A stretch of DNA of 64,000 nt. Origin: Candidatus Thorarchaeota archaeon. GTDB taxonomy: Archaea; Asgardarchaeota; Thorarchaeia; Thorarchaeales; Thorarchaeaceae. Of this stretch, positions 1 to 64,000 are shown piece by piece; position 1 is the first letter of the stretch; each line of letters opens with the position of its first letter. The DNA is taken from contig JBHLQH010000010.1 in NCBI GenBank assembly GCA_048884965.1, positions 51,956-115,955 of the forward strand. The letters are read 5' to 3'. A program made the translations under genes and the position numbers. A model generated the notes under the pieces. It was given only the letters and a program-made list of their open reading frames with translations. It did not search any database and was not told the origin of the DNA.

Positions 1-1275
1 AGGGACGCTTGGATTATCAGCATGACTCTCTACCAGATAGGATTCAGCGAGCCAAGGAATATCAATTCCATCAGGACCTGGTTTCAGCAAGCTATCGTAC
101 ATCATATAGAGCATCCCTTCTAGAGGATACTTTATTGGCATCATCATGAAGTTGAAGGTCTGTATATCATAGGACATCGTAGTGCGGAGTGTGCCGCCGA
201 AGGGTCCACCAAATGCAGGCAGCAACTGAGTTTTGTAGTAGCTCCACCATCCAGGCACCCCGATAGACATATCCTCGACGAACCCTACGAAGCGATCTGT
301 TCGATACGCAGAGAGAATAGTGTTCTCATAGCAGATTATCTCAGGACATTCATATACCCAGATCTTCTGCATCTCCTCAGCAGCTTCCCTTACCTCCTCA
401 TAGTCAATGGATCTCAATAGTTGGTCACGCCAAGCATCGAATGTTGCGTTATTGAATCGAGCGAAGTTCCAACCAGGAACTCTTGAGTAATCTCCCCAGT
501 AAGCATAACCCAACCAGTCGACATCCATATTCTGGAAATCTCTTCCCATAAGCACCACATCATAGTTACCGTGCCAGTAGAGTCGATTGAGATACTCATA
601 GTAATCAGAGGGCACACTCACGGCATCTATACCTATACATTTCAGAGCATCAACAGCATAGGTTCCAATCTGAGTTGCGGTGGGTATTACATGAGATATT
701 TCAATAAACAGATTGAATGCAGATCCATCAGGAGCCTCTCGCCAACCATCCTCATCGATATCAATGAAACCTGCGTCATCTAGTAGCTTCGCGGCCATCG
801 TATAATTTGCATCATAGTAGTCATACGGTAATGTCCCTTCTATAGAATAGGGATTCATCCTTGGTACACAGCTATCAAGAGGGTCTGCCATTCCGTTCCA
901 TAAGACATCAGCTATCGCACTTTTGTTGAGCGCGAATGCGAACGCTCTTCTGAAGGCAGTGATACTCAGTGGATATTTGTCTGTGTTGATAGAAAGATAT
1001 GCATAGCCATTCCTAGGGGTTCTTACCGTAGCTATGGAATCTACATCTTCAAGCTCAGGTAGGTACATTGGGTCCAGCGTAGCTCCTAGAATATCTACTT
1101 CATCATCAAGAAGTGCTTCAACCTGAATGTCGTTATCATCAAGCAATCGTGCGTGGACTTTGTCAATCCAAGGACCGGTATACGAATGGTTGACTGATGA
1201 AACACTCATAGGCAATGTGCTCAATACCATACTTGTCATGATGAAGATGACGAAATATCTTGTTCCTCGTACCAT
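1..1275 (-). CDS. ABC transporter substrate-binding protein, family 5 (OppA/DppA-like); 3' end runs off the window
   Basis: Not in the ORF track because it is truncated. Manual translation from ATG 1275 gives MVRGTRYFVIFIMTSMVLSTLP (signal-like), then QVEALLDDEVDI, RNGYAYLSINTDKYPLSITAFRRAFAFALNK and AAKLLDDAGFIDIDEDGWREAPDG, typical of SBP family 5. A G-rich RBS lies upstream. Confidence 0.88.
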   Translation of the reverse strand, partial: MVRGTRYFVIFIMTSMVLSTLPMSVSSVNHSYTGPWIDKVHARLLDDNDIQVEALLDDEVDILGATLDPMYLPELEDVDSIATVRTPRNGYAYLSINTDKYPLSITAFRRAFAFALNKSAIADVLWNGMADPLDSCVPRMNPYSIEGTLPYDYYDANYTMAAKLLDDAGFIDIDEDGWREAPDGSAFNLFIEISHVIPTATQIGTYAVDALKCIGIDAVSVPSDYYEYLNRLYWHGNYDVVLMGRDFQNMDVDWLGYAYWGDYSRVPGWNFARFNNATFDAWRDQLLRSIDYEEVREAAEEMQKIWVYECPEIICYENTILSAYRTDRFVGFVEDMSIGVPGWWSYYKTQLLPAFGGPFGGTLRTTMSYDIQTFNFMMMPIKYPLEGMLYMMYDSLLKPGPDGIDIPWLAESYLVESHADNPSVP

Positions 1276-1463
1276 GCAAGAACCCCCTAACTCCCACTAG
1301 TTGAATAGGAATATCAAAAGCGTTCTTGTGTCTTTTGATACAAATACACTCCTACAAAGAAGATCCGAAAGACCAAGAGCAAACTCCTTCGTTTTTCTTG
1401 GTGAACTGCAATTAAGAAGTGAAAGGTAATATGAGATGAGAGAATCAATCAAAAAGGATACTA

Positions 1464-2336
1464 TCAGGATTCGATCCTTCCAAGCTCGCTTTCTGGATCA
1501 ATATGCACGGTCATTATGATATGCGGAGACACTTCTCTAAGTTGCACTTCAAGAGCATCAATGATATCATGTGCATTACGTACACTCAACGAGTCCTTTA
1601 CAGTGATGTGCACATCAGCAAGTACAAGATTGCCTTGTCTACGAGTCTTTAGGTCATGAAATTCTATGAAACTAGATTTCAGAGTTTCTAGGACCTCACG
1701 AATTATCCTCTCCTCAACCTCGCAGGATTGATCCATAAGATGCCGGGCGGAGCGAATCATGAGCCCAATGCCCATGCGTGCAATTAAGGCAGCGATAACA
1801 AAGGCTACTAGAGAATCCATGATAGTCCAACCTGTCAATTGGACAATCACCAATCCGATCCAAACGCCAAGTGAGGATATCACATCAGAGAGAAGGTGCT
1901 TTGCATCGCCATCAAGAGCCATGGAGTTGCTGCTTTTCGCGATGCGCATCAAAAGGATTGAGATACACCCATTGATCGCAGTGGCGATGATTGAAATCAC
2001 GATCCCAAAGTTGAGGTCCAAAAGCAAAACCGGCTCTAAGATACGACTAGATGCAGCACCTACAATCAGCAATGCCGCGGCTAGAATAAAAATGCCTTCT
2101 AATGCGCTTGATATATCCTCTATCTTTTGATGTCCATAGTTATGCGTGTCATCAGCAGGTCGCTCAGAGATATAGACTGATGAAATCATGATTAACGACG
2201 CAATGATGTTGACAATAGATTCCAGAGCATCAGATAGCAATGCAACTGAATTGGAAATCAGATACGCCGCTATCTTGATACAGAAGACAGCAAGTCCACC
2301 AATAATCGCGATTGTTGCAGCTTGCTTTTTATTCAT
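1464..2336 (-). CDS. Cation diffusion facilitator (FieF-like) transporter
   Basis: SVALLSDALES, PADDTHNYGHQKIE and DAKHLLSD motifs; C-terminal ZT-dimer domain (VHIDP). Confidence 0.93.
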   Translation of the reverse strand: MNKKQAATIAIIGGLAVFCIKIAAYLISNSVALLSDALESIVNIIASLIMISSVYISERPADDTHNYGHQKIEDISSALEGIFILAAALLIVGAASSRILEPVLLLDLNFGIVISIIATAINGCISILLMRIAKSSNSMALDGDAKHLLSDVISSLGVWIGLVIVQLTGWTIMDSLVAFVIAALIARMGIGLMIRSARHLMDQSCEVEERIIREVLETLKSSFIEFHDLKTRRQGNLVLADVHITVKDSLSVRNAHDIIDALEVQLREVSPHIIMTVHIDPESELGRIES

Positions 2337-2398
2337 GAGCCAATCAAACGAGAGCCTGAATTATTGTCTTTTAGACGTTGTCCTAGTGTCACTGTTTC

Positions 2399-3397
2399 CT
2401 ATCTCATCTTATCGCCATGGAACATGTCAGGTTCGTATGTACGAGGCCACTCAGGCGAATTCTCTAGAATTGCCTCTATCTCGTCAAGTGTAGACTTTGA
2501 TAAATCGACATCAGAAGCTTTCACGTTCTCAGTCACGTGCTCGGGTTTCGTCGCACCGATTAGAACAGCAGAAATCTCAGATCTGCGAAGAATCCATGCC
2601 AACGCAAGCTGCGTCATAGTGATGTCCATTGAATCAGCAATTTCAGTTATCTTCATGATCTTCTGTCTGACATCCTCAGTGAGATACTTCAAGAATCCCT
2701 CACTGCGACTCCCGCGACTTCCTTCGGGGATGCCATCATTGTACTTCCCAGTAAGGATTCCTTGATAGAGTGGACTCCATACAGTGAAACCCATTCCATG
2801 GCTTTTGGCTACTGGCATTATCTCGAGCTCGATGTATCTGAACAGCATATTGTACATCGGTTGCTCTACAATTGGTCTTTGAAGATCATGCTCTTTTGCA
2901 ATCGCATTGACACGCTCAAGCTGAGCTGCTGTCCACACAGATGTTCCCCAATACCGAATCTTTCCTGAATGGACCAAATCGTCCATGGTTTCAACAGTTT
3001 CCCGTAAAGGTGTCGTTGAATCAAATCGGTGAAGATAGTAGAGATCTAGATGATCAGTGCCTAGTCGTTCAAGGGTTCCTTCAATGGCATTCATTACATT
3101 CTTTCTGCCATTTCCCCAATCAGTAATCGCATCACTCGTAGGCCAGAACACCTTGCTTGAAATCACGATATTCTTTCGGTCTATGGTCTCTTCACGAAGC
3201 CATTCTCCAATGACCCTCTCAGCGCCACCCATTGCATATATTTCCGCTGAGTCAATGAAGTTGATTCCTTCCTCTAAAGCAGCGTTCATGCACTGTTTTG
3301 CTATCGCATTATCCACCGTTCCACCATAGGTCAACCATGACCCAAGTGAAATTTCAGATATCTTTAATCCACTTTTTCCGACTCGTCTATATCTCAT
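2399..3397 (-). CDS. Aldo/keto reductase (Kv-beta-like subfamily)
   Basis: YRRVGKSGLKISEISLGSW, FIDSAEIY, LGTDHLDLYYLH and WSPLYQGILTGKY motifs. Start moved to ATG 3397, which follows a GGAG RBS. Confidence 0.93.
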   Translation of the reverse strand: MRYRRVGKSGLKISEISLGSWLTYGGTVDNAIAKQCMNAALEEGINFIDSAEIYAMGGAERVIGEWLREETIDRKNIVISSKVFWPTSDAITDWGNGRKNVMNAIEGTLERLGTDHLDLYYLHRFDSTTPLRETVETMDDLVHSGKIRYWGTSVWTAAQLERVNAIAKEHDLQRPIVEQPMYNMLFRYIELEIMPVAKSHGMGFTVWSPLYQGILTGKYNDGIPEGSRGSRSEGFLKYLTEDVRQKIMKITEIADSMDITMTQLALAWILRRSEISAVLIGATKPEHVTENVKASDVDLSKSTLDEIEAILENSPEWPRTYEPDMFHGDKMR

Positions 3398-3429
3398 GAT
3401 ATCTCCCTGTACATTGGCATCACTTAACA

Positions 3430-3439
3430 ATATATAACT
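3430..3439 (-). promoter_or_regulatory. Putative archaeal TATA box for the aldo/keto reductase gene
   Basis: Minus strand reads GTTATATA about 35 nt upstream of ATG 3397. Confidence 0.5.
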
Positions 3440-3464
3440 TCTAAGATGTGGTCAGAAAGGAATA

Positions 3465-5744
3465 TCAAATCACATTTTCGATTGAAGGAAGAATCATAGA
3501 GATCATGACTTGTATCAAATCTACGTCTGTTTGAATTTGACTTGTCAAGAGTGAGCCTTTGATTTGCTGGACAATAAGTCGAGCTACCTGGAAACCAAGG
3601 GTGGCCTCGATATAACCGATAGGGCTTGGACCAATCTTCTTACTGAACTCATCAGAATCTACCATTGAGAACGGTATCTCAATTGAAACATTCCAATATG
3701 GGGTTCCTCGATTCATCTCAGAATCTATGGAGAGGGCCAGTTCTCGTCGATACGATGGGATCTCGAGGGCAACATACAAGAGATTGAGTACTGCTCCAAA
3801 GAGGAGCTCATTGGCCATGACAAAAGATCTATTCTCCGAGGGCCTAAAACGAATAAGGGTGTCTGGTCTTCGGGCACTATGCGTCACAATGTCAAGGGCA
3901 CTAACTACGGTAGCAATGAGATTAGTTGGTTGTACTGGACGTTCAGCCCAGTTGTCGCTCTCATTCATTAGGCGAACATTCTCGATGAGTTGCTCAGTAA
4001 GAGAAACTGCGGTTCGTGCATCAGATAACAAACGTTCTTGGTCCATAGAAGTGTGATCTTTTGAAGAAAGAAGCTCGAGTGTTGTAAGGGTCATCTGGTT
4101 GTAGTTGGTGATGTCATGCATGAGAAGATCAGCATAAAGCCTAGCTCGCATATGAGATACTCCTACATCACGAGCTGCACTGATGTATAGAGCCACTAAA
4201 ATAGAAGGACCAACCAAGAGACTACCGAAGAGGAAAATCTCAGAAACCCACCAGCCTGGAGTAAAGTAATCGTAGAAACTTTTCAATGTGATAGGAACAA
4301 TCCAAGAGGCGAGGAAACCAACGACATACATCTCAAAGGAGGGCTTGCCTTTACTCAAATTGGCAAGGAGAAGCAGAAGATATGCATAACCGATGAATAC
4401 AAAGTAATTGCAGACCAACAACAATCCATTTCCTAGGAGTCCAGATTGCAATATAGGGTAAATCCTGATAATCAACTGATTTGTGACTTCTCCAATATAA
4501 ACAGCAGAAGCATAGAATATCGAATAGATGAATAGATTGAGAAATGAGAAGAAACTAGATTCCTCATTGTTCTGACCTCGAAGGCTTTTCTGAACCTTAT
4601 AGAGAAGCTGTAGCGTTAAAACCCCACCAATAAGATATGGCACGGTTGGTTCACCAGCCACTATTGTGCCAAATACAAAGAGAGAGAATGTCGATGCCAA
4701 AGTGACAGCTGACCATACTACAAAAACAAGAACCAAATAGAAATGAATCAATGAAGGTTTCAATCTCGAGTAAGCGAAGAGCAAGATAGCCATTATCGCT
4801 GATAGAATGCTAGCTCCAAAGTGAATTATCGAGTATGCAAGGAAATTCCCTACTTCGAAAGGATCTGTCAGACCAACTGATTCTATAATTGTCGTTATCA
4901 ATAGTGGTAGATACGCAGTCAAAGCTAAAGAGATGATAATAAGATAGCGCGTAAGTCTGGTGTAGGAATGTTTCCGAAGGTATGGCATGCCAAAGGTGAT
5001 GCCATAGAGAAAGAGAGCAGCTATCAGAAGATTCTCCGCGAAAATCCAAGAATCAGAGTTGGTCAGGAAAGCATTGATAGTTATTGCAGAAGCAATCGAT
5101 ATGAGGATAGATGCTCCGGTTAAATATCCTCGATCCAAGGAAAAATGATCACATCTCTTCCAGCATATAATTGGCTGAAGAAGAAAACTCCCACAGATTA
5201 TGGCAGCTAATGTTACTGGCAATACTCCATCAACAGATACAACAAGTAGAGGCTCAATGAAGAAGTAGGCAAGACCATAGAGTGATACTGGAACTGAAAG
5301 CAGGATCGAGAGGAACATCCAGGATTGCTTTCTTGTTGCAATCTCAAAACCCCTATTGCCTGATAGAAATCCTAGCAATAGAAAAATACCTGTCAAGCAT
5401 AGCTCGATCAAAGTCACGAAATGATCTTTTGGACCAACAGCCATCACCTCTTGAGACAAAATTAGGAATGCCAATGCGTGGTCTATCTTTGAGAACACAT
5501 AGAATAGAAAAGCAACTAAAAAGAAGCATCTCGATATGGATTTCCTATCTTGGGTGTTGATGAGCAGTACTACAGCAGAAATAGATGCCCAATAGGCAAG
5601 AATAGAGTGAACAGCTAGACGTGTCCGATAGGAGAGGGAAACAATTCCTGCTCCACTGAGGGCAAAATAGGTGGATATTATTGCTAGTGGTACGAGGAGG
5701 AGAACCTTGAAGATATCTCTTCTATTACCCACTAACATCTTCAA
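3465..5744 (-). CDS. Polytopic membrane protein with a C-terminal degenerate histidine kinase (HisKA plus eroded HATPase_c)
   Basis: About 14 hydrophobic segments, then H-box LYADLLMHDITNYNQ. The N-box is degenerate (NLLYVALE), there is no DxGxG, and the G2-like segment reads TLGFQVARLIVQQIKG. Confidence 0.75.
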   Translation of the reverse strand: MKMLVGNRRDIFKVLLLVPLAIISTYFALSGAGIVSLSYRTRLAVHSILAYWASISAVVLLINTQDRKSISRCFFLVAFLFYVFSKIDHALAFLILSQEVMAVGPKDHFVTLIELCLTGIFLLLGFLSGNRGFEIATRKQSWMFLSILLSVPVSLYGLAYFFIEPLLVVSVDGVLPVTLAAIICGSFLLQPIICWKRCDHFSLDRGYLTGASILISIASAITINAFLTNSDSWIFAENLLIAALFLYGITFGMPYLRKHSYTRLTRYLIIISLALTAYLPLLITTIIESVGLTDPFEVGNFLAYSIIHFGASILSAIMAILLFAYSRLKPSLIHFYLVLVFVVWSAVTLASTFSLFVFGTIVAGEPTVPYLIGGVLTLQLLYKVQKSLRGQNNEESSFFSFLNLFIYSIFYASAVYIGEVTNQLIIRIYPILQSGLLGNGLLLVCNYFVFIGYAYLLLLLANLSKGKPSFEMYVVGFLASWIVPITLKSFYDYFTPGWWVSEIFLFGSLLVGPSILVALYISAARDVGVSHMRARLYADLLMHDITNYNQMTLTTLELLSSKDHTSMDQERLLSDARTAVSLTEQLIENVRLMNESDNWAERPVQPTNLIATVVSALDIVTHSARRPDTLIRFRPSENRSFVMANELLFGAVLNLLYVALEIPSYRRELALSIDSEMNRGTPYWNVSIEIPFSMVDSDEFSKKIGPSPIGYIEATLGFQVARLIVQQIKGSLLTSQIQTDVDLIQVMISMILPSIENVI

Positions 5745-6267
5745 TCCCCTTCATGGAAATGCAAAATGAGATAAAAGCTAATCTTAGATGGTCAATTGAA
5801 TGTGCAAATCGCTTCAAAGTAGATTCTTGGAAAATCCTGCAGTTCCATTTTAGCTATCGTAACGAACAATACCGCCAATCCATACATCGAAATTCAAATA
5901 GCTAGAAGATAAGGAGAATTTTCCTTAGTCCGTCGCTTAGCGAGTCTGTTCGGAATTGATTCCTAGTTGCATAGCGGAATGGCAGTGCTCGAATATGAAA
6001 ATGCTTTTGCGTAGTTCAAGTGTTTTATTCACTAACTGAAAGAATATTTGACAGATATACTCAAGAAAAGACCATATTGATAACATTCATTTATTATATT
6101 AGGCAATGAATTTAATAATATAATCGATTAAGTAGATTTCTAACCATAAGGTATTATTTGATTTCCATTTGTAAACAAGAAATGAATATAAAGAAGGGGA
6201 GCATGCAGATGAGTTGTGCGAATGCTAGACTCAGTGGTACGTTGGGAAAGCATCGAGGAAAGATGAT

Positions 6268-7557
6268 ATGGATCCCGACTACACCAGGATATTAGAAGAA
6301 ATAAAGTCGACTCTAAGAAAGAATCCTAGGGGTATGACAATAATAGATTTGGCAAATTCGCTTGATATTAACAGAAATACTATGGCCAAATATCTAGATG
6401 TTCTTCAGATAGGTGGAAATGTTGATTCATTCAGAATTGGCCCTGCAAAGATCTACACAATATCTAATCGAGTTCCGGTTCAAGCTATGCTTAATTTGCA
6501 TGACGATGGAATCTTGCTGATTGATGGTTCAATGCATATTATATCAGTCAATGAGACCTTTTGTGAGATAGTAAATCTCAATCGGAGTGACATCATAGGT
6601 GAATCTGTTGAAGGGTGGGTCCATTTTTACGAAAATTCGCAGGAGATATTTAATGCCTTTCGAATAGCAATAGGTGGATTACCTTCAGAGATGAATGTCG
6701 ATATTGTTTCACATGATAGGAAACGTCATGTATTCTGTAAGTTTGTTCCCACAACATTTGATGATGGTTCAAAGGGAGCTACACTAATTGTGAGTGATGA
6801 AACTGAGAAATACCTTCGACAAGAGCAGATTGCCAAATCTGAGGAACGGTATCGAATACTCGTTGAGAATATCCATGATGGTATGTACATACTTCAAAAA
6901 GAATCCATTATGTTTTGCAACACCGCTTTGTGTGATATCTTGCAAATGACAAACGAGGAGATTATTGGAACCAATATTTGGGAATTCATCCATCCCGAGG
7001 ATTTAGAATGGACTACTGCAGAGTATTACAAAAGACTTGCTGGTATAGAAGGATCAAACGAATTCGTTGTTCGTCTCATTAGGAAAAATGGAGAAGTAAT
7101 TCTCGTAAGCAGTAGAACAAGTATTATCGATTATAATGGAGATACAGCTATACTGGGTATAATCAGAGACATAACTAATCAAACTAATCTGAGAACCCTT
7201 CTTATCAAATCGCATGAAATCATGCTTGATATTCTGGATCCTCTTGAAATCCCAATCTATGTCGTAGATTCCAATACCTATGAAGTGGTTTTTGCTAATC
7301 AGAAAGTCATCGAGTTAATGGGGAATGTATTAGGAAAGATGTGCTGGAAAGTATTTCATGAGAACTCAGAAGGTCCTTGCTCTGCTTGCGTACGCACAAA
7401 AGAAGCAAATCTTACACAAGAGGAGAAGTTCAGTGACATTGAAGGTTGCTCGGAGGAATATAGCACGATGGGCGGAAATAGCTACAGATTTTTCACAAAG
7501 CGAATATTGTGGAAGGATTTCAGACTATGCAGAATAACTGTCGGATATGAGAACTGA
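6268..7557 (+). CDS. Winged-HTH plus multiple PAS-domain sensory regulator
   Basis: N-terminal GMTIIDLANSLDINRNTMAKYLDVL (HTH). PAS signatures SEERYRILVENIHDGMYI, IHPED and GIIRDIT. A third PAS-like domain carries Cys residues (CWKVF..GPCSAC). Confidence 0.88.
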   Translation: MDPDYTRILEEIKSTLRKNPRGMTIIDLANSLDINRNTMAKYLDVLQIGGNVDSFRIGPAKIYTISNRVPVQAMLNLHDDGILLIDGSMHIISVNETFCEIVNLNRSDIIGESVEGWVHFYENSQEIFNAFRIAIGGLPSEMNVDIVSHDRKRHVFCKFVPTTFDDGSKGATLIVSDETEKYLRQEQIAKSEERYRILVENIHDGMYILQKESIMFCNTALCDILQMTNEEIIGTNIWEFIHPEDLEWTTAEYYKRLAGIEGSNEFVVRLIRKNGEVILVSSRTSIIDYNGDTAILGIIRDITNQTNLRTLLIKSHEIMLDILDPLEIPIYVVDSNTYEVVFANQKVIELMGNVLGKMCWKVFHENSEGPCSACVRTKEANLTQEEKFSDIEGCSEEYSTMGGNSYRFFTKRILWKDFRLCRITVGYEN

Positions 7558-7572
7558 TTTTTTTCGATTTTT
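7557..7572 (+). terminator. Oligo-T archaeal terminator-like tract
   Basis: TTTTTTT and TTTTT runs directly after the TGA stop of the HTH-PAS gene. Confidence 0.45.
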
Positions 7573-7718
7573 CGAGATATACGCACGGCAGTATAGCACG
7601 GAGCTTTTGCCATTTGCTTATGCTGAACGTATTCGCTTTGCCACCATTGCCTTATTAGTAAAATAACATCACCATAGAGAACAGGAATATGTCTACAGTA
7701 TTCCTCAAGGTGAACAAT

Positions 7719-8195
7719 ATGGAATACAAACAATTACTCGATGTTTCCAATCTCATTGTCGCATCTATAGCGAGATCGATCACCCGAATGGGACTAAGTG
7801 GTGATCTCATTATCGCTCAAGTTGCAACAGAGATGGAATCCGATGATATCCAGAAGACAATTGCTCACTCGGGACTTGAAGTGACGGGGACCGATGTGGA
7901 TAGTGTGTTGAATTCTTTTAATATGCAGATGACAAAATTGGGAGCCGTTCAGAAAATCGATATTCAGAAGACCTCTGATACTGAGGTTATAATTCGCCTC
8001 AGTGACTGCGGGCTGATTCCCGCGACACAATTGATTCGAGGGAATAATCCAACGCTAATTCCACCATGTGCTTGGATGGCCTTACTATCTTCATCAGTCG
8101 AGAAGAATACTGAGAATACCTCCGTTATATCAGCGTGCCAATGGAAAGCTGATTCAAACACATGCGAATTCACAGTCTTGATGGAGGCAAAGTAG
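7719..8195 (+). CDS. V4R / methanogen-output-domain-like small ligand-binding protein
   Basis: C-terminal IRLSDC...PPCAWMALLSSSVE...TCEFTV pattern with the three-Cys spacing of V4R/MetOD folds. AGGTGA RBS precedes ATG 7719. Confidence 0.62.
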   Translation: MEYKQLLDVSNLIVASIARSITRMGLSGDLIIAQVATEMESDDIQKTIAHSGLEVTGTDVDSVLNSFNMQMTKLGAVQKIDIQKTSDTEVIIRLSDCGLIPATQLIRGNNPTLIPPCAWMALLSSSVEKNTENTSVISACQWKADSNTCEFTVLMEAK

Positions 8196-8340
8196 TTGTC
8201 AACTTCAGACTGCAAATATGCAGGTGAAACAAATCCTCAAGGCCTGATATGGTGCGGCAAGAAGAACATCTACGTTTCTGGGAAAGAAAAGGAAACGTGT
8301 GAATATTACACAAAGGAGTGAACATAAGAAGGTGTCAGAA

Positions 8341-8703
8341 ATGAGTGCTAAAAGCAAGAAACTGAAAGATACTCTAAAAGAACTACAATCAAATAGTGAC
8401 GTTGACGGATGCGCATTGGTTAGCGACAGAGGTCAGGTGATGAGCTCTGCGCTGGCTGCAGATGTTGATGAGAAGGCTGTCGGTGCAATGGCGGCTGCTC
8501 TAGTATCAATTGGTAGCAGAGTTGGAACTGCATTGGGATCTGGTGCGCCTAAGAGTATAGTCATCGAAGGGAATGGATGCACAATTATTCTCAGGAAAAT
8601 CCGTGATACAGCTCTGATTGGCACAGCACCTGTTGATGCAAAATTAGGGCTGATTGATTTCGAGATGAGTAAAACAGCCCAGACTATAGAGGAAATTCTA
8701 TAG
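8341..8703 (+). CDS. Roadblock/LC7 (MglB-like) protein
   Basis: VDGCALVSDRGQVMSSAL, AVGAMAAALVSIG and AKLGLIDFEM motifs. Start at ATG 8341 after AGGTG. Confidence 0.92.
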   Translation: MSAKSKKLKDTLKELQSNSDVDGCALVSDRGQVMSSALAADVDEKAVGAMAAALVSIGSRVGTALGSGAPKSIVIEGNGCTIILRKIRDTALIGTAPVDAKLGLIDFEMSKTAQTIEEIL

Positions 8704-8749
8704 TTCATTCCAAACAATCCATAGACATACTTTGAGAGGGACCGTAAAG

Positions 8750-9421
8750 ATGGAAAGACATAGACTGAAAGCATATGACTACAAGGTCTTCATAACAGGA
8801 GCCTTTCAATCCGGAAAATCAACTTTGATACACACTCTCGACCCCGATACAATTTCAGTAGAACGAGACATGAAAGAAGAATATCGAGGTGAAAAAGGTA
8901 GCACAACAACAGGTTTTGACCTAGGTAGGGTAATTTGGGTTAGAAAGGAGTCACATCACACCGGCCTTATTATTCCGAAAAAGCAGTTCCAACTTGAAAA
9001 AAGTGAGTATGAAAATTGGATTGTCAAAGAGATCGAGCTGCGAGGCGTTCCTGGTCAGCTTCATTTCAGATTCATCCGCGATACCATGCGATCAAACACG
9101 AATGGAATCCTCACCATCGTTGATTCATCAGATCTGGGAATGATCGGAGATGCAACAGCGATTCTTGCTGAGAATGAAATCACCTTTGATGCAACCCCTC
9201 AGGTGGTCATTGCAAACAAGCAAGATAGAGAAGACGCTGTAGCTCCCGAAGTCGTTGCAGGATGGTTTGGAATAGAAGAAACCTTTGGAGCAATTGGTAA
9301 GGACCAAGAATCAGCTCAAGGAGCTTTAATCTCTCTTTTGAAGAAGATTGAAGCTCCTCTGCATTCATCTTCAGAAGGTACCTACACCATGAATACAATC
9401 ATAGGAGATATACTGGAATGA
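8750..9421 (+). CDS. Small GTPase, MglA/CvnD-type
   Basis: G1 GAFQSGKST, G2 STTTGFDLG, G3 GVPGQ, G4 ANKQD; flanked by roadblock genes. Confidence 0.9.
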   Translation: MERHRLKAYDYKVFITGAFQSGKSTLIHTLDPDTISVERDMKEEYRGEKGSTTTGFDLGRVIWVRKESHHTGLIIPKKQFQLEKSEYENWIVKEIELRGVPGQLHFRFIRDTMRSNTNGILTIVDSSDLGMIGDATAILAENEITFDATPQVVIANKQDREDAVAPEVVAGWFGIEETFGAIGKDQESAQGALISLLKKIEAPLHSSSEGTYTMNTIIGDILE

Positions 9422-9870
9422 ACGACGAATTTGTTATCCCACCATTGAAGATGATTAAGAGTGAAGTTGCTAATTTTGTACAACACATTCCAATATGGAC
9501 AATCACTCTCTTTACGGTAGATGGTTATGTCCTTGAACACAGATCGAATAACATGAATTTGCCTCAGGAAATCGAATTAATAATCAGCAGCATGTCTGCA
9601 GGGTTAATCACAATAGCTGAGGATATGATTCGGATGGTCGATCATAGCAAGCTGTTTAGTCAAGTTATTGTGGATTCAGAGAACGTATCGGATAATGAGA
9701 ATTTTTCCATTCTTCTTAGGCAAATAGCAGATAATATTCTATTGGCATGTGTCTTTCCCAACTCGACACATTTAGGATTAATCACATTTGAAATTCAGGA
9801 ACTGACCAATAGGATAAGAGATATTGTCAGTCAATGGGATATAAAACTGCATGAAGAAACCATGACATAA
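9418..9870 (+). CDS. Divergent roadblock/LC7-domain protein
   Basis: TLFTVDGYVL, ISSMSAGLITIAE and THLGLITFEI match the roadblock pattern. ATGA overlap with the GTPase gene. Confidence 0.75.
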   Translation: MNDEFVIPPLKMIKSEVANFVQHIPIWTITLFTVDGYVLEHRSNNMNLPQEIELIISSMSAGLITIAEDMIRMVDHSKLFSQVIVDSENVSDNENFSILLRQIADNILLACVFPNSTHLGLITFEIQELTNRIRDIVSQWDIKLHEETMT

Positions 9871-9883
9871 GGGGGCTCTCAAG

Positions 9884-10306
9884 TTGCAGGTCGGTACATT
9901 GGAAAGACTAGAGAATGTATTAAGCAGAATGAGTAACGACGGTTTCAACATTCAAGCTAGCGTTGTAATTAACGAAAGAGGACTTACAATGGCAAGTATG
10001 GCACACAGAAATTGGTCAGCTGATAAAATCGCAGCGATGGTTTCGTTAATTTCCGATGGCGCTACACGAGCATTATCCAATCTCAGTATGGGATCTCTTT
10101 CAACTATTTCAATAGCCTCGGAAAAGGCAACTCTATGGATTGCTGAGTTCGATGTGAACGAAAGACAATATAGAATAGCAATAATACTAGGTCACGGACC
10201 TCTCAGAATTAGATCATTTTGGGATAGAGTGCGGAACCGCGACTTCGTTACCACAATATTGTTGCCTTCAGCTAAGAAAATTCAGAATATACTTGGAGGA
10301 AGCTGA
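9884..10306 (+). CDS. Divergent roadblock/LC7-domain protein
   Basis: IQASVVINERGLTMAS, DKIAAMVSLI and LSMGSLSTISI motifs; TTG start after a G-rich RBS. Confidence 0.78.
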   Translation: MQVGTLERLENVLSRMSNDGFNIQASVVINERGLTMASMAHRNWSADKIAAMVSLISDGATRALSNLSMGSLSTISIASEKATLWIAEFDVNERQYRIAIILGHGPLRIRSFWDRVRNRDFVTTILLPSAKKIQNILGGS

Positions 10307-10372
10307 AACTTCCTTCGACATCTTAAATTTTCGTCAGTACAGCAATCGAAAAACCAATGATATAGATGCAAT

Positions 10373-10795
10373 TCACATATCCAAGCATGTTGAGAGTGAA
10401 GAAAGATTCTCAAGAAATCCGTATAGGCATTCATTGCAAACATTAGCATGGTTGCCATGTGATTTTCCAGTAAGCATTTCGACAGCATCTATAAGATCAA
10501 TTGGATTCACAAGTCGATTCTTAATAACTACGTCTTTCCCCTTTGAAATGCAAACAAGCTTGCTCTTCTCAGTTTCGATCCGGAGAAGCTGAAAGCATGC
10601 ATTATTCGACTTTGCCTCGAGAAGTCCTTTTCCAATCGAGTCACCTGTTAAGAGCTCTGGCTCCAACGGGATGTACTCAATGGTGGTTATTTGATCATTA
10701 TTCATACAAAGCATTTCCCCATCTGACTCCTTGAAACATGGACAACCCTTGACAATATCATGGAGGTCCATGCGTTGGATAGAACTTCTCGTCAA
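10373..10795 (-). CDS. Hypothetical Cys-rich protein (possible metal binding)
   Basis: TTG start with GGAGG RBS; contains CPC, CNEC and further Cys residues; convergent with the roadblock operon. Confidence 0.65.
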   Translation of the reverse strand: MTRSSIQRMDLHDIVKGCPCFKESDGEMLCMNNDQITTIEYIPLEPELLTGDSIGKGLLEAKSNNACFQLLRIETEKSKLVCISKGKDVVIKNRLVNPIDLIDAVEMLTGKSHGNHANVCNECLYGFLENLSSLSTCLDM

Positions 10796-10967
10796 ACTAA
10801 GTGCCTCCTAGAATGTATGTATGATTTAGAGTAATAAACTCCCCAAGTAAAATGGTGTAATACTATTTCTTGCAGGATAAATCGTGGCGTTGTGGCTCAT
10901 TCCCACGCAGTTAAATATGATACAGAACTGATATTCCTCTCCTACTCATAGAAAGGAAGGAAATGTC

Positions 10968-12392
10968 ATGTCAGGACTCGATACATCCCACGATCAAGAT
11001 AGCCCTGATCCAAATGAACTGACATGGTTCCAATCTGTTCGATATGTTACAAGGAACTCGAACTGGACCATCTATCTACTTACTGTATGGATCTATAGCT
11101 CTCTCAATGTCCTGTATCAATACTTCAATCTGTTTTTCAGAGACATAGGCATTGGCTATATCGAAGTCGGATTTCTACTTTCAGCAATGTTTGGAATTCG
11201 ACTGCTAGGGAATTTCGTATCAGGATATTTGGCTGATAATTATGACCGTAGGAAACTCTCAGTCTTTACAATGGCTGTGAGTGCATTTGGCTATTTGTTC
11301 CTCGTTGTTGCTGATGGCTTCCTACTTGTATCCATTGCCATGGCGACCATTGGATTAGCATCGTTCACAGGAACAGCTGGAGTAGCCTATCAGATGCAAC
11401 AGGTTGACAGAAAATTCGGTGGAGTTGCTCAGAGTCTTTTCAATCTGGGAGCGTCATTAGGTTTGATCCCGCTATATGTCATCAGCAACCTACTCGGTGC
11501 AGGAATCGAATTCGTAGAAGTTATGCGAATCCTACTCTTGGTTGCCGCGATTCTGTATTTAATTGCCGCTGCTGTCAGGGCATTTGCATTGGAGTCTATT
11601 CCCATACCAAAGCGATATGTTTCCAGTGGCAACCTCCTAAGGGACTTCTTAGCTGAGAATATTAGAGGTTTACGACTCCTTGTCAGAGTTTTCCCAGTCT
11701 TTGTAGGTCTGATTTGTCTAGATGCATTAAGTGATAGCTTCTACCAGTTTGCTAATACCTATTATCTCAACGAAACCCTCGAGTACACGATCGGCGATAT
11801 TAATCTGATGTTCCTCATAACCCTCCTAATCTCAGTCCCACTCACATTATGGCTCGGAAGATTCTTTGACAAGCATGGCGGTAGGAAGATAACCGTGATA
11901 GTATATGGCATCATGCCAATCTCAATCATCCTTCTTATCATGGCACGGTTCATTCCCTACTATACGCCTATCGAATGGGTTGCATCTTTGAATGCAATCT
12001 ATCCAGGACTTGGAGTTCTTCTCACGCTTGCCTTCCTTGCTACAGCTATGAAGTCTATTAATGACACCCTATGGTTCTCCGTTTTAGGAACCTATATTCA
12101 AAAATCCCTCCCAAGACAGGACCTCGGTAAACTCTTCAGTTTGACCAATGTATTGATCCTAGGATTTATCGCAGTAGGTCCTATTCCTGCAGGCTGGATT
12201 TACTCTCTTTGGCAAGGACTACCTCTTCTAGCAATCACACTTCTATTGAATCTCTTGATTCTTATCATTCTGATAGTGAGGAGTATTGAACCGAGAATTA
12301 GTGTGGATGAGCTGGAGGGTGAGCTCAAACATGAGGCTATGATCGACATAGAAATCGTGGATGATAAAGAGCAAGTAGAAGATGTCCTATAG
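10968..12392 (+). CDS. MFS transporter
   Basis: About 12 TM segments; motif A GYLADNYDRRK repeated as GRFFDKHGGRK. Confidence 0.93.
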   Translation: MSGLDTSHDQDSPDPNELTWFQSVRYVTRNSNWTIYLLTVWIYSSLNVLYQYFNLFFRDIGIGYIEVGFLLSAMFGIRLLGNFVSGYLADNYDRRKLSVFTMAVSAFGYLFLVVADGFLLVSIAMATIGLASFTGTAGVAYQMQQVDRKFGGVAQSLFNLGASLGLIPLYVISNLLGAGIEFVEVMRILLLVAAILYLIAAAVRAFALESIPIPKRYVSSGNLLRDFLAENIRGLRLLVRVFPVFVGLICLDALSDSFYQFANTYYLNETLEYTIGDINLMFLITLLISVPLTLWLGRFFDKHGGRKITVIVYGIMPISIILLIMARFIPYYTPIEWVASLNAIYPGLGVLLTLAFLATAMKSINDTLWFSVLGTYIQKSLPRQDLGKLFSLTNVLILGFIAVGPIPAGWIYSLWQGLPLLAITLLLNLLILIILIVRSIEPRISVDELEGELKHEAMIDIEIVDDKEQVEDVL

Positions 12393-12420
12393 CTCATATT
12401 TTATCGAATTCCAATAACCT

Positions 12421-12428
12421 CTTATAAG
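12421..12428 (+). promoter_or_regulatory. Putative TATA box for the TrmB-MEDS gene
   Basis: CTTATAAG about 45 nt upstream of the GTG start, in a short intergenic gap. Confidence 0.45.
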
Positions 12429-12471
12429 GGGAGAAACATTAGTAACTGAAAAGGTTAGCTAGGGGAAGACA

Positions 12472-13884
12472 GTGACTACTCTAGATGATAGTGTCGTTCT
12501 GCTATCAGAATTTGGTCTGACACCTTACGAGGCTAAGGTGTATCTAGTGGCAGTCAAGCTAGGATTAGCTGCAGCTAGCAAGATTAGCAAGGCTTCAGCC
12601 GTTAGAAGAGAGGAAGTCTATAGGACTTTGCCAAAACTTGAGAAAGCTGGTTTGATTGAACGTGTTCTCGGTAGACCTGTAAAGTTTCGGGCAATACCAA
12701 TTGAGGATGCCGTTTCGTTGCTCTTAAAGAGGAAAGAGGAGGCTGCAATAAAAGAACTTCAAGAGCTTACAGGAAAGAAAGAGAAACTAATACGACTCTT
12801 CGAATCCCAAACTCCAAAAACAGATGAGAAAAGTGATGCAGCGCAATTCGTTCTGGTGTCCGAGAAGGATACCGTTGCCATGCGGATGGAATCGCTCATC
12901 GATTCCTCGATTAGCCGCATTGACATTGCTGATTCAACACCAAATGTTGTGAGATTCCTTTTGAATTATGAGGAACACTTAAAGAATGCACTCAAACGAA
13001 ATGTCAAGGTTAGAATTCTAACCGAATACCCAGATGAAGAAGAAGCCTTGCAGCGCATTCTATTGCACAATCTTCCAAAAGATGAGGTCAGACTTCGTTA
13101 TCTTGATGATATCCCTAGTAGGTATGTCCTATTTGATGGAACGGATGTCATGCTGTCTACATCTGCAAAAGGTGCTCTGGATGAGAGCCGATCATTATGG
13201 ACTCAAGATACAAATCTTGTGTCTGTTATTAGGAGGGACTTCGATGAGCAATTCAGTAGATCAGTAGATTGGTACACATACATCTCAACACCAGTTGAGA
13301 ACATCCTCAGATCACTAAAACATCTGAGACCCAGAGATCATGTGGTTCTTTTCTATGATACACCTCAGCTTAAACACGAGATTCTTTTCAACTTCATTAA
13401 AAGCGGTCTTGATCGAGGAGAAGCTGCCAAGTACATTTGCGCTGAAGAAACCCCCTCAGAGATAGCTGATGCCATGAGACAATACGGAATTGATGTCGAT
13501 GCCCATCAGAAGAGTGGGGCACTTGAGATCATTTTGTATACTGACTTCTATATCAAGGATGGCAAGTTCAACGTTCAAGATGTGATGGATAGCTGGCAAG
13601 AGTTCTACAATGAAGCAAGATCTTCAGGTTTCAAAGGACTTCGTGTCACTGGTGAGATGTCATGCTTCATTCAGCACAATCTCACAGAAGATCTCCTAGA
13701 TTATGAACGAGCACTTCATAGTGTGCTTGAGATCCCCATCATAGCCGTTTGCGCTTACAGCTCATGGACTATCGAGGGTGTTGAGAATCCAGTAAATGTA
13801 TATTCTGAGCTAGTGAAAGCACATGGGAAAGTCCTCTATGTTGACGAAGCTAGTGCGGCCGGTTATCTTGAGATTCGAAAGTAG
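12472..13884 (+). CDS. TrmB-family transcription regulator fused to a MEDS (DcmR-like) sensory domain
   Basis: FGLTPYEAKVYL...REEVYRTLPKLEKAGLI (TrmB wHTH); PLD-like effector domain in the middle; C-terminal DHVVLFY...GLDRGE...GLRVTGEM...AVCAY (MEDS). Confidence 0.88.
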   Translation: MTTLDDSVVLLSEFGLTPYEAKVYLVAVKLGLAAASKISKASAVRREEVYRTLPKLEKAGLIERVLGRPVKFRAIPIEDAVSLLLKRKEEAAIKELQELTGKKEKLIRLFESQTPKTDEKSDAAQFVLVSEKDTVAMRMESLIDSSISRIDIADSTPNVVRFLLNYEEHLKNALKRNVKVRILTEYPDEEEALQRILLHNLPKDEVRLRYLDDIPSRYVLFDGTDVMLSTSAKGALDESRSLWTQDTNLVSVIRRDFDEQFSRSVDWYTYISTPVENILRSLKHLRPRDHVVLFYDTPQLKHEILFNFIKSGLDRGEAAKYICAEETPSEIADAMRQYGIDVDAHQKSGALEIILYTDFYIKDGKFNVQDVMDSWQEFYNEARSSGFKGLRVTGEMSCFIQHNLTEDLLDYERALHSVLEIPIIAVCAYSSWTIEGVENPVNVYSELVKAHGKVLYVDEASAAGYLEIRK

Positions 13885-13897
13885 AATCTCACCTCAA

Positions 13898-14140
13898 CTA
13901 TGCCGGTATGTATATCCACTGTCTCATGTCCAAAAGGCACGGAATTCTACGAATTAGTTTCTTCTTCAAAAGTCTTCGGAGGGCATATCTCACGGTTCGG
14001 GGGGCGAAAGGAACTTCATCTAGCAATTGCTTTGGAGTAACGCCATTTGCGCCACGTTCGCGGAGGATCGCCAATACTCTCTTCTGGCTCTTGGTCAGCC
14101 TATGGTTTCTGAGTTCAATTTCTAACTCCTTATCACTCAT
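13898..14140 (-). CDS. Small winged-helix DNA-binding protein
   Basis: LTKSQKRVLAIL...TPKQLLDEVPFAPRTVRYALRRLLKKKLIRR. GGTGA RBS precedes ATG 14140. Confidence 0.85.
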   Translation of the reverse strand: MSDKELEIELRNHRLTKSQKRVLAILRERGANGVTPKQLLDEVPFAPRTVRYALRRLLKKKLIRRIPCLLDMRQWIYIPA

Positions 14141-14355
14141 CAAGATTATCACCTACAATATGATAATTGGTTGAGATAATTAGTACTTAAGCAGCTGTTA
14201 CTGTGAGCGTGAAGCTACAATTCCTTCATCGTTTGTTTGTAAGTTTCAATTTGTATTTGAAAACAAGAATTATCTACAAATCGAAAGCGCAAACCCTGCT
14301 TCAATATGGGAGTTTTTTAGAACGATATCAAATTCTAGTTCGATAGGCGATTCAA

Positions 14356-15129
14356 GTGAAAACATGGGGAAATCTCTGGGATCTTCTTGGTTTGCGTTTG
14401 GTACAGCTCATTGGTGTTTCTGGTGGAGCTCGTGTCCTCGATGTCGGAACCGGAGGGGGTTCAACTCTTATTGCATCCCTAAGATGTGTGGGACCTACTG
14501 GTTATGTCTTCAGTCTAGACAAGGATGAGAAATGGGCTACTCATGTGAATTCCGAGCTTAAACGATTGAATGTTGTAAACGCGGAGGTGAAACACATGGA
14601 TGCAAAGGCAATCGAAATGCCTGATGCGTCGTTCGATTTCGTCATCTCAGGATTCTTGGGTTGGGGGCAGTGTTTCGATTTCTCAAAGATGAGTTTCCAT
14701 TCACCCGATCTAGTCATGAGTGAGATGCATCGTACTCTCAGAGTAGGAGGAAAGCTTGGGATTTCAACTTGGCTCCTCCAAAGCGATACTGAATGGATGG
14801 AGAGCTTTGTAGCATCCTTTGATTTTCCAGCTAAACGTGTCTATTCCAAAGAAAATGAAAAAGGATGGGAAATAATTATGCGCGAATCTCCTTTTGAGAA
14901 GTTCACACTTCTCTCTGAAACGATCGAGTATCCCTATGCTACCAGAGATGAATGGTGGGAGGAGATGCTTGCATATGGATGGAAAGCTCAGATAGATGAG
15001 TTATGCATTGCGAAGAATGTACCAATTGCGAAAGTGAAAGATATGGCATTTGATAGGATTGACGAGAATTGTTCTGAAAATGGCGTTCGATTACCAAGAA
15101 GAATCCTCTTCATCCTTGCGGATAAATAG
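14356..15129 (+). CDS. Class I SAM-dependent methyltransferase
   Basis: VLDVGTGGG, MPDASFDFV and EMHRTLRVGG motifs. Confidence 0.92.
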   Translation: MKTWGNLWDLLGLRLVQLIGVSGGARVLDVGTGGGSTLIASLRCVGPTGYVFSLDKDEKWATHVNSELKRLNVVNAEVKHMDAKAIEMPDASFDFVISGFLGWGQCFDFSKMSFHSPDLVMSEMHRTLRVGGKLGISTWLLQSDTEWMESFVASFDFPAKRVYSKENEKGWEIIMRESPFEKFTLLSETIEYPYATRDEWWEEMLAYGWKAQIDELCIAKNVPIAKVKDMAFDRIDENCSENGVRLPRRILFILADK

Positions 15130-15254
15130 AGGGATCTCGAATGGCGAGTTTCATTTACAGGAGGTTCCTCTCTCCCTCATGTTATCTGGGAGGTGTTTCT
15201 CTTGGCAGATTCTTCTAGGGCAAAGACCTGGAGGGATTCAGTCAGGCTATCTAC

Positions 15255-17435
15255 TTACACAAGCTTCTGAACACGGCTAACAAGTTTCACAAGTTCACTC
15301 TTTGCGATATCTGAAACAGCCTCTGTCATTGGAGCCTTGACTTCTGTAGCTAATACTTTCAACAGAGGGTCATCTCGAATCTGCTTTAGTGTGATATCTT
15401 CTTGTAGAGTCTTCTTTGATTTCTGAGAGAGTTCCTTCACATGCTGACGCATGAGACCCTTAAACATGTCATAATGTCCGAGCTCACCTTCCGCGACCTT
15501 CTTTAAAGATCCCTCTGGAAGCATCTTCGTGAAGACCAAATTGACAAGATACTCACATATCTTCAACCTGAATTGGACTAGACTAGAAGTAGATCGTCCT
15601 ATTTTTAGAATCAGTCTCATTAGATCTTCTTCCTTGTCAATAAGACTCGATACGATCTCGAATTCAGGACCCTCATTTACTATGATTTCATGAACGAACG
15701 GTCGTATATCCGGCGTTAGTCGGTCAGACCCTGTTCGCAAAGAGGTATGGAGTTCTTGATACTTCTTCTGAGACATCCCTGTTGCCCCAAGATTTCGGAT
15801 AACCATCAGTGCCTTCTCGAGACTCTGGCTACCAAAGACGAATGGAAACGTCCTGCATGCCTTGATGGCAGCCAGTGTTTCCCCTGCTTTTACAACACCA
15901 GTATGTGCGAATTCATGTAGGACATCCCATGGCAGGATATTTGATATGATATCAGTCCCACTCAGAACAAGTCTAACAGCCTGATCAGGCATTAGGATAT
16001 TCGAAGGGCGAACGATTCGCTCTAGCTTACTACCTCTCTGTTCCAATACTTGACATAACGTGAGATCATAGGGTTGAATATCTGCGTACAAAGGAGTTGT
16101 TCTATCTATGATCAACCGATCTGTTCCATCATATGCTTGGAAGAATTCCTTGTGTGTGCGAGTAGCATTCACCTCCCATTGTACAATGAAACCATCAGTC
16201 TTCAGCAATCGGTCAGCAGTTCGTAGTCTAGGTCTCTCCACCCACTTTCGATCACCGGTGGGATTCTTCATCCAGGTGAGGAGTCTCTGATGTTGATTCA
16301 CCTCATCTTGCGTAAGTTGTAGTACACCAGTTGTGCTTATGGATTTCATTACATATGTAAGCACATCATCGGTTTCTAATTCACGAGGAATTCTATAGTG
16401 ATTCTGTAACTTGTGCCGCTCGATATCAAATGGTGAATCATATTGCGCAGCTTGTAAGAAATAGATAAGAAAGTCATCCCTAGAAGAAAATGAAGACTGA
16501 ACTTCGTGTCTTGATTTCGTCTTGGTTTCGACATATGACTCTACTTCTTGGAATCGGGTTCCAGATATTCCTAAGAGGATGCGAAAGCGGTCAAGTCTTC
16601 TTTCTTCAACATCAGCAAGTATTTTCTCTAGCTCGGGATGAGATAAACCAATCAAATCCAAAGTAAACTTACCATCTGCTTTCTCTTCAATGGATATATC
16701 ATCAGGAACGACTAGGAGATCATAAGTCAGCTTGACTCCCAACCTCTTCGCAACTGCGTTCAAGATGTAGGTTTCATCAAGGCGTTGAATTCCTCCTTTC
16801 GTCCAAAACCTGTGAAAGAAATCAGTTTCAGCAATCTTGTAATGCGGCACCAAGAGTGGTGTTACTACATCTATAAATCGAGCTGAGTCGTTTAGTATTG
16901 ATTGCATATGCATCAGCCTATGCAAGACAGATCCAGAACCAACCTCCTCTCGTAATCGATTCCGTATCAGATCCAGCTCGGCTTCGCTAGGCTTTTCGGA
17001 TTTTGCAGCATGTACGATTCTATCTCGAAGACTCACTTCAGTGTCCTTCTTTGGAGCTGCAGCTTGCTTCTTTATCTCCTCAATGATTTCTGGCAATCCT
17101 TTTGTGCTTTTGACAACCCTGAGGGAGCCTATAGCCTGATAGATTTCCTCAACTTGTGATGATGAAAGCATTAGGAGAATCTTACCCATATGCTTGCACC
17201 AGCCGATATTGCTACCACCTGTGATCCTAGAACTGGCTCTTACAAAATCTGGACAAACATGACCCACAACACCCATCTCCAAATCGATAGCTATCAGATA
17301 GGGTGATGATCCACTACCAGCAAGTGTAGCCCAGAGGGAGAGTGGCTGCTCTCTGAGAATATGCAAATTGACCTTAGAGTCACTAATCTTCTCAGCTTTC
17401 TTGAGACGACTCGGTTCAACAAAACGTCTTACCAT
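15255..17435 (-). CDS. Large protein with an N-terminal SWIM-like zinc finger
   Basis: GSGSSPYLIAID...GHVCPDF...WCKH. ATG 17435 follows a GGAGG RBS embedded in the end of the VWA gene. Confidence 0.75.
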   Translation of the reverse strand: MVRRFVEPSRLKKAEKISDSKVNLHILREQPLSLWATLAGSGSSPYLIAIDLEMGVVGHVCPDFVRASSRITGGSNIGWCKHMGKILLMLSSSQVEEIYQAIGSLRVVKSTKGLPEIIEEIKKQAAAPKKDTEVSLRDRIVHAAKSEKPSEAELDLIRNRLREEVGSGSVLHRLMHMQSILNDSARFIDVVTPLLVPHYKIAETDFFHRFWTKGGIQRLDETYILNAVAKRLGVKLTYDLLVVPDDISIEEKADGKFTLDLIGLSHPELEKILADVEERRLDRFRILLGISGTRFQEVESYVETKTKSRHEVQSSFSSRDDFLIYFLQAAQYDSPFDIERHKLQNHYRIPRELETDDVLTYVMKSISTTGVLQLTQDEVNQHQRLLTWMKNPTGDRKWVERPRLRTADRLLKTDGFIVQWEVNATRTHKEFFQAYDGTDRLIIDRTTPLYADIQPYDLTLCQVLEQRGSKLERIVRPSNILMPDQAVRLVLSGTDIISNILPWDVLHEFAHTGVVKAGETLAAIKACRTFPFVFGSQSLEKALMVIRNLGATGMSQKKYQELHTSLRTGSDRLTPDIRPFVHEIIVNEGPEFEIVSSLIDKEEDLMRLILKIGRSTSSLVQFRLKICEYLVNLVFTKMLPEGSLKKVAEGELGHYDMFKGLMRQHVKELSQKSKKTLQEDITLKQIRDDPLLKVLATEVKAPMTEAVSDIAKSELVKLVSRVQKLV

Positions 17436-17439
17436 GTTC

Positions 17440-20118
17440 CTACCTCCTGGACATAATCTCACTTACTATCTCTGGGAACCCATCCCAGCTTTTTATTGGG
17501 ACCAATTGGGCTGATGAAGACTCAATGATACTCTGTATGTTCCCGATTCCATATGTGGATGCAGGCACTGCAAGAAGACTGGTCACTCCCATATCTGCCA
17601 TCTCCATCATGTATAGAGTCGACCTATCAAAATCCCCAAGGCAGGCATCAGTGACCATGATTAGCATTTTATCCTGACTTCTGGATTTACCAAATTGATC
17701 TCGAGCCCATTTAAGGGCAGCACTCATCTGTGTGCCTCCTCTAGCTTGAAGTTCAAGGAGCGTATCCATCACTGTATCGATATCAATCTCCTCTCCTATC
17801 TCACATACAACATGAGAATTGGATTCGAACAGTGCAACAGCAAGCTCATCACGTGCGAATGCTGCAAGCAGCATAGATGCAGCAAGTGTTGCTGCACTCA
17901 GTGGCTTTCCAGTCATTGAACCAGAGATATCGACTAAGAATACCACACATCGTCTTCCAGACACCAATCTTCTTACAACAAAATCTTCAGTCGTAACAGC
18001 GTCACTTGATTTACCGGTGGACATGATATAGTCAAGGGTCTCGTCGATATCGATTGTGTCAGGATCATCACCCAAGAAATACGGTCTGATTGTACCATTG
18101 GGTAGAACACCAGCTTCTGATGATCCTACCAGGCTCGAAGCCTTCTTCTTACCTAGCTCGATAGCTACACGTTTGGCTGCCTCCTTGACAGGCTCTCGCA
18201 TCCAAGGTGGGAGTATTCCCTTGTAGTCGAACCAAATCTTCAATAGATTCTCTCCAGAGCCTGCACCAAGACCTTGCTGAAGCAAATCTGCAGCAGATTG
18301 TGGGACGTTCTTGATGACCTCTTGCATATTATGATAGGCAAGTGCTCCTAGCGCACCAGATGTAGAATGCTTGATAGAGAGCGTGGTTAGTTCATTTATC
18401 TCAGCTGATGACAACTCTGCGTTTTCGAGTAATGATTCGATCCGCTCAAACGCAGGATCATCATTCTCAATCAATTCTTTCAAGTAATCGAATAGGCCGC
18501 CAAGGAGTTTCGATATCTCTGCTGTAGACATCCCAAAGTCCTGTCCCATCTGACGAACCTGAGCATTAGAGAATGGAATCCCTTCCCGTTTCGCAGACTC
18601 TACATTCTCTACAAGATCATCTCTGGATGAAGTGCGACTAATTTGTTGGTCCATCCATTGTTTGAGGTTCTCTTTGATATGATCGAATAGTCCCATTTCA
18701 TCACTAAGACTCTTAGTGTCGATGGTCTCCTCAAGTCCTAATGATTGCTGTATCATCATTTCCAGCTGAGATAGATTCTCCATCTGAAGTGCGTCCACCA
18801 CTGAAGGAGCTCCAAGCATGCGTTCCTGATGTTCCATCATCCTTTCAGCAAGCTGCTTTCTTTCTTGCCAGCTTGCATCACCGAGATTCTGGAGTGCATG
18901 ATGAAGGATGTCCAACCATTCTGGAGAGGCAATAGGGTGATCTAATATCTGATGAATTGGAAGTGATTGCAATTCATCCTTCAACTTAGAATAGACATAG
19001 GTCGAAAGATCGCTCCCCAACTGCTCATCAACGGTTCTAGCTTGAGAAAGCGCATCAAGAGCATCTAACGCTTCCATTGTGTTATCGCTAATCTCATTCA
19101 ATTTACTTCTCTCAATTCCCTCTTGGAATAGCTCAGGGTGCTGAAGGATGTCTGCGAGTGTTTGAACATGAGATCGAATGAACTCCTCAACAGCCTCTAC
19201 TACGGTTTGGAGATTAGGTGCATGACCCGCCTTATCGATACGAAGACGATCAAGCAAACGATCGTATTCCAAAGTGGTGTCAAAGGATGCCATGACCTGC
19301 GAAAGGGGAGTAGATTCAGGAATTGCTTTTAATTGACTTTCAGAAGATTCCGAATCTGCAAGGAAGTCTACAGCTAGTGATAGGTCATCTCTTCTCGAAT
19401 ATTTCCGCATATCCTCATTTAAACCAAGAAATTGCCCTTGGGTGACCTTCCTTTTGTCGAACATAGGCAATGACGTTAGTACCTCAGATCGTGCAAGATC
19501 TAGAAGCTTCTCATAGCTCGTGATTTCTCTTTGAAGAATACCACTTCGTCCTCCAGCTAGCTCGAATGCGGTTCGACGAATTGCGTGTTGCAATAATTCT
19601 TCTTTCGAAAGTGAATCTAAATTCTTGGAGAAGAGTTCCTCCTCTATATGTTCAGCAAATTGGAGGGATTGACTGCCGTGCTCTGCAGCTTTCTCGTTCA
19701 AAATCTCCAATAGCTCGAATAGCTCCTGAGGCGTCAGTCGTTTCTTTCGAACCCGAGACCCGCCTTTTCCTCGCGTCCCTTTTTGTCTCCTACCAGGAAG
19801 TATTTGCGTATCCTCGGGATCAACCAATCCAGGAGTTCCAGCCTCATCATCGAAGTACTCACGCTCATCTCCAAGTAAGACTCGTAGGGCAATCATCTCT
19901 GCATATCCCTGGGCCTCCAGAGGCGTGGTGATGATCGCCAATTCTACTAGTTCGGGGAGAGTCAGTTCCAGTCCCGTCTGCAGCTTTCGTGTAAGTCCTA
20001 GGTTCGCAATAGCAATGGACTGGCGTGTCGAAAACAGGTCATCTCTGATATATGCTGGCGGGTCTTCTCTTGCTAGGCGAACGAAGTCAAGCGCGAACTG
20101 CACAATATCTACGCTCAA
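17440..20118 (-). CDS. VWA-domain protein (C-terminal MIDAS), MoxR partner
   Basis: VFLVDISGSM, GGTQM and VTDA MIDAS elements; long helical N-terminal region; no signal peptide. Confidence 0.9.
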   Translation of the reverse strand: MSVDIVQFALDFVRLAREDPPAYIRDDLFSTRQSIAIANLGLTRKLQTGLELTLPELVELAIITTPLEAQGYAEMIALRVLLGDEREYFDDEAGTPGLVDPEDTQILPGRRQKGTRGKGGSRVRKKRLTPQELFELLEILNEKAAEHGSQSLQFAEHIEEELFSKNLDSLSKEELLQHAIRRTAFELAGGRSGILQREITSYEKLLDLARSEVLTSLPMFDKRKVTQGQFLGLNEDMRKYSRRDDLSLAVDFLADSESSESQLKAIPESTPLSQVMASFDTTLEYDRLLDRLRIDKAGHAPNLQTVVEAVEEFIRSHVQTLADILQHPELFQEGIERSKLNEISDNTMEALDALDALSQARTVDEQLGSDLSTYVYSKLKDELQSLPIHQILDHPIASPEWLDILHHALQNLGDASWQERKQLAERMMEHQERMLGAPSVVDALQMENLSQLEMMIQQSLGLEETIDTKSLSDEMGLFDHIKENLKQWMDQQISRTSSRDDLVENVESAKREGIPFSNAQVRQMGQDFGMSTAEISKLLGGLFDYLKELIENDDPAFERIESLLENAELSSAEINELTTLSIKHSTSGALGALAYHNMQEVIKNVPQSAADLLQQGLGAGSGENLLKIWFDYKGILPPWMREPVKEAAKRVAIELGKKKASSLVGSSEAGVLPNGTIRPYFLGDDPDTIDIDETLDYIMSTGKSSDAVTTEDFVVRRLVSGRRCVVFLVDISGSMTGKPLSAATLAASMLLAAFARDELAVALFESNSHVVCEIGEEIDIDTVMDTLLELQARGGTQMSAALKWARDQFGKSRSQDKMLIMVTDACLGDFDRSTLYMMEMADMGVTSLLAVPASTYGIGNIQSIIESSSAQLVPIKSWDGFPEIVSEIMSRR

Positions 20119-20124
20119 GGCGCT

Positions 20125-21051
20125 CTACCCCAATGCCTGCAATAGCTTCTTTGTAATGGTTTCAGCATCAAATCCAGGCTTAGCCTCAATGCCTTTTGGT
20201 ATGACTAGCATTGCAATCTGTTCGAATTCCTTTGTACTAAGGTCCTTCTTCTTGCCACCCACCTGTGAAGCCATGCGAATTATTGCTATAGCTGAACGAA
20301 TTGACGCAGGTGTTTTGATCTCCCTGTGATCTCGAGTGGCTATTATCAGCTGATGAGCCTTCTGAAGGAATTCCTTCGAGAGTGTTGATCCTGGCACATT
20401 GGCTTGAATGATATCAAGCTCAACAGAGGGTTCCGGATAGTCCAATCGTATCCAGACACGTATCCTATCCTTGAGTGCCTCTGACATTCGGTGTGTACCA
20501 GCCATATCACCGGGATTCACTGCTGCAATCAGGAAGAAGTTCTCATGTGCCTTTACTCGTGCCAGCTGAGGCAAGTACAGGGTTCGCTCCTCAAGCCATT
20601 CGAGGAAGCTGTTCTGAACGAACTCATTCGCTCGATTCAGTTCATTGGCAACGAACACACCACCTGATACGAAAAGTCTGGCGAAGGGACCCGGTTCAAA
20701 GGATTTCCATCCATAGCCTCCCTTGAGAACCTGAGCTGGGTTGTGGACACCAACTAAGTGCGCTGGGCGAGTGGAGTCATCCATGGTCATGACTTCGAAT
20801 CCGCGACCAGTTTCATTTGCGTAGGATGTTGCCAATAGGGTCTTGCCAGTACCTGGAGGTCCAGTAAGAGCTGGCGTTAGACCAGCGGCATCAGCTGCTT
20901 CGAGCCAATCGAAGGCGGCTGCATACTGTCCCTTCTTCACGAGTTTCACAGATGGTGTCTGTACCTCTACTACTAGATTCTTAGCAATCTCTGAAAAATT
21001 AGAAGATGACTTGGTGTCACCAGTTCCTTCTGTAGCCATAATATACCCCAC
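20125..21051 (-). CDS. MoxR-family AAA+ ATPase
   Basis: Walker A GPPGTGKT, FEPGPF, Walker B variant VFVANELNR, AAVNP, MSEALKDR and sensor-2 SIR. Confidence 0.93.
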   Translation of the reverse strand: MGYIMATEGTGDTKSSSNFSEIAKNLVVEVQTPSVKLVKKGQYAAAFDWLEAADAAGLTPALTGPPGTGKTLLATSYANETGRGFEVMTMDDSTRPAHLVGVHNPAQVLKGGYGWKSFEPGPFARLFVSGGVFVANELNRANEFVQNSFLEWLEERTLYLPQLARVKAHENFFLIAAVNPGDMAGTHRMSEALKDRIRVWIRLDYPEPSVELDIIQANVPGSTLSKEFLQKAHQLIIATRDHREIKTPASIRSAIAIIRMASQVGGKKKDLSTKEFEQIAMLVIPKGIEAKPGFDAETITKKLLQALG

Positions 21052-21116
21052 ATTTAACGGTTTTACCCGCTCCTATCTTGAAGCCAAGACTTCAACGAGC
21101 AGTTGTCTTGATAGCG

Positions 21117-21126
21117 AATATATAAA
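21117..21126 (-). promoter_or_regulatory. Putative TATA box for the MoxR operon
   Basis: Minus strand reads TTTATATATT upstream of the MoxR start. Confidence 0.45.
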
Positions 21127-21182
21127 TCCCTACCAACTAATATATCCCCCTTATTCCAAAGAAACCAAATACTTAGGAGTTC

Positions 21183-21217
21183 GAGAAAAAGAAGAGGAGC
21201 CCCTCATATCGAGGGGC
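21183..21217 (-). terminator. Hairpin plus pyrimidine tract after the FG-GAP giant gene
   Basis: GCCCCTC-N5-GAGGGGC (21199-21217), followed on the minus strand by TCCTCTTCTTTTTCTC. Confidence 0.6.
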
Positions 21218-21224
21218 ATTTCAT

Positions 21225-24200
21225 TTATTCTAGTTCTTTCCGTTTTCTGTACCAAATCAGACCAATGGGTACAAACAAGAGGAACACAACAGGAAGTCCA
21301 ATGCCCGCAACAACTGCAACTACTTCACCGAAGTTGACTGCTGCAGCCATCATAGGTAGTATTGGAGCTGGAGGAGCTGGAGCTGGATATGTTCCAGAAA
21401 CGACATAGACGGTGTCCAGTCGGTGGAATACAACATCCATCGGTCCAGAGGTTCCCACGAAGTGCCCGATGTTTGGCCGGAATACCTTCGCACCACCTGT
21501 GATGACATAGTGCCATAGTAGGTCACCAGTGTGCCCATCTATGATGTCGAGGTACTCATAGTTGACGAAGACGATGTCCTCATATCCGTCATCATTCATG
21601 TCTGCAACAGACATGGACGAGTCCCATGAGTTCAGTAACAAAGGTGCGATGAATCGCATTGCTTCTGTCGTATCCTCGTTATAGGCATAGACACCACTCT
21701 TCTCAGCATATACCACAAGCTCATCCTTGCCATCTCCGTCAACATCTCCTGCCGCGAAGTCTAACACCAGATATAAGGTAGGTAGCACGTAGATCTGAGT
21801 GTTGGTGCCACCGTTTACCAAATGTAGATCATAGATGCTATCCATCCAGACAAAGTCTGCATAGGCATCGCCAGTGAAGTTGCCAACGATCAGGTCATAG
21901 ACGCTAGATCCACCAGTGCCAAGAATACTGTAGAATACACCATTGGTTCCAGTATACACTACTATTGCTTCATTAGTCCCTCCGATGGCTACATCGGGCA
22001 GACCGTCACCAGTGATATCTCCCACTGCCATATTGTAGACAGTTGCGGTGATGTTCATACTCGACTTATAGTGGAGAGTTCCATCATGGTTGTACCATCC
22101 GATGAAGACATGCGTCCCATCCTGCCAGAGAATTGCAATCTCATCATTGCTCTGTGCAGCATTGAAGTTCTCGACATAGAAGTCCTGAGGATAGAAGTTC
22201 GTTGGGTTCGCAATGGTACCGATTTGAGCACCATTCGTACCACTTAGGACATAGAAGTCATCGTTATCATCAAAGAGAACGATGTCCCACCAGCCCGTTC
22301 CGTCCATGTTGCCGATGTCAACCTTCTGAATGATGCCCGGAACTTGCACACTCCAGAGGAGTGCTCCATTGGTACCATTCAGAAGATAGATGGTTCCGTT
22401 GTTATCCCAAGTCACTATCTCGTCGATTCCATCAGCATTGAGGTCTTCTGCAGCTGTACCGTAGATGGACACGTTTGTAAAGGATTTCTCATAGTAGAGG
22501 GTGTGTGCTGGAAATACATACTCGGTTTCTGGAAGCACACGCTCGTAGGAGTCGATTCCCAGAATCTCAAAGGTACCTAGGTCCCAAGAGAATGCTGTGT
22601 CCATTCCGGTTCCATGTATATCAGCTGCGTATACAGCATATGGCCATCCGTTCGTCTTGTTGAACCAAATGGGGATGCCGTTCTTGCCATCTAATGCAAC
22701 CATCACACCACTTGTACTATTCACCAATCCCACTATGAGATCAAGTTCACCGGATCCTCCGAAGTGACCTGTATCCACATCATATGTGTTGAAGACGGTA
22801 TCAGCACTGTAGTGCCATTGAGTCACTCCTGCCTTGATGTCCTCCATGTAAATGTGGCCTTGTACATTCCAAGCTACAACTTCTAATGAATCATCTCCAT
22901 CAAAGTCGTCAACAAGCACTTCCAACACATACCACGAAGTTGAGTACGGTGTGGAGTTGTAAATGAACTCACCTGTACTTAGGTCAAGTACATGAATTCC
23001 AAACCTTGCGAAGACGAGATCATCAAGACCATCATCATTGAAGTCAGCAGTCTTTATCGCAGGGAGGATTGCTGCATAGGAACTTGGTGTCTGATACAGA
23101 ATCGTTCCATTGAATGGGTTGACAAGAGATATTCTTGTTCCCTGGACCATCGCAACAGTTAGATTGCTCGCTCCTGTGAAATTACCGAACTTGACTTGCT
23201 CGATATCTCCAGCAGCTAAAGCCCAGCTGTGGTACAATGTTCCATCATCATGGAGCAGATAGAGAGAATCACCTGCGGTGCCGACTGCGATTTCGACGTT
23301 GCCATCGAGGTCTGCATCAGCAACATCGATCGCCTCGATAGCCGAGCCAGTGTCATAGCTCCAGACTTCAGAGCCATCTGCGATGTCAAGAACCCAGATC
23401 ATGCCATCAAAGCCAGCTAGTAGCACTTCAGGAACTGTGTCATTGTTGATGTCTGCGAGAACTAGTCGCTTGAATCCGGCGCTAGAGTCAGTATTATTCC
23501 ACAAGCTAGTTCCATCATCATCGAATGCTTGAGCTCGATTATTGCTATATGGAGCAGTAATCAATTCCTCCTTACCATCTTGGTCGATGTCATAAGATGC
23601 AATTGGATTAGAGCCGCCAAACCAGCCATAGCCAGTTGATATTGCAGTCCAATTTACTACCGATCCTCTGAGTGGCGAAATCCCTTCAGAAACATCGATG
23701 TACTCCAAGAAGTATACCTCTCCTCGCTCACAAGCGACAGCAATGTCATCCCAACCATTTCCATTACTATCCGACACAGCAACGCCAGTTACTGGATTGG
23801 CGTACTCATCTGAGAGCCAGTCTTCAAGATAGTACATGAAGCTCGTTCCATTATTAGAGGACTTCATCTCGTACATAGCAACCTGATGGTCAAATCCAAC
23901 AACGACTTCCCTCCTTCCATCGCCATCAGTGTCTCCAACATCGAGGTCAACAACCTCTCGCAGGTGATTTAGAGCCCAATCAGACTGGAAGTTCTGTCCG
24001 TAGACGATATCTGGGAATAACCACCTGTACCATCCCTGATCTCCAACTTTCACATGCATAACATATGAGAAAGTGAAGGTATAGAGGAATCCTGCATCGG
24101 GTCTGGCACAGAAAGCTGGTGAATAGGAGGTTGGTTGTGGCACGGAATAGGTCACATAACCTCCGGGATATTCAGTCCTAGTCACTGTATCCGGCAAGGT

Positions 24201-27200
24201 GTTCAGTTCCTCAGGAACACTCCATGAGGCACCATCATCCTGACTTGCAACCATCTTGAATCTCTCTTCAAGCTCAGCATCCAGAACTTCATAAAGCACG
24301 ACCAGACTCTTGTCGTCCGTCCTCAGATAATCGATATCAACAAACATTTCCTCAGAGTAGGATGTCGTTGCTTGGTGTGGGTTGACACCTGTCCAATTGA
24401 AGTCATCGTTGGAAACGGCAACCCAGATGTCATGATCTGGTTTGTAGGTATCGATATTCTCTGCAGAAAGTGCGACAGCAATCCTACCATCAGCCAATCT
24501 GACAGCATCGATATCATGCGTTCTCATTCGATTATAGTTGTTGAAGTTCAATGGAACTCCAAAGTATCCACCAGTCATGTCTTTCCTGATTATTCTACAA
24601 CCGATATCAGATATCGACAATGCAGCTTGGTAGGTGTATACCATTCCAATATGAGTTGCGTTAAACTCGAAGACACCGGGAGTGAATCTATCAACCCAGA
24701 ACATGCCTGTGGTTTCTGGAAGGAGCATGGCAGTATGCCATCCAACACCTATCTCACCCCATAACATTGCAAGGTAATGGGTTCCTCCAGCGTCATAAGC
24801 CTCCCATGCTATGTAGACATCTCCATCGGTTGTCGTCGTGACTGATGGCTTATACTCTGAGACAATATTGCTTGAGTTTCCACTGTAGGTAATGTAGTTC
24901 TGAAGTGGAACTCCAGCAGACCAGATATCAATGCTATCAATGTAGGTCTTAACGAAGATTTGGGGTGTAGAAGCTTGAGATTCGTATACCATATACGCAA
25001 ATCCTACGCCAGCACCTGTTTCGAAGAAGGCAACATCCTTGATAGACCTGCCAGCTTGAGAGTAGATCTCGCTTCCGAACATTGTTGTCTTTACTGGGAG
25101 AATCGGATAGTTGGGACTCGCGGTGACATATTCGACCTTCTGGTATCCATTATCCACTCCAGGGATGTGTTCCCACATATCGAATCCCTGACTATGACCA
25201 AAGATGATCTCAGTTTCACCATCATAGTCTTGGTCATCCAAAGTAATCACAGTTATTGGATTCCATCTAGTTATCTCAGTTGGAGCGATCCACGATCGCT
25301 GGAACGACCCACCTACACATTCATAGATATAGGCAAAGCCATTCTGTCTGACTAGACGGATATCTTGGATACCACCAAAGATGATCTCACGATAGCCATC
25401 CTTGTCAGTATCACACATTGTCATCGCATTGATCTGGTAATACTTGAACTGCGAGTTCTCGCCATTTCCAGGTAGATAGTATCTGCCTTCCATAATGTAA
25501 CTGGTTATGTAGAAGTCGTTATCTTCTAGGTCATCAAAGGAGTCATGGTTGATATTGTAGACGAATAAGTATGGACCTGCAGCAACAGCAAGCTCCATCC
25601 TTCCATCCTGATCAATATCGTCACCCGCTGCAATGGCAGTTATCTTGGTCGCGAAGTCCTTGAAATTCACACGGTTGCCCCACTGTGTATCTCGTAGGTC
25701 AAAGGAATAGACATAGCGGACCGCATCACCACCAAAGAGACCTTGCTCTTCAAAGATGTACAGCTGCAGATTCGCTGCGACTATAATCTCCTTGAGGCCG
25801 TCTTGATCCAGATCGACATCAGCAATGAGATGTTCAGCATGGTCCCAGATCTTCCTCTTGAAGTCACCAGAGATTCCTTCGAGATCCTCATACGCATAGG
25901 GACTCTCATCAGAGACCTCAGTGTGATTAAGATCGAACGACCTGAACATCCGTTTGTATGTGTTGTTTACAAGATGCTCAAAAGCATAGACATTGTTGTC
26001 ATAGTCACCGATGATGATCTCGTTGTTCCCATCAGAGTCTGTATCACCAGAAGCGATTGCCAAAGTCCAATCCTCTAGGTCGAAATCATTGTTCCAATCT
26101 TCCATAACATGGAAACCTAGATTGTAGAATGATCCTATCTCTCCGGACATGATGTTGATCTGCAATCTTGAAACACTGGGGTAGGTAGCTACCATGTATG
26201 CATCCGACGAACCAGATTCTGCACTGCACATCCAGATAGAATCTGTGTATGAATTGTAGGAATACATGAAGAAGTCAGGCTTCTCCCATCCTGCAAACTC
26301 ATAGTAGCGTTCCAAGAAGGGTCCATCCAAGTAATTCCCGTAATCGGGAAGCAAACGAACATTTGTCAGATTCAATAGATTGAGATTCGTTAGCTCACCA
26401 GTATTGGACATGATCTTCTTGTTTTCCACCCAGATAGGATTCTCAAAGGTTCCTTCATTGATGAAAGATGTAGCACCGTTTCGTCCATCGTAGCTGAGAA
26501 CTAGATCAAGATCACCATCACCATCCAAATCATGGAGGTCTGGTTGTCCCCAAATCTTTGAGCTCTCAATTTCGTTTATGGCATCAAAATAGCCAGGCAC
26601 CAAGGTAAAGTTCAGCGTTCCTGTTTCATCCTGTACATTCTCTGCCATGTATAAACGACCATTACTGACAACAAAGTCAAAGTCGCCATCACCATCGTAG
26701 TCTGCAAAGTCCGTTCTTGGAGTGACAGTTGCCAGATTGACCAATCCAGCTAGTTGACCATCAGTATCAAGCTGCCAAAGCTCATTGTAATTGTTCCATG
26801 GAGCTGAACTTGAAGTTCTATAGTAGAATAGGATATTACCTCTATAGAGAGGCGTTTCCATCGCCGTATCAAGACTGATGTCTTCATCGAGCCCTCCAAT
26901 GACCATGACAGAGATGTCGCTACCGTAGTTATTCAATAACCACGGATTCTCAACAGAAACGTATTCGAATCCATAGTTTACTGGAGCGATATCGTTATTG
27001 ATCTCAACCAGTAGAGGTTGTGTTAGGGGATCATAGACGAAGTTATGGTCATAGGCTCGAATCTGTGCATCACCTCCTCCAGGAAGATTCTGAGCAAGCC
27101 AAGCAGTCCATAGATTGTCACTCAATGGAGCAGGTATACCAAAACCCCACGAATTCGCTTCATACCCACCTGTCGGAGTGAAGTATCCTGCACCTTTCAA

Positions 27201-29135
27201 GTCCCAATTCGGTAGGTTCGTTGGAGTACCTACATACTCGATATCCCAAATATTGGCACCATATGTGTAGTAGTCGTCATCACCGCTCTCCCAGAATAGA
27301 TCATATATCTCAGTACTGGAGTTATACTTTATACCAAGGAGCTCCCCAATCACGGTACCGACAACGATCTTGTTCGCCTCAGTTCCGCCAGATGCCCACA
27401 GAGGACCGTTCTCTTTCAGAGGACCAATGGTCACCGCAAGAGCATCTGTAATCAGATTATATACTTGGGCTAGCTCGACCGAGTTGATGCTATATTTCGC
27501 TCCATTGAACACTGTGATCTTCGCAAATTGGAAGTAATCCCATTTCCGTCGACTCAATGCATCATCGACATCTATCTTCAGATAGTACCCCGAATATATG
27601 AAGTGGTCTGAAGTGACCTGCTCGAAATCAGTACCATCCTTTGATATGCTGAAGTTGAAGTACGGACTGAGATCTGCTCCAACGATGAACATCCCTGGGA
27701 ACTTGATAAGGACATCAGGTTCTGCGTTTGCGCTCCCCGTTCCTTCCTCATCACGTCCGAAATCAATGATAGCAGTGGCATTGTCAACTGAGGGAGAGCT
27801 CGCATCGAACTCCGAGAAGTTACCATCAGGTGCACCAGCCATACCTGTGTTGAATGGATAGACATCAGCATCTGGAAGGAAGTAGCTTCCGCCCCATACA
27901 TATTGAATAGGTTCGGGAACGTTGATCGATGCATTATCAGGATCATGATACGTGACGTTCCAAGCTTCTATGACTCGGTCAGCATAGTAATCAAGACCCC
28001 AGTAACCAAAGGTTTCCCAAGCATCATACTCCTTGACGACTTTCTGATACATGTAGGTCTTCTTGCTGGTGTCCCATTCTAGTGTGAAGACACCTTGACC
28101 TTGTGCAACGATAGCCAGTTCATCGCCAATGTCACCATCAAGCTCACCGACTGCCATCGATACTATAGGTGTCCATGTGTAGTTCTCTGATGTCCAATTG
28201 AGGTAGTAATGATTATCGTTGATTAGTGGGAATGGATAGCCGTTGATCATGAGGGTGATGCCATCATTCTCAAAGACATATACCGTCCCATCTCTGGTAC
28301 CAACGATGACCTCAGGGAGACCATTGCTATTTGTATCACCGGTCTCAAGAGAATAGACCTTATCAGCAACAGGAAGTGATGCAACCTCTCTGTAGGAAAT
28401 CCAGTGCTCCTCATTGAATGGATAGCCGGAGTGATCATCGTATTCGTAGATGTGCACATAGCCATCCCAGCCACCAGCGATGATGTCTGGGCGATAGTCA
28501 TGATCGATGTCATCCACCTTCACTGCGAAGGCTCTGAACATATCAGGACTCCTCCAGACTAGCTCGAATTGGTTCTCGGTATTGGTGTACGGATCGTAGA
28601 TGTGCTTCTGTTCGAAGACGTATACATGTCCATCTGCACAACCCGCAACAATCTCTAAGAAATCGTTGAGGTCGGTGTCTCCGAAGGCAAGGCTCATTAC
28701 ATCACTCTGGAACACTCCATCACCGGTGTCCCAGACCTTATCGAACTTGTTAGTCTCGACATTCAATCGGAAGAGGTGCACCTCATTATCGTATAGGTAC
28801 CCACCAGCAAGTGCAAGGAATCCTGTTGGCTCGTGATACTCAATCGCATGTATCGCAGCCTGTGACTTCCATGGCTCATACATGATCTTATAGTCTGCAT
28901 CTCGGTCACCCAATACCGAGCCGATGTCATAATCGCCTGGCAGGTATGGGTTATCCTCTGCGATTGCTTGCTCTACCGCCGGTACAATCTCTTCAGGTAT
29001 TGGCCCAATGCTATTTGAGAGCAAGTCATCTAGTGTACTCGGTTGTACGCTCTGTAAGGGCAGAGCGGGAATCATACCGAGTGAGCTGATGACGAGCACG
29101 CTAAGGAATAGTAATGAAAGAACTCTTGTCTTCAC
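21225..29135 (-). CDS. Giant (about 2636 aa) FG-GAP/VCBS multi-beta-propeller surface protein with signal peptide and C-terminal TM anchor
   Basis: GTG 29135 follows GGAGG and gives signal peptide MKTRVLSLLFLSVLVISSLG. More than 20 (G)DxDxDGxxE/Dhhh loops, an Asp-box SQDDGASW and PQQ-like W-containing blades. Ends with Pro linker PAPAPPAP, a TM helix and RKRK. Confidence 0.9.
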   Translation of the reverse strand: MKTRVLSLLFLSVLVISSLGMIPALPLQSVQPSTLDDLLSNSIGPIPEEIVPAVEQAIAEDNPYLPGDYDIGSVLGDRDADYKIMYEPWKSQAAIHAIEYHEPTGFLALAGGYLYDNEVHLFRLNVETNKFDKVWDTGDGVFQSDVMSLAFGDTDLNDFLEIVAGCADGHVYVFEQKHIYDPYTNTENQFELVWRSPDMFRAFAVKVDDIDHDYRPDIIAGGWDGYVHIYEYDDHSGYPFNEEHWISYREVASLPVADKVYSLETGDTNSNGLPEVIVGTRDGTVYVFENDGITLMINGYPFPLINDNHYYLNWTSENYTWTPIVSMAVGELDGDIGDELAIVAQGQGVFTLEWDTSKKTYMYQKVVKEYDAWETFGYWGLDYYADRVIEAWNVTYHDPDNASINVPEPIQYVWGGSYFLPDADVYPFNTGMAGAPDGNFSEFDASSPSVDNATAIIDFGRDEEGTGSANAEPDVLIKFPGMFIVGADLSPYFNFSISKDGTDFEQVTSDHFIYSGYYLKIDVDDALSRRKWDYFQFAKITVFNGAKYSINSVELAQVYNLITDALAVTIGPLKENGPLWASGGTEANKIVVGTVIGELLGIKYNSSTEIYDLFWESGDDDYYTYGANIWDIEYVGTPTNLPNWDLKGAGYFTPTGGYEANSWGFGIPAPLSDNLWTAWLAQNLPGGGDAQIRAYDHNFVYDPLTQPLLVEINNDIAPVNYGFEYVSVENPWLLNNYGSDISVMVIGGLDEDISLDTAMETPLYRGNILFYYRTSSSAPWNNYNELWQLDTDGQLAGLVNLATVTPRTDFADYDGDGDFDFVVSNGRLYMAENVQDETGTLNFTLVPGYFDAINEIESSKIWGQPDLHDLDGDGDLDLVLSYDGRNGATSFINEGTFENPIWVENKKIMSNTGELTNLNLLNLTNVRLLPDYGNYLDGPFLERYYEFAGWEKPDFFMYSYNSYTDSIWMCSAESGSSDAYMVATYPSVSRLQINIMSGEIGSFYNLGFHVMEDWNNDFDLEDWTLAIASGDTDSDGNNEIIIGDYDNNVYAFEHLVNNTYKRMFRSFDLNHTEVSDESPYAYEDLEGISGDFKRKIWDHAEHLIADVDLDQDGLKEIIVAANLQLYIFEEQGLFGGDAVRYVYSFDLRDTQWGNRVNFKDFATKITAIAAGDDIDQDGRMELAVAAGPYLFVYNINHDSFDDLEDNDFYITSYIMEGRYYLPGNGENSQFKYYQINAMTMCDTDKDGYREIIFGGIQDIRLVRQNGFAYIYECVGGSFQRSWIAPTEITRWNPITVITLDDQDYDGETEIIFGHSQGFDMWEHIPGVDNGYQKVEYVTASPNYPILPVKTTMFGSEIYSQAGRSIKDVAFFETGAGVGFAYMVYESQASTPQIFVKTYIDSIDIWSAGVPLQNYITYSGNSSNIVSEYKPSVTTTTDGDVYIAWEAYDAGGTHYLAMLWGEIGVGWHTAMLLPETTGMFWVDRFTPGVFEFNATHIGMVYTYQAALSISDIGCRIIRKDMTGGYFGVPLNFNNYNRMRTHDIDAVRLADGRIAVALSAENIDTYKPDHDIWVAVSNDDFNWTGVNPHQATTSYSEEMFVDIDYLRTDDKSLVVLYEVLDAELEERFKMVASQDDGASWSVPEELNTLPDTVTRTEYPGGYVTYSVPQPTSYSPAFCARPDAGFLYTFTFSYVMHVKVGDQGWYRWLFPDIVYGQNFQSDWALNHLREVVDLDVGDTDGDGRREVVVGFDHQVAMYEMKSSNNGTSFMYYLEDWLSDEYANPVTGVAVSDSNGNGWDDIAVACERGEVYFLEYIDVSEGISPLRGSVVNWTAISTGYGWFGGSNPIASYDIDQDGKEELITAPYSNNRAQAFDDDGTSLWNNTDSSAGFKRLVLADINNDTVPEVLLAGFDGMIWVLDIADGSEVWSYDTGSAIEAIDVADADLDGNVEIAVGTAGDSLYLLHDDGTLYHSWALAAGDIEQVKFGNFTGASNLTVAMVQGTRISLVNPFNGTILYQTPSSYAAILPAIKTADFNDDGLDDLVFARFGIHVLDLSTGEFIYNSTPYSTSWYVLEVLVDDFDGDDSLEVVAWNVQGHIYMEDIKAGVTQWHYSADTVFNTYDVDTGHFGGSGELDLIVGLVNSTSGVMVALDGKNGIPIWFNKTNGWPYAVYAADIHGTGMDTAFSWDLGTFEILGIDSYERVLPETEYVFPAHTLYYEKSFTNVSIYGTAAEDLNADGIDEIVTWDNNGTIYLLNGTNGALLWSVQVPGIIQKVDIGNMDGTGWWDIVLFDDNDDFYVLSGTNGAQIGTIANPTNFYPQDFYVENFNAAQSNDEIAILWQDGTHVFIGWYNHDGTLHYKSSMNITATVYNMAVGDITGDGLPDVAIGGTNEAIVVYTGTNGVFYSILGTGGSSVYDLIVGNFTGDAYADFVWMDSIYDLHLVNGGTNTQIYVLPTLYLVLDFAAGDVDGDGKDELVVYAEKSGVYAYNEDTTEAMRFIAPLLLNSWDSSMSVADMNDDGYEDIVFVNYEYLDIIDGHTGDLLWHYVITGGAKVFRPNIGHFVGTSGPMDVVFHRLDTVYVVSGTYPAPAPPAPILPMMAAAVNFGEVVAVVAGIGLPVVFLLFVPIGLIWYRKRKELE

Positions 29136-29136
29136 T

Positions 29137-32100
29137 TTATGCGCCTCCCTTCTTGCCCTCTTTCGGGCTGTCTTTCTTTGGTTTAGACGTCTTCTTAGAG
29201 TCCGTGCTTTCCTTCTTTGCCGATTTCTTCGACGAAGCATCCTCTGGACCGCGTCGTAATATCTTCCGTTTCATCCAGCCTCCACCGGCCTTCATCTTAT
29301 TCCGCACCTTGCCCTTGCTCTTGAGATCATATACAATTACCAATGATGCAAAGGCGACAATACCAATCGCGGCTCCGATAACGATCATCCAGAAGGGATC
29401 ATCACCAGACTGAACGATGTAGCGTATCTGCAAGGCGTGAACGACACCATCAGGAGCTCTTCCATAGACTCGGAGGTCGTATGTTCCGGGCGACCAACGG
29501 GTCGTGTCATTGTGCCAGAGGCTATTACCTACATAGGCCAGATTCACTGGATCGCTCCAGCCTGTCCCGTTATCATATACATACCACATCTCTTGGAATG
29601 CAGTGTAGTTGAACACCTGTACTGGTGAATTCTGCCAGACAGTGGTCGAATTCTTCGGATTCGCCATAGCCATGCTGAACTGCCCACGGGCTGTCGCAAG
29701 GGCCATCTCGAACTCGTCCTCTGAGGTGAAGCTCAGCGGGTCAAGCCCGAGAGATATCTCGAGACCGTCAGAGTAGGTGTCCTCATCCGTGTCCCACTTT
29801 GCTGCGTGGGTCTGGTAGACATAGACCTCTGTTCCGTCAAGAATGCCGTCCAAGTCTGAGTCTGGTGCGAAGATACCGCCATGGGGGAGGGTCTGCAGAC
29901 CCATCTTGAACTCGATGGCATCAGCGAGACCGTCATAGTCTGAGTCAAACTCCCAGGTATCCTCGTATCCATCATTGTCGGAGTCTGTGTCTGTCGGACT
30001 GGTCAGGTAGAAGTATACCTCAGCACCGTCTGGCAGCCAATCTCCATCACTGTCCCAATTCAGACCATCTGTACCATAGAGAGAGTCTTGTGCTGGGTGG
30101 AAGTCAGAGAGTGACTCCTGTCCGCCTGCTGGGATATAGCCAGGGTAGACAGGTTCCGGCGGCGGCTCACCAACGGGCGGGTCATTTTCTGTGCCCATAC
30201 CTATGCTCCAGTTCGTCGGAGGCCATGGACCATACGGCCAAAGCTCCTCGAAGGATTCGAAGGTGTCCGTTATATTATCTCCATCGGTATCATTGGAGCG
30301 GGGATCAGAGCCATAGACCCATGCTTCGGTCCAATCATCGATGGTATCATTGTCCGTGTCCCAGAGGTCAGGCTCGGTGTTGAATACGATGACTTCCTGG
30401 TAATCGGTCAAGGTGTCGTTGTCGGTATCCATAAGGACAGGACTTGTGTTGTAACGCAAGGTAACAGTCAGGGCGTTGTAGGGATAGATGAGCTCGCTCA
30501 CGTTCTCCAAGAGCAACTCGGCTCCATCAACGAGCCAGTCCTGATCCGTATCATTGTTCATAGGATCTAGAGGTATGGGATCGAGCCAAGGCACGATGCC
30601 GGCTCCTAGGTAAAGCTCCCATGCATCTGAAAGACCATCTTGATCGCTGTCTGCCTCGGTCACGTTGGTGCCATGGATGTATGCCTCCATATAGTCAGAC
30701 ATCGGCCAAGTCATATCACCGTCCTCATTGGGCTCGGTGATAGAATCATGATCAGTGTCCCAGTTCAGAGGATCGCTATCCCAAATCCAGATTTCCTCAC
30801 CGTCCGCAAGCATGTCATCGTCCGAGTCATAGTCAAAGGGATCAGTACCATAGACCATGATTTCCTCGTAGTCTGTGAGACCATCATTGTCCCCATCCTC
30901 ATCCATGGGATCAGAGCCGTATGTCAGGACCTCTTGGCCGTCAAGTAATTTGTCGCCATCCGAATCATCTTGCAAGGGGTTGCTGTGCCAGAGATAGACT
31001 TCCTCACCGTCTCCAAGACCGTCCATGTCAGAGTCCCAGAGATTAGGATTGGTGAAGAAGACATAGAACTCATCACCATCGCTGATCATGTCCAGATCAG
31101 AGTCAGATGAACGGGGGTCGCAGCCAAGGAGCAGCTCCTGCATGTCAAATAGACCATCGTCATCGGTGTCTGGGTCAGTCGCAGAGGTGTGGTTGCTCCA
31201 CTGGTTCAGTACGCCTTCAAGACCATCAATGAGTCCATCGTCGTCTGTGTCTCCATCTGTTGGATCAGTAGGTGGAGTCTGGGCGAGCTCGTAGCCATCA
31301 GAGTTGAGCCACGCACCAGGCTGCGGTGTACGGTCAGTGACACCAGTGTCTCCATCCGTATCGGGATTGCATGGGTTCGTGAAGACCTGCTTGCGCTCGG
31401 GCTCACCTTCAGCGTCATAGACGATGATCCAGAAACCTGCGATCTCGATTCCATCGCTCATGTCCATGAGCCACTTTCCGGGACTACCGTCAGGACCTGC
31501 CTGTGAGTCGATCATACCATTATACAGTTGGAGGTAAGAGTCGTCATCAGTATCCGCGTCCAAGGGATGTGTATAGCCACCATTGAAGATGAGTGGGTCT
31601 GCGTCAAAGCCAGAGCCTTCTGTGTCATTATAGAGACTATCCAGACCGTAGTAGCAGCCGGTCTCGCCCTCGTCACCATCGAGGATAGAGTCTCCATCAG
31701 TATCCGGATTCAAAGGATCTGTATGGTCATTGTAGGGCACGCCACCAATAACGACCTCTGTTACGGTCGGAGTGATGTTGGAGATGTCCCATCTGTGGTA
31801 GACCTCGTACGCATCTGTCAATGCATCCCCGTCGGTATCCTGACACAAGGGATCAGTGAGGTAGATCTTCGCTTCCTCATAGTCAGTAAGGTCGTCCCAA
31901 TCACTGTCAGGGAACAGAGGATTCGTACCAAGGTCCCATTCTTCTCCGTCGAGTAGACCGTCATCATCAGAATCTGGATCTACGGGGTCAGAGCCAAGGG
32001 TCTGGACCTCGAGCTTGTCGGAGGCACCATCGTCGTCAGTGTCAGCCTTGGTCTTATCCAGGCCGGGTATGGAGTCCTCGTACTCGTCCGAAAGGCCGTC

Positions 32101-35100
32101 ATCGTCCTGGTCGAAGCCGACGCCCGAGCTCTCGTACTCTGCCTCACCCTTCTTGGGGGACAGGTCCCACGGGCCGCCGGGCTCCCAGGTCCACGTGCCA
32201 TCCCACGTGAAGAACAGGAACCGTATCTCCAGTTTTAACGTCAGTATCAAACGTAATGTTATCTTCATCGGGTTGCCCGAGCCGAGCTCCTGGAAGAAGG
32301 TCAGGATGATCTCCAGTGAGCCGCGCAGCTTCGCGGCAGCGATGAGGATGTCAATGCCAAGGTTTAGCGCCACGCCGATACAGAGCTCTATCGAGAGGGT
32401 CGAGACCTCTGATGCCTCTGCCGTGGCCGCCTTCTTCACAATATCCAGACCCAGCGTGAACCAGATGTCGAGAGATATCGAGTCAAGGCCGATGTAGGAA
32501 CCAAGCTTGTTGAGGACACCACCACCAGCTCCACCGGTCAGTATGTCCAACAGTGTGATCTTGCGTGAGATGCCTACGTCAAGGCTCAAGCCCCACTCAA
32601 GAATCTTGAAGAAGTTGTCCCACTCGAACTGCCCCTCACGGAAGGTAAAGAGGTTGAGGAGGAAATGAGCAGAGCCCGAGAACTGCAACTCGACTCCAAG
32701 CATACCAAGGAGGAACTCCATGAATGGATTCTTGGAGGAGTCAAAGCCCTCTACTCCAAGGCTCGCATAGAACTGCGGTGATATCTCGAAGAAGCTTAGG
32801 AAGACCCGGAACATCTCAGAGAGGCCATCCATGGAGAAGGGATTCCTTCCCTCAAAGATGATGGACCGTAGGAACTCGAAGAAAGGTGTAGGATTCAGGT
32901 CGAAGTTCGCTGAGAGACCTAGGTCAAATGTAAGGGTGAACAGGGACCACTCGCCAAGGCCGATAGGTATCTCACCATCATAGCCAAGGAGGTCGGAGAG
33001 GCCGCCGAACAGTCCGTTCAGGGTGTTCTCCAGCTCATCAAGGAGCGGCGTGATTTGACCGGTCAGCCAGTCATACGCCTTTCCGAGGAGCCATTCGACA
33101 CCGTCGGTGAAGATGCCCTTGACGTCCATGATGAAGGACAGGATGGTCTCGAGCATGGTGGGGTCAAGGACACCAGAGAGTAATCCTGAGGCCATGTCTA
33201 CGATCTCAGAGATGACCTCCTTCGCGTTGGGCATGTCGTACTCGTCGAGACCGAACATATCGGGGAAGAAGGACTGCAAGAGCTTGAGGAACGAGTCAAT
33301 AGGAACGTCATCCATGCCAGGGAAGATGCCCACGATGGAGCCAACAGACATGAGGAGGGACTTCATGATTCCCTCGAATGATTGTCCCTTGACATCGCCG
33401 ATAAGATTGAAGATTCCTCCAGTGATTTGACTGAAGGTGTTGAGGATGTTCTCCACATCTGGGAGACCCTCCAGGATGTCACCATCATCCAAGAACTTGA
33501 TGACGGTCTTGATGAGAGTGGGGATATCAGACAGCTCAGACACGAAGTTGCTGACTGTCTGGCTGATCATCTTCTTGAGTGCGTCAGAGTCTGACACCAT
33601 AGCGACCAGCCCGAGAATGGGCTTGACTGCACCATTGATGACACTCATGATCTCTGCAGCATCGGCCAAAGTATACTCAGCAGTTGGAGGTAGTAGATTG
33701 ACCAAGCCTTCTACTACTTGGAAGATGTCTGGGATATCAGCAGGATTGAATCCCTCATTGAAGAATCCAGATACCAGGGTCATGGCATCCTCAACGAGGT
33801 CTCTGACGTTCTGAGCAGCGCCTGATGCATATTGGTCAAGCAGATCAGATATCATGCCTCTGAACTGACTTACACTCGAGAGAGCATTCTCTTGGAAGTA
33901 CTTTGTGACATTGAGAAGCTGCCGTGCTAGATTTTCAACCTCTCCCACAATATTAGACACACCAAGGAATTCCTCAGCTATTTGACCAATCAACGCAAGT
34001 AGAGATTCCTCGCTGTAGTTATCAATAAGGTCAACGACTGATAATGCCATCTGAATCAATGCCATAATCTTGTCGATTGTATCTTGACCTAAGGAATCAG
34101 TAAGCAAATTGAATCCAGCTTGTAGCAGCTTCTCGCCAACGTCCTTCAGGAATTGGGAGAAGTCAAAGCTGGATAGATAATTGACCACAGTGGTGACCAC
34201 TGTAACAGTCTTGTTAACGAGTTCAGTGACAGTGCCGAGCGACAGACCGAGAGATGCGACCAATGTCTTGTTGAGGAGGCTGGACAGGACATTGTTCGTC
34301 ACGAAACTTAGGATTGTATTGAACGCGCCTTTGCCGTCCTTTACTACATCCTCGATCATATCGAAGAAGCCGCCACTAAAATCAAGAATCGTATCTAACC
34401 ATGACATGATCTCTTCGGGGATAAGAGCAGGCAAGAGACCTTGGACAAGGTCTGTTATGACACCTACGATGCTGCTGAAGTCACCGCGGAGATTAAAGAG
34501 AGCGCCGAGGATCGGTTCAAGATACATCTTCAAGTCATCAGGGAATGGAAATTCTTTGACAAGTGAAGTGATGATAGACTTCAGAGGACTGTCAGCGTCG
34601 AAATCCTGAACTATTCCAAGGAATGGTTTGATCATCTCAAACACATCAAGGATGTTACTGAGGGAATTCTCAGGAATGGAGATGACAGTCTTACCGGCTT
34701 TCATGAGCACATCCAGGAGGACATCAATGATTTCGCCGATTGGTCCATTGAGACCAGAGAGGAAAGGTAGGTCACTCAACTTGAAGTCAGAAGAGGACAT
34801 CTCTGAGGCAGCAGTAAGTTGGACAAGAGGAGAGAAGTCCTCTGGCAGCTCATCCATGGGAATCTGGACGAGACTCCCATCGTCCGCTACTGAGTAAGCG
34901 GCTTCCTCGGCCCAACCTTGATGCTCATCATACATTGCTTGTTTCCTTGCTTCTGCAGCATTGGGGTCCATCTCTCCGACAGCATCGATTGGATCAAAGC
35001 CTCGTTTGAAGAACTCGTTGAAATTGTCAGCATAAATCTGTAGGACCATCTTCTCCAGGTCATCAGCAGCCGCTTTGTAATCGGGGTTACCTTCCGCTCG

Positions 35101-35661
35101 CTCCTTGCAGACCTCCATAATTCCGTACACACCATAGAGGATTAGTAAAAGTCCATCTGTCTGTTCTGATTCGCTGGTGTGGAACATAGTATCGGATTCT
35201 GTGAGATAGGGTTCCAAAGAAAGAGTATTGCCCATCGCCAAGAGATGCTGTGTTTGTCTATGATCGCCGAGGACAAGATAGAACTCTCTCCATGACATTT
35301 CTCGATCGGAGAACTTGACACCATCAAGGTCCGAAGGAAGTGCATATAGTGAGATCCATGGTTCATCCATTAGATAATAGTCGACATCCGAAGAATGATC
35401 AACCGGTATCATCAAGATCGAATTCAATCGGAATGATAGAATCTCATGGATTCCTTCTGCGACCGCCTTCATCATATCGTCCTGCGGATCATAGAAGATG
35501 TAGATATTCTGGAGGTCGTATCCAGTAAATGGACCCTTGAAGACCTCCTTGTCCTCCTGTATAACATTACCAGCCCACACTGCTTGTGGGATAAGACCCA
35601 GAACCATTAACGAGATAAAAGCAACAGAGATGATCTGGACCTTAAGCAATCTCTTTTTCAT
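29137..35661 (-). CDS. Giant (about 2174 aa) surface protein with amphipathic helical region, beta-rich region and thrombospondin type-3-like Ca-binding repeats; C-terminal TM and Lys-rich tail
   Basis: ATG 35661 follows GAGGAGG and gives signal MKKRLLKVQIISVAFISLMVLGLIPQAVWA. About 25 DxDxDGLxDxxE...TxP repeats. TM helix FWMIVIGAAIGIVAFASLVIVY. Confidence 0.9.
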   Translation of the reverse strand: MKKRLLKVQIISVAFISLMVLGLIPQAVWAGNVIQEDKEVFKGPFTGYDLQNIYIFYDPQDDMMKAVAEGIHEILSFRLNSILMIPVDHSSDVDYYLMDEPWISLYALPSDLDGVKFSDREMSWREFYLVLGDHRQTQHLLAMGNTLSLEPYLTESDTMFHTSESEQTDGLLLILYGVYGIMEVCKERAEGNPDYKAAADDLEKMVLQIYADNFNEFFKRGFDPIDAVGEMDPNAAEARKQAMYDEHQGWAEEAAYSVADDGSLVQIPMDELPEDFSPLVQLTAASEMSSSDFKLSDLPFLSGLNGPIGEIIDVLLDVLMKAGKTVISIPENSLSNILDVFEMIKPFLGIVQDFDADSPLKSIITSLVKEFPFPDDLKMYLEPILGALFNLRGDFSSIVGVITDLVQGLLPALIPEEIMSWLDTILDFSGGFFDMIEDVVKDGKGAFNTILSFVTNNVLSSLLNKTLVASLGLSLGTVTELVNKTVTVVTTVVNYLSSFDFSQFLKDVGEKLLQAGFNLLTDSLGQDTIDKIMALIQMALSVVDLIDNYSEESLLALIGQIAEEFLGVSNIVGEVENLARQLLNVTKYFQENALSSVSQFRGMISDLLDQYASGAAQNVRDLVEDAMTLVSGFFNEGFNPADIPDIFQVVEGLVNLLPPTAEYTLADAAEIMSVINGAVKPILGLVAMVSDSDALKKMISQTVSNFVSELSDIPTLIKTVIKFLDDGDILEGLPDVENILNTFSQITGGIFNLIGDVKGQSFEGIMKSLLMSVGSIVGIFPGMDDVPIDSFLKLLQSFFPDMFGLDEYDMPNAKEVISEIVDMASGLLSGVLDPTMLETILSFIMDVKGIFTDGVEWLLGKAYDWLTGQITPLLDELENTLNGLFGGLSDLLGYDGEIPIGLGEWSLFTLTFDLGLSANFDLNPTPFFEFLRSIIFEGRNPFSMDGLSEMFRVFLSFFEISPQFYASLGVEGFDSSKNPFMEFLLGMLGVELQFSGSAHFLLNLFTFREGQFEWDNFFKILEWGLSLDVGISRKITLLDILTGGAGGGVLNKLGSYIGLDSISLDIWFTLGLDIVKKAATAEASEVSTLSIELCIGVALNLGIDILIAAAKLRGSLEIILTFFQELGSGNPMKITLRLILTLKLEIRFLFFTWDGTWTWEPGGPWDLSPKKGEAEYESSGVGFDQDDDGLSDEYEDSIPGLDKTKADTDDDGASDKLEVQTLGSDPVDPDSDDDGLLDGEEWDLGTNPLFPDSDWDDLTDYEEAKIYLTDPLCQDTDGDALTDAYEVYHRWDISNITPTVTEVVIGGVPYNDHTDPLNPDTDGDSILDGDEGETGCYYGLDSLYNDTEGSGFDADPLIFNGGYTHPLDADTDDDSYLQLYNGMIDSQAGPDGSPGKWLMDMSDGIEIAGFWIIVYDAEGEPERKQVFTNPCNPDTDGDTGVTDRTPQPGAWLNSDGYELAQTPPTDPTDGDTDDDGLIDGLEGVLNQWSNHTSATDPDTDDDGLFDMQELLLGCDPRSSDSDLDMISDGDEFYVFFTNPNLWDSDMDGLGDGEEVYLWHSNPLQDDSDGDKLLDGQEVLTYGSDPMDEDGDNDGLTDYEEIMVYGTDPFDYDSDDDMLADGEEIWIWDSDPLNWDTDHDSITEPNEDGDMTWPMSDYMEAYIHGTNVTEADSDQDGLSDAWELYLGAGIVPWLDPIPLDPMNNDTDQDWLVDGAELLLENVSELIYPYNALTVTLRYNTSPVLMDTDNDTLTDYQEVIVFNTEPDLWDTDNDTIDDWTEAWVYGSDPRSNDTDGDNITDTFESFEELWPYGPWPPTNWSIGMGTENDPPVGEPPPEPVYPGYIPAGGQESLSDFHPAQDSLYGTDGLNWDSDGDWLPDGAEVYFYLTSPTDTDSDNDGYEDTWEFDSDYDGLADAIEFKMGLQTLPHGGIFAPDSDLDGILDGTEVYVYQTHAAKWDTDEDTYSDGLEISLGLDPLSFTSEDEFEMALATARGQFSMAMANPKNSTTVWQNSPVQVFNYTAFQEMWYVYDNGTGWSDPVNLAYVGNSLWHNDTTRWSPGTYDLRVYGRAPDGVVHALQIRYIVQSGDDPFWMIVIGAAIGIVAFASLVIVYDLKSKGKVRNKMKAGGGWMKRKILRRGPEDASSKKSAKKESTDSKKTSKPKKDSPKEGKKGGA
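29740..32115 (-). repeat. Coding tandem repeats, TSP3-like (about 23 aa unit, T-D/N-P-x3-D-S/T-D-x-D-G-L-x-D-x2-E)
   Basis: About 25 units counted in the translation, e.g. DSDDDGLLDGEE, DTDGDALTDAYE, DGDNDGLTDYEE. Confidence 0.88.
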
Positions 35662-35924
35662 GAGCGGAATTTGCCTCCTCAGGGTGACCTTTTGAAGGGG
35701 CATTAACAATACTAGCTCAGCAGACAAAGTACAATATACACTACCGTATATCTACTGCAACTGGGAGCGTGCATTGTCCGGTACTCTCCATCCGGTCGCC
35801 CAGCGACTGGGGTGAATTGTGAATTATCCGGATATAATACTTGTGCCAAGATGAAAAGACAATGATAAGTATCAAAATTCGAACAGTTTTTTAATGATTT
35901 CAGAAAGGAACAGCAAAGAATTGC

Positions 35925-36749
35925 TTAATCCCCATTTACAAAATCCTCAAGTTCTTTTGCTCGATCATCTGCTTCCTTTGATTCAAGAACTCGACCCTCA
36001 AGTCGATAGAGTGTTGCTAGATTCCGCCAAGCGATGCGATTCTCGATATCCAGTTCGACGGCCTTCTGGAAGGCTTCCATCGCTTTGGCATTCTGTCTTG
36101 TATTAGTAAAGGCTACTCCCAAATTGGACCAAGCCATGGAATCCTCGGGGGTCAACTCAATAACTCGTTGAAAGACCTTCAGGACTTCCTTTCGCTTGCC
36201 TCGTTTGTGGAGTACTTGACCATAGAGTCGTAAAGCTTCTGGATAATCTTCCCTCAATGCAAGAGCCCTTTTGATGGCATCATTGGATTTCTTGATACTT
36301 CCCTTTTTGAATAGGATTGAGCTAAGTAAATACCACACCTCTGGATGCGCCTCAGAAATTTTCATACACTCCCGAATAGATTGCATCCCATTATCCAAAT
36401 CGCCTTCCCTGATTTGCCGTTGTGCCATTCTCAACCATGATTCAAGTCCGGAAGAGCCGACTTGACTTCTCTGCTTGAAAACACTATCAGCATCCTCAGT
36501 GCGACCGAGCTCAATGAATAGCATTCCTAGTTCTGTGAATGCTCGTTCATGATTTACAGCAATAGCCTTTTTGTACCATCCAATTGCCTCGTCATATCTC
36601 TTCTCGCCTTGGAGGTAATATGCAAGTTTGCACCAATCCTCTGGAGAACTGGAATCAGCCATTGCGATAACACGCAACTCTTCCTCTTTCTTTGATATAG
36701 TCGGTGCGGTAGATTTCCTATCAGAAGAGTCAGTGGTATCATTCCCCAT
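35925..36749 (-). CDS. Tetratricopeptide repeat protein
   Basis: Repeated TPR consensus: PEVWYLLS, PEDSMAWSNLGVAF, AWRNLATLY. Confidence 0.92.
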   Translation of the reverse strand: MGNDTTDSSDRKSTAPTISKKEEELRVIAMADSSSPEDWCKLAYYLQGEKRYDEAIGWYKKAIAVNHERAFTELGMLFIELGRTEDADSVFKQRSQVGSSGLESWLRMAQRQIREGDLDNGMQSIRECMKISEAHPEVWYLLSSILFKKGSIKKSNDAIKRALALREDYPEALRLYGQVLHKRGKRKEVLKVFQRVIELTPEDSMAWSNLGVAFTNTRQNAKAMEAFQKAVELDIENRIAWRNLATLYRLEGRVLESKEADDRAKELEDFVNGD

Positions 36750-36888
36750 TACAGGCCCTCATTTGTGAATCTTAAGATTGAGAAATCGTGAAGCGTTAAT
36801 ATTCCTTTCTTTTCATGTAGACAGGGTGCGCTTGATTAATACCATCAAAGCATTAAGGAGGGAGTTGTACTACTGAAGAAGTACAACT

Positions 36889-39800
36889 TTGGGAGACAGA
36901 GATTTGCCTGACGAATTCGATAGAGATGAACCGATAGAAGAGGAAGAATACCTCAGTATAGATGATGAGAAATCTAAGAGACCTGACAAGATGGAAAAAT
37001 CATCTGAAGTCCTAGGTATTACCGAGGATGAACTTGAGGTCTACTCACTTATCATAGCCTACGGGAATGCCACCCTCGGCGACCTTTCTCTTCTCAGTAA
37101 GAAGAAGACAATAGATCAAATTGAGGAATTAATAGGAAGTCTTCAGAAGAAGAACATGATCATTGAACTACCTGGTCTTGTGCCACGGTATCAAGCAGTT
37201 CCACCGTTTGAAGGTCTTGCAAAAGAAGTCGCAGAGGTCTCAGAACGGATAGAGAATCTTCGACAGGAATTGAAAGAACAGATACGCAGTGCAGCTGTAA
37301 CAGTACGTGACTCTTTGATATCACAATCAAAAGACAATCTAGAATTGGCATCATCTCAGAAGACTTCTGTTGGTACAATAAAAGAATCGTCTATTCAAAG
37401 CATCGAATCAAAGAAGCAAACGTGGAGCGCTCTTGCTGATGAAGCAACAAGAAAGTATGAGAGTTCTACGGAGGAATCGCTTGGAGAATGGAAGAGCTCT
37501 ACATCTACTACGATAGACGAGTCAATCAAAAGTGTCGAAGAGGCTATGTCAAAAGCAACAACTGAACTCAAGAGCACGATCACCACATCAAAAGAAGAAG
37601 CACGTCAAAGGACTGACACTTACAGGTCTGAAATGACTTCATCCATCTCGGATTTGGAATCTCAGGCCAAGTCACATATGAACTCTCAACTTAGCACAAT
37701 CGATTCGATGTTGACAGAAGAAGCAAAGTCATTCAACGCGAAAATGGCCAATGCGGAAAAAGAATTAGATGATTCAATGAATTCCCTAGAGCAGGGATTT
37801 TCTGAATCCCTACGAGCAACATCCACACGAATCTCACAGTCAATGCAGGAGGGAGAAAAAGAGGCTGTTGCAAGTATAAATGCCGCATCATCAGATATAG
37901 CTGAAAAATATCTGGAGATGGAAGCAACAGTCAAGTCATCACTCGAAGAAAAGAAGGCCAAAGAAGAAGGTCTGCTAGATAGTCATGCCTCTGCACTTGA
38001 TACCTCTTTTGGCAAAATGAACGATATGAGTATTGCTGCTTTAGAGCAGATGCAATCAGCACAGAATGAGAGCATCAGAGTGCTTAATTCCGCAACGAAG
38101 TCAGGGATTCAAGCCATCTCATCTCAAGTCGATGAGTTCGAATCCCGTTCAAAGGGATTTCTGGATACTGCCATGAATTCCATGAAGAGCACATCACAGA
38201 CCTCGATGCAGGAATTCCATGATAAGGTGAGCGAATACTCCACTGAAGTGACTCAAGACGTGCATTCTCTTCTGAATATCAGAAAAGAACACCTACAGAA
38301 AACCTTGCAGGAATTGCTACGGCAAATACAAAGCACATTGACACAAGAGGTGAACTTGATCGCTAAAACACTTGATGATCTCGCCGTGAAAATCGATTCG
38401 AGTCATCAGGGTATGATTTCGACTCTAGGCTCGTCATTGCAGATTACCAGTCAAGATCTAGATTCCAAGCTTGGTGATCTGAATCAAGCTACAACATCTG
38501 CACTCTCACAGGTATCTAGCTCTACAAAGCAATCACTGTCGCAAATGCAGGATGAATTAGAAACTGCCATCGAAACCTCGAGAAATGCGAATATGACCAT
38601 GACAACTGATCTGGATCAGGCTTTACGTGCCGCAAGTAGCGAACTCCAAGAATCGAAGACACAACTGCTCGATACTCTCAGGGGCGACCTAGACACATTG
38701 ACAGAAACGCTAGCTACGGAGGTGGAAAACATTTCTGCAACAGGTCAAACTGGAATGCGTAACGCAGCTATGACAACAATAGGTAATCTGCAAGAATCAG
38801 TTAGACAGACAAGCGATCATTTTGATGGAGAAGTGAAAGAAGCAATCAAATCGTTGTCTGAGGTTCTGCAACGAGGGGAAGGAAACATCAAAACGAATCT
38901 CTCGGTAACAGCAACAGGATTCGAGGAGAGCGTCACTCACATTAGAGAAGGAATTACCTCATCTCTGGGTTCAGTCGCAGGTCAGTTATCGGAATATAGA
39001 TCGGAGTCCCAATCACAAGTAGATTCACTGTGCAATGATTTGACGGCAGGTATCGATGCACAGCTTGACTCTAAAAGCTCAGAGATTGACGGCATTAGTA
39101 AGGAAGTAGTATCTATTATTGATCGTAGAAATCAAGATCTGAAAGCTTCCGTCGAATCGGCAATCAATGATCTGCGGATCAAAGGCACAGAGGTTGTTTC
39201 AACCAACTTGCAAAGCTCTACAGTGGAGCTCGAATCTCTCGCTGCAAAGGTGATTCAAGATGTTGAAGAAAGCTATCAGCAACTTGAGAAACAGCTTGAT
39301 GGATTAGAAATCTCTCTATCAACATCAATCAATAAACTAAAGGAGAGTCCGATGGTTGGTCTAACCGATGAAACACTAGAGCAAGCCTTTGCTGCATCCT
39401 CAGCTGATCAGGTCGATACCAAAGAGATAGCTGAAAGACTCTCAACGGTCTGGGACATGGTAAGAGCTACTGACTTCCCAGGGGCAAAGAAAACCTGGAA
39501 TGTTGTAACAAGAAATGCAGTTAATGCTCACATCAAAGACATGCTTGAAAGAGCTAAGTCGAAAGTTACTCTCATCGTCCCCGAGGCAAGCGACGTCCCA
39601 ACAGAAACTCTGCTAGCTCTGAAGACCACTACAGGAGTGGAGCTTGTTGTGACCGAGAGTGGGTTGTTAGGTCCATCTGTCAAACCACTAATTGGTCGGG
39701 GCAATATTCGAGTCAGAAGTAGAACTGAGAAAGATGTCTTTGCATGTGTCCGTGATAGCGAAGAAGTACTGATGGCTCCTGCTGCGACGAGTGATGTTGA

Positions 39801-39909
39801 TGTGATCGGTGTCGTGTCAGAGGATGATGGCTTTGTCAAGTTTGTAATGAGTATAATTGGCCCAATATTCCAAGCAAAGACTAAGCTGCTAAAACCTGAA
39901 GACATCTAA
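36889..39909 (+). CDS. TrmB-like wHTH plus very long hendecad helical region plus C-terminal TrmB/PLD-like effector domain
   Basis: LGITEDELEVYSLII...GSLQKKNMIIELPGLVPRYQAVPP (TrmB wHTH); about 700 aa S/T/E/Q-rich helical region; C-terminal HIKDMLERAKSKVTLIVP...VRDSEEVLMAP. Confidence 0.8.
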   Translation: MGDRDLPDEFDRDEPIEEEEYLSIDDEKSKRPDKMEKSSEVLGITEDELEVYSLIIAYGNATLGDLSLLSKKKTIDQIEELIGSLQKKNMIIELPGLVPRYQAVPPFEGLAKEVAEVSERIENLRQELKEQIRSAAVTVRDSLISQSKDNLELASSQKTSVGTIKESSIQSIESKKQTWSALADEATRKYESSTEESLGEWKSSTSTTIDESIKSVEEAMSKATTELKSTITTSKEEARQRTDTYRSEMTSSISDLESQAKSHMNSQLSTIDSMLTEEAKSFNAKMANAEKELDDSMNSLEQGFSESLRATSTRISQSMQEGEKEAVASINAASSDIAEKYLEMEATVKSSLEEKKAKEEGLLDSHASALDTSFGKMNDMSIAALEQMQSAQNESIRVLNSATKSGIQAISSQVDEFESRSKGFLDTAMNSMKSTSQTSMQEFHDKVSEYSTEVTQDVHSLLNIRKEHLQKTLQELLRQIQSTLTQEVNLIAKTLDDLAVKIDSSHQGMISTLGSSLQITSQDLDSKLGDLNQATTSALSQVSSSTKQSLSQMQDELETAIETSRNANMTMTTDLDQALRAASSELQESKTQLLDTLRGDLDTLTETLATEVENISATGQTGMRNAAMTTIGNLQESVRQTSDHFDGEVKEAIKSLSEVLQRGEGNIKTNLSVTATGFEESVTHIREGITSSLGSVAGQLSEYRSESQSQVDSLCNDLTAGIDAQLDSKSSEIDGISKEVVSIIDRRNQDLKASVESAINDLRIKGTEVVSTNLQSSTVELESLAAKVIQDVEESYQQLEKQLDGLEISLSTSINKLKESPMVGLTDETLEQAFAASSADQVDTKEIAERLSTVWDMVRATDFPGAKKTWNVVTRNAVNAHIKDMLERAKSKVTLIVPEASDVPTETLLALKTTTGVELVVTESGLLGPSVKPLIGRGNIRVRSRTEKDVFACVRDSEEVLMAPAATSDVDVIGVVSEDDGFVKFVMSIIGPIFQAKTKLLKPEDI

Positions 39910-39918
39910 TAGAATAAT

Positions 39919-39940
39919 AGGGGATGGTGTTTCATCCCCT
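39919..39940. terminator. Hairpin between convergent genes
   Basis: AGGGGATG-N6-CATCCCCT fills the 32-nt gap between two stop codons. Confidence 0.6.
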
Positions 39941-39941
39941 C

Positions 39942-40685
39942 CTATTTACTACAAATGAAAAACAGAATTGATGCAGAGGATGTTCCCGTCATCCTCAGGC
40001 GCCCTTTAAGAGCCTCGGCTTCTTGTTGCAGTTCTTCATAGTTTGTCTGGTCTGCCATCTTCTCCAAATTATCATCTATCTGCTTGATCGTGTCAGCAAC
40101 AATAACAGGGTTTAATGGATTCTCGCACTTCTGCATCTCCTCACAGAATAGGCAACCAACATCTCTTGTGGCTTCATAGAAATCGATATGTGAAAAATTG
40201 AGAGAGCCAACGAGATCTCTAATCTGAATTCGTGAGAGAGTTTCAAAGTGAGGGATACCTAACTGCGAATCGATCTTAGCGTCCCAATGATGAACCAGTG
40301 TGTCCATCCTTTGTGCATCACTTTGATTGCCATCACAGAACATCTCCTGCAGTATGAATGTCCCTCCAGGTCTTAGAACCCGATGCATCTCTTGAAGGAC
40401 ATCAGTGGGATTTTCTAGATGATGTATCGAATAGGAGATGCAAACTGTATCAAACGAATGGTCTGAAAACTCTAGCTTCTCAGCATTCATTATCTGAAAT
40501 GAAACAGGCATATCTGGGAATTTCTCTTTCGCGACCGCTATGTGCTCCCCTGATATGTCAATACCTATGAATGAATCAAAGTCCTTTAGAGATCTTGCCA
40601 GTGTCTGAATGAAAGTTCCTTCTTGTGTTCCCACATCCAGAAGTTTGCCTCCCGAAATCATCTTTAACTGGTTATAGATATCCAC
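39942..40685 (-). CDS. Class I SAM-dependent methyltransferase
   Basis: LLDVGTQEG, GIDIS, FSDHSFDTV and EMHRVLRPGG motifs. Likely GTG start at 40685 after AGGTG. Confidence 0.9.
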   Translation of the reverse strand: MDIYNQLKMISGGKLLDVGTQEGTFIQTLARSLKDFDSFIGIDISGEHIAVAKEKFPDMPVSFQIMNAEKLEFSDHSFDTVCISYSIHHLENPTDVLQEMHRVLRPGGTFILQEMFCDGNQSDAQRMDTLVHHWDAKIDSQLGIPHFETLSRIQIRDLVGSLNFSHIDFYEATRDVGCLFCEEMQKCENPLNPVIVADTIKQIDDNLEKMADQTNYEELQQEAEALKGRLRMTGTSSASILFFICSK

Positions 40686-40796
40686 AGCACCTGAATTCTC
40701 CACCGTAGGAGTAACTGCCAGCAATTCCTGCAACAACCGCTTTCTATCAATTGATTTTTACTATAAAATTCATCATATCAAAGCAATTTCATTGTA

Positions 40797-41684
40797 CTAC
40801 AGTGAATCATGATAGCTCTTGAAGAATTCATTAGGTCCATGACGAATTGTATCATTCAAAGCATCACGACCTAGTTTCTTATCAATAACCTCTGCCATAT
40901 GAGCCCCTGCAATGTACCAGAGGCGTTTCTTACCACTCATGAGTTCAATAGTATTCCAATCATTTTCGTGAACGGACCGGATTTTATCGAACTCCAGCTT
41001 CGTTAGGATATTGAAAAACTCTGTAACGAGGGAATTGCGTTTCCCTGTGTCCTGAAGAACTTGATAATCTGGATGACTAAAGGATTTCGTCCTCTTTCGA
41101 GCCTCAAGCGCTGCGTACACAGCTAATCCCTCCAAATGTGTGCTATACTTAATCATCTCGACCAGATTCTCAATAGTGAATATATTCTTGAGATCATAAA
41201 TAGGATTGAATGAAGTGTATACTACATGATGTAATTCATGCATGGATAGATACAGGATCTCACGCGGATCCTTCTCAAAGAGAGGGTGCGCCAGATTAAT
41301 CAATGCATGTCCCTCTGACACGATACCGATATCGTATCCCAGCATGGCATAGAGTTCACAGCGCAGCTTGGTTCCATTTGGTATGTAGTTCCAGAGATCC
41401 TTGATCATTAAATCAAATGACTGAGTTTCATTGTATAGATATGTCAGAGCTGACTTAACTCTTGAAACCAATACTTTGTAATCCTTTGAAAGATCCTTTG
41501 TGATATCTTTCCAGAACTCCTGTACGGTTCCTTTCTTCGTATTATTGAAGCGAAGGGCATGAGAATAGACCTGTCTAGCTGCTGGGTGGTCGGTAATGCT
41601 ATAGATATCGGTCTCCTTGGAGCCGCCAAGGTACTTCAGTAAAGGGATTACGAATGAGGTGTCAATCTTCACAGAAAGTGACAT
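40797..41684 (-). CDS. Putative Zn-dependent protease (gluzincin, DUF2268/DUF5700-like)
   Basis: HELHH followed downstream by EGLA; C-terminal WYIAGAHMAEVI. Confidence 0.75.
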   Translation of the reverse strand: MSLSVKIDTSFVIPLLKYLGGSKETDIYSITDHPAARQVYSHALRFNNTKKGTVQEFWKDITKDLSKDYKVLVSRVKSALTYLYNETQSFDLMIKDLWNYIPNGTKLRCELYAMLGYDIGIVSEGHALINLAHPLFEKDPREILYLSMHELHHVVYTSFNPIYDLKNIFTIENLVEMIKYSTHLEGLAVYAALEARKRTKSFSHPDYQVLQDTGKRNSLVTEFFNILTKLEFDKIRSVHENDWNTIELMSGKKRLWYIAGAHMAEVIDKKLGRDALNDTIRHGPNEFFKSYHDSL

Positions 41685-41910
41685 TAGAACAGACTCCTAG
41701 CGGGTTCGTATTCCAAGTTCAGATATTTCAGGAGATTCAATGGGAAGGTGTTGATAGTCATCATATGTATCACGTAGGACTGTTACTGAGCAAAGTAAGC
41801 GGTCAACATGCAATTCCAAAGCACCCAACAAAAGTGTGTCGTTCTACACCTATTATGATCAAAATAGGTGATTATATGGGATAGGAAAGACACCTACATG
41901 GGGAAGGTGA

Positions 41911-43263
41911 ATGCTTGATTCATTCTCCTTGAGGGTCATGATGTCCAATAATTATATCGTCATCAGGTATACATCATGGGATGGACGCAGGGAAGCTATT
42001 GAGATTGGATATAAGAGTAAAGTTTTGAATCTCCATCATCGAAAGATCAGTCAAATCGATCTCACCCAGATAGAACATCTTGAGAATCTGGAAATTATCG
42101 ACTTGAGATGCAATAGACTTGAGGTGATTGATCTCTATCCCTTGTCCAATTGCAGCAAACTACGGACTTTGAATCTGAGTGAGAACAAGCTCCACTCAAT
42201 TGACCTTGAGCCACTTAGAGGGCTCTCTCAATTGGATGAAATTGATCTATCCATGAATTCCCTTAGGACATTGGATATTTCTCCTTTAGCTGGAAAGAAG
42301 TACCTGCGAGGGGTCAATCTATCTAGAAACAGACTCAAGCAAATAGATCTCTATCCCTTTGCCACTTGCGACCGCCTCAGATATCTAAGTCTGCCAAGCA
42401 ATAACCTTCATGAAGTTAATCTAGCACCTCTCCTACTCTGTATGTTCTTGGAGCGCTTAGAGATATCAGGAAACGTTGACTTCAAGCCATCCATAGAAGC
42501 TGAAGAACATGAACATTCATTTTCGGCGGTCCTTGTGGATGCATTGGTTAGAAGGGCTTGGCAATATGGAAATCCATCTTGGGTACGTGGAAGTAGAATG
42601 ATCAATGATATCTATATTCCGCAATATGAAGATCTAATTCAAAGGCTGGGATGGAAGAAAACTAGAGATGGGATTCGAGAAGCTTTTAGAAGAGATAGAG
42701 ACCTAAAACCATTTGGAATCCAAAAGAAGCTTTTTGAGAAACTTGGAATGAGTGAGCTCTTCGGGCTGGATCTGTACATCTCGGATATTCTCAAGGATCT
42801 ACCTCATCTCAAAAGCGGTGAAGAAGGGATGGTAGGTTTCTACGATTCGATCGTCAGTAAAATTCTACAGCAACTTCAGTCAGGGGGATCCACACTGTTT
42901 TTCGATGTCCAGAAGCTTTCCACGACTAGAGGTGCTATAATCATAGATTATCTGATTAGACGAAGGAAAGAAGAACTGAAAGAAGTCGTACTACCAGTTG
43001 ACCAAACACATGTTAATCTATGGCCCTTATGGCTTACAAGCTATGGTTTTGAGATTCTACGAAAACTTGGGGTCAAAGAACAGACAACCTTGACTACGTT
43101 CAAGCAAATAGCTAAATCGTTTTTAGAAATAGGTTTCAAATTACGAACAGAAGATGTATCAACATCGAATAATGCAAAATTCGAGTCCAACATCTCAAGT
43201 GAGCTTCAGAAATTGGTAGCAGACATTATGCTTTCAAAATCCATCTCATTTACAGCTGCATAG
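41911..43263 (+). CDS. Leucine-rich repeat protein with C-terminal helical domain
   Basis: About 6-7 repeats of LxxLxLxxNxLxxIDLxPL. The start may be slightly downstream. Confidence 0.9.
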   Translation: MLDSFSLRVMMSNNYIVIRYTSWDGRREAIEIGYKSKVLNLHHRKISQIDLTQIEHLENLEIIDLRCNRLEVIDLYPLSNCSKLRTLNLSENKLHSIDLEPLRGLSQLDEIDLSMNSLRTLDISPLAGKKYLRGVNLSRNRLKQIDLYPFATCDRLRYLSLPSNNLHEVNLAPLLLCMFLERLEISGNVDFKPSIEAEEHEHSFSAVLVDALVRRAWQYGNPSWVRGSRMINDIYIPQYEDLIQRLGWKKTRDGIREAFRRDRDLKPFGIQKKLFEKLGMSELFGLDLYISDILKDLPHLKSGEEGMVGFYDSIVSKILQQLQSGGSTLFFDVQKLSTTRGAIIIDYLIRRRKEELKEVVLPVDQTHVNLWPLWLTSYGFEILRKLGVKEQTTLTTFKQIAKSFLEIGFKLRTEDVSTSNNAKFESNISSELQKLVADIMLSKSISFTAA

Positions 43264-43321
43264 AATTGTGCCAATGGAAATTATTTTAGGTACTAATTTT
43301 CGCAGCCTAGCTGGATAACTT

Positions 43322-44194
43322 ATGGTCAACCGTGAAGAGGTTTCCAGAGCAGCAGGAATATCAATCATAGCTGCTGTAGTACTTACATTGATCAAAATCG
43401 TTGCAGGTATCGCTACCAACTCATTGGGCATTATATCTGAGGCATTACATAGTGGTTTGGATTTGATGGCTGCAGGAATTACGTTTGTAGCCGTGCACAA
43501 GGCTGCGCGTGCTCCTGATAAGGCGCATCATTATGGTCATGGTAAGATTGAGAATTTTGCGGCTCTTGCAGAAACGATTTTGCTATGGATAACATCAATC
43601 TGGATTGTATCGGAAGCTTGGATAAGAATCTCACATGAAGATTGGCCCGAGGCTTCTCTCATAGGGGTAGCTGTAATGATTTTCAGCATAATCATCAACT
43701 ATGAAAGAAGTCGTCTGCTTTACAAAGTAGCTAAGGAGCATTCCAGTCAAGCATTAGAAGCAGATGCATTACACTTCCAAGCAGATATGATATCATCAGT
43801 AGTAGTGCTAATTGGTCTTGGTTTTGTATGGGTTGGATATCCAATAGGAGATGCGATCTCTGCGATTGGAGTCGCAGTTATTATCTTTATAGCCTCAATG
43901 AAGCTTGGAAAAGAGGCATATGATATCCTCATCGATACAGCACCTAAAGGCATCGAAGAGGAGGTATACACACTTGCAAATACAGTATCAGGAGTTCTTG
44001 AATGCCATGACGTACGTGTGCGTCATTCAGGACCATTACTTTTTGTGAGTCTTGTGATCAAGGTCGATGCATCATGTTCAATAGTTGAAGCTCATGAGAT
44101 TACCAATCTTGTTGAACTCAAAATTGAATCGTTGGCAGAAAATGTTGATTGTATTGTTCACTTTGAACCAAAAACGATGAAAGCAGTTGCATGA
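43322..44194 (+). CDS. Cation diffusion facilitator transporter
   Basis: SEALHSGLD, HHYGHGKIEN, EADALHFQAD and VHFEP motifs. Confidence 0.94.
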   Translation: MVNREEVSRAAGISIIAAVVLTLIKIVAGIATNSLGIISEALHSGLDLMAAGITFVAVHKAARAPDKAHHYGHGKIENFAALAETILLWITSIWIVSEAWIRISHEDWPEASLIGVAVMIFSIIINYERSRLLYKVAKEHSSQALEADALHFQADMISSVVVLIGLGFVWVGYPIGDAISAIGVAVIIFIASMKLGKEAYDILIDTAPKGIEEEVYTLANTVSGVLECHDVRVRHSGPLLFVSLVIKVDASCSIVEAHEITNLVELKIESLAENVDCIVHFEPKTMKAVA

Positions 44195-44241
44195 TGCTGA
44201 ACATGAAATCTTGGATACAAATACAATCATCGGTATGAAAT

Positions 44242-44279
44242 GATGAGGAAGGTATACAGCCGGATATACCTACCTCATC
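44242..44279. promoter_or_regulatory. Inverted repeat between the tandem CDF genes
   Basis: GATGAGG-A-AGGTATA-N8-TATACCT-A-CCTCATC; 14 of 15 positions pair. Confidence 0.5.
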
Positions 44280-44376
44280 TCAGTGATGATTTTGTCTGTG
44301 ATGTTTCACAAAGTCCCAATTCTGAAAGTTACTGATTTCACCTGTTTGTGCATTTTCAATAATGTTATAGGTCACC

Positions 44377-45780
44377 ATGAATCGAAAGTTCCTCATGCAT
44401 GACAGGAGTGAAGCAAGCAGAGCAGCGGCTCTTTCAATCTTAGCAGCACTGATATTGACATCGATGAAGCTTATCACAGGAATCATAAGTAACTCAATTG
44501 GTCTAATCTCAGAAGCTCTTCATAGTGGATTGGATCTTGTAGCCGCAGGCATAACTTATGTCGCTGTTACGAAGGCATCAAATCCTCCTGATAATGAGCA
44601 TCAGTATGGACACGGAAAAATTGAGAACTTCTCAGCGCTTGCAGAAACGATTATTCTCTGGATTACTGCGGTGTGGATTATCTATGAAGCGATACGAAGA
44701 ATCATTGAACTTGAGTTCGCTGAACCAACCCTCTTGGGAATTGGAGTAATGATAACCAGTATCATTGTTGATTATGAACGAAGCAGGATGCTATATAGGA
44801 CAGCAGAGAAATATAACAGTCAAGCACTGGAAGCAGACGCGCTTCACTTCTCCACGGATATGCTAAGCTCAGTTGTCGTTCTCATCGGATTAGGATTATT
44901 GTGGTTGGGATACCCATTGGGAGACCCATTAGGAGCACTTGGGGTTTCCATTGTAATTTTCTTTATCTCTTTTAGACTTGCAAAGCGGTCCTACGACCAG
45001 CTTGTCGATAAAGCTCCACTTGGAATAGAGGATGAGGTACGAAAAGCCTGTTCGGAAATCCCTGGAGTCATCGAGTGTAACAGAGTGAGAGCAAGATTCT
45101 CAGGACCACACCTTTTCGTGGACATTGTAGTAAAGATTGAATCCACAAGATCCATTGACGATGCACACTGCATCGCGGATCTTCTAGAAGAGCGAATCGA
45201 GAAGATGACAACACAGTCAGTTGATTGTATCGTTCATATGGAACCAGAAGGACAGCAAATCCAGTATGAGAGAGGAGATCATGTCTTTACGAAACTTGTT
45301 CAGATCGCTAAAGCCCACCCGATGATAGATAGTGTTCATAATGTTAGAGTTCTTCATTTACAGAACGGATTCCATATCCTAGCGGACCTTGAGATGAATC
45401 CAAGCTTGACGATAAGTGAAGCTCATGATATATCGGATGAATATGAGAACCAGGTGAAGAATTCAATCGATGATATTCAGAAAATTACGCTTCATCTTGA
45501 GTCTACTGAGTCCATTGAACAAGGCTTGGAGATTACGGGCAATTCGAAAGATGTCATTAGAATCGTAAAGAAAATACTTGAAATAGCGGCACCGGAATGT
45601 GTCTTTCATAATGCATCAGTAACTGAAGATACCAATGGAATCACGATTTCCCTAGCTTGTGGTATAAAGGGAGATACATCCCTATCCCTAGGACACGAAC
45701 GTGCAGAAACACTAAAGCGGGAAATAGAGAAAGCGATCCAGTTCAGCACGGTTATTGTTCACATGGAACCAATCAAGTGA
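44377..45780 (+). CDS. Cation diffusion facilitator with three tandem C-terminal ZT-dimer domains
   Basis: Same TM motifs as the upstream paralog; C-terminal domain ends recur as VHMEP, LHLES and VHMEP. Confidence 0.92.
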   Translation: MNRKFLMHDRSEASRAAALSILAALILTSMKLITGIISNSIGLISEALHSGLDLVAAGITYVAVTKASNPPDNEHQYGHGKIENFSALAETIILWITAVWIIYEAIRRIIELEFAEPTLLGIGVMITSIIVDYERSRMLYRTAEKYNSQALEADALHFSTDMLSSVVVLIGLGLLWLGYPLGDPLGALGVSIVIFFISFRLAKRSYDQLVDKAPLGIEDEVRKACSEIPGVIECNRVRARFSGPHLFVDIVVKIESTRSIDDAHCIADLLEERIEKMTTQSVDCIVHMEPEGQQIQYERGDHVFTKLVQIAKAHPMIDSVHNVRVLHLQNGFHILADLEMNPSLTISEAHDISDEYENQVKNSIDDIQKITLHLESTESIEQGLEITGNSKDVIRIVKKILEIAAPECVFHNASVTEDTNGITISLACGIKGDTSLSLGHERAETLKREIEKAIQFSTVIVHMEPIK

Positions 45781-45792
45781 TACTGTTCTTCA

Positions 45793-46863
45793 TTACCTTG
45801 CGTAATTTCGTCGCCAATAGATAAAGATGAAGACTAAAACTCCATACATCGCTCCTAACAGAACCACTACTGCTATTCGCGAACTCATCTCCAATGGGTA
45901 CCATTCAGTAACTATCACGCCCTCCTGAATTGGGATTGTCGGACTTCCAGTGGTAGTAATAGTAGAGGTTGTTGAACTTCCTGGACCCATAGGATAGTGA
46001 TCAACAGAATTGGCAGTACCCGGGATATAGTAGAAGCCACTGGTACCAGTCCAATCTGACCACCAATTACCATGCGAGATTCCGTCATCCCAATGGTTAT
46101 CGAATCCATTGTCCCTAGCTGTATTTCCTGCCGTTGCTGTGATATGATTCCCATAAATACGATTATCGTGAGAGTTCTCATCAATGCAGATTTGAGCCAT
46201 ATCATTACCAAATGCCACATTATCAGTGATGGTGCAATCCAAGGACTCTGCAAGATATATCCCATAAGCGGCGCAATTGCTGGCTGTGCAGCCATCAAGG
46301 GTAATCTGAGAACAATACATGATACTGAATGCATCACCTGGTGCCGTGTCCACAGCAACACCTGATACGACACATGATGATGAGTAATCTAGGACGACAA
46401 CACAATCAGTAATGTTGAAATCATTCATCGTGATATCACTGCAATTGATAGCTTGGATGATATAACACATGGATAGTATCACGATGTCGCGAATGATTAT
46501 TGATGATGTGTTCCGTAATTGAATTGCATGACTAAAATCGGGTGAAGCAAATCTACAATTCTCGATGATTATTCGTGACCGCGTGTTAGAGATATTCAGA
46601 CATGCCTCGCCTATGACAAGGTCGATATCTAGCCAATTGATGACATAGGGATCTATGTCAGAGCCACTTCCAGGCAATCCCTGATCGATAAGATCCTGTT
46701 CGGATTCTATAAGGATGGGAGAATGAGATACATAGCTTTGTGATGCTAATGTGAATCTACTCTCGACAAACCCCTTTCCACTATCTGGTGAAGTTATTGA
46801 TGCTGCTGGCAATGTCAATACGAGTGCGATGAGAAGAACTACACCTAAAGGCATCTTTCTCAT
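45793..46863 (-). CDS. NosD-like parallel beta-helix surface protein
   Basis: Signal peptide, GSGSDIDPYVI, beta-helix repeats (YGIYLAESLDCTITDN), NHWDDGISHGNWWSDW, Thr-rich linker and C-terminal TM. Confidence 0.85.
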   Translation of the reverse strand: MRKMPLGVVLLIALVLTLPAASITSPDSGKGFVESRFTLASQSYVSHSPILIESEQDLIDQGLPGSGSDIDPYVINWLDIDLVIGEACLNISNTRSRIIIENCRFASPDFSHAIQLRNTSSIIIRDIVILSMCYIIQAINCSDITMNDFNITDCVVVLDYSSSCVVSGVAVDTAPGDAFSIMYCSQITLDGCTASNCAAYGIYLAESLDCTITDNVAFGNDMAQICIDENSHDNRIYGNHITATAGNTARDNGFDNHWDDGISHGNWWSDWTGTSGFYYIPGTANSVDHYPMGPGSSTTSTITTTGSPTIPIQEGVIVTEWYPLEMSSRIAVVVLLGAMYGVLVFIFIYWRRNYAR

Positions 46864-47261
46864 TCTTGATCCTCCAGATAGTTATCAGCTGAATCATACC
46901 CTTCAGATGATGAATCGCTCTTCGATACATCATCGGGGTAATTATCTGCGATGCTACGTTGCATACGAACTCGTCTTTCTCGATCTGCGATTCTTTGTTC
47001 CTCTCGTTCCTTGAGGATTTTTTCCTTGTCAGGATGCAGACCATACTTTGTAAGATTTGAAAATGCACCATAACCCTCTCGAACAAGCAGAAGCAAGCCA
47101 AAGAGAGCTAGACCGAATAATATGTATGTGAGATTATACCACCAGAGAGGATGACCTGATATGACATCAATGATAATGATTATAGTACCATAACCTAGGA
47201 TTAAAACTATGAAGATTGCTGATAGTACCTGCCATTTCCTTGAACCCCAAAGCACAGACAT
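46860..47261 (-). CDS. Small hypothetical membrane protein
   Basis: Two TM helices then a charged tail; ATGA overlap with the NosD-like gene. Likely start ATG 47261. Confidence 0.65.
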   Translation of the reverse strand: MSVLWGSRKWQVLSAIFIVLILGYGTIIIIIDVISGHPLWWYNLTYILFGLALFGLLLLVREGYGAFSNLTKYGLHPDKEKILKEREEQRIADRERRVRMQRSIADNYPDDVSKSDSSSEGYDSADNYLEDQE

Positions 47262-47353
47262 CCTACAACCACTATTTCTAAAGTAGCCTTGAAGAGTATA
47301 AATCCCTTTTCTCCCTAGAAAGTCAGAATGCTTAAGAGTCGATACTGCGAGAA

Positions 47354-47992
47354 ATGACATTGATAATGATGCGTAGGAAAGGGGTATTCGTTTTCATCAT
47401 CATGTGTATCCTAATCACTCAGACTCCGCAGTATGCGGAAGCAGGAAGATCATCTTCAATTTTTAGCTGGCAATGTGGTCTGAGAATTGGTGTTGAGTTC
47501 GAGAACAGCGACTATTGGATAACAGATTCTGTTTCAGAGATTTTTTTCACACTCACACTTGTCGATGCCGGAAATGTAACGGACTTTTACTACCTAATCT
47601 TCAGGATATGGCTTGTCACAGAAACTATCGATTATGGTCAATCCGTGATCAATGATTTATGGTCAGCAGAAGGAGATGCGGTTCGTATCGTTAGTAGATT
47701 TGTAGTTACACCAGAACAGATCAATAATGCAGAGTGGGATACATACTATGGCACGTTCTTTTACAATTTCTCCCTAGGTACTACAGTCACTGGATCTGGA
47801 GATATGGAATTGTATACACTCGATCATGAAGGGACCACTTTAACTATGTCAACTCTCCAATTCATGTCCCTCTGGCCATTCCCACCTATCCTTGTTATGG
47901 GAGCACTCTTCTGGATAGGATTCATTGTTGTCAGAAAATTCAACAGTCGGTATGATGAGCTGAGGGAAATCGAAGGCAAAACGAGATGGTGA
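47354..47992 (+). CDS. Hypothetical secreted, membrane-anchored protein
   Basis: Signal peptide (RRKGVFVFIIMCILI...AEA), beta-rich body and C-terminal TM. Confidence 0.75.
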   Translation: MTLIMMRRKGVFVFIIMCILITQTPQYAEAGRSSSIFSWQCGLRIGVEFENSDYWITDSVSEIFFTLTLVDAGNVTDFYYLIFRIWLVTETIDYGQSVINDLWSAEGDAVRIVSRFVVTPEQINNAEWDTYYGTFFYNFSLGTTVTGSGDMELYTLDHEGTTLTMSTLQFMSLWPFPPILVMGALFWIGFIVVRKFNSRYDELREIEGKTRW

Positions 47993-48024
47993 GTAACACA
48001 TCCTATTTGATGGATCCTCTAGAC

Positions 48025-48573
48025 TCACAATGAGAACTCGCTGCCATCAGCATACGCACTAGCAAATGCAGTGCCATCTAATAGCCAGTATGGTAGTTCG
48101 GTGTGTACGACACCATTTGCACCAACTGTCGTTTGTCTGTAGATTTCCATTGCTGCTGTTGAATTTTCTCCACCTGATGTTAGAATCAGGACTATGGGTT
48201 TTCCTTCAAAGTTGGCACGTGCAAGATAATCTAACATGAATTGATGAGGCATTCCACCATTTACAGGACATGCCAGAACAACGAACCCATAGCCAGTCAC
48301 ATTTGTTGGAGTTTCTGTTGAAGTCGTCGTGATGTCTATACTCCAGTCCTGCTCAATTAATCCACGTACGAATTCATTCACAATATCCTCATTGAAACTC
48401 GTTACACCAGCTCTGAATGCTACGAAAACAGTACCTGTGATCCCATCGGGATTGCGAGTATCAAGGTCTCTGATATCATCACGAAAATTGAGACTCACAA
48501 TAACCATTGTCGTTACAATTAGGCCTACCATTGTAATTACGCAAGTGAGAGCACATATCCGCTTCTTGTTCAA
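48025..48573 (-). CDS. Membrane-anchored flavodoxin-like protein
   Basis: N-terminal TM; YGFVVLACPVNGG and FEGKPIVLILTSGG flavodoxin-fold motifs. Confidence 0.7.
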   Translation of the reverse strand: MNKKRICALTCVITMVGLIVTTMVIVSLNFRDDIRDLDTRNPDGITGTVFVAFRAGVTSFNEDIVNEFVRGLIEQDWSIDITTTSTETPTNVTGYGFVVLACPVNGGMPHQFMLDYLARANFEGKPIVLILTSGGENSTAAMEIYRQTTVGANGVVHTELPYWLLDGTAFASAYADGSEFSL

Positions 48574-48603
48574 CGTACCAACCTCGCACTTCGCTTACCA
48601 TTA

Positions 48604-49149
48604 CTAATCTTCAAGAGGATTTAAGCCCTCGCCATTTCCTCTTTGCTTCATAATGAAAGTCATTCTAAAGATAATTAGTAAAAATGTGTAGGAAAGAATA
48701 GTGAGATAGAGTATATCAAGTACTGGAGAGAAAGGAAATAGAATTGTCAAACCTATAATCAGAATGAGGAAAATGCCATAATATTTACCCAAAGGATCGT
48801 AGATTGGCTCGTTTCTCTTCGAGGTCAGAATGAAAAAGAGAAACATTACCAGAAATATTGCAACCAAGATTGGAGGATAGTACTGCTTGTATGAAAAGGC
48901 AACAAATGATGCCATTACAAATACGAAGTCAGCTATTGGATCTAGAAATGCTTCAATGGAGGATATTGCTTCAATAGAGTGTCTTCTTGCAATATAACCA
49001 TCAAGGAAATCGGATGCTGCAGCAACCAAATATGCCGATAATGCTAGTTCGATCAGATTATTGATGATGAAGTAAGATAATATGGGAGCGACTAGAATTC
49101 TGAATAGTGCTATAATGAAGGGTAATCTCCTTGGCATTCTCATACTCAT
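48604..49149 (-). CDS. CDP-alcohol phosphatidyltransferase family protein
   Basis: SDFLDGYIARR...FLDPIAD signature. Confidence 0.9.
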   Translation of the reverse strand: MSMRMPRRLPFIIALFRILVAPILSYFIINNLIELALSAYLVAAASDFLDGYIARRHSIEAISSIEAFLDPIADFVFVMASFVAFSYKQYYPPILVAIFLVMFLFFILTSKRNEPIYDPLGKYYGIFLILIIGLTILFPFSPVLDILYLTILSYTFLLIIFRMTFIMKQRGNGEGLNPLED

Positions 49150-49625
49150 TAAATAATCTGCTCCATTCTACTAATCTGAAGGAGAGTGAGACCATATAGA
49201 GCTTCTTTCAGGATTTTTCAAAAAATCCCAGCCGATAAGAAGATTATATCGATAAGATCAGAAACGACAACGATATATCGGGGGGCACAGGCTGGGTGGA
49301 CATTTCCTGTGCCCCTCTTTTTCGCGATATCAAAATGGGAGGAGAGATTATTCATTCTGCTAGGTAGAGAGAGTTGCGCCGGCTTAGAAATCGTAGGGAT
49401 TGAGGGGAGATTCGTTGGTAGTGTATCATCCAGGGGAGGACGACATTGAGGATGTTGATGATGTTATTGCCGACGCATGAATATGATATAGCTAAAGCTA
49501 TTAATATATATTACGAGTGTATTACCCTACACTGCTATCGATAAATCGACGAGTCCCAACGTGAGTGTTCAGGTCAGATGCTTCAAAAGTTGACCTTAAT
49601 AAAGTGAAATACATCCGATTGGAGT

Positions 49626-51791
49626 ATGAGATTTGCAGCCGCGTTCATTGTCTTTCTTTTGATAGCAACTTCAGTTGGTACAGCTGGAGTCCCAAGTGAC
49701 ACTATCATTGTTGAGAATTCTCCCGTCCTTGCACAGGCAGATACAGTAACCAGAAATTGGACAATCCAATTCGTTCTTATCAATTATGACTCTGAAGTAA
49801 TAGATGAGGAAGGACTGATAGAAGGATTTCCTGATCAGCGGATTCATGATGCCGATCCAATCACCATCAACTACAACCTAGAGTACAAGTTGGAGTTTGC
49901 CTCAGAAAGCTATGAAGATGAAGTTCGTCAATTTATCCTAGACAATTCAGTCAATGGTACAGACACGGGCACCATTCTTGATGAGACAGCACTTGAATAT
50001 CAAAAGGGCAATATCAATGACCCTCAGCGAATCTTCTATCCAAGGGATGGTAGGTCCATTGATGGGCAAGCTTTGGAGGATTGGTTCTCTGAGAATCCAT
50101 ATGTCGAACCACCTGGATTGGGGTATATGTTCTATCTACTCAACTTCTCGGAGTTTGATTCTCCAGATCATGAATTGGAACACTGGTTCGACTATTCTCC
50201 TATTGACCCAGACACAGGGGAGTCACAGGATTGGTTCCGCTTGGAGTGGGATAATGCTTTGAATCCTGATGTAATGTTGCAATACTCTGGTTTCGGAGGA
50301 AAGAATAATATCTACATATTAGATCCGTCAGCGGACCAATGGTATCTACGCTGGGCTCGGATTTGGTGGGAAACTCAGATTGACTATGAGTATATGTCAA
50401 TCGACATGGATGAGAAGGTGATGAGCTTGGATCTTTCCCTCCAGTCGGACATCGATGAATTGACCTCATATCTCTTCGAGTACATGTACGATCCAGTCAC
50501 CAAACTGATGTTCCCCAGGTCACCAATGAGTCAACAGAATGATGTCACAGCTTTTGTTGAAACTGGATATCTGAAATGCATAGTAATATGTATGGATGTC
50601 CAAACAGGAGTGTCAATTGATAGTCTACAATGGGTCACCAATGCAGAAGTACAGAAGCTACATCTTGAGGAGCTTTTCCCCTTCATTGAGTGGGAAGTTG
50701 ATGTCGAATTTATTGATATCAGCCTTAGTGAGTCTTGGAACGATCTCTTTTGGGACTATGCAGACGTAATAGATGGGAAGACCATCGTTGACGGATATGG
50801 CATGTTTGACGCCATCAGGAATCAAGTACGTCCTCAATATGTGGACATCAATGACGAGAATATCAATGTCTTTGGTGTCGTCTTCATCAAGAAGAATATG
50901 GAGATGCATGTTTACGGCCGTCAATACACCGGATTAGGAGGCGGTGGACAGACAGTTATATGGAAGAGCTGGGAGCGATACTACCGTCCGGATGAGGTTA
51001 CTCCCAAAGCAGGTATTTCTGCAATTCAGCTTCACGAAACAATGCATGCGATTGGCTTAGGCCATACATGGAGTGTGGATCATTACGTTGGAGATTTCTC
51101 TTTCAATGCTATGGGCTATTATGGAACATTCAACGGGACAGGTAGATTCGAGCAGAACTGGGTACAATCTACGTATCTTGACCAGCTAGAGGGAAGTCTG
51201 GTTGTTGACTTCGAGGAGAATCGTCCAAGTACGGAGGACCCGGCTAACGAACGTACGATTCTAGCTGAGCAGATGGTTCTTGATTCGTTGGCTCTCGCAA
51301 GAGAATACTACAACACGATGGACTGGCTTGCATGTTATAATGAGCTGATTAACATGGACCATTGGATCTCTACCATGATATGGACGATGAGTGATGATGA
51401 GGCACCGGAGATAGTCAGATGGGGAGTCAATGGAAATCCCATGGCAGGCAATGCGACTGTGTGGGCGACAATCCTAGATGATCTCTCGGGTGTACAGAAT
51501 GCCAGCGTTCATGTGCGCTTCAGCGATGATTCGGAGTACATCTATCCCTGCAGATATGCTTCAGGAAATTGGACCGCGACGATTTATCAGCTGCCAGTAG
51601 ATATGGCGGTGTGGCTATGGGTTGAAGCTCAGGACAAGGGACTGAACACAGTAAAATCGGATGAGAGAATATTCGGTTCTGATTATCTTCCCTACAATCC
51701 ACTTCAGGATTCAATCGTCATCTCTGCAATCATTATTGGATCAGTTGCCATAATTGCGATATTGATCATAAAAAGGCGAAGGGTAGCTTGA
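49626..51791 (+). CDS. Secreted, membrane-anchored metzincin-type zinc metalloprotease
   Basis: Signal peptide; HETMHAIGLGH (HExxHxxGxxH) with Met-turn-like NAMGY; Ig-like domain (DDLSGVQNA); C-terminal TM and KRRR. Confidence 0.82.
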   Translation: MRFAAAFIVFLLIATSVGTAGVPSDTIIVENSPVLAQADTVTRNWTIQFVLINYDSEVIDEEGLIEGFPDQRIHDADPITINYNLEYKLEFASESYEDEVRQFILDNSVNGTDTGTILDETALEYQKGNINDPQRIFYPRDGRSIDGQALEDWFSENPYVEPPGLGYMFYLLNFSEFDSPDHELEHWFDYSPIDPDTGESQDWFRLEWDNALNPDVMLQYSGFGGKNNIYILDPSADQWYLRWARIWWETQIDYEYMSIDMDEKVMSLDLSLQSDIDELTSYLFEYMYDPVTKLMFPRSPMSQQNDVTAFVETGYLKCIVICMDVQTGVSIDSLQWVTNAEVQKLHLEELFPFIEWEVDVEFIDISLSESWNDLFWDYADVIDGKTIVDGYGMFDAIRNQVRPQYVDINDENINVFGVVFIKKNMEMHVYGRQYTGLGGGGQTVIWKSWERYYRPDEVTPKAGISAIQLHETMHAIGLGHTWSVDHYVGDFSFNAMGYYGTFNGTGRFEQNWVQSTYLDQLEGSLVVDFEENRPSTEDPANERTILAEQMVLDSLALAREYYNTMDWLACYNELINMDHWISTMIWTMSDDEAPEIVRWGVNGNPMAGNATVWATILDDLSGVQNASVHVRFSDDSEYIYPCRYASGNWTATIYQLPVDMAVWLWVEAQDKGLNTVKSDERIFGSDYLPYNPLQDSIVISAIIIGSVAIIAILIIKRRRVA

Positions 51792-52087
51792 GATATATAC
51801 CTCAAGCTAATCCCTTTTCTCCCTCGAGGATGATTCATTGGGAACCTCAGGGATGATTTCAGGAAAGTCGTCTTCTTCATACCCAGCTTTTTCATGAGAA
51901 CGAAGAATGTGTTTATTGGGTCTATGTTGTCTCGTCTGCGTTTCCCTCCACGCGGGATAACGTCAGCCCCAAAAGATCCCTTCTTGAAGATTTGGGTGTT
52001 GTACCTCCAAGGACCAGGCCGCGCAGCTGGTTGGACAGGAATCTTTGAAGCTGACACAAATATGTGATTATCAGTGCTTATAGCCAC
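51704..52087 (-). CDS. Possible small basic hypothetical protein (doubtful frame)
   Basis: Fills a gap of about 300 nt, but the ORF runs through the hairpin and 88 nt into the convergent protease gene. Confidence 0.25.
   Translation of the reverse strand: MAISTDNHIFVSASKIPVQPAARPGPWRYNTQIFKKGSFGADVIPRGGKRRRDNIDPINTFFVLMKKLGMKKTTFLKSSLRFPMNHPRGRKGISLRYISQATLRLFMINIAIMATDPIMIAEMTIES
51784..51809. terminator. Perfect 9-bp hairpin overlapping the protease stop codon
   Basis: TAGCTTGAG-ATATATAC-CTCAAGCTA followed by CCCTTTTCT. Confidence 0.6.
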
Positions 52088-52123
52088 CTACAGAGTTCAT
52101 ACTTACACAACCAATAGGTATTA

Positions 52124-53278
52124 GTGAGAAAAAATCAATCACATATTGTGAATAGCTCGGCATCTGAAATATCACCTAGAAGAACAATAATACAGAAAGT
52201 GCTAGTTCTAGGTGAGAATCCTGCTCTAATGGCAGGATTTGTGAATCGGGCATCCGGATCCAATATCGCATATCATCTCTATTCATCGTTGGGAGTGGGG
52301 ATTGGAGTTACTCGAACATTCGTCAATACAGATATCGAGATCATCCTCCAATTGTGGTTGATTCCAAGAGAGGAAAAAGTACCAGGCATCAATCAGAACT
52401 TCCGAAGGGGATATACTGGTGCCATCATTGTAATTCGAGGGTCAGAAATAGACAGCATGAGAAATCATTTGAATTCCTTGAATGAAAGCGCTAGGGCTAC
52501 CAGCATAATAGCGGTTGTTGGAACAAATGAAGAAGCCATTCAAGCAAGGGAGATACTCTCAGAAGAGTATGGCATCGAGAGTTCACTACTCCTTGATACA
52601 TTCATCGGCCAAGCGATCGGTGAGCTGGGAGAAGCTTTACTTTACAAGTATAATAACGAAGAAACGATACCCCTGATAATACGGCTCGATGAAACCCAGT
52701 GTCCGGAATACCATTATGTTCCAGGTCAAGCATATCTTCCCGAATGTACACCCGAAGATATTGAGTATATCAAACACATGGCGGAAAGGATAGGTACTAC
52801 TATTCACGATTCAACTACTCGAATCGAATTGGATTTTGGTTCTTTTGAAGTGAATCTAAAAAATGGAGGAATCCTATACTCACCTGTTATGTGTAAGCAT
52901 TGCCTGAGAGAATGTAAAAGAGAGTCAAGAATTTGCATAATAGGTGTAGACAGAGGATGGGCATCCGATGAAATTGGTGATAGAGCGCTCCTCATAATCG
53001 CAAAGATATGGGCCATTGCCTCAAGTGAATTACCTCAGCATGTGCAAAAACAGATTCGATTCGCATCGCAATGTAGAGAGTATGTACCTCAATATGATGA
53101 TATGTCACAATTCGACTCCATCTCAATTGTTGGACATCGAAGGAGCTCAAAGAAGAAACCGTTACTAGAAGAGGCAGGTGAGCGGGTCGTAAGCAAGAGA
53201 ATGTCATCCTCCGCGTTCGAAGTACTAAAGAGTAAATTGCAGTACATCCGAAGTAGTGACAAACAGGATGGAACTTAG
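52124..53278 (+). CDS. Degenerate Rab/Ras-like small-GTPase-fold protein with C-terminal Cys cluster
   Basis: KVLVLGE..., SSLGVGIG, IILQLW...NFRRGYTGAIIV and IIAVVG follow the Rab strand order, but GKS/T, DxxG and NKxD are absent. CKHCLRECKRESRIC lies downstream. Confidence 0.6.
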   Translation: MRKNQSHIVNSSASEISPRRTIIQKVLVLGENPALMAGFVNRASGSNIAYHLYSSLGVGIGVTRTFVNTDIEIILQLWLIPREEKVPGINQNFRRGYTGAIIVIRGSEIDSMRNHLNSLNESARATSIIAVVGTNEEAIQAREILSEEYGIESSLLLDTFIGQAIGELGEALLYKYNNEETIPLIIRLDETQCPEYHYVPGQAYLPECTPEDIEYIKHMAERIGTTIHDSTTRIELDFGSFEVNLKNGGILYSPVMCKHCLRECKRESRICIIGVDRGWASDEIGDRALLIIAKIWAIASSELPQHVQKQIRFASQCREYVPQYDDMSQFDSISIVGHRRSSKKKPLLEEAGERVVSKRMSSSAFEVLKSKLQYIRSSDKQDGT

Positions 53279-53281
53279 TCT

Positions 53282-53785
53282 ATGCAATATAGGATGATTT
53301 CTGTTATTGGCGGATCAGAATGTGATGACAACTCCCTTTCAATTGCTGAGGAACTTGGAGAGGAAATTGCGAAGAAGGGAGTTGCATTAGTTTGTGGTGG
53401 ATTGGGGGGAATTATGCAAGCTGTATGCAAAGGCGCAAAGAAGCAGAACGGATTGACCATAGGCCTGATTCCCTCTCTAGATAAAGAACATGCAAACAAG
53501 TATGTAGACATATCGATCCCTACAGGTCTTGGATACGCTCGGAATTTTCTCGTTGCACAAACTGGTGATGCAGTAATAGCTATATCGGGTTCTGCAGGGA
53601 CATTAAGCGAGATGGCAATCGCATGGTTCTCCGACAAGCCGCTCATCGCTCTATCTACATCAGGAGGCTGGGCATCGAAACTTGCTGGTCAAAGAATAGA
53701 TGAAAGAAGATCTGACGAGGTCTTTGCTGCAAAGACTCCCAAAGAAGCGGTGGAGATAGCTTTTCGTGAACTCGGGTGGGACTGA
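53282..53785 (+). CDS. LOG-family protein (TIGR00725-like)
   Basis: LVCGGLGGIMQAVCKGA, TGLGYARN and GSAGTLSE motifs. Confidence 0.9.
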   Translation: MQYRMISVIGGSECDDNSLSIAEELGEEIAKKGVALVCGGLGGIMQAVCKGAKKQNGLTIGLIPSLDKEHANKYVDISIPTGLGYARNFLVAQTGDAVIAISGSAGTLSEMAIAWFSDKPLIALSTSGGWASKLAGQRIDERRSDEVFAAKTPKEAVEIAFRELGWD

Positions 53786-54628
53786 ATGAATCTGGTAAAG
53801 GAAATCATAGATGGTCGCACTGACATGACATCGGAAGAGATAGGAATTCTTACAGAGATGATTAAAGACCTTTATTACAAGGAACAAAATGTCGTTTCTA
53901 TTCCAGGAGAGAGAGTGATATTTGTTGGAGATCTCCACGGAGATTTGGGAGCTGCAAAAACAGTCTATGAAGTTTTCCGACGACATAAAGAACATTCACT
54001 CGTGTTCCTTGGTGACTACGCTGATAGAGGGCCCTATCAAGTAGAAACCGTGAACTACGTTTTTGCCATGGCGCTACTTCACTCAAACAAGGTGACGATT
54101 CTTAGAGGAAACCACGAATCAGAGAGAGTTGCAAATGCTTATGGTTTCTACTTGGATGCTACTCGAAAGCATTCAGCAGGAGTGTTCAGGAGATATCTAG
54201 AGGCTTTTGAAGCATTACCTATAGCAGGTAAAAGTGAGAATGGTGTGTTTGCATGTCATGGCGGAGTTCCAGAGAATGTCACGACAATCGAGGATATTCA
54301 GCATGCAAAAAGACACACAACAGAATTTGAGAATCAGATTATCATGCAGCTTGTCTGGAATGATCCAATTGAGGCTGACGTTACCTTTAGAGATAACATG
54401 CGTGGTACGAATATCCGTTCGTTTGGAAGAAAAGCCTTTGATACCTTTGCAAGAAACCTTGGTGTATCTCTGATGGTGAGAGCTCATGAGGTCTTTCCAG
54501 AGGGATACAAGACCTTCTTTGATGGAAAGCTTGTAAGTATCTTCAGTACATCATACAACGATAGAGTGAATCCCAAGGTATTACTCCTCAGAAAGAACTT
54601 CGAGTATGAACTGATTCCACTTCACTGA
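53786..54628 (+). CDS. PPP-family serine/threonine protein phosphatase
   Basis: GDLHG, GDYADRG, LRGNHE, HGG, WNDP, RAHE and SIFS motifs. Confidence 0.93.
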   Translation: MNLVKEIIDGRTDMTSEEIGILTEMIKDLYYKEQNVVSIPGERVIFVGDLHGDLGAAKTVYEVFRRHKEHSLVFLGDYADRGPYQVETVNYVFAMALLHSNKVTILRGNHESERVANAYGFYLDATRKHSAGVFRRYLEAFEALPIAGKSENGVFACHGGVPENVTTIEDIQHAKRHTTEFENQIIMQLVWNDPIEADVTFRDNMRGTNIRSFGRKAFDTFARNLGVSLMVRAHEVFPEGYKTFFDGKLVSIFSTSYNDRVNPKVLLLRKNFEYELIPLH

Positions 54629-54709
54629 AACTAGATTCTGCATGTATCTCATGGATTTATTAGATTCCTAAGGGATGAACAATTCATCTACTTTGACGAG
54701 GGAAGATAA

Positions 54710-56098
54710 ATGAGAGACAAGCTTCGAGCCCTACTTGAGAAGGCACCAGATGGAGTTCATCTTGAAATACGATACCACCAACGAAAAAGCTCACAAGTCA
54801 GGGTTGACAAAGGCGAGATACATACCGCGAGTTCTGATGATTATGGAGGAGTTGGGATACGAGCTCTCGTCGATGGCGCGTGGGGATATGCGAGCACAAG
54901 TAATCTTGCTAAAGAAGTTCTAGAGAAATCTCTCAATGATGCCATCAATGCAGCAAAGCGACTAGCGCCGGGAGTGAAGGAGAAGATCGTTCTTGCTCCC
55001 ATTAAGCCTATCACAGGGGAGTTCTCCAACCTTGGTAAAGATCCGATGGAAAACCATGATTTTGAGGAACGAGTAAAGCTCATCGTACATATAGATAAGA
55101 TGCTCCGTGAAGCAGATAAGAGAATAAAGGGATCAATGGTCCGCTTGGTTGTGCCAGCAAACCATCGAATAATCTTGAATTCAGATGGAACTGACATTGA
55201 AATCAAGGATACACGTCCTGACATCATCATTAGGCCAGTTGCAACTGAAGGAAGTAAAATGGCTGAGTTCTATGAAGGTGTTGGCTTCACCGGAGGATGG
55301 GAGATTTTTGAACGGAAGACGCCGGAGTATATGGTAGAAAGGGCAGTAGAGATAGCGACAAAACTTCTTGATGCACCATTAGCGAAAGGAGGCAAGCACA
55401 GAGTTGTCATGGAACCATCTTTGACGGGTATCATCTGTCACGAAGCTATAGGTCATACTGTTGAAGCTGATATTGCACACTCCGGTAGTGCGGCGAAAGG
55501 GATGATTGGAAAGCAGGTTGCTAGCGAGCATGTCACAATGGTCGATTCAGGTGAGGAAAGAGCTGCTGGAGGCTGGTTGATTGCTGATGATGCAGGAGTT
55601 CCAGCCAAAAGAACGACCATTATTGAAGAAGGAATTCTCAAGTCATATCTTCACAGTAGATCAACTGCGTACATCTATGACGTAGAGCCAACAGGAAACG
55701 AGAGAGCATTCGAATATGATGTTGAACCAATCATCAGGATGCGGAACACCTACCTTACTCCAGGCGAGTTCTCTCGAAACGAGCTTATTGAGGATATTAA
55801 AGAAGGATATCTCCTAAGCTCAGCAGGAGGTGGGCAAGCGGATAGCACTGCTGAGTTCATGTTCTCAGTTCCAGAAGCATATGAGATAAAGAATGGTGAA
55901 GTACAAGGGCTTGTAAGAAATGTGACAATAAGCGGAAATGCGTATGAAGTCCTCTCCTCAGTAGATGGTGTATCAAAGGAATGGAAACTGGATATGGGAT
56001 GGGGATATTGTGGCAAAGGTCAGCCTGCAAGAGTAGATGGTGGAGGTGGCTTGACCAGAGCTACTGCATTAGTTTCTGGTGAAGTAGGAGGTGCTTAG
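54710..56098 (+). CDS. tldD: TldD metalloprotease subunit
   Basis: GVGIRAL..GAWGYAS, HEAIGHTVEAD, RMRNTY and CGKGQP motifs. Confidence 0.93.
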   Translation: MRDKLRALLEKAPDGVHLEIRYHQRKSSQVRVDKGEIHTASSDDYGGVGIRALVDGAWGYASTSNLAKEVLEKSLNDAINAAKRLAPGVKEKIVLAPIKPITGEFSNLGKDPMENHDFEERVKLIVHIDKMLREADKRIKGSMVRLVVPANHRIILNSDGTDIEIKDTRPDIIIRPVATEGSKMAEFYEGVGFTGGWEIFERKTPEYMVERAVEIATKLLDAPLAKGGKHRVVMEPSLTGIICHEAIGHTVEADIAHSGSAAKGMIGKQVASEHVTMVDSGEERAAGGWLIADDAGVPAKRTTIIEEGILKSYLHSRSTAYIYDVEPTGNERAFEYDVEPIIRMRNTYLTPGEFSRNELIEDIKEGYLLSSAGGGQADSTAEFMFSVPEAYEIKNGEVQGLVRNVTISGNAYEVLSSVDGVSKEWKLDMGWGYCGKGQPARVDGGGGLTRATALVSGEVGGA

Positions 56099-57454
56099 AT
56101 GACTGAAAAAATCCTATCAGGTCTAGAGCCAATCATTGCATTAGCAGAAAAAGAAGGAGCTTCTGATGTCGAACTGTTTGGACTCATTCGTCAAGAGAAA
56201 GAAGTTAGCATTGAATCAAATTCCCTTAAGACCTCGATAAGTGGAACACAAGAAGGTGTGGGGATTCGTGTTCTCTTGAATAAAGCAGTTGGCTTCTGTG
56301 CGGTCAATTCTCTGGAGAGGACAAGAGTCATCGAAGGAGTCCGAGATGCAATCTCTATCGCGAAAGTAACTCCTCCACAGGACTACTATGAATTCCCAAC
56401 CAGTAGCAAAATTCCTAGGATCAATGGTCTCTATGATGATGAAATTGCATCACTCGATGTAGCAGATGTGACCAACTATGCGAATGACTTACTTGAAAGT
56501 GTTCAACAGGCAGACGAACGACTGACATTCAATAGTGGTTCGTTCAAATCCAGAGTGGATCATCGAGCAATTATCACATCACAGGGAATCGAAGCTTCTG
56601 AAAGAAAAACGGGAGTAGACTGGAATGTGTTTGGATGGGCAATTGATGGTGAAGACATTGGCTCCTTTGACTACGAATCTGATGCAGTCGCATCACTTCG
56701 GGAATTAGATATAGCTCAAGGAGCTAAGTATTTTGCGGAGAAAGCATTGGCTAATTTAGGCGCAGCAAAGACCGAGGCGTTCAAAGGACCTGCCATTTTC
56801 ACGCCGGATGCAATAGCAGACCTTCTTAGTATCGTCATTATTGCAGCCACAGGTACATCGATTCAAGCAGGTAATAGCTACCTGCAAGACAAACTAGGTG
56901 AAAAGATAGCAATAGAGGAGTTCAATCTAATAGATGACGGTTCATTACCGCATCATATCTTTAGTCGCTCTTTTGATCGAGAGGGAATTCCCCCATCACC
57001 AGTACGAATAATTGAATCGGGCGTTTTCAAGTCAGTGCTTCATAATGCCTTTACAGCTAACAAAGCTGGTCTATCTTCTAGCGGTCATGCATCAGGAGGT
57101 TTCAGGACCTCACCCTCAATCTCTGGTACTAACTTGGAAGTTCAGGCTGGAAATAAAACACTTGAGAATCTCATAAGTGAGATTGACCGCGGAGTCTATA
57201 TTCAGCGTATAAGTGCAGCTCCTGATTATACTACAGGTGATTTCTCAGGTGTAGTCAAGGGAGGCCGGTTGATTGAAAACGGAGAGATTACAACGACCCT
57301 AAAAGAAATGACTGCGGTAGGTAATACATTTGAGGCACTAAAGAACATCTCAGGAATGACCAAGGAAAGAAAGAATCTTAGGACCCTGCAAGCTCCATTG
57401 GGAGTCTGGCTACTACCATTCATAAGAATCGAGAATCTTGACTTTGCCACCTAG
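56099..57454 (+). CDS. pmbA: PmbA/TldE subunit
   Basis: GVGIRV, FDREGIP, SSGHA and TGDFSG motifs; lacks HExxH; directly follows tldD. Confidence 0.9.
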   Translation: MTEKILSGLEPIIALAEKEGASDVELFGLIRQEKEVSIESNSLKTSISGTQEGVGIRVLLNKAVGFCAVNSLERTRVIEGVRDAISIAKVTPPQDYYEFPTSSKIPRINGLYDDEIASLDVADVTNYANDLLESVQQADERLTFNSGSFKSRVDHRAIITSQGIEASERKTGVDWNVFGWAIDGEDIGSFDYESDAVASLRELDIAQGAKYFAEKALANLGAAKTEAFKGPAIFTPDAIADLLSIVIIAATGTSIQAGNSYLQDKLGEKIAIEEFNLIDDGSLPHHIFSRSFDREGIPPSPVRIIESGVFKSVLHNAFTANKAGLSSSGHASGGFRTSPSISGTNLEVQAGNKTLENLISEIDRGVYIQRISAAPDYTTGDFSGVVKGGRLIENGEITTTLKEMTAVGNTFEALKNISGMTKERKNLRTLQAPLGVWLLPFIRIENLDFAT

Positions 57455-57545
57455 TACAAAATATCTCATTGGACTAAATTCATAAGGTCGGCATGGTTGG
57501 AATCGAAAGAATCATAGAAGGTTATGTTTGCTTCTATTAGACGAG

Positions 57546-58637
57546 ATGAATCCCATGGTCAAAGTTGCAGTCGTAAAGACCACACCAAAGACAATCTATG
57601 AAGACATCGCCCGACTTCTAGATGCGGCGGAATATCAGAAGCATGTTTCAAAAGACGTCGCTACAACAATCAAACTCAATCTGTCTTGGAGCAAGTTCTA
57701 TCCAGCATGTTCAACAAATCCCTATGTCTTCGATGGACTTCTCCGCAAGATGATTGCCGATGGCTATAACAATAGACGAATTCAGGCTGTTGAGAATGAA
57801 ACTGTTGTCACCAATATCTTCAGAGGCACTCATGGGAACAACTGGTACCCTGTGATCAAGAAACACAGGATCAAATTCCTACCACTCATCAATGCAACTT
57901 ATGTCGATGTCAAGCTTCCCAGAAAAACGCTAGTTCTTGAGGACACCTTTGGTGAAGTAATCGCACCAAAGGAGATCTTTGGAACAAATATCATTCATCT
58001 TCCCACTTTCAAGACGCATGGCCATACGCAGATGACAGGTGCACTGAAAGACTCCTTTGGACTTTACCTTACAAAGAATCGACATCTTGCACATCTTAAG
58101 ATTCACCAAGTGCTCGTTGACCTTTTACTTCTTCAACAAACGATATCTCATTCAGAATTCGTTCTCACAGATGGAACTGTGATGGGAGATGGAGCAGGAC
58201 CAAGGACAATGATTCCAAAGGTAGGAAATCTTCTCCTTGCTACAAATGATATGGTAGCAGCGGATACTGTGCAAACCCGGATCATGGGACTTGACCAGAA
58301 GCTAGTCCATAAGCTTCAGATAGCCAATGAGTTAGGACTCGGTGAATCCAACTTGGAGAATATTGAGATAGTTGGCGATTTCGAATCCGCGAAGGATCTT
58401 CCTAACTTCCACATGAGCCCTGGCAAGAGTCCAGTTATAACATGGAATCGAGGATTCCTTAAATTCCCGGGCATGGAAACCCTTCTCTTTCGCTCACCAC
58501 TCATGTGGCTTCCGACCCAATTATCTGGACTGTACCATGATGGTTTGTGGCTGCCCCTCAAGGGTAAGAAATGGGTCAACTGGTTCTTGGAGGAAACTGA
58601 ATGGGGAGCCCTCTGGAAAACATACAATAAGAATTAG
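57546..58637 (+). CDS. DUF362-domain protein
   Basis: IKLNLSW..FYPACST, LPTFKTHGHTQMTGALKD, DGTVMGDGAGP and DMVAADTV motifs. ATG 57546 or 57555 is the likely start. Confidence 0.85.
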   Translation: MNPMVKVAVVKTTPKTIYEDIARLLDAAEYQKHVSKDVATTIKLNLSWSKFYPACSTNPYVFDGLLRKMIADGYNNRRIQAVENETVVTNIFRGTHGNNWYPVIKKHRIKFLPLINATYVDVKLPRKTLVLEDTFGEVIAPKEIFGTNIIHLPTFKTHGHTQMTGALKDSFGLYLTKNRHLAHLKIHQVLVDLLLLQQTISHSEFVLTDGTVMGDGAGPRTMIPKVGNLLLATNDMVAADTVQTRIMGLDQKLVHKLQIANELGLGESNLENIEIVGDFESAKDLPNFHMSPGKSPVITWNRGFLKFPGMETLLFRSPLMWLPTQLSGLYHDGLWLPLKGKKWVNWFLEETEWGALWKTYNKN

Positions 58638-58647
58638 GTGAAGTGAG

Positions 58648-59607
58648 ATGGCACTCAAACACTACATTAAATTAATGAGACCTCATCAATGGTACAAGAA
58701 CTTCCTTGTGTACCTAGCTATTATATTTGCTAATGTCAGAGACCCGCTGCCAGCTATTCTCAATCTTATGAATTATATTCCTCTTACACTAGGATTTGCT
58801 GCGTTCTGCTTGGTTTCAAGTGCAGGCTATATCTTCAATGATGTGAAGGATATTGAAGAAGACGCTGCGCACCCTGAGAAAAAGAATCGACCACTTCCTT
58901 CAGGTTCTGTAGCACGCAGCAGTGCCGTGCTCTTCGGAGCTGCATTAATGGCGGGAGGGCTTGCTCTTTCATTCCTTCTCGATGGAATTTTCTTCATCCT
59001 TGTTATCTTCTATATCATCAATTCACAGGCATACAATTACTTCCTAAGGAATTACGCAGTAGTTGATGTTGTCACTATAGGCATTGGATTCATCATCCGA
59101 GCGGTTTCGGGAACTTTCCTGGTTCACGTCCCATTCACTTCTTGGCTTATCCTTGGTGTATTCTTCATCGCACTAATACTTGGATTCGGAAAGAGAAAGA
59201 ACGAGCTTATGCTTTTGGGAGATGATGCCGGTCAGCACAAAAAAGTATTCACTCAATACAACATGACCTTTCTGGATCAAGCTGTGAATATGTCTGCGAC
59301 TTGGCTTGTGTTCTTCTATACTCTCTATGTCTACCAGAATTTTGGATCATACTTCGATACACAACCAGTTCTCCTGACTGTGCCAATAGTAGCAGGACTT
59401 ACATTGCGTTATGTATTCCTGATTTATATTGGACATGCAGTGGCTAGAAAGCCGCATCTTGCTATAAAGGACAGAGGGATGGTTGCGGGAATAATCTTGT
59501 TTGGACTTGTCCTAGCAATTACTGTACTGAGAATCGGTGACCAAACAATCTGGACAATCATCTTCAATTTCTTCCACGTTTTGATTCCTGATTATCCGAT
59601 TATTTAA
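58648..59607 (+). CDS. UbiA-family polyprenyl-phosphate phosphoribosyltransferase (Rv3806c/DPPR-synthase-like)
   Basis: LMRPHQWYKN, YIFNDVKDIEEDAAHPEKKNRPLPSG and GKRKNEL are characteristic of this subfamily. Confidence 0.85.
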   Translation: MALKHYIKLMRPHQWYKNFLVYLAIIFANVRDPLPAILNLMNYIPLTLGFAAFCLVSSAGYIFNDVKDIEEDAAHPEKKNRPLPSGSVARSSAVLFGAALMAGGLALSFLLDGIFFILVIFYIINSQAYNYFLRNYAVVDVVTIGIGFIIRAVSGTFLVHVPFTSWLILGVFFIALILGFGKRKNELMLLGDDAGQHKKVFTQYNMTFLDQAVNMSATWLVFFYTLYVYQNFGSYFDTQPVLLTVPIVAGLTLRYVFLIYIGHAVARKPHLAIKDRGMVAGIILFGLVLAITVLRIGDQTIWTIIFNFFHVLIPDYPII

Positions 59608-60296
59608 TGGGAGAAAGAGAAATGGAGAATCGCCTCTCAGCATTTGACCTTCATATGCATACATTGCATTCGAAGGATGGCTTGAATAATCCTAGAAACC
59701 TGTTCAAGCTTATGAAGAAAAAAGGATTGAGAGGTCTTGCTCCAACTGAGCATTGGAAAGCATCGACACTGAAAGTCATAGAGAGAAATGATCGTTTCAT
59801 CATTCCTGCATGTGAGTTCAAGACTAGTGACTATGGGGAAGTCATTGGGCTCTTTTTGAATGATAATATAGAAAATCGCTCATTCGAAGAAATCGCTGAT
59901 GATGTTCATGCGCAGGGAGGATTGCTAATACTCCCACATCCTTGCGATCCTCTAAGGAAACACACTGCAATCAGAAGAGGACTTCCTGAGGAATTGATCA
60001 AGAAGCATATAGACTTGATAGAAGGGATAAACTCCCGGTGCATAATCAACTTGTTCAATACTAGAGCACAAGAATTGGCCAAGTACCTTGGAAAGCCTGT
60101 TACAGCTGGAAGTGATGGACATTCATTCCTAGAAGTTGGACACGCCAAGACTTGGCTACAAGATATCAATTCTCCAGACGATATCTATCAAGCACTAAAA
60201 CAGGGAAAGACACAGATTACTGGATACTGCTCCATCTTTCTCTATCATATTCCAACAATGATTTGGCAAAGAGTGAGGAAAATAGCAAATGTCTGA
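59607..60296 (+). CDS. PHP-domain phosphoesterase
   Basis: DLHMHTLHSKDG, TEH, PHP, EGINSR and GSDGH motifs. Confidence 0.9.
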   Translation: MGEREMENRLSAFDLHMHTLHSKDGLNNPRNLFKLMKKKGLRGLAPTEHWKASTLKVIERNDRFIIPACEFKTSDYGEVIGLFLNDNIENRSFEEIADDVHAQGGLLILPHPCDPLRKHTAIRRGLPEELIKKHIDLIEGINSRCIINLFNTRAQELAKYLGKPVTAGSDGHSFLEVGHAKTWLQDINSPDDIYQALKQGKTQITGYCSIFLYHIPTMIWQRVRKIANV

Positions 60297-61329
60297 TTTA
60301 AAATCCGTATCAACAGGTGAGAGTAAATCTTTCATCAGCATGGGAAAGCTTGTAGCAATGGTCATTATCGCGATGGCCATCTACCTCATTATGATGTTCC
60401 TCTCTAATTGGAACGATGTCGTTGCGGTCCTCGTTAGTATGGAATGGTATTGGATCATTCCGGCTATGATGGGTTTGAGCTTTCTGAATTATGTCATCAG
60501 ATACTTCAAATGGAATTACTACCTTCATAGAATCGGAGTCCATTTCTCACATGCAGATAGCTTCAGTATCTTTCTTGCAGGATTCACTTTGACAGTTAGT
60601 CCAGGTAAGATTGGAGAAGCGATAAAGGGATACTTCTGTCGAGATGTTGATGGGACACCAGTTGCAAAGACCGTACCAGTAGTCGTTTCTGAACGTGTTA
60701 CCGACCTCATGGCAATGGTTATTCTTGCGGCATTCTCGTTCCTGTTCATTTTCTCTGAAGGAAATCAAATACTCATGATCCTAGCTGTTGGCGGAGTTGT
60801 GGTTCTTGGAGCTTTTATTCTCACGAACAAAGTATTCTATGATAAGATTCTGAAACGGATGGTTTCATTCGGACCTCTCAAACAATTCCAAGATAGCTGT
60901 GATGTTATTGAGGATACGATGGTGAAGACGTTATCACCCAAGCCTATGGTCCTAGGCGTTCTTATCAGCGTTCCAGGATGGTTTATGGAGTGCCTTGAAC
61001 TATGGCTGCTCTTATCCTTCATAACAGGAGCAGGATTCCCTTCACTAACAGTAGCATCCCTGACTCTATTGATTCAAGCGACCTTTGTTCATGCTAGTGC
61101 TTCAGCCGTTGGAGCATTGGCTTTCTTCACACCAGGAGGAGTAGGTGCCTACGAAATCTATGCACCTACCGTGCTTACGACATTCGGTATTGCATTGGCA
61201 ATAGCAACTGCGGGAACAATTGTAATTAGATTCGTTACTTTGTGGTTTAGTGTAATCGTAGGCTTTGTAGCCTTGGCAGTTGTCACTCATCGTAATCGTA
61301 AACGACAATGCGAGAATCCACAAACGTAG
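60289..61329 (+). CDS. Lysylphosphatidylglycerol-synthase TM-domain / flippase-like membrane protein (UPF0104, AglD2-like)
   Basis: RYFKWNYYL, SPGKIGEAIK, ERVTD, TPGGVGAYE and IRFVTLW motifs. Confidence 0.88.
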   Translation: MSDLKSVSTGESKSFISMGKLVAMVIIAMAIYLIMMFLSNWNDVVAVLVSMEWYWIIPAMMGLSFLNYVIRYFKWNYYLHRIGVHFSHADSFSIFLAGFTLTVSPGKIGEAIKGYFCRDVDGTPVAKTVPVVVSERVTDLMAMVILAAFSFLFIFSEGNQILMILAVGGVVVLGAFILTNKVFYDKILKRMVSFGPLKQFQDSCDVIEDTMVKTLSPKPMVLGVLISVPGWFMECLELWLLLSFITGAGFPSLTVASLTLLIQATFVHASASAVGALAFFTPGGVGAYEIYAPTVLTTFGIALAIATAGTIVIRFVTLWFSVIVGFVALAVVTHRNRKRQCENPQT

Positions 61330-61349
61330 TTATTTTCCGTATCACTAAG

Positions 61350-61378
61350 AAAAGAAAGGGGATTATACCAATCCCCTT
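61350..61378. terminator. Hairpin between convergent genes
   Basis: AAGGGGATT-ATACC-AATCCCCTT (61356-61378), followed on the minus strand by a T-rich tract. Confidence 0.6.
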
Positions 61379-61384
61379 CCCTTG

Positions 61385-64000
61385 CTAATCAAGTCGGATT
61401 CCTAGGCTATCTAGAAGCGCTTCAAGATCTGCTTTTGACAGATTCTTAGCCTCCTGAAGAATCACTTCAATTTCTTCAGGAGCTAATCCTTTGGTGATGA
61501 GCTTCTGTCTAATCTCATCCAATTCTTCTGGTTGAGCACCTAAGGTGTCGGAAACTTCAGGGATTGTCTCACGTTCCCTTCCTCGTGCCAGTGCATCAGC
61601 TCTACGTGCTTCCTCCTGATCAATGACTTCGCGGATGAATCCAGGTCGCTCACTTGCCTTCATCTTGGCAAGATCGGCTCTGAACGCCTCGATTTCAATT
61701 GCGCCAAGACCAGTTATTTCAGCAAGACGCTCGAGCAATGCATTGACTTCGGGGATATGAGCTTCAATACTCTCACCAGCGACATCCTCTGGAAGTTTCA
61801 AAATACCTGTAGAACGTAGCTCTTCATTCACCGTGTCCAAAACAGTCTTTTGCCGAGAAGGCCATATGCCAGGCTTTGGCACAGTACCTTTCTCTAGAGC
61901 TTTGATCATGCGGTTCATTGATCGTATCTGTTTTGGAACACTCCAAACTCTAACATAGTAAAACAACATAACTGCTACGAGGATGAGCAATGCTCCTCCT
62001 CCATATGTTGCATTTCTGATCAGTGTTTGCTCTGGAGTTGGATTCGAGTCAATCTCAAGATCAACGGTCGCGACAGCATAATCGCCTCTTGAGAATCGGA
62101 TGGTTATATCGTAGATACCACCAGATTGCACTATGAAGTAGAGGACATATGTTCCCCCTGTTTCATCAATGGTACGGAGGAAGTTCGGATAATAAACAAC
62201 GGACTCACCATTGTTGGAGGTCACGGTATAGGAAATTATCGCATAAGGAATGGTTACTCCATGATCAAGATCGCGATATGAAATCGTTATTTCAATGGGG
62301 TCTCCAGGCAATGTATTGATGACTTCATCCGTGTTGACAAGCGCCAGATCAGTATTCACTTGTCTAACGGTTACTAGTATTTGGAATGCTGATATTTGAT
62401 ATAATGGATTGGCAAAAGAGAGATCGATTGTATACTGTCCAATGACAAGATCACTGGGGATGATGAGAATATAGCTACCGTTTTCATGGATATCCAACTC
62501 AATCTGTTCAAGTCCCACCCAGTTTGCGATTCCTGAGGCATCACTCACAATTGTATTCAAAGCAGTATTGTTAAGGCTGTAATAGTAAGTGAGAGTATCA
62601 TTGACAGGGATGGATACTACAGAGGGTCCTAGGATCGAGATTGGGAATGGATTCAAGTCAAGGCGAACTCTCATGCTTGAGGTTGCGTAGTTTGCGAGTG
62701 TAAAGGTCACATCAATATTGTATGCCTTCGGAGTCGTGGCATTCAATACTATAGCTACTGAATACATTCCATCACCAAGGTCAGTAACTTCACCAGAGCC
62801 TCCTTCCCAACTAACAGAAACATCAGCCCCTGAGATAGGACTGTCTGTTAGCGAGTTGTTTAGAGAGAACTCATAGACCACAGTATCGCCATAATAACCA
62901 AATTTCGAACTCAAATCGACAGAGAGACTTGTAGGTACTGGCTGAATGTTGACGAGGTACTTCATCACTTTGGTTTCATACGATTCGAGAGATACCGTGA
63001 GCTGCAAATAGAGAATCTGCGCAGCTAGCAATGAGGTGTCAATCGATGCAGTGTATGATCCGTTTGGAAGCTCTAGCAATGTACCAGTCAAGCTGGCGAT
63101 CGAGTAGCTGATATTGGCTCCAGTCACGACACCTCCTACATAGTCCTTGATTGTGATCATCAATTCCAGAGCATCACCAAAGTAAACAACATAACTCGTT
63201 GCCAGATTCGGAAGAGATAGTGTAATTGGAATAGGGTCAATATACACATCCAAGATTTGCTCTAGAAAGATGTAGTTTGTTTGTACAGCAATAATGGTCA
63301 ACTCGTAGGATCCGATTGGGAATCCAACGCTATCAAGTTGTCCTATATAGTAACCAGCAGTTCCATTTGCAGAAAGGTAATAGATAGAATTGTTCCATTC
63401 CATTGAAACTATTGCGCCTGTAATTGGTTGATTGCGGGATGTGTCATTGAGATATACCCAGAACTCGTGCATCATACCAGTAATGATAGTAAGCACGGAT
63501 TGCTCAGGATTCATTGTGCCAATAGCCTTTGATATGATGAAAGTCATTGTTGCTTGTTTTGGCTGATAATACAATCGGGTGATTGTGATTTGAGGTTGGT
63601 ATATTCCAAAGTTGTTGTCCGTAGTATCGAGGGTAATAACATAGGTTCCGTTTAGAAGGTCTGTAAACTGATACAAAGTGCCATTCCAGAGGATTGTTGT
63701 GTTCATACCAGGAATGTATGTTCCGTAAGTAGGGTCTCTAACATTCAATCTTAGGGTGATATACTCACCCCAATCTGCATAGATTGTAGTTTGAGCGAGA
63801 ATTATCTGCGATGATGCGGCGCCGGGCGTGACACTTACCGTAATGTTGGATGTGATATAGTAAGTCAATTCAGCCTGAATAGTGAACAAGTACTCCTGTG
63901 ACAATAATCCTGTTGTGTTGAGGGTTATTCTGTAAATTCCCCCACCCACCTCAATAATTGTCGCATCGGTTGAATAGAGAGAAACCCAGTCGGTAGTGAT
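61385..64000 (-). CDS. Large Ig-like repeat surface protein with single TM and about 190 aa cytoplasmic domain; 5' end outside the window
   Basis: The frame is open to the window edge (ITTDWVSLYSTDATIIEVGGG). Repeats of about 95 aa with GAxV..W...DLGxGxY and many NxT/S sequons. TM helix GGGALLILVAVMLFYYV. Confidence 0.88.
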   Translation of the reverse strand: MTTDWVSLYSTDATIIEVGGGIYRITLNTTGLLSQEYLFTIQAELTYYITSNITVSVTPGAASSQIILAQTTIYADWGEYITLRLNVRDPTYGTYIPGMNTTILWNGTLYQFTDLLNGTYVITLDTTDNNFGIYQPQITITRLYYQPKQATMTFIISKAIGTMNPEQSVLTIITGMMHEFWVYLNDTSRNQPITGAIVSMEWNNSIYYLSANGTAGYYIGQLDSVGFPIGSYELTIIAVQTNYIFLEQILDVYIDPIPITLSLPNLATSYVVYFGDALELMITIKDYVGGVVTGANISYSIASLTGTLLELPNGSYTASIDTSLLAAQILYLQLTVSLESYETKVMKYLVNIQPVPTSLSVDLSSKFGYYGDTVVYEFSLNNSLTDSPISGADVSVSWEGGSGEVTDLGDGMYSVAIVLNATTPKAYNIDVTFTLANYATSSMRVRLDLNPFPISILGPSVVSIPVNDTLTYYYSLNNTALNTIVSDASGIANWVGLEQIELDIHENGSYILIIPSDLVIGQYTIDLSFANPLYQISAFQILVTVRQVNTDLALVNTDEVINTLPGDPIEITISYRDLDHGVTIPYAIISYTVTSNNGESVVYYPNFLRTIDETGGTYVLYFIVQSGGIYDITIRFSRGDYAVATVDLEIDSNPTPEQTLIRNATYGGGALLILVAVMLFYYVRVWSVPKQIRSMNRMIKALEKGTVPKPGIWPSRQKTVLDTVNEELRSTGILKLPEDVAGESIEAHIPEVNALLERLAEITGLGAIEIEAFRADLAKMKASERPGFIREVIDQEEARRADALARGRERETIPEVSDTLGAQPEELDEIRQKLITKGLAPEEIEVILQEAKNLSKADLEALLDSLGIRLD

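Follow-up and report, generated by a model that had tools for sequence, protein, structure and literature searches.

A probable G-protein signalling cluster of conserved gene order in Asgard archaea, encoding a small GTPase and three roadblock-type proteins

Roadblock proteins work in pairs, each dimer binding the switch face of a small GTPase. Systems in which one MglA is coupled to two MglBs (1:2 MglA:MglB) have been described (Wuichet and Sogaard-Andersen 2014). MglA groups 2-5 are defined by the signature of their G3 and G2 motifs, and an Asp-Gly pair is the only conserved feature reported for the MglBs coupled to them (PMC4316618). In the TRAPP core, Bet3-family subunits are combined with a Rab-binding longin heterodimer, and Ragulator contains two roadblock heterodimers (PMC10933270). 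The GTPases of the Asgard archaeon MK-D1 are unmatched to partners because their genes generally lie outside operons with roadblock, longin and TRAPPC3 genes (Tran et al. 2024, PMC10933270). Within the window analysed here, a 64,000-nucleotide stretch of a Thorarchaeota contig, positions 6268-10306 are best read, with moderate confidence, as a copy of a G-protein signalling cluster that is conserved in Asgard archaea and is conservon-like or MglA/MglB-like. Each part was placed by homology or by fold, and the gene order was shown to be conserved.

Gene layout and conservation of the cluster

An ORF check confirmed the reading frames of all seven genes at these coordinates:

3465-5744, minus strand: TMK, multi-TM histidine-kinase-like pseudokinase, 759 aa
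5745-6267, no strand: intergenic region between the divergent TMK and HTH-PAS genes, 523 bp, 35% GC
6268-7557, plus strand: HTH-PAS regulator, 429 aa
7689-8195 (ORF; likely start 7719), plus strand: V4R/TRAPPC3-fold protein, 158 aa
8299-8703 (ORF; likely start 8341), plus strand: RB1, canonical roadblock/LC7 (MglB-like) protein, 120 aa
8732-9421 (ORF; likely start 8750), plus strand: small Ras-superfamily GTPase, 223 aa
9418-9870, plus strand: RB2, divergent roadblock paralogue, 150 aa
9884-10306, plus strand: RB3, divergent roadblock paralogue, 140 aa

The start at 7719 follows the gene call and the starts of the orthologues. Spacing of the core genes RB1-GTPase-RB2-RB3 was operon-like, the genes overlapping or lying no more than about 25 nt apart: the start of RB2 overlaps the stop of the GTPase gene in the ATGA at 9418-9421, as noted before, and 13 nt separate RB2 from RB3. 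The divergent spacer, previously put at about 520 bp and called AT-rich, agreed with that account and presumably holds the promoters. Other loci have a wHTH gene on that side, and a search of 5745-6267 for a remnant of such a gene found none. The preliminary description had set the end of the locus at 10795, a span that also takes in a minus-strand ORF (10373-10795) that it did not describe; this ORF is unrelated to the module.

The order RB1, GTPase, RB2, RB3 was preserved at 33 of the 37 loci with an orthologous GTPase, a set that includes a second copy in the window's own genome. The orthologous loci span Thorarchaeota, Hermodarchaeota and other Asgard families. RB1 was immediately upstream of the GTPase gene in most loci, RB2 followed it in every locus, and RB3 was beside RB2 in every locus. 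Some copies add RB4, a paralogue of RB1, giving the sets RB1+RB4 and RB2+RB3. Distribution was patchy, an RB2 orthologue being present in only about 20 of 59 genomes within the family. With only 13 Pfam-detectable roadblock genes genome-wide, recurrence of this gene order in dozens of loci is more than chance. The co-oriented run of HTH-PAS, V4R-fold, roadblock, GTPase, roadblock and roadblock genes is kept as a unit in Asgard relatives, and the objection that gene order might not be kept in relatives therefore fails.

The HTH-PAS regulator consists of a weak N-terminal winged HTH (HTH_24, 0.018), two clear PAS domains (PAS_9, 1e-24; TIGR00229, 2e-30) and a degenerate third PAS at the C-terminus (weak, 1.8e-4). 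Orthologues occupy the same position at other loci (L054, L056, L058, L067, and L071). Genes for wHTH proteins, HTH-PAS proteins and PAS histidine kinases with an intact HATPase_c domain recur beside the core in other copies; the copy in the window is reduced, having neither the wHTH genes nor the PAS kinase of the fuller versions.

The GTPase, its roadblock neighbours and the V4R-fold protein

The GTPase is a single-domain protein with motifs that were invariant in the alignment (G1, GAFQSGKS; G2, TTT; G3, GVPGQ; G4, NKQD). The Asp of G3 is lost and the catalytic Gln kept, an intrinsic Arg finger is absent, and a structured insert peculiar to the family, about 35-40 aa long, precedes beta3. 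The catalytic Gln was kept in the roadblock-coupled copies and lost in solo GTPase paralogues without roadblock neighbours. GVPGQ and the Thr-Thr of G2 suggest an MglA group 2-5-like protein, with Arf and Rab equal to it by fold. Pfam matched Arf (1.9e-8) and ATP_bind_1 (2e-5), and the structural model (pLDDT 86.7) matched Arf6 (Z 20), Rab (Z 19.9) and MglA (Z 18.1) with tied Z-scores that do not separate the three. Profile searches of the PDB ranked Asgard ArfR and Arf (1e-14 to 1e-11) ahead of MglA (4e-9). The earlier label of an MglA-type GTPase is supported by the group 2-5 motifs (PMC4316618).

RB1 was above the Pfam cut-off for Robl_LC7 (2.5e-12). Its profile matched the solved Asgard roadblocks 9jue (8e-21) and 7f8m (7e-19), to which it is about one-third identical as judged by eye from the printed alignments, and, from other systems, CvnB5 (9e-6), MglB (2e-4) and LAMTOR2 (1e-3). 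RB2 had no match in Pfam, and RB3 scored 19.2 bits against Robl_LC7, below the cut-off of 23. Aligned with the RB1 family by hhalign, RB2 scored 98.5% (E 3.5e-15) and RB3 97.5% (E 5e-12); among PDB chains the RB2 profile matched 7f8m (1.3e-7) and MglB (1.5e-3), and the RB3 profile matched 9jue (7e-4) and CvnB5 (5e-3). Direct comparison of the RB2 and RB3 profiles gave no match between the two. The Asp-Gly pair is kept in RB1 (VDG) and RB2 (invariant D35 G36); RB3 has Glu-Arg-Gly where Asp-Gly is expected, and a basic C-terminal extension. Judged by profile comparison, RB2 and RB3 are roadblock homologues, in agreement with the original count of three different roadblocks.

The V4R-like protein was recognised at the level of fold. 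Its AF2 model (pLDDT 86.8) had Thor TRAPPC3 as best structural match by VIA (7yh2, Z 10.2, 146 residues aligned), followed by TRAPP 3cue_B (9.8), Bet3 2cfh (9.2), the V4R protein MJ1460 (8.2) and PoxR (7.9). TRAPPC3 also ranked top in Foldseek, and the ligand-binding folds of H-NOX and YslB were among the fold matches. No Pfam model matched the protein, and sequence comparison did not link it to V4R or Bet3, so the earlier assignment stands for the fold and not for the sequence. The family is small (46 representatives among 1.8 billion proteins) and has two nearly invariant Cys; the window copy has four, a site not kept across the family. A gene of this family was upstream of RB1 in many loci, other Asgard families included, and two V4R-fold families unrelated in sequence accompany the module, one small and TRAPPC3-like, the other with the Pfam architecture XylR_N+V4R.

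The membrane pseudokinase and alternative readings

TMK, with about 13-15 hydrophobic segments, had no match in Pfam, NCBIfam or the PDB. The H-box (MHDITN) retains its His throughout the orthologue group; the whole group has lost the N-box Asn, G1 and G2, which paralogues retain. Because these boxes are lost TMK is a pseudokinase, as first described. It was beside the module only in the window's genome and in the nearest relative, where TMK is 65% identical and carries an in-frame stop (TAA); the V4R-like, roadblock and GTPase genes of that relative are 84-92% identical and its HTH-PAS gene 74%. TMK orthologues in nine other genomes were on contigs without the module, and in several of those genomes the GTPase of the module has no orthologue. 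Chance adjacency is plausible, as these genomes carry very many histidine-kinase-like genes. TMK is probably a lineage-specific neighbour and not a module component, which makes the self-contained receptor/G-protein circuit of the preliminary description, membrane protein included, unlikely. It is accordingly doubtful that this 14-TM pseudokinase is the module's dedicated receptor, replacing the PAS kinases in this lineage and signalling by protein contact with the GTPase/roadblock complex or by trans-phosphorylation of the retained His, even though TMK takes the divergent position that REC-PAS kinases hold at L020, L067 and L072, its DHp/CA domain shares the HDxxN subtype with the PAS kinases found after RB3 elsewhere, and the window copy has lost those kinases.

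In a second reading, the roadblock dimers would join the V4R/TRAPPC3-fold protein in one stable hetero-oligomer that serves mainly as a GEF or localisation scaffold for the GTPase, possibly at a membrane, and not as a ligand-gated sensor. The ranking of Thor TRAPPC3 and then TRAPP Bet3-family subunits among the fold matches is consistent with this, as are the copies with RB4, which would yield two pairs. We consider it improbable, however, since a Z of about 10 is common to the ligand-binding folds of V4R, H-NOX and YslB, neither a LAMTOR1-like nor a Trs20-like partner was seen, the GTPase is without a Rag-type C-terminal roadblock domain, and a V4R-fold gene is missing from the surroundings of about a third of the loci. 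Family homology could also suggest an MglA/MglB/MglC-type switch for polarity or motility, in which the GTPase marks a cell pole or surface structure, the roadblocks restrict it spatially and the transcription factors regulate operon expression only; in Myxococcus, MglB and its paralogous roadblock MglC are reported to act jointly on MglA. The conserved neighbourhood makes this very improbable, as its genes are those of sensors and regulators (PAS, histidine kinase, wHTH and V4R), with none for motility, pilus or cytoskeleton.

A proposed switch and comparison with known systems

For the conserved signalling cluster that we favour, we infer the following contacts, GAP/GEF roles, ligand sensing and transcriptional output. 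The core would be a tight RB1-GTPase-RB2-RB3 operon in which three anciently diverged roadblock (MglB-like) paralogues set the nucleotide state of the GTPase. RB2 and RB3 would most likely form a heterodimer because their genes are invariably adjacent, which is the one basis for this pairing, and RB1 would most likely pair with itself or, in copies that carry it, with RB4. One roadblock dimer would act as GAP and the other as GEF, co-GAP or scaffold. The TRAPPC3/V4R-fold protein would likely provide a small-molecule or metal-dependent input, or else a scaffold, and the HTH-PAS protein would couple the switch to transcription. Phosphorylation input may enter other copies through wHTH proteins and intact PAS histidine kinases. 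The original interpretation survives in part, in its conserved unit, roadblocks, V4R fold, MglA motifs and pseudokinase, and loses the membrane pseudokinase as a partner.

The system may be functionally analogous to the actinobacterial conservon (CvnA-D/Mfp; MglA group 2), an analogy that was drawn before and is now strengthened by the presence of wHTH proteins and intact PAS histidine kinases in other module copies. Both have an operon-encoded small GTPase with a Gly-x-Pro-Gly-Gln G3 and a roadblock/MglB partner, and both have an HTH-type protein and a histidine-kinase-like sensor nearby, with no response regulator output; the conservon protein CvnB5 was matched by the RB1 and RB3 profiles. 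The conservon has one roadblock, however, and the Asgard cluster three, sometimes four, distinct ones. No DUF742/CvnC homologue was detected in the Asgard cluster, which adds a V4R/TRAPPC3-fold protein, has kinases that are soluble PAS proteins or absent, and belongs to an archaeal lineage. TMK differs from the conservon kinase in being divergent, catalytically dead by its motifs, without a C-terminal LPxR motif and not conserved.

The MglA-MglB (MglC) systems of Myxococcus and Thermus likewise couple one GTPase with a PGQ-type G3 to roadblock genes, and the MglB dimer acting as GAP offers a mechanistic template. The Asgard cluster differs in the missing intrinsic Arg finger, the extra GTPase insert of about 40 aa, a ratio of GTPase to roadblock paralogues of 1:3 or 1:4 in fixed gene order, and a sensory/transcriptional context in place of motility. 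With the TRAPP core and Ragulator it shares, here as genes only, a Bet3/V4R-fold subunit, roadblock/longin-type dimers and a small GTPase, and it has several distinct roadblock paralogues, like LAMTOR2-5. Likeness to Bet3 is at fold level only, the dimers would be roadblock and not longin, a LAMTOR1-like tether is absent, and the GTPase belongs neither to the Rabs nor to the Rags, which have a roadblock domain of their own. The solved Asgard roadblock, TRAPPC3 and small GTPase proteins (Tran et al. 2024, PMC10933270) are of the same kinds and from the same phylum. In contrast to the arrangement in MK-D1 (PMC10933270), the genes of this Asgard cluster are clustered and syntenic, and the cluster points to the likely partners of an archaeal G protein.

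Gene content and conserved order of the module

The seven genes that the preliminary description had placed in this region were all present in the ORF list, as was the overlap of the RB2 ATG with the TGA of the GTPase gene, and the AT-rich divergent gap of about 520 bp was measured at 523 bp with 35% GC. Six genes, from the HTH-PAS gene through the gene for the third roadblock protein, are co-oriented on the plus strand. The seventh (TMK) encodes a multi-TM, histidine-kinase-like membrane protein and is divergent from them.

Genes of the module and its borders (positions in the window; RB1, RB2 and RB3 are the three roadblock proteins around the GTPase)
3465-5744, minus strand: TMK, 759 aa (ORF list)
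5745-6267: spacer between TMK and HTH-PAS
6268-7557, plus strand: HTH-PAS protein (ORF list)
7689/7719-8195, plus strand: V4R-like ORF, 158-168 aa
8299/8341-8703, plus strand: RB1 (ORF list)
8732/8750-9421, plus strand: GTPase, 223 aa, single G domain
9418-9870, plus strand: RB2
9884-10306, plus strand: RB3 (ORF list)
10373-10795, minus strand: convergent ORF, 140 aa, Cys-containing

Alignment with orthologues and public gene calls favoured the shorter starts at 7719, 8341 and 8750. The flanks encode an aldo/keto reductase and an MFS transporter. By the names of its homologues the organism belongs to Thorarchaeota (Asgard), and the DNA originates from a sediment metagenome. A scan for sigma-70 promoters and terminators gave background levels, and such a scan is not meaningful for an archaeon. 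The convergent ORF at 10373-10795 lies inside the range of the preliminary description yet was absent from it. It is a called gene in the nearest relative (GCA_016840845.1; 55% identity), and it had no Pfam or NCBIfam match and no tblastn match among 17 related loci.

A search of 40 relatives detected orthologues in eight genomes at 58-70% identity, and this search together with wider sampling provided 53 loci that were annotated by profile. The core order, RB1-GTPase-RB2-RB3, was kept in 33 of the 37 loci with an orthologous GTPase; the four exceptions belong to a clade of solo paralogues in which the catalytic Gln is also lost. Across the 53 loci, RB2 and RB3 were always adjacent, RB1 was usually upstream, and a fourth, RB1-like roadblock (RB4) often followed RB3. 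About two-thirds of the loci have a V4R-fold gene adjoining the core, and this gene encodes either a member of a small TRAPPC3-like family or a protein with the Pfam domains XylR_N and V4R. The order V4R-like, RB1, GTPase, RB2, RB3 recurred in other Asgard families (loci L047 and L048), and the record titles of the loci include Thorarchaeota, Hermodarchaeota, 'Promethearchaeota' and Asgardarchaeum abyssi. The gene order on which the preliminary reading depended is retained in Asgard relatives. The same gene set was found rearranged in L044 (G219:C69) and L089, from another Asgard family, where two divergent units make up the cluster, one with V4R-like, RB1, RB2 and a 529-aa RB3-containing protein and the other with GTPase and RB2. 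A large additional region distinguishes this long RB3 form.

The fullest layout elsewhere comprises wHTH, HTH-PAS, V4R-like, RB1, GTPase, RB2, RB3, PAS histidine kinase and wHTH genes. In the PAS kinases of these fuller loci the H, N, G1 and G2 boxes are all intact, and the proteins matched HATPase_c; in other module copies the kinase is a REC-PAS hybrid encoded divergently. The copy in the window is a reduced version with neither wHTH nor PAS kinase. The wHTH family that sits at a comparable place in other copies, which is MarR-like and unrelated to CvnC of conservons, is absent from the window, and no decayed wHTH gene was found in the 523-bp intergenic space. A pooled alignment of all upstream ORFs across loci was discarded because it joined non-homologous proteins. 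This genome contains a second, fuller module copy (L020; G000:C47:4700-15400) with wHTH, RB1, GTPase, RB2, RB3, RB4 and a second wHTH. Its GTPase is 65% identical to that of the window, and its neighbourhood includes a Pfam-type V4R gene and a divergently encoded hybrid kinase (REC-PAS-HATPase_c).

Roadblock proteins, GTPase and V4R-like protein

RB1 scored 46.8 bits with the Pfam Roadblock/LC7 family (PF03259), for which the cut-off is 23. Its profile matched solved Asgard roadblocks in the PDB at about 1e-19 to 1e-21 (9jue, 8e-21) and MglB at 2e-4, and it also matched CvnB5 and LAMTOR2; RB1 is a canonical roadblock. RB2 had no Pfam match but aligned with the RB1 family (hhalign 98.5%, E 3.5e-15, 118 columns), and its PDB profile matched 7f8m (1.3e-7) and MglB (1.5e-3). 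RB3 reached 19.2 bits with PF03259, under the cut-off of 23, aligned with the RB1 family (hhalign 97.5%, E 5e-12) and matched 9jue (7e-4) and CvnB5 (5e-3). The earlier assignment of the second and third proteins as roadblocks is supported at the level of homology by these profile comparisons. RB2 and RB3 gave no significant match in a direct profile comparison and are linked only through RB1, so the three proteins are old paralogues. An Asp-Gly pair noted for the MglBs of group 2-5 systems (PMC4316618) is kept in RB1 and RB2, and RB3 has Arg-Gly instead, which hints that the roadblocks may have unequal roles. Prediction of an RB2, RB3 and GTPase complex with alignments gave a score of 0.00, which weighs neither for nor against binding.

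The GTPase had been described as MglA-type. MglA groups 2-5 are recognised by a G3 motif GTPGQ, which keeps Pro-Gly-Gln but has Gly for the Asp of DxxGQ, and by a Thr in G2 where group 1 has an intrinsic Arg finger (Wuichet and Sogaard-Andersen 2014, PMC4316618). The G3 motif of the GTPase is GVPGQ; G99, P101 and G102 are invariant among 17 aligned sequences, and the Gln is present in every roadblock-coupled copy in that alignment. T52 and T53 of its G2 motif, TTTTGFDLG, do not vary in the alignment and have no Arg next to them, and G1 and NKQD are intact. The protein agrees with groups 2-5 in G3, G2 and roadblock coupling, save for Val at G3 position 2, which is Thr in those groups. A family-specific insert before beta3 was well modelled. 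PDB profile matches were GerdArfR1 (1e-14), Arf (about 1e-11) and MglA (4e-9), over the C-terminal half only, and the fold comparisons were tied (Z of 20.0 for Arf6, 19.9 for Rab and 18.1 for MglA). Sequence and fold searches failed to separate the GTPase from Arf or Rab, and public annotation names it 'ADP-ribosylation factor-like' or 'SRP receptor beta'. Because the motifs agree while the searches do not discriminate, we provisionally class the GTPase as MglA 2-5-like on its motifs and gene context.

The solo paralogues (L023, L024 and L025, the same as L082-L084) are 44-52% identical and have no roadblock neighbours, and in place of the G3 Gln they have Met or Ser (GVPGM or GVPGS); the catalytic Gln is thus missing where the roadblock genes are missing. 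More distantly related GTPases (33-36% identity; L090-L092 and L094) occur in MAGs labelled Thermoproteota or Nitrososphaerota, one of the Thermoproteota-labelled MAGs having the isolate name 'Kor4'. Three of these four loci pair the GTPase with a single RB1-like gene, which suggests a simpler ancestor of the Asgard 1:3 system with one GTPase and one roadblock.

The V4R-like protein, encoded upstream of RB1, was assigned by its predicted structure. The AlphaFold model (pLDDT 86.8) has the alpha/beta fold of the V4R/Bet3/H-NOX superfamily, and its best match was the Thorarchaeote TRAPPC3 structure 7yh2 (Z 10.2, rmsd 3.6, 146 of 156 residues). Yeast and fly TRAPP Bet3-family subunits came next (Z 9.2-9.8), with 3cue_B at Z 9.8 and 2cfh at Z 9.2 among the matches, followed by YslB, H-NOX, the MJ1460 V4R protein (2oso, Z 8.2) and PoxR (Z 7.9). 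None of 44 family members matched Pfam V4R (PF02830) or Bet3 (PF04051), PDB profile searches were empty, and comparison with the module-linked Pfam-V4R family was not significant (hhalign 0.8%). The V4R call of the preliminary description therefore holds at the fold level, with TRAPPC3-like proteins closest, but not at the level of a sequence match. The family is small (46 representatives at 50% identity among 1.84 billion proteins). Two Cys residues are nearly invariant in the family and four are present in the window copy, an arrangement that may recall the four-Cys Zn site of Thor TRAPPC3 (PMC10933270). In the HTH-PAS protein, a weak winged HTH at the N-terminus is accompanied by two strong PAS domains and one further PAS domain that is degenerate.

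The divergent membrane protein

The H-box of TMK (LLMHDITNYNQ) aligns with those of intact kinases, and its His is kept in all orthologues. The Asn of the N-box is replaced (NLLYVALE), there is no G1, and TLGF is all that is left of G2. These losses are common to six orthologues, and the paralogues in this genome keep all boxes. The earlier reading of TMK as a pseudokinase is right, since the orthologue group has lost ATP-binding boxes that its paralogues keep. The kinase relationship was drawn from alignment to the genome paralogues and intact kinases; the whole protein had no match in Pfam or NCBIfam, and residues 510-759 had no phmmer match in the PDB even at E 10. TMK belongs to a family of multi-TM, histidine-kinase-like proteins of about 750-770 aa that is found mainly in this archaeal family and has at least five copies per genome, in this genome including those on contigs C22, C67, C31 and C1. 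No Pfam model covers the membrane part, and the family includes catalytically intact paralogues alongside one dead orthologue group.

The preliminary description also made the membrane kinase a part of the module. TMK lies where other copies have their divergent kinases, and its DHp/CA subtype is that of the module-linked PAS kinases. Against a functional link, orthologues in nine other genomes are located on contigs without the module, and some of those genomes have no orthologue of the GTPase. In no other locus examined did TMK adjoin the module save in the nearest relative, where the GTPase is 92% identical and TMK is at the same place. There, TMK is 65% identical, compared with 84-92% for the V4R-like, roadblock and GTPase genes, and it is interrupted by an in-frame TAA that may reflect decay to a pseudogene or a MAG or assembly error. 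That gene (L095:1146-3413, minus strand) is split by the TAA into calls of 285 aa and 468 aa. We consider it unlikely that TMK is a functional partner of the module, and its inclusion in the module is not sustained.

Proposed function and relation to known systems

Asgard archaea have many small GTPases and many roadblock, longin and TRAPPC3-like proteins, and the issue is which regulator acts with which GTPase. Matching them is difficult because, according to published structural work, the genes are generally not in operons; in MK-D1, GTPase genes are generally not in operons with roadblock, longin or TRAPPC3 genes (Tran et al., PMC10933270). Operon analysis of Loki GTPases was an open question in a 2016 review (PMC4917890). 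The notable conserved neighbourhoods of ESPs reported by Liu et al. are an ESCRT operon and a LAMTOR1-like/Rab-like/DENN operon, and the main text does not include the present cluster. No published description of this particular cluster was found in the searchable literature. The cluster provides a matched, evolutionarily stable set of one GTPase, three roadblock paralogues, a V4R-fold protein and regulators that is directly expressible and testable. Such work would bear on whether heteromeric roadblock platforms and Bet3-fold GTPase partners predate eukaryotes and on the existence of conservon-type G-protein signalling in archaea.

Each part of the cluster has a family or fold assignment, the spacing is operon-like and the gene order is deeply conserved. 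The GAP of MglA is an MglB dimer that binds a single MglA, and systems with two coupled MglBs exist (PMC4316618). Ragulator is built of roadblock heterodimers, and in the TRAPP core Bet3-family subunits are combined with a longin heterodimer (PMC10933270). In conservons, a kinase and a GTPase occur together with a roadblock GAP and a third protein, which is now reported to be a GEF. We propose that RB2 and RB3 would form a heterodimer, and RB1 a homodimer or, where RB4 is present, an RB1/RB4 dimer. These dimers would set the state of the GTPase, the V4R-fold protein may act as input or scaffold, and the HTH-PAS and wHTH proteins would tie the switch to transcription. A bolder reading, in which the V4R/TRAPPC3-fold protein, RB2/RB3 heterodimer, RB1 dimer and GTPase constitute one hetero-oligomeric exchange-factor platform, an operon-encoded archaeal structural forerunner of the eukaryotic TRAPP/Ragulator design that predates the divergence of Asgard archaea, seems to us quite improbable.

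The conservon kinase CvnA is a membrane histidine kinase with HAMP, an active HATPase and a C-terminal LPxR, encoded in the same operon as its partners. In contrast, TMK has no HATPase_c or HAMP match, has lost the N, G1 and G2 boxes, ends in LPSIENVI rather than LPxR, and is divergently oriented and not syntenic elsewhere. CvnC (DUF742) had no match among the scanned ORFs of the cluster. Unlike the Rag proteins, the GTPase is a single G domain without a C-terminal roadblock domain, and no gene for an extended LAMTOR1-like tether is conserved in the neighbourhood, so the likeness to Ragulator is in parts only. With no CvnA-type kinase or DUF742 protein and no Rag-type GTPase or tether, the cluster is a member of neither system. 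Functionally it most resembles a conservon or an MglA/MglB system, and its parts list is common to TRAPP and Ragulator.
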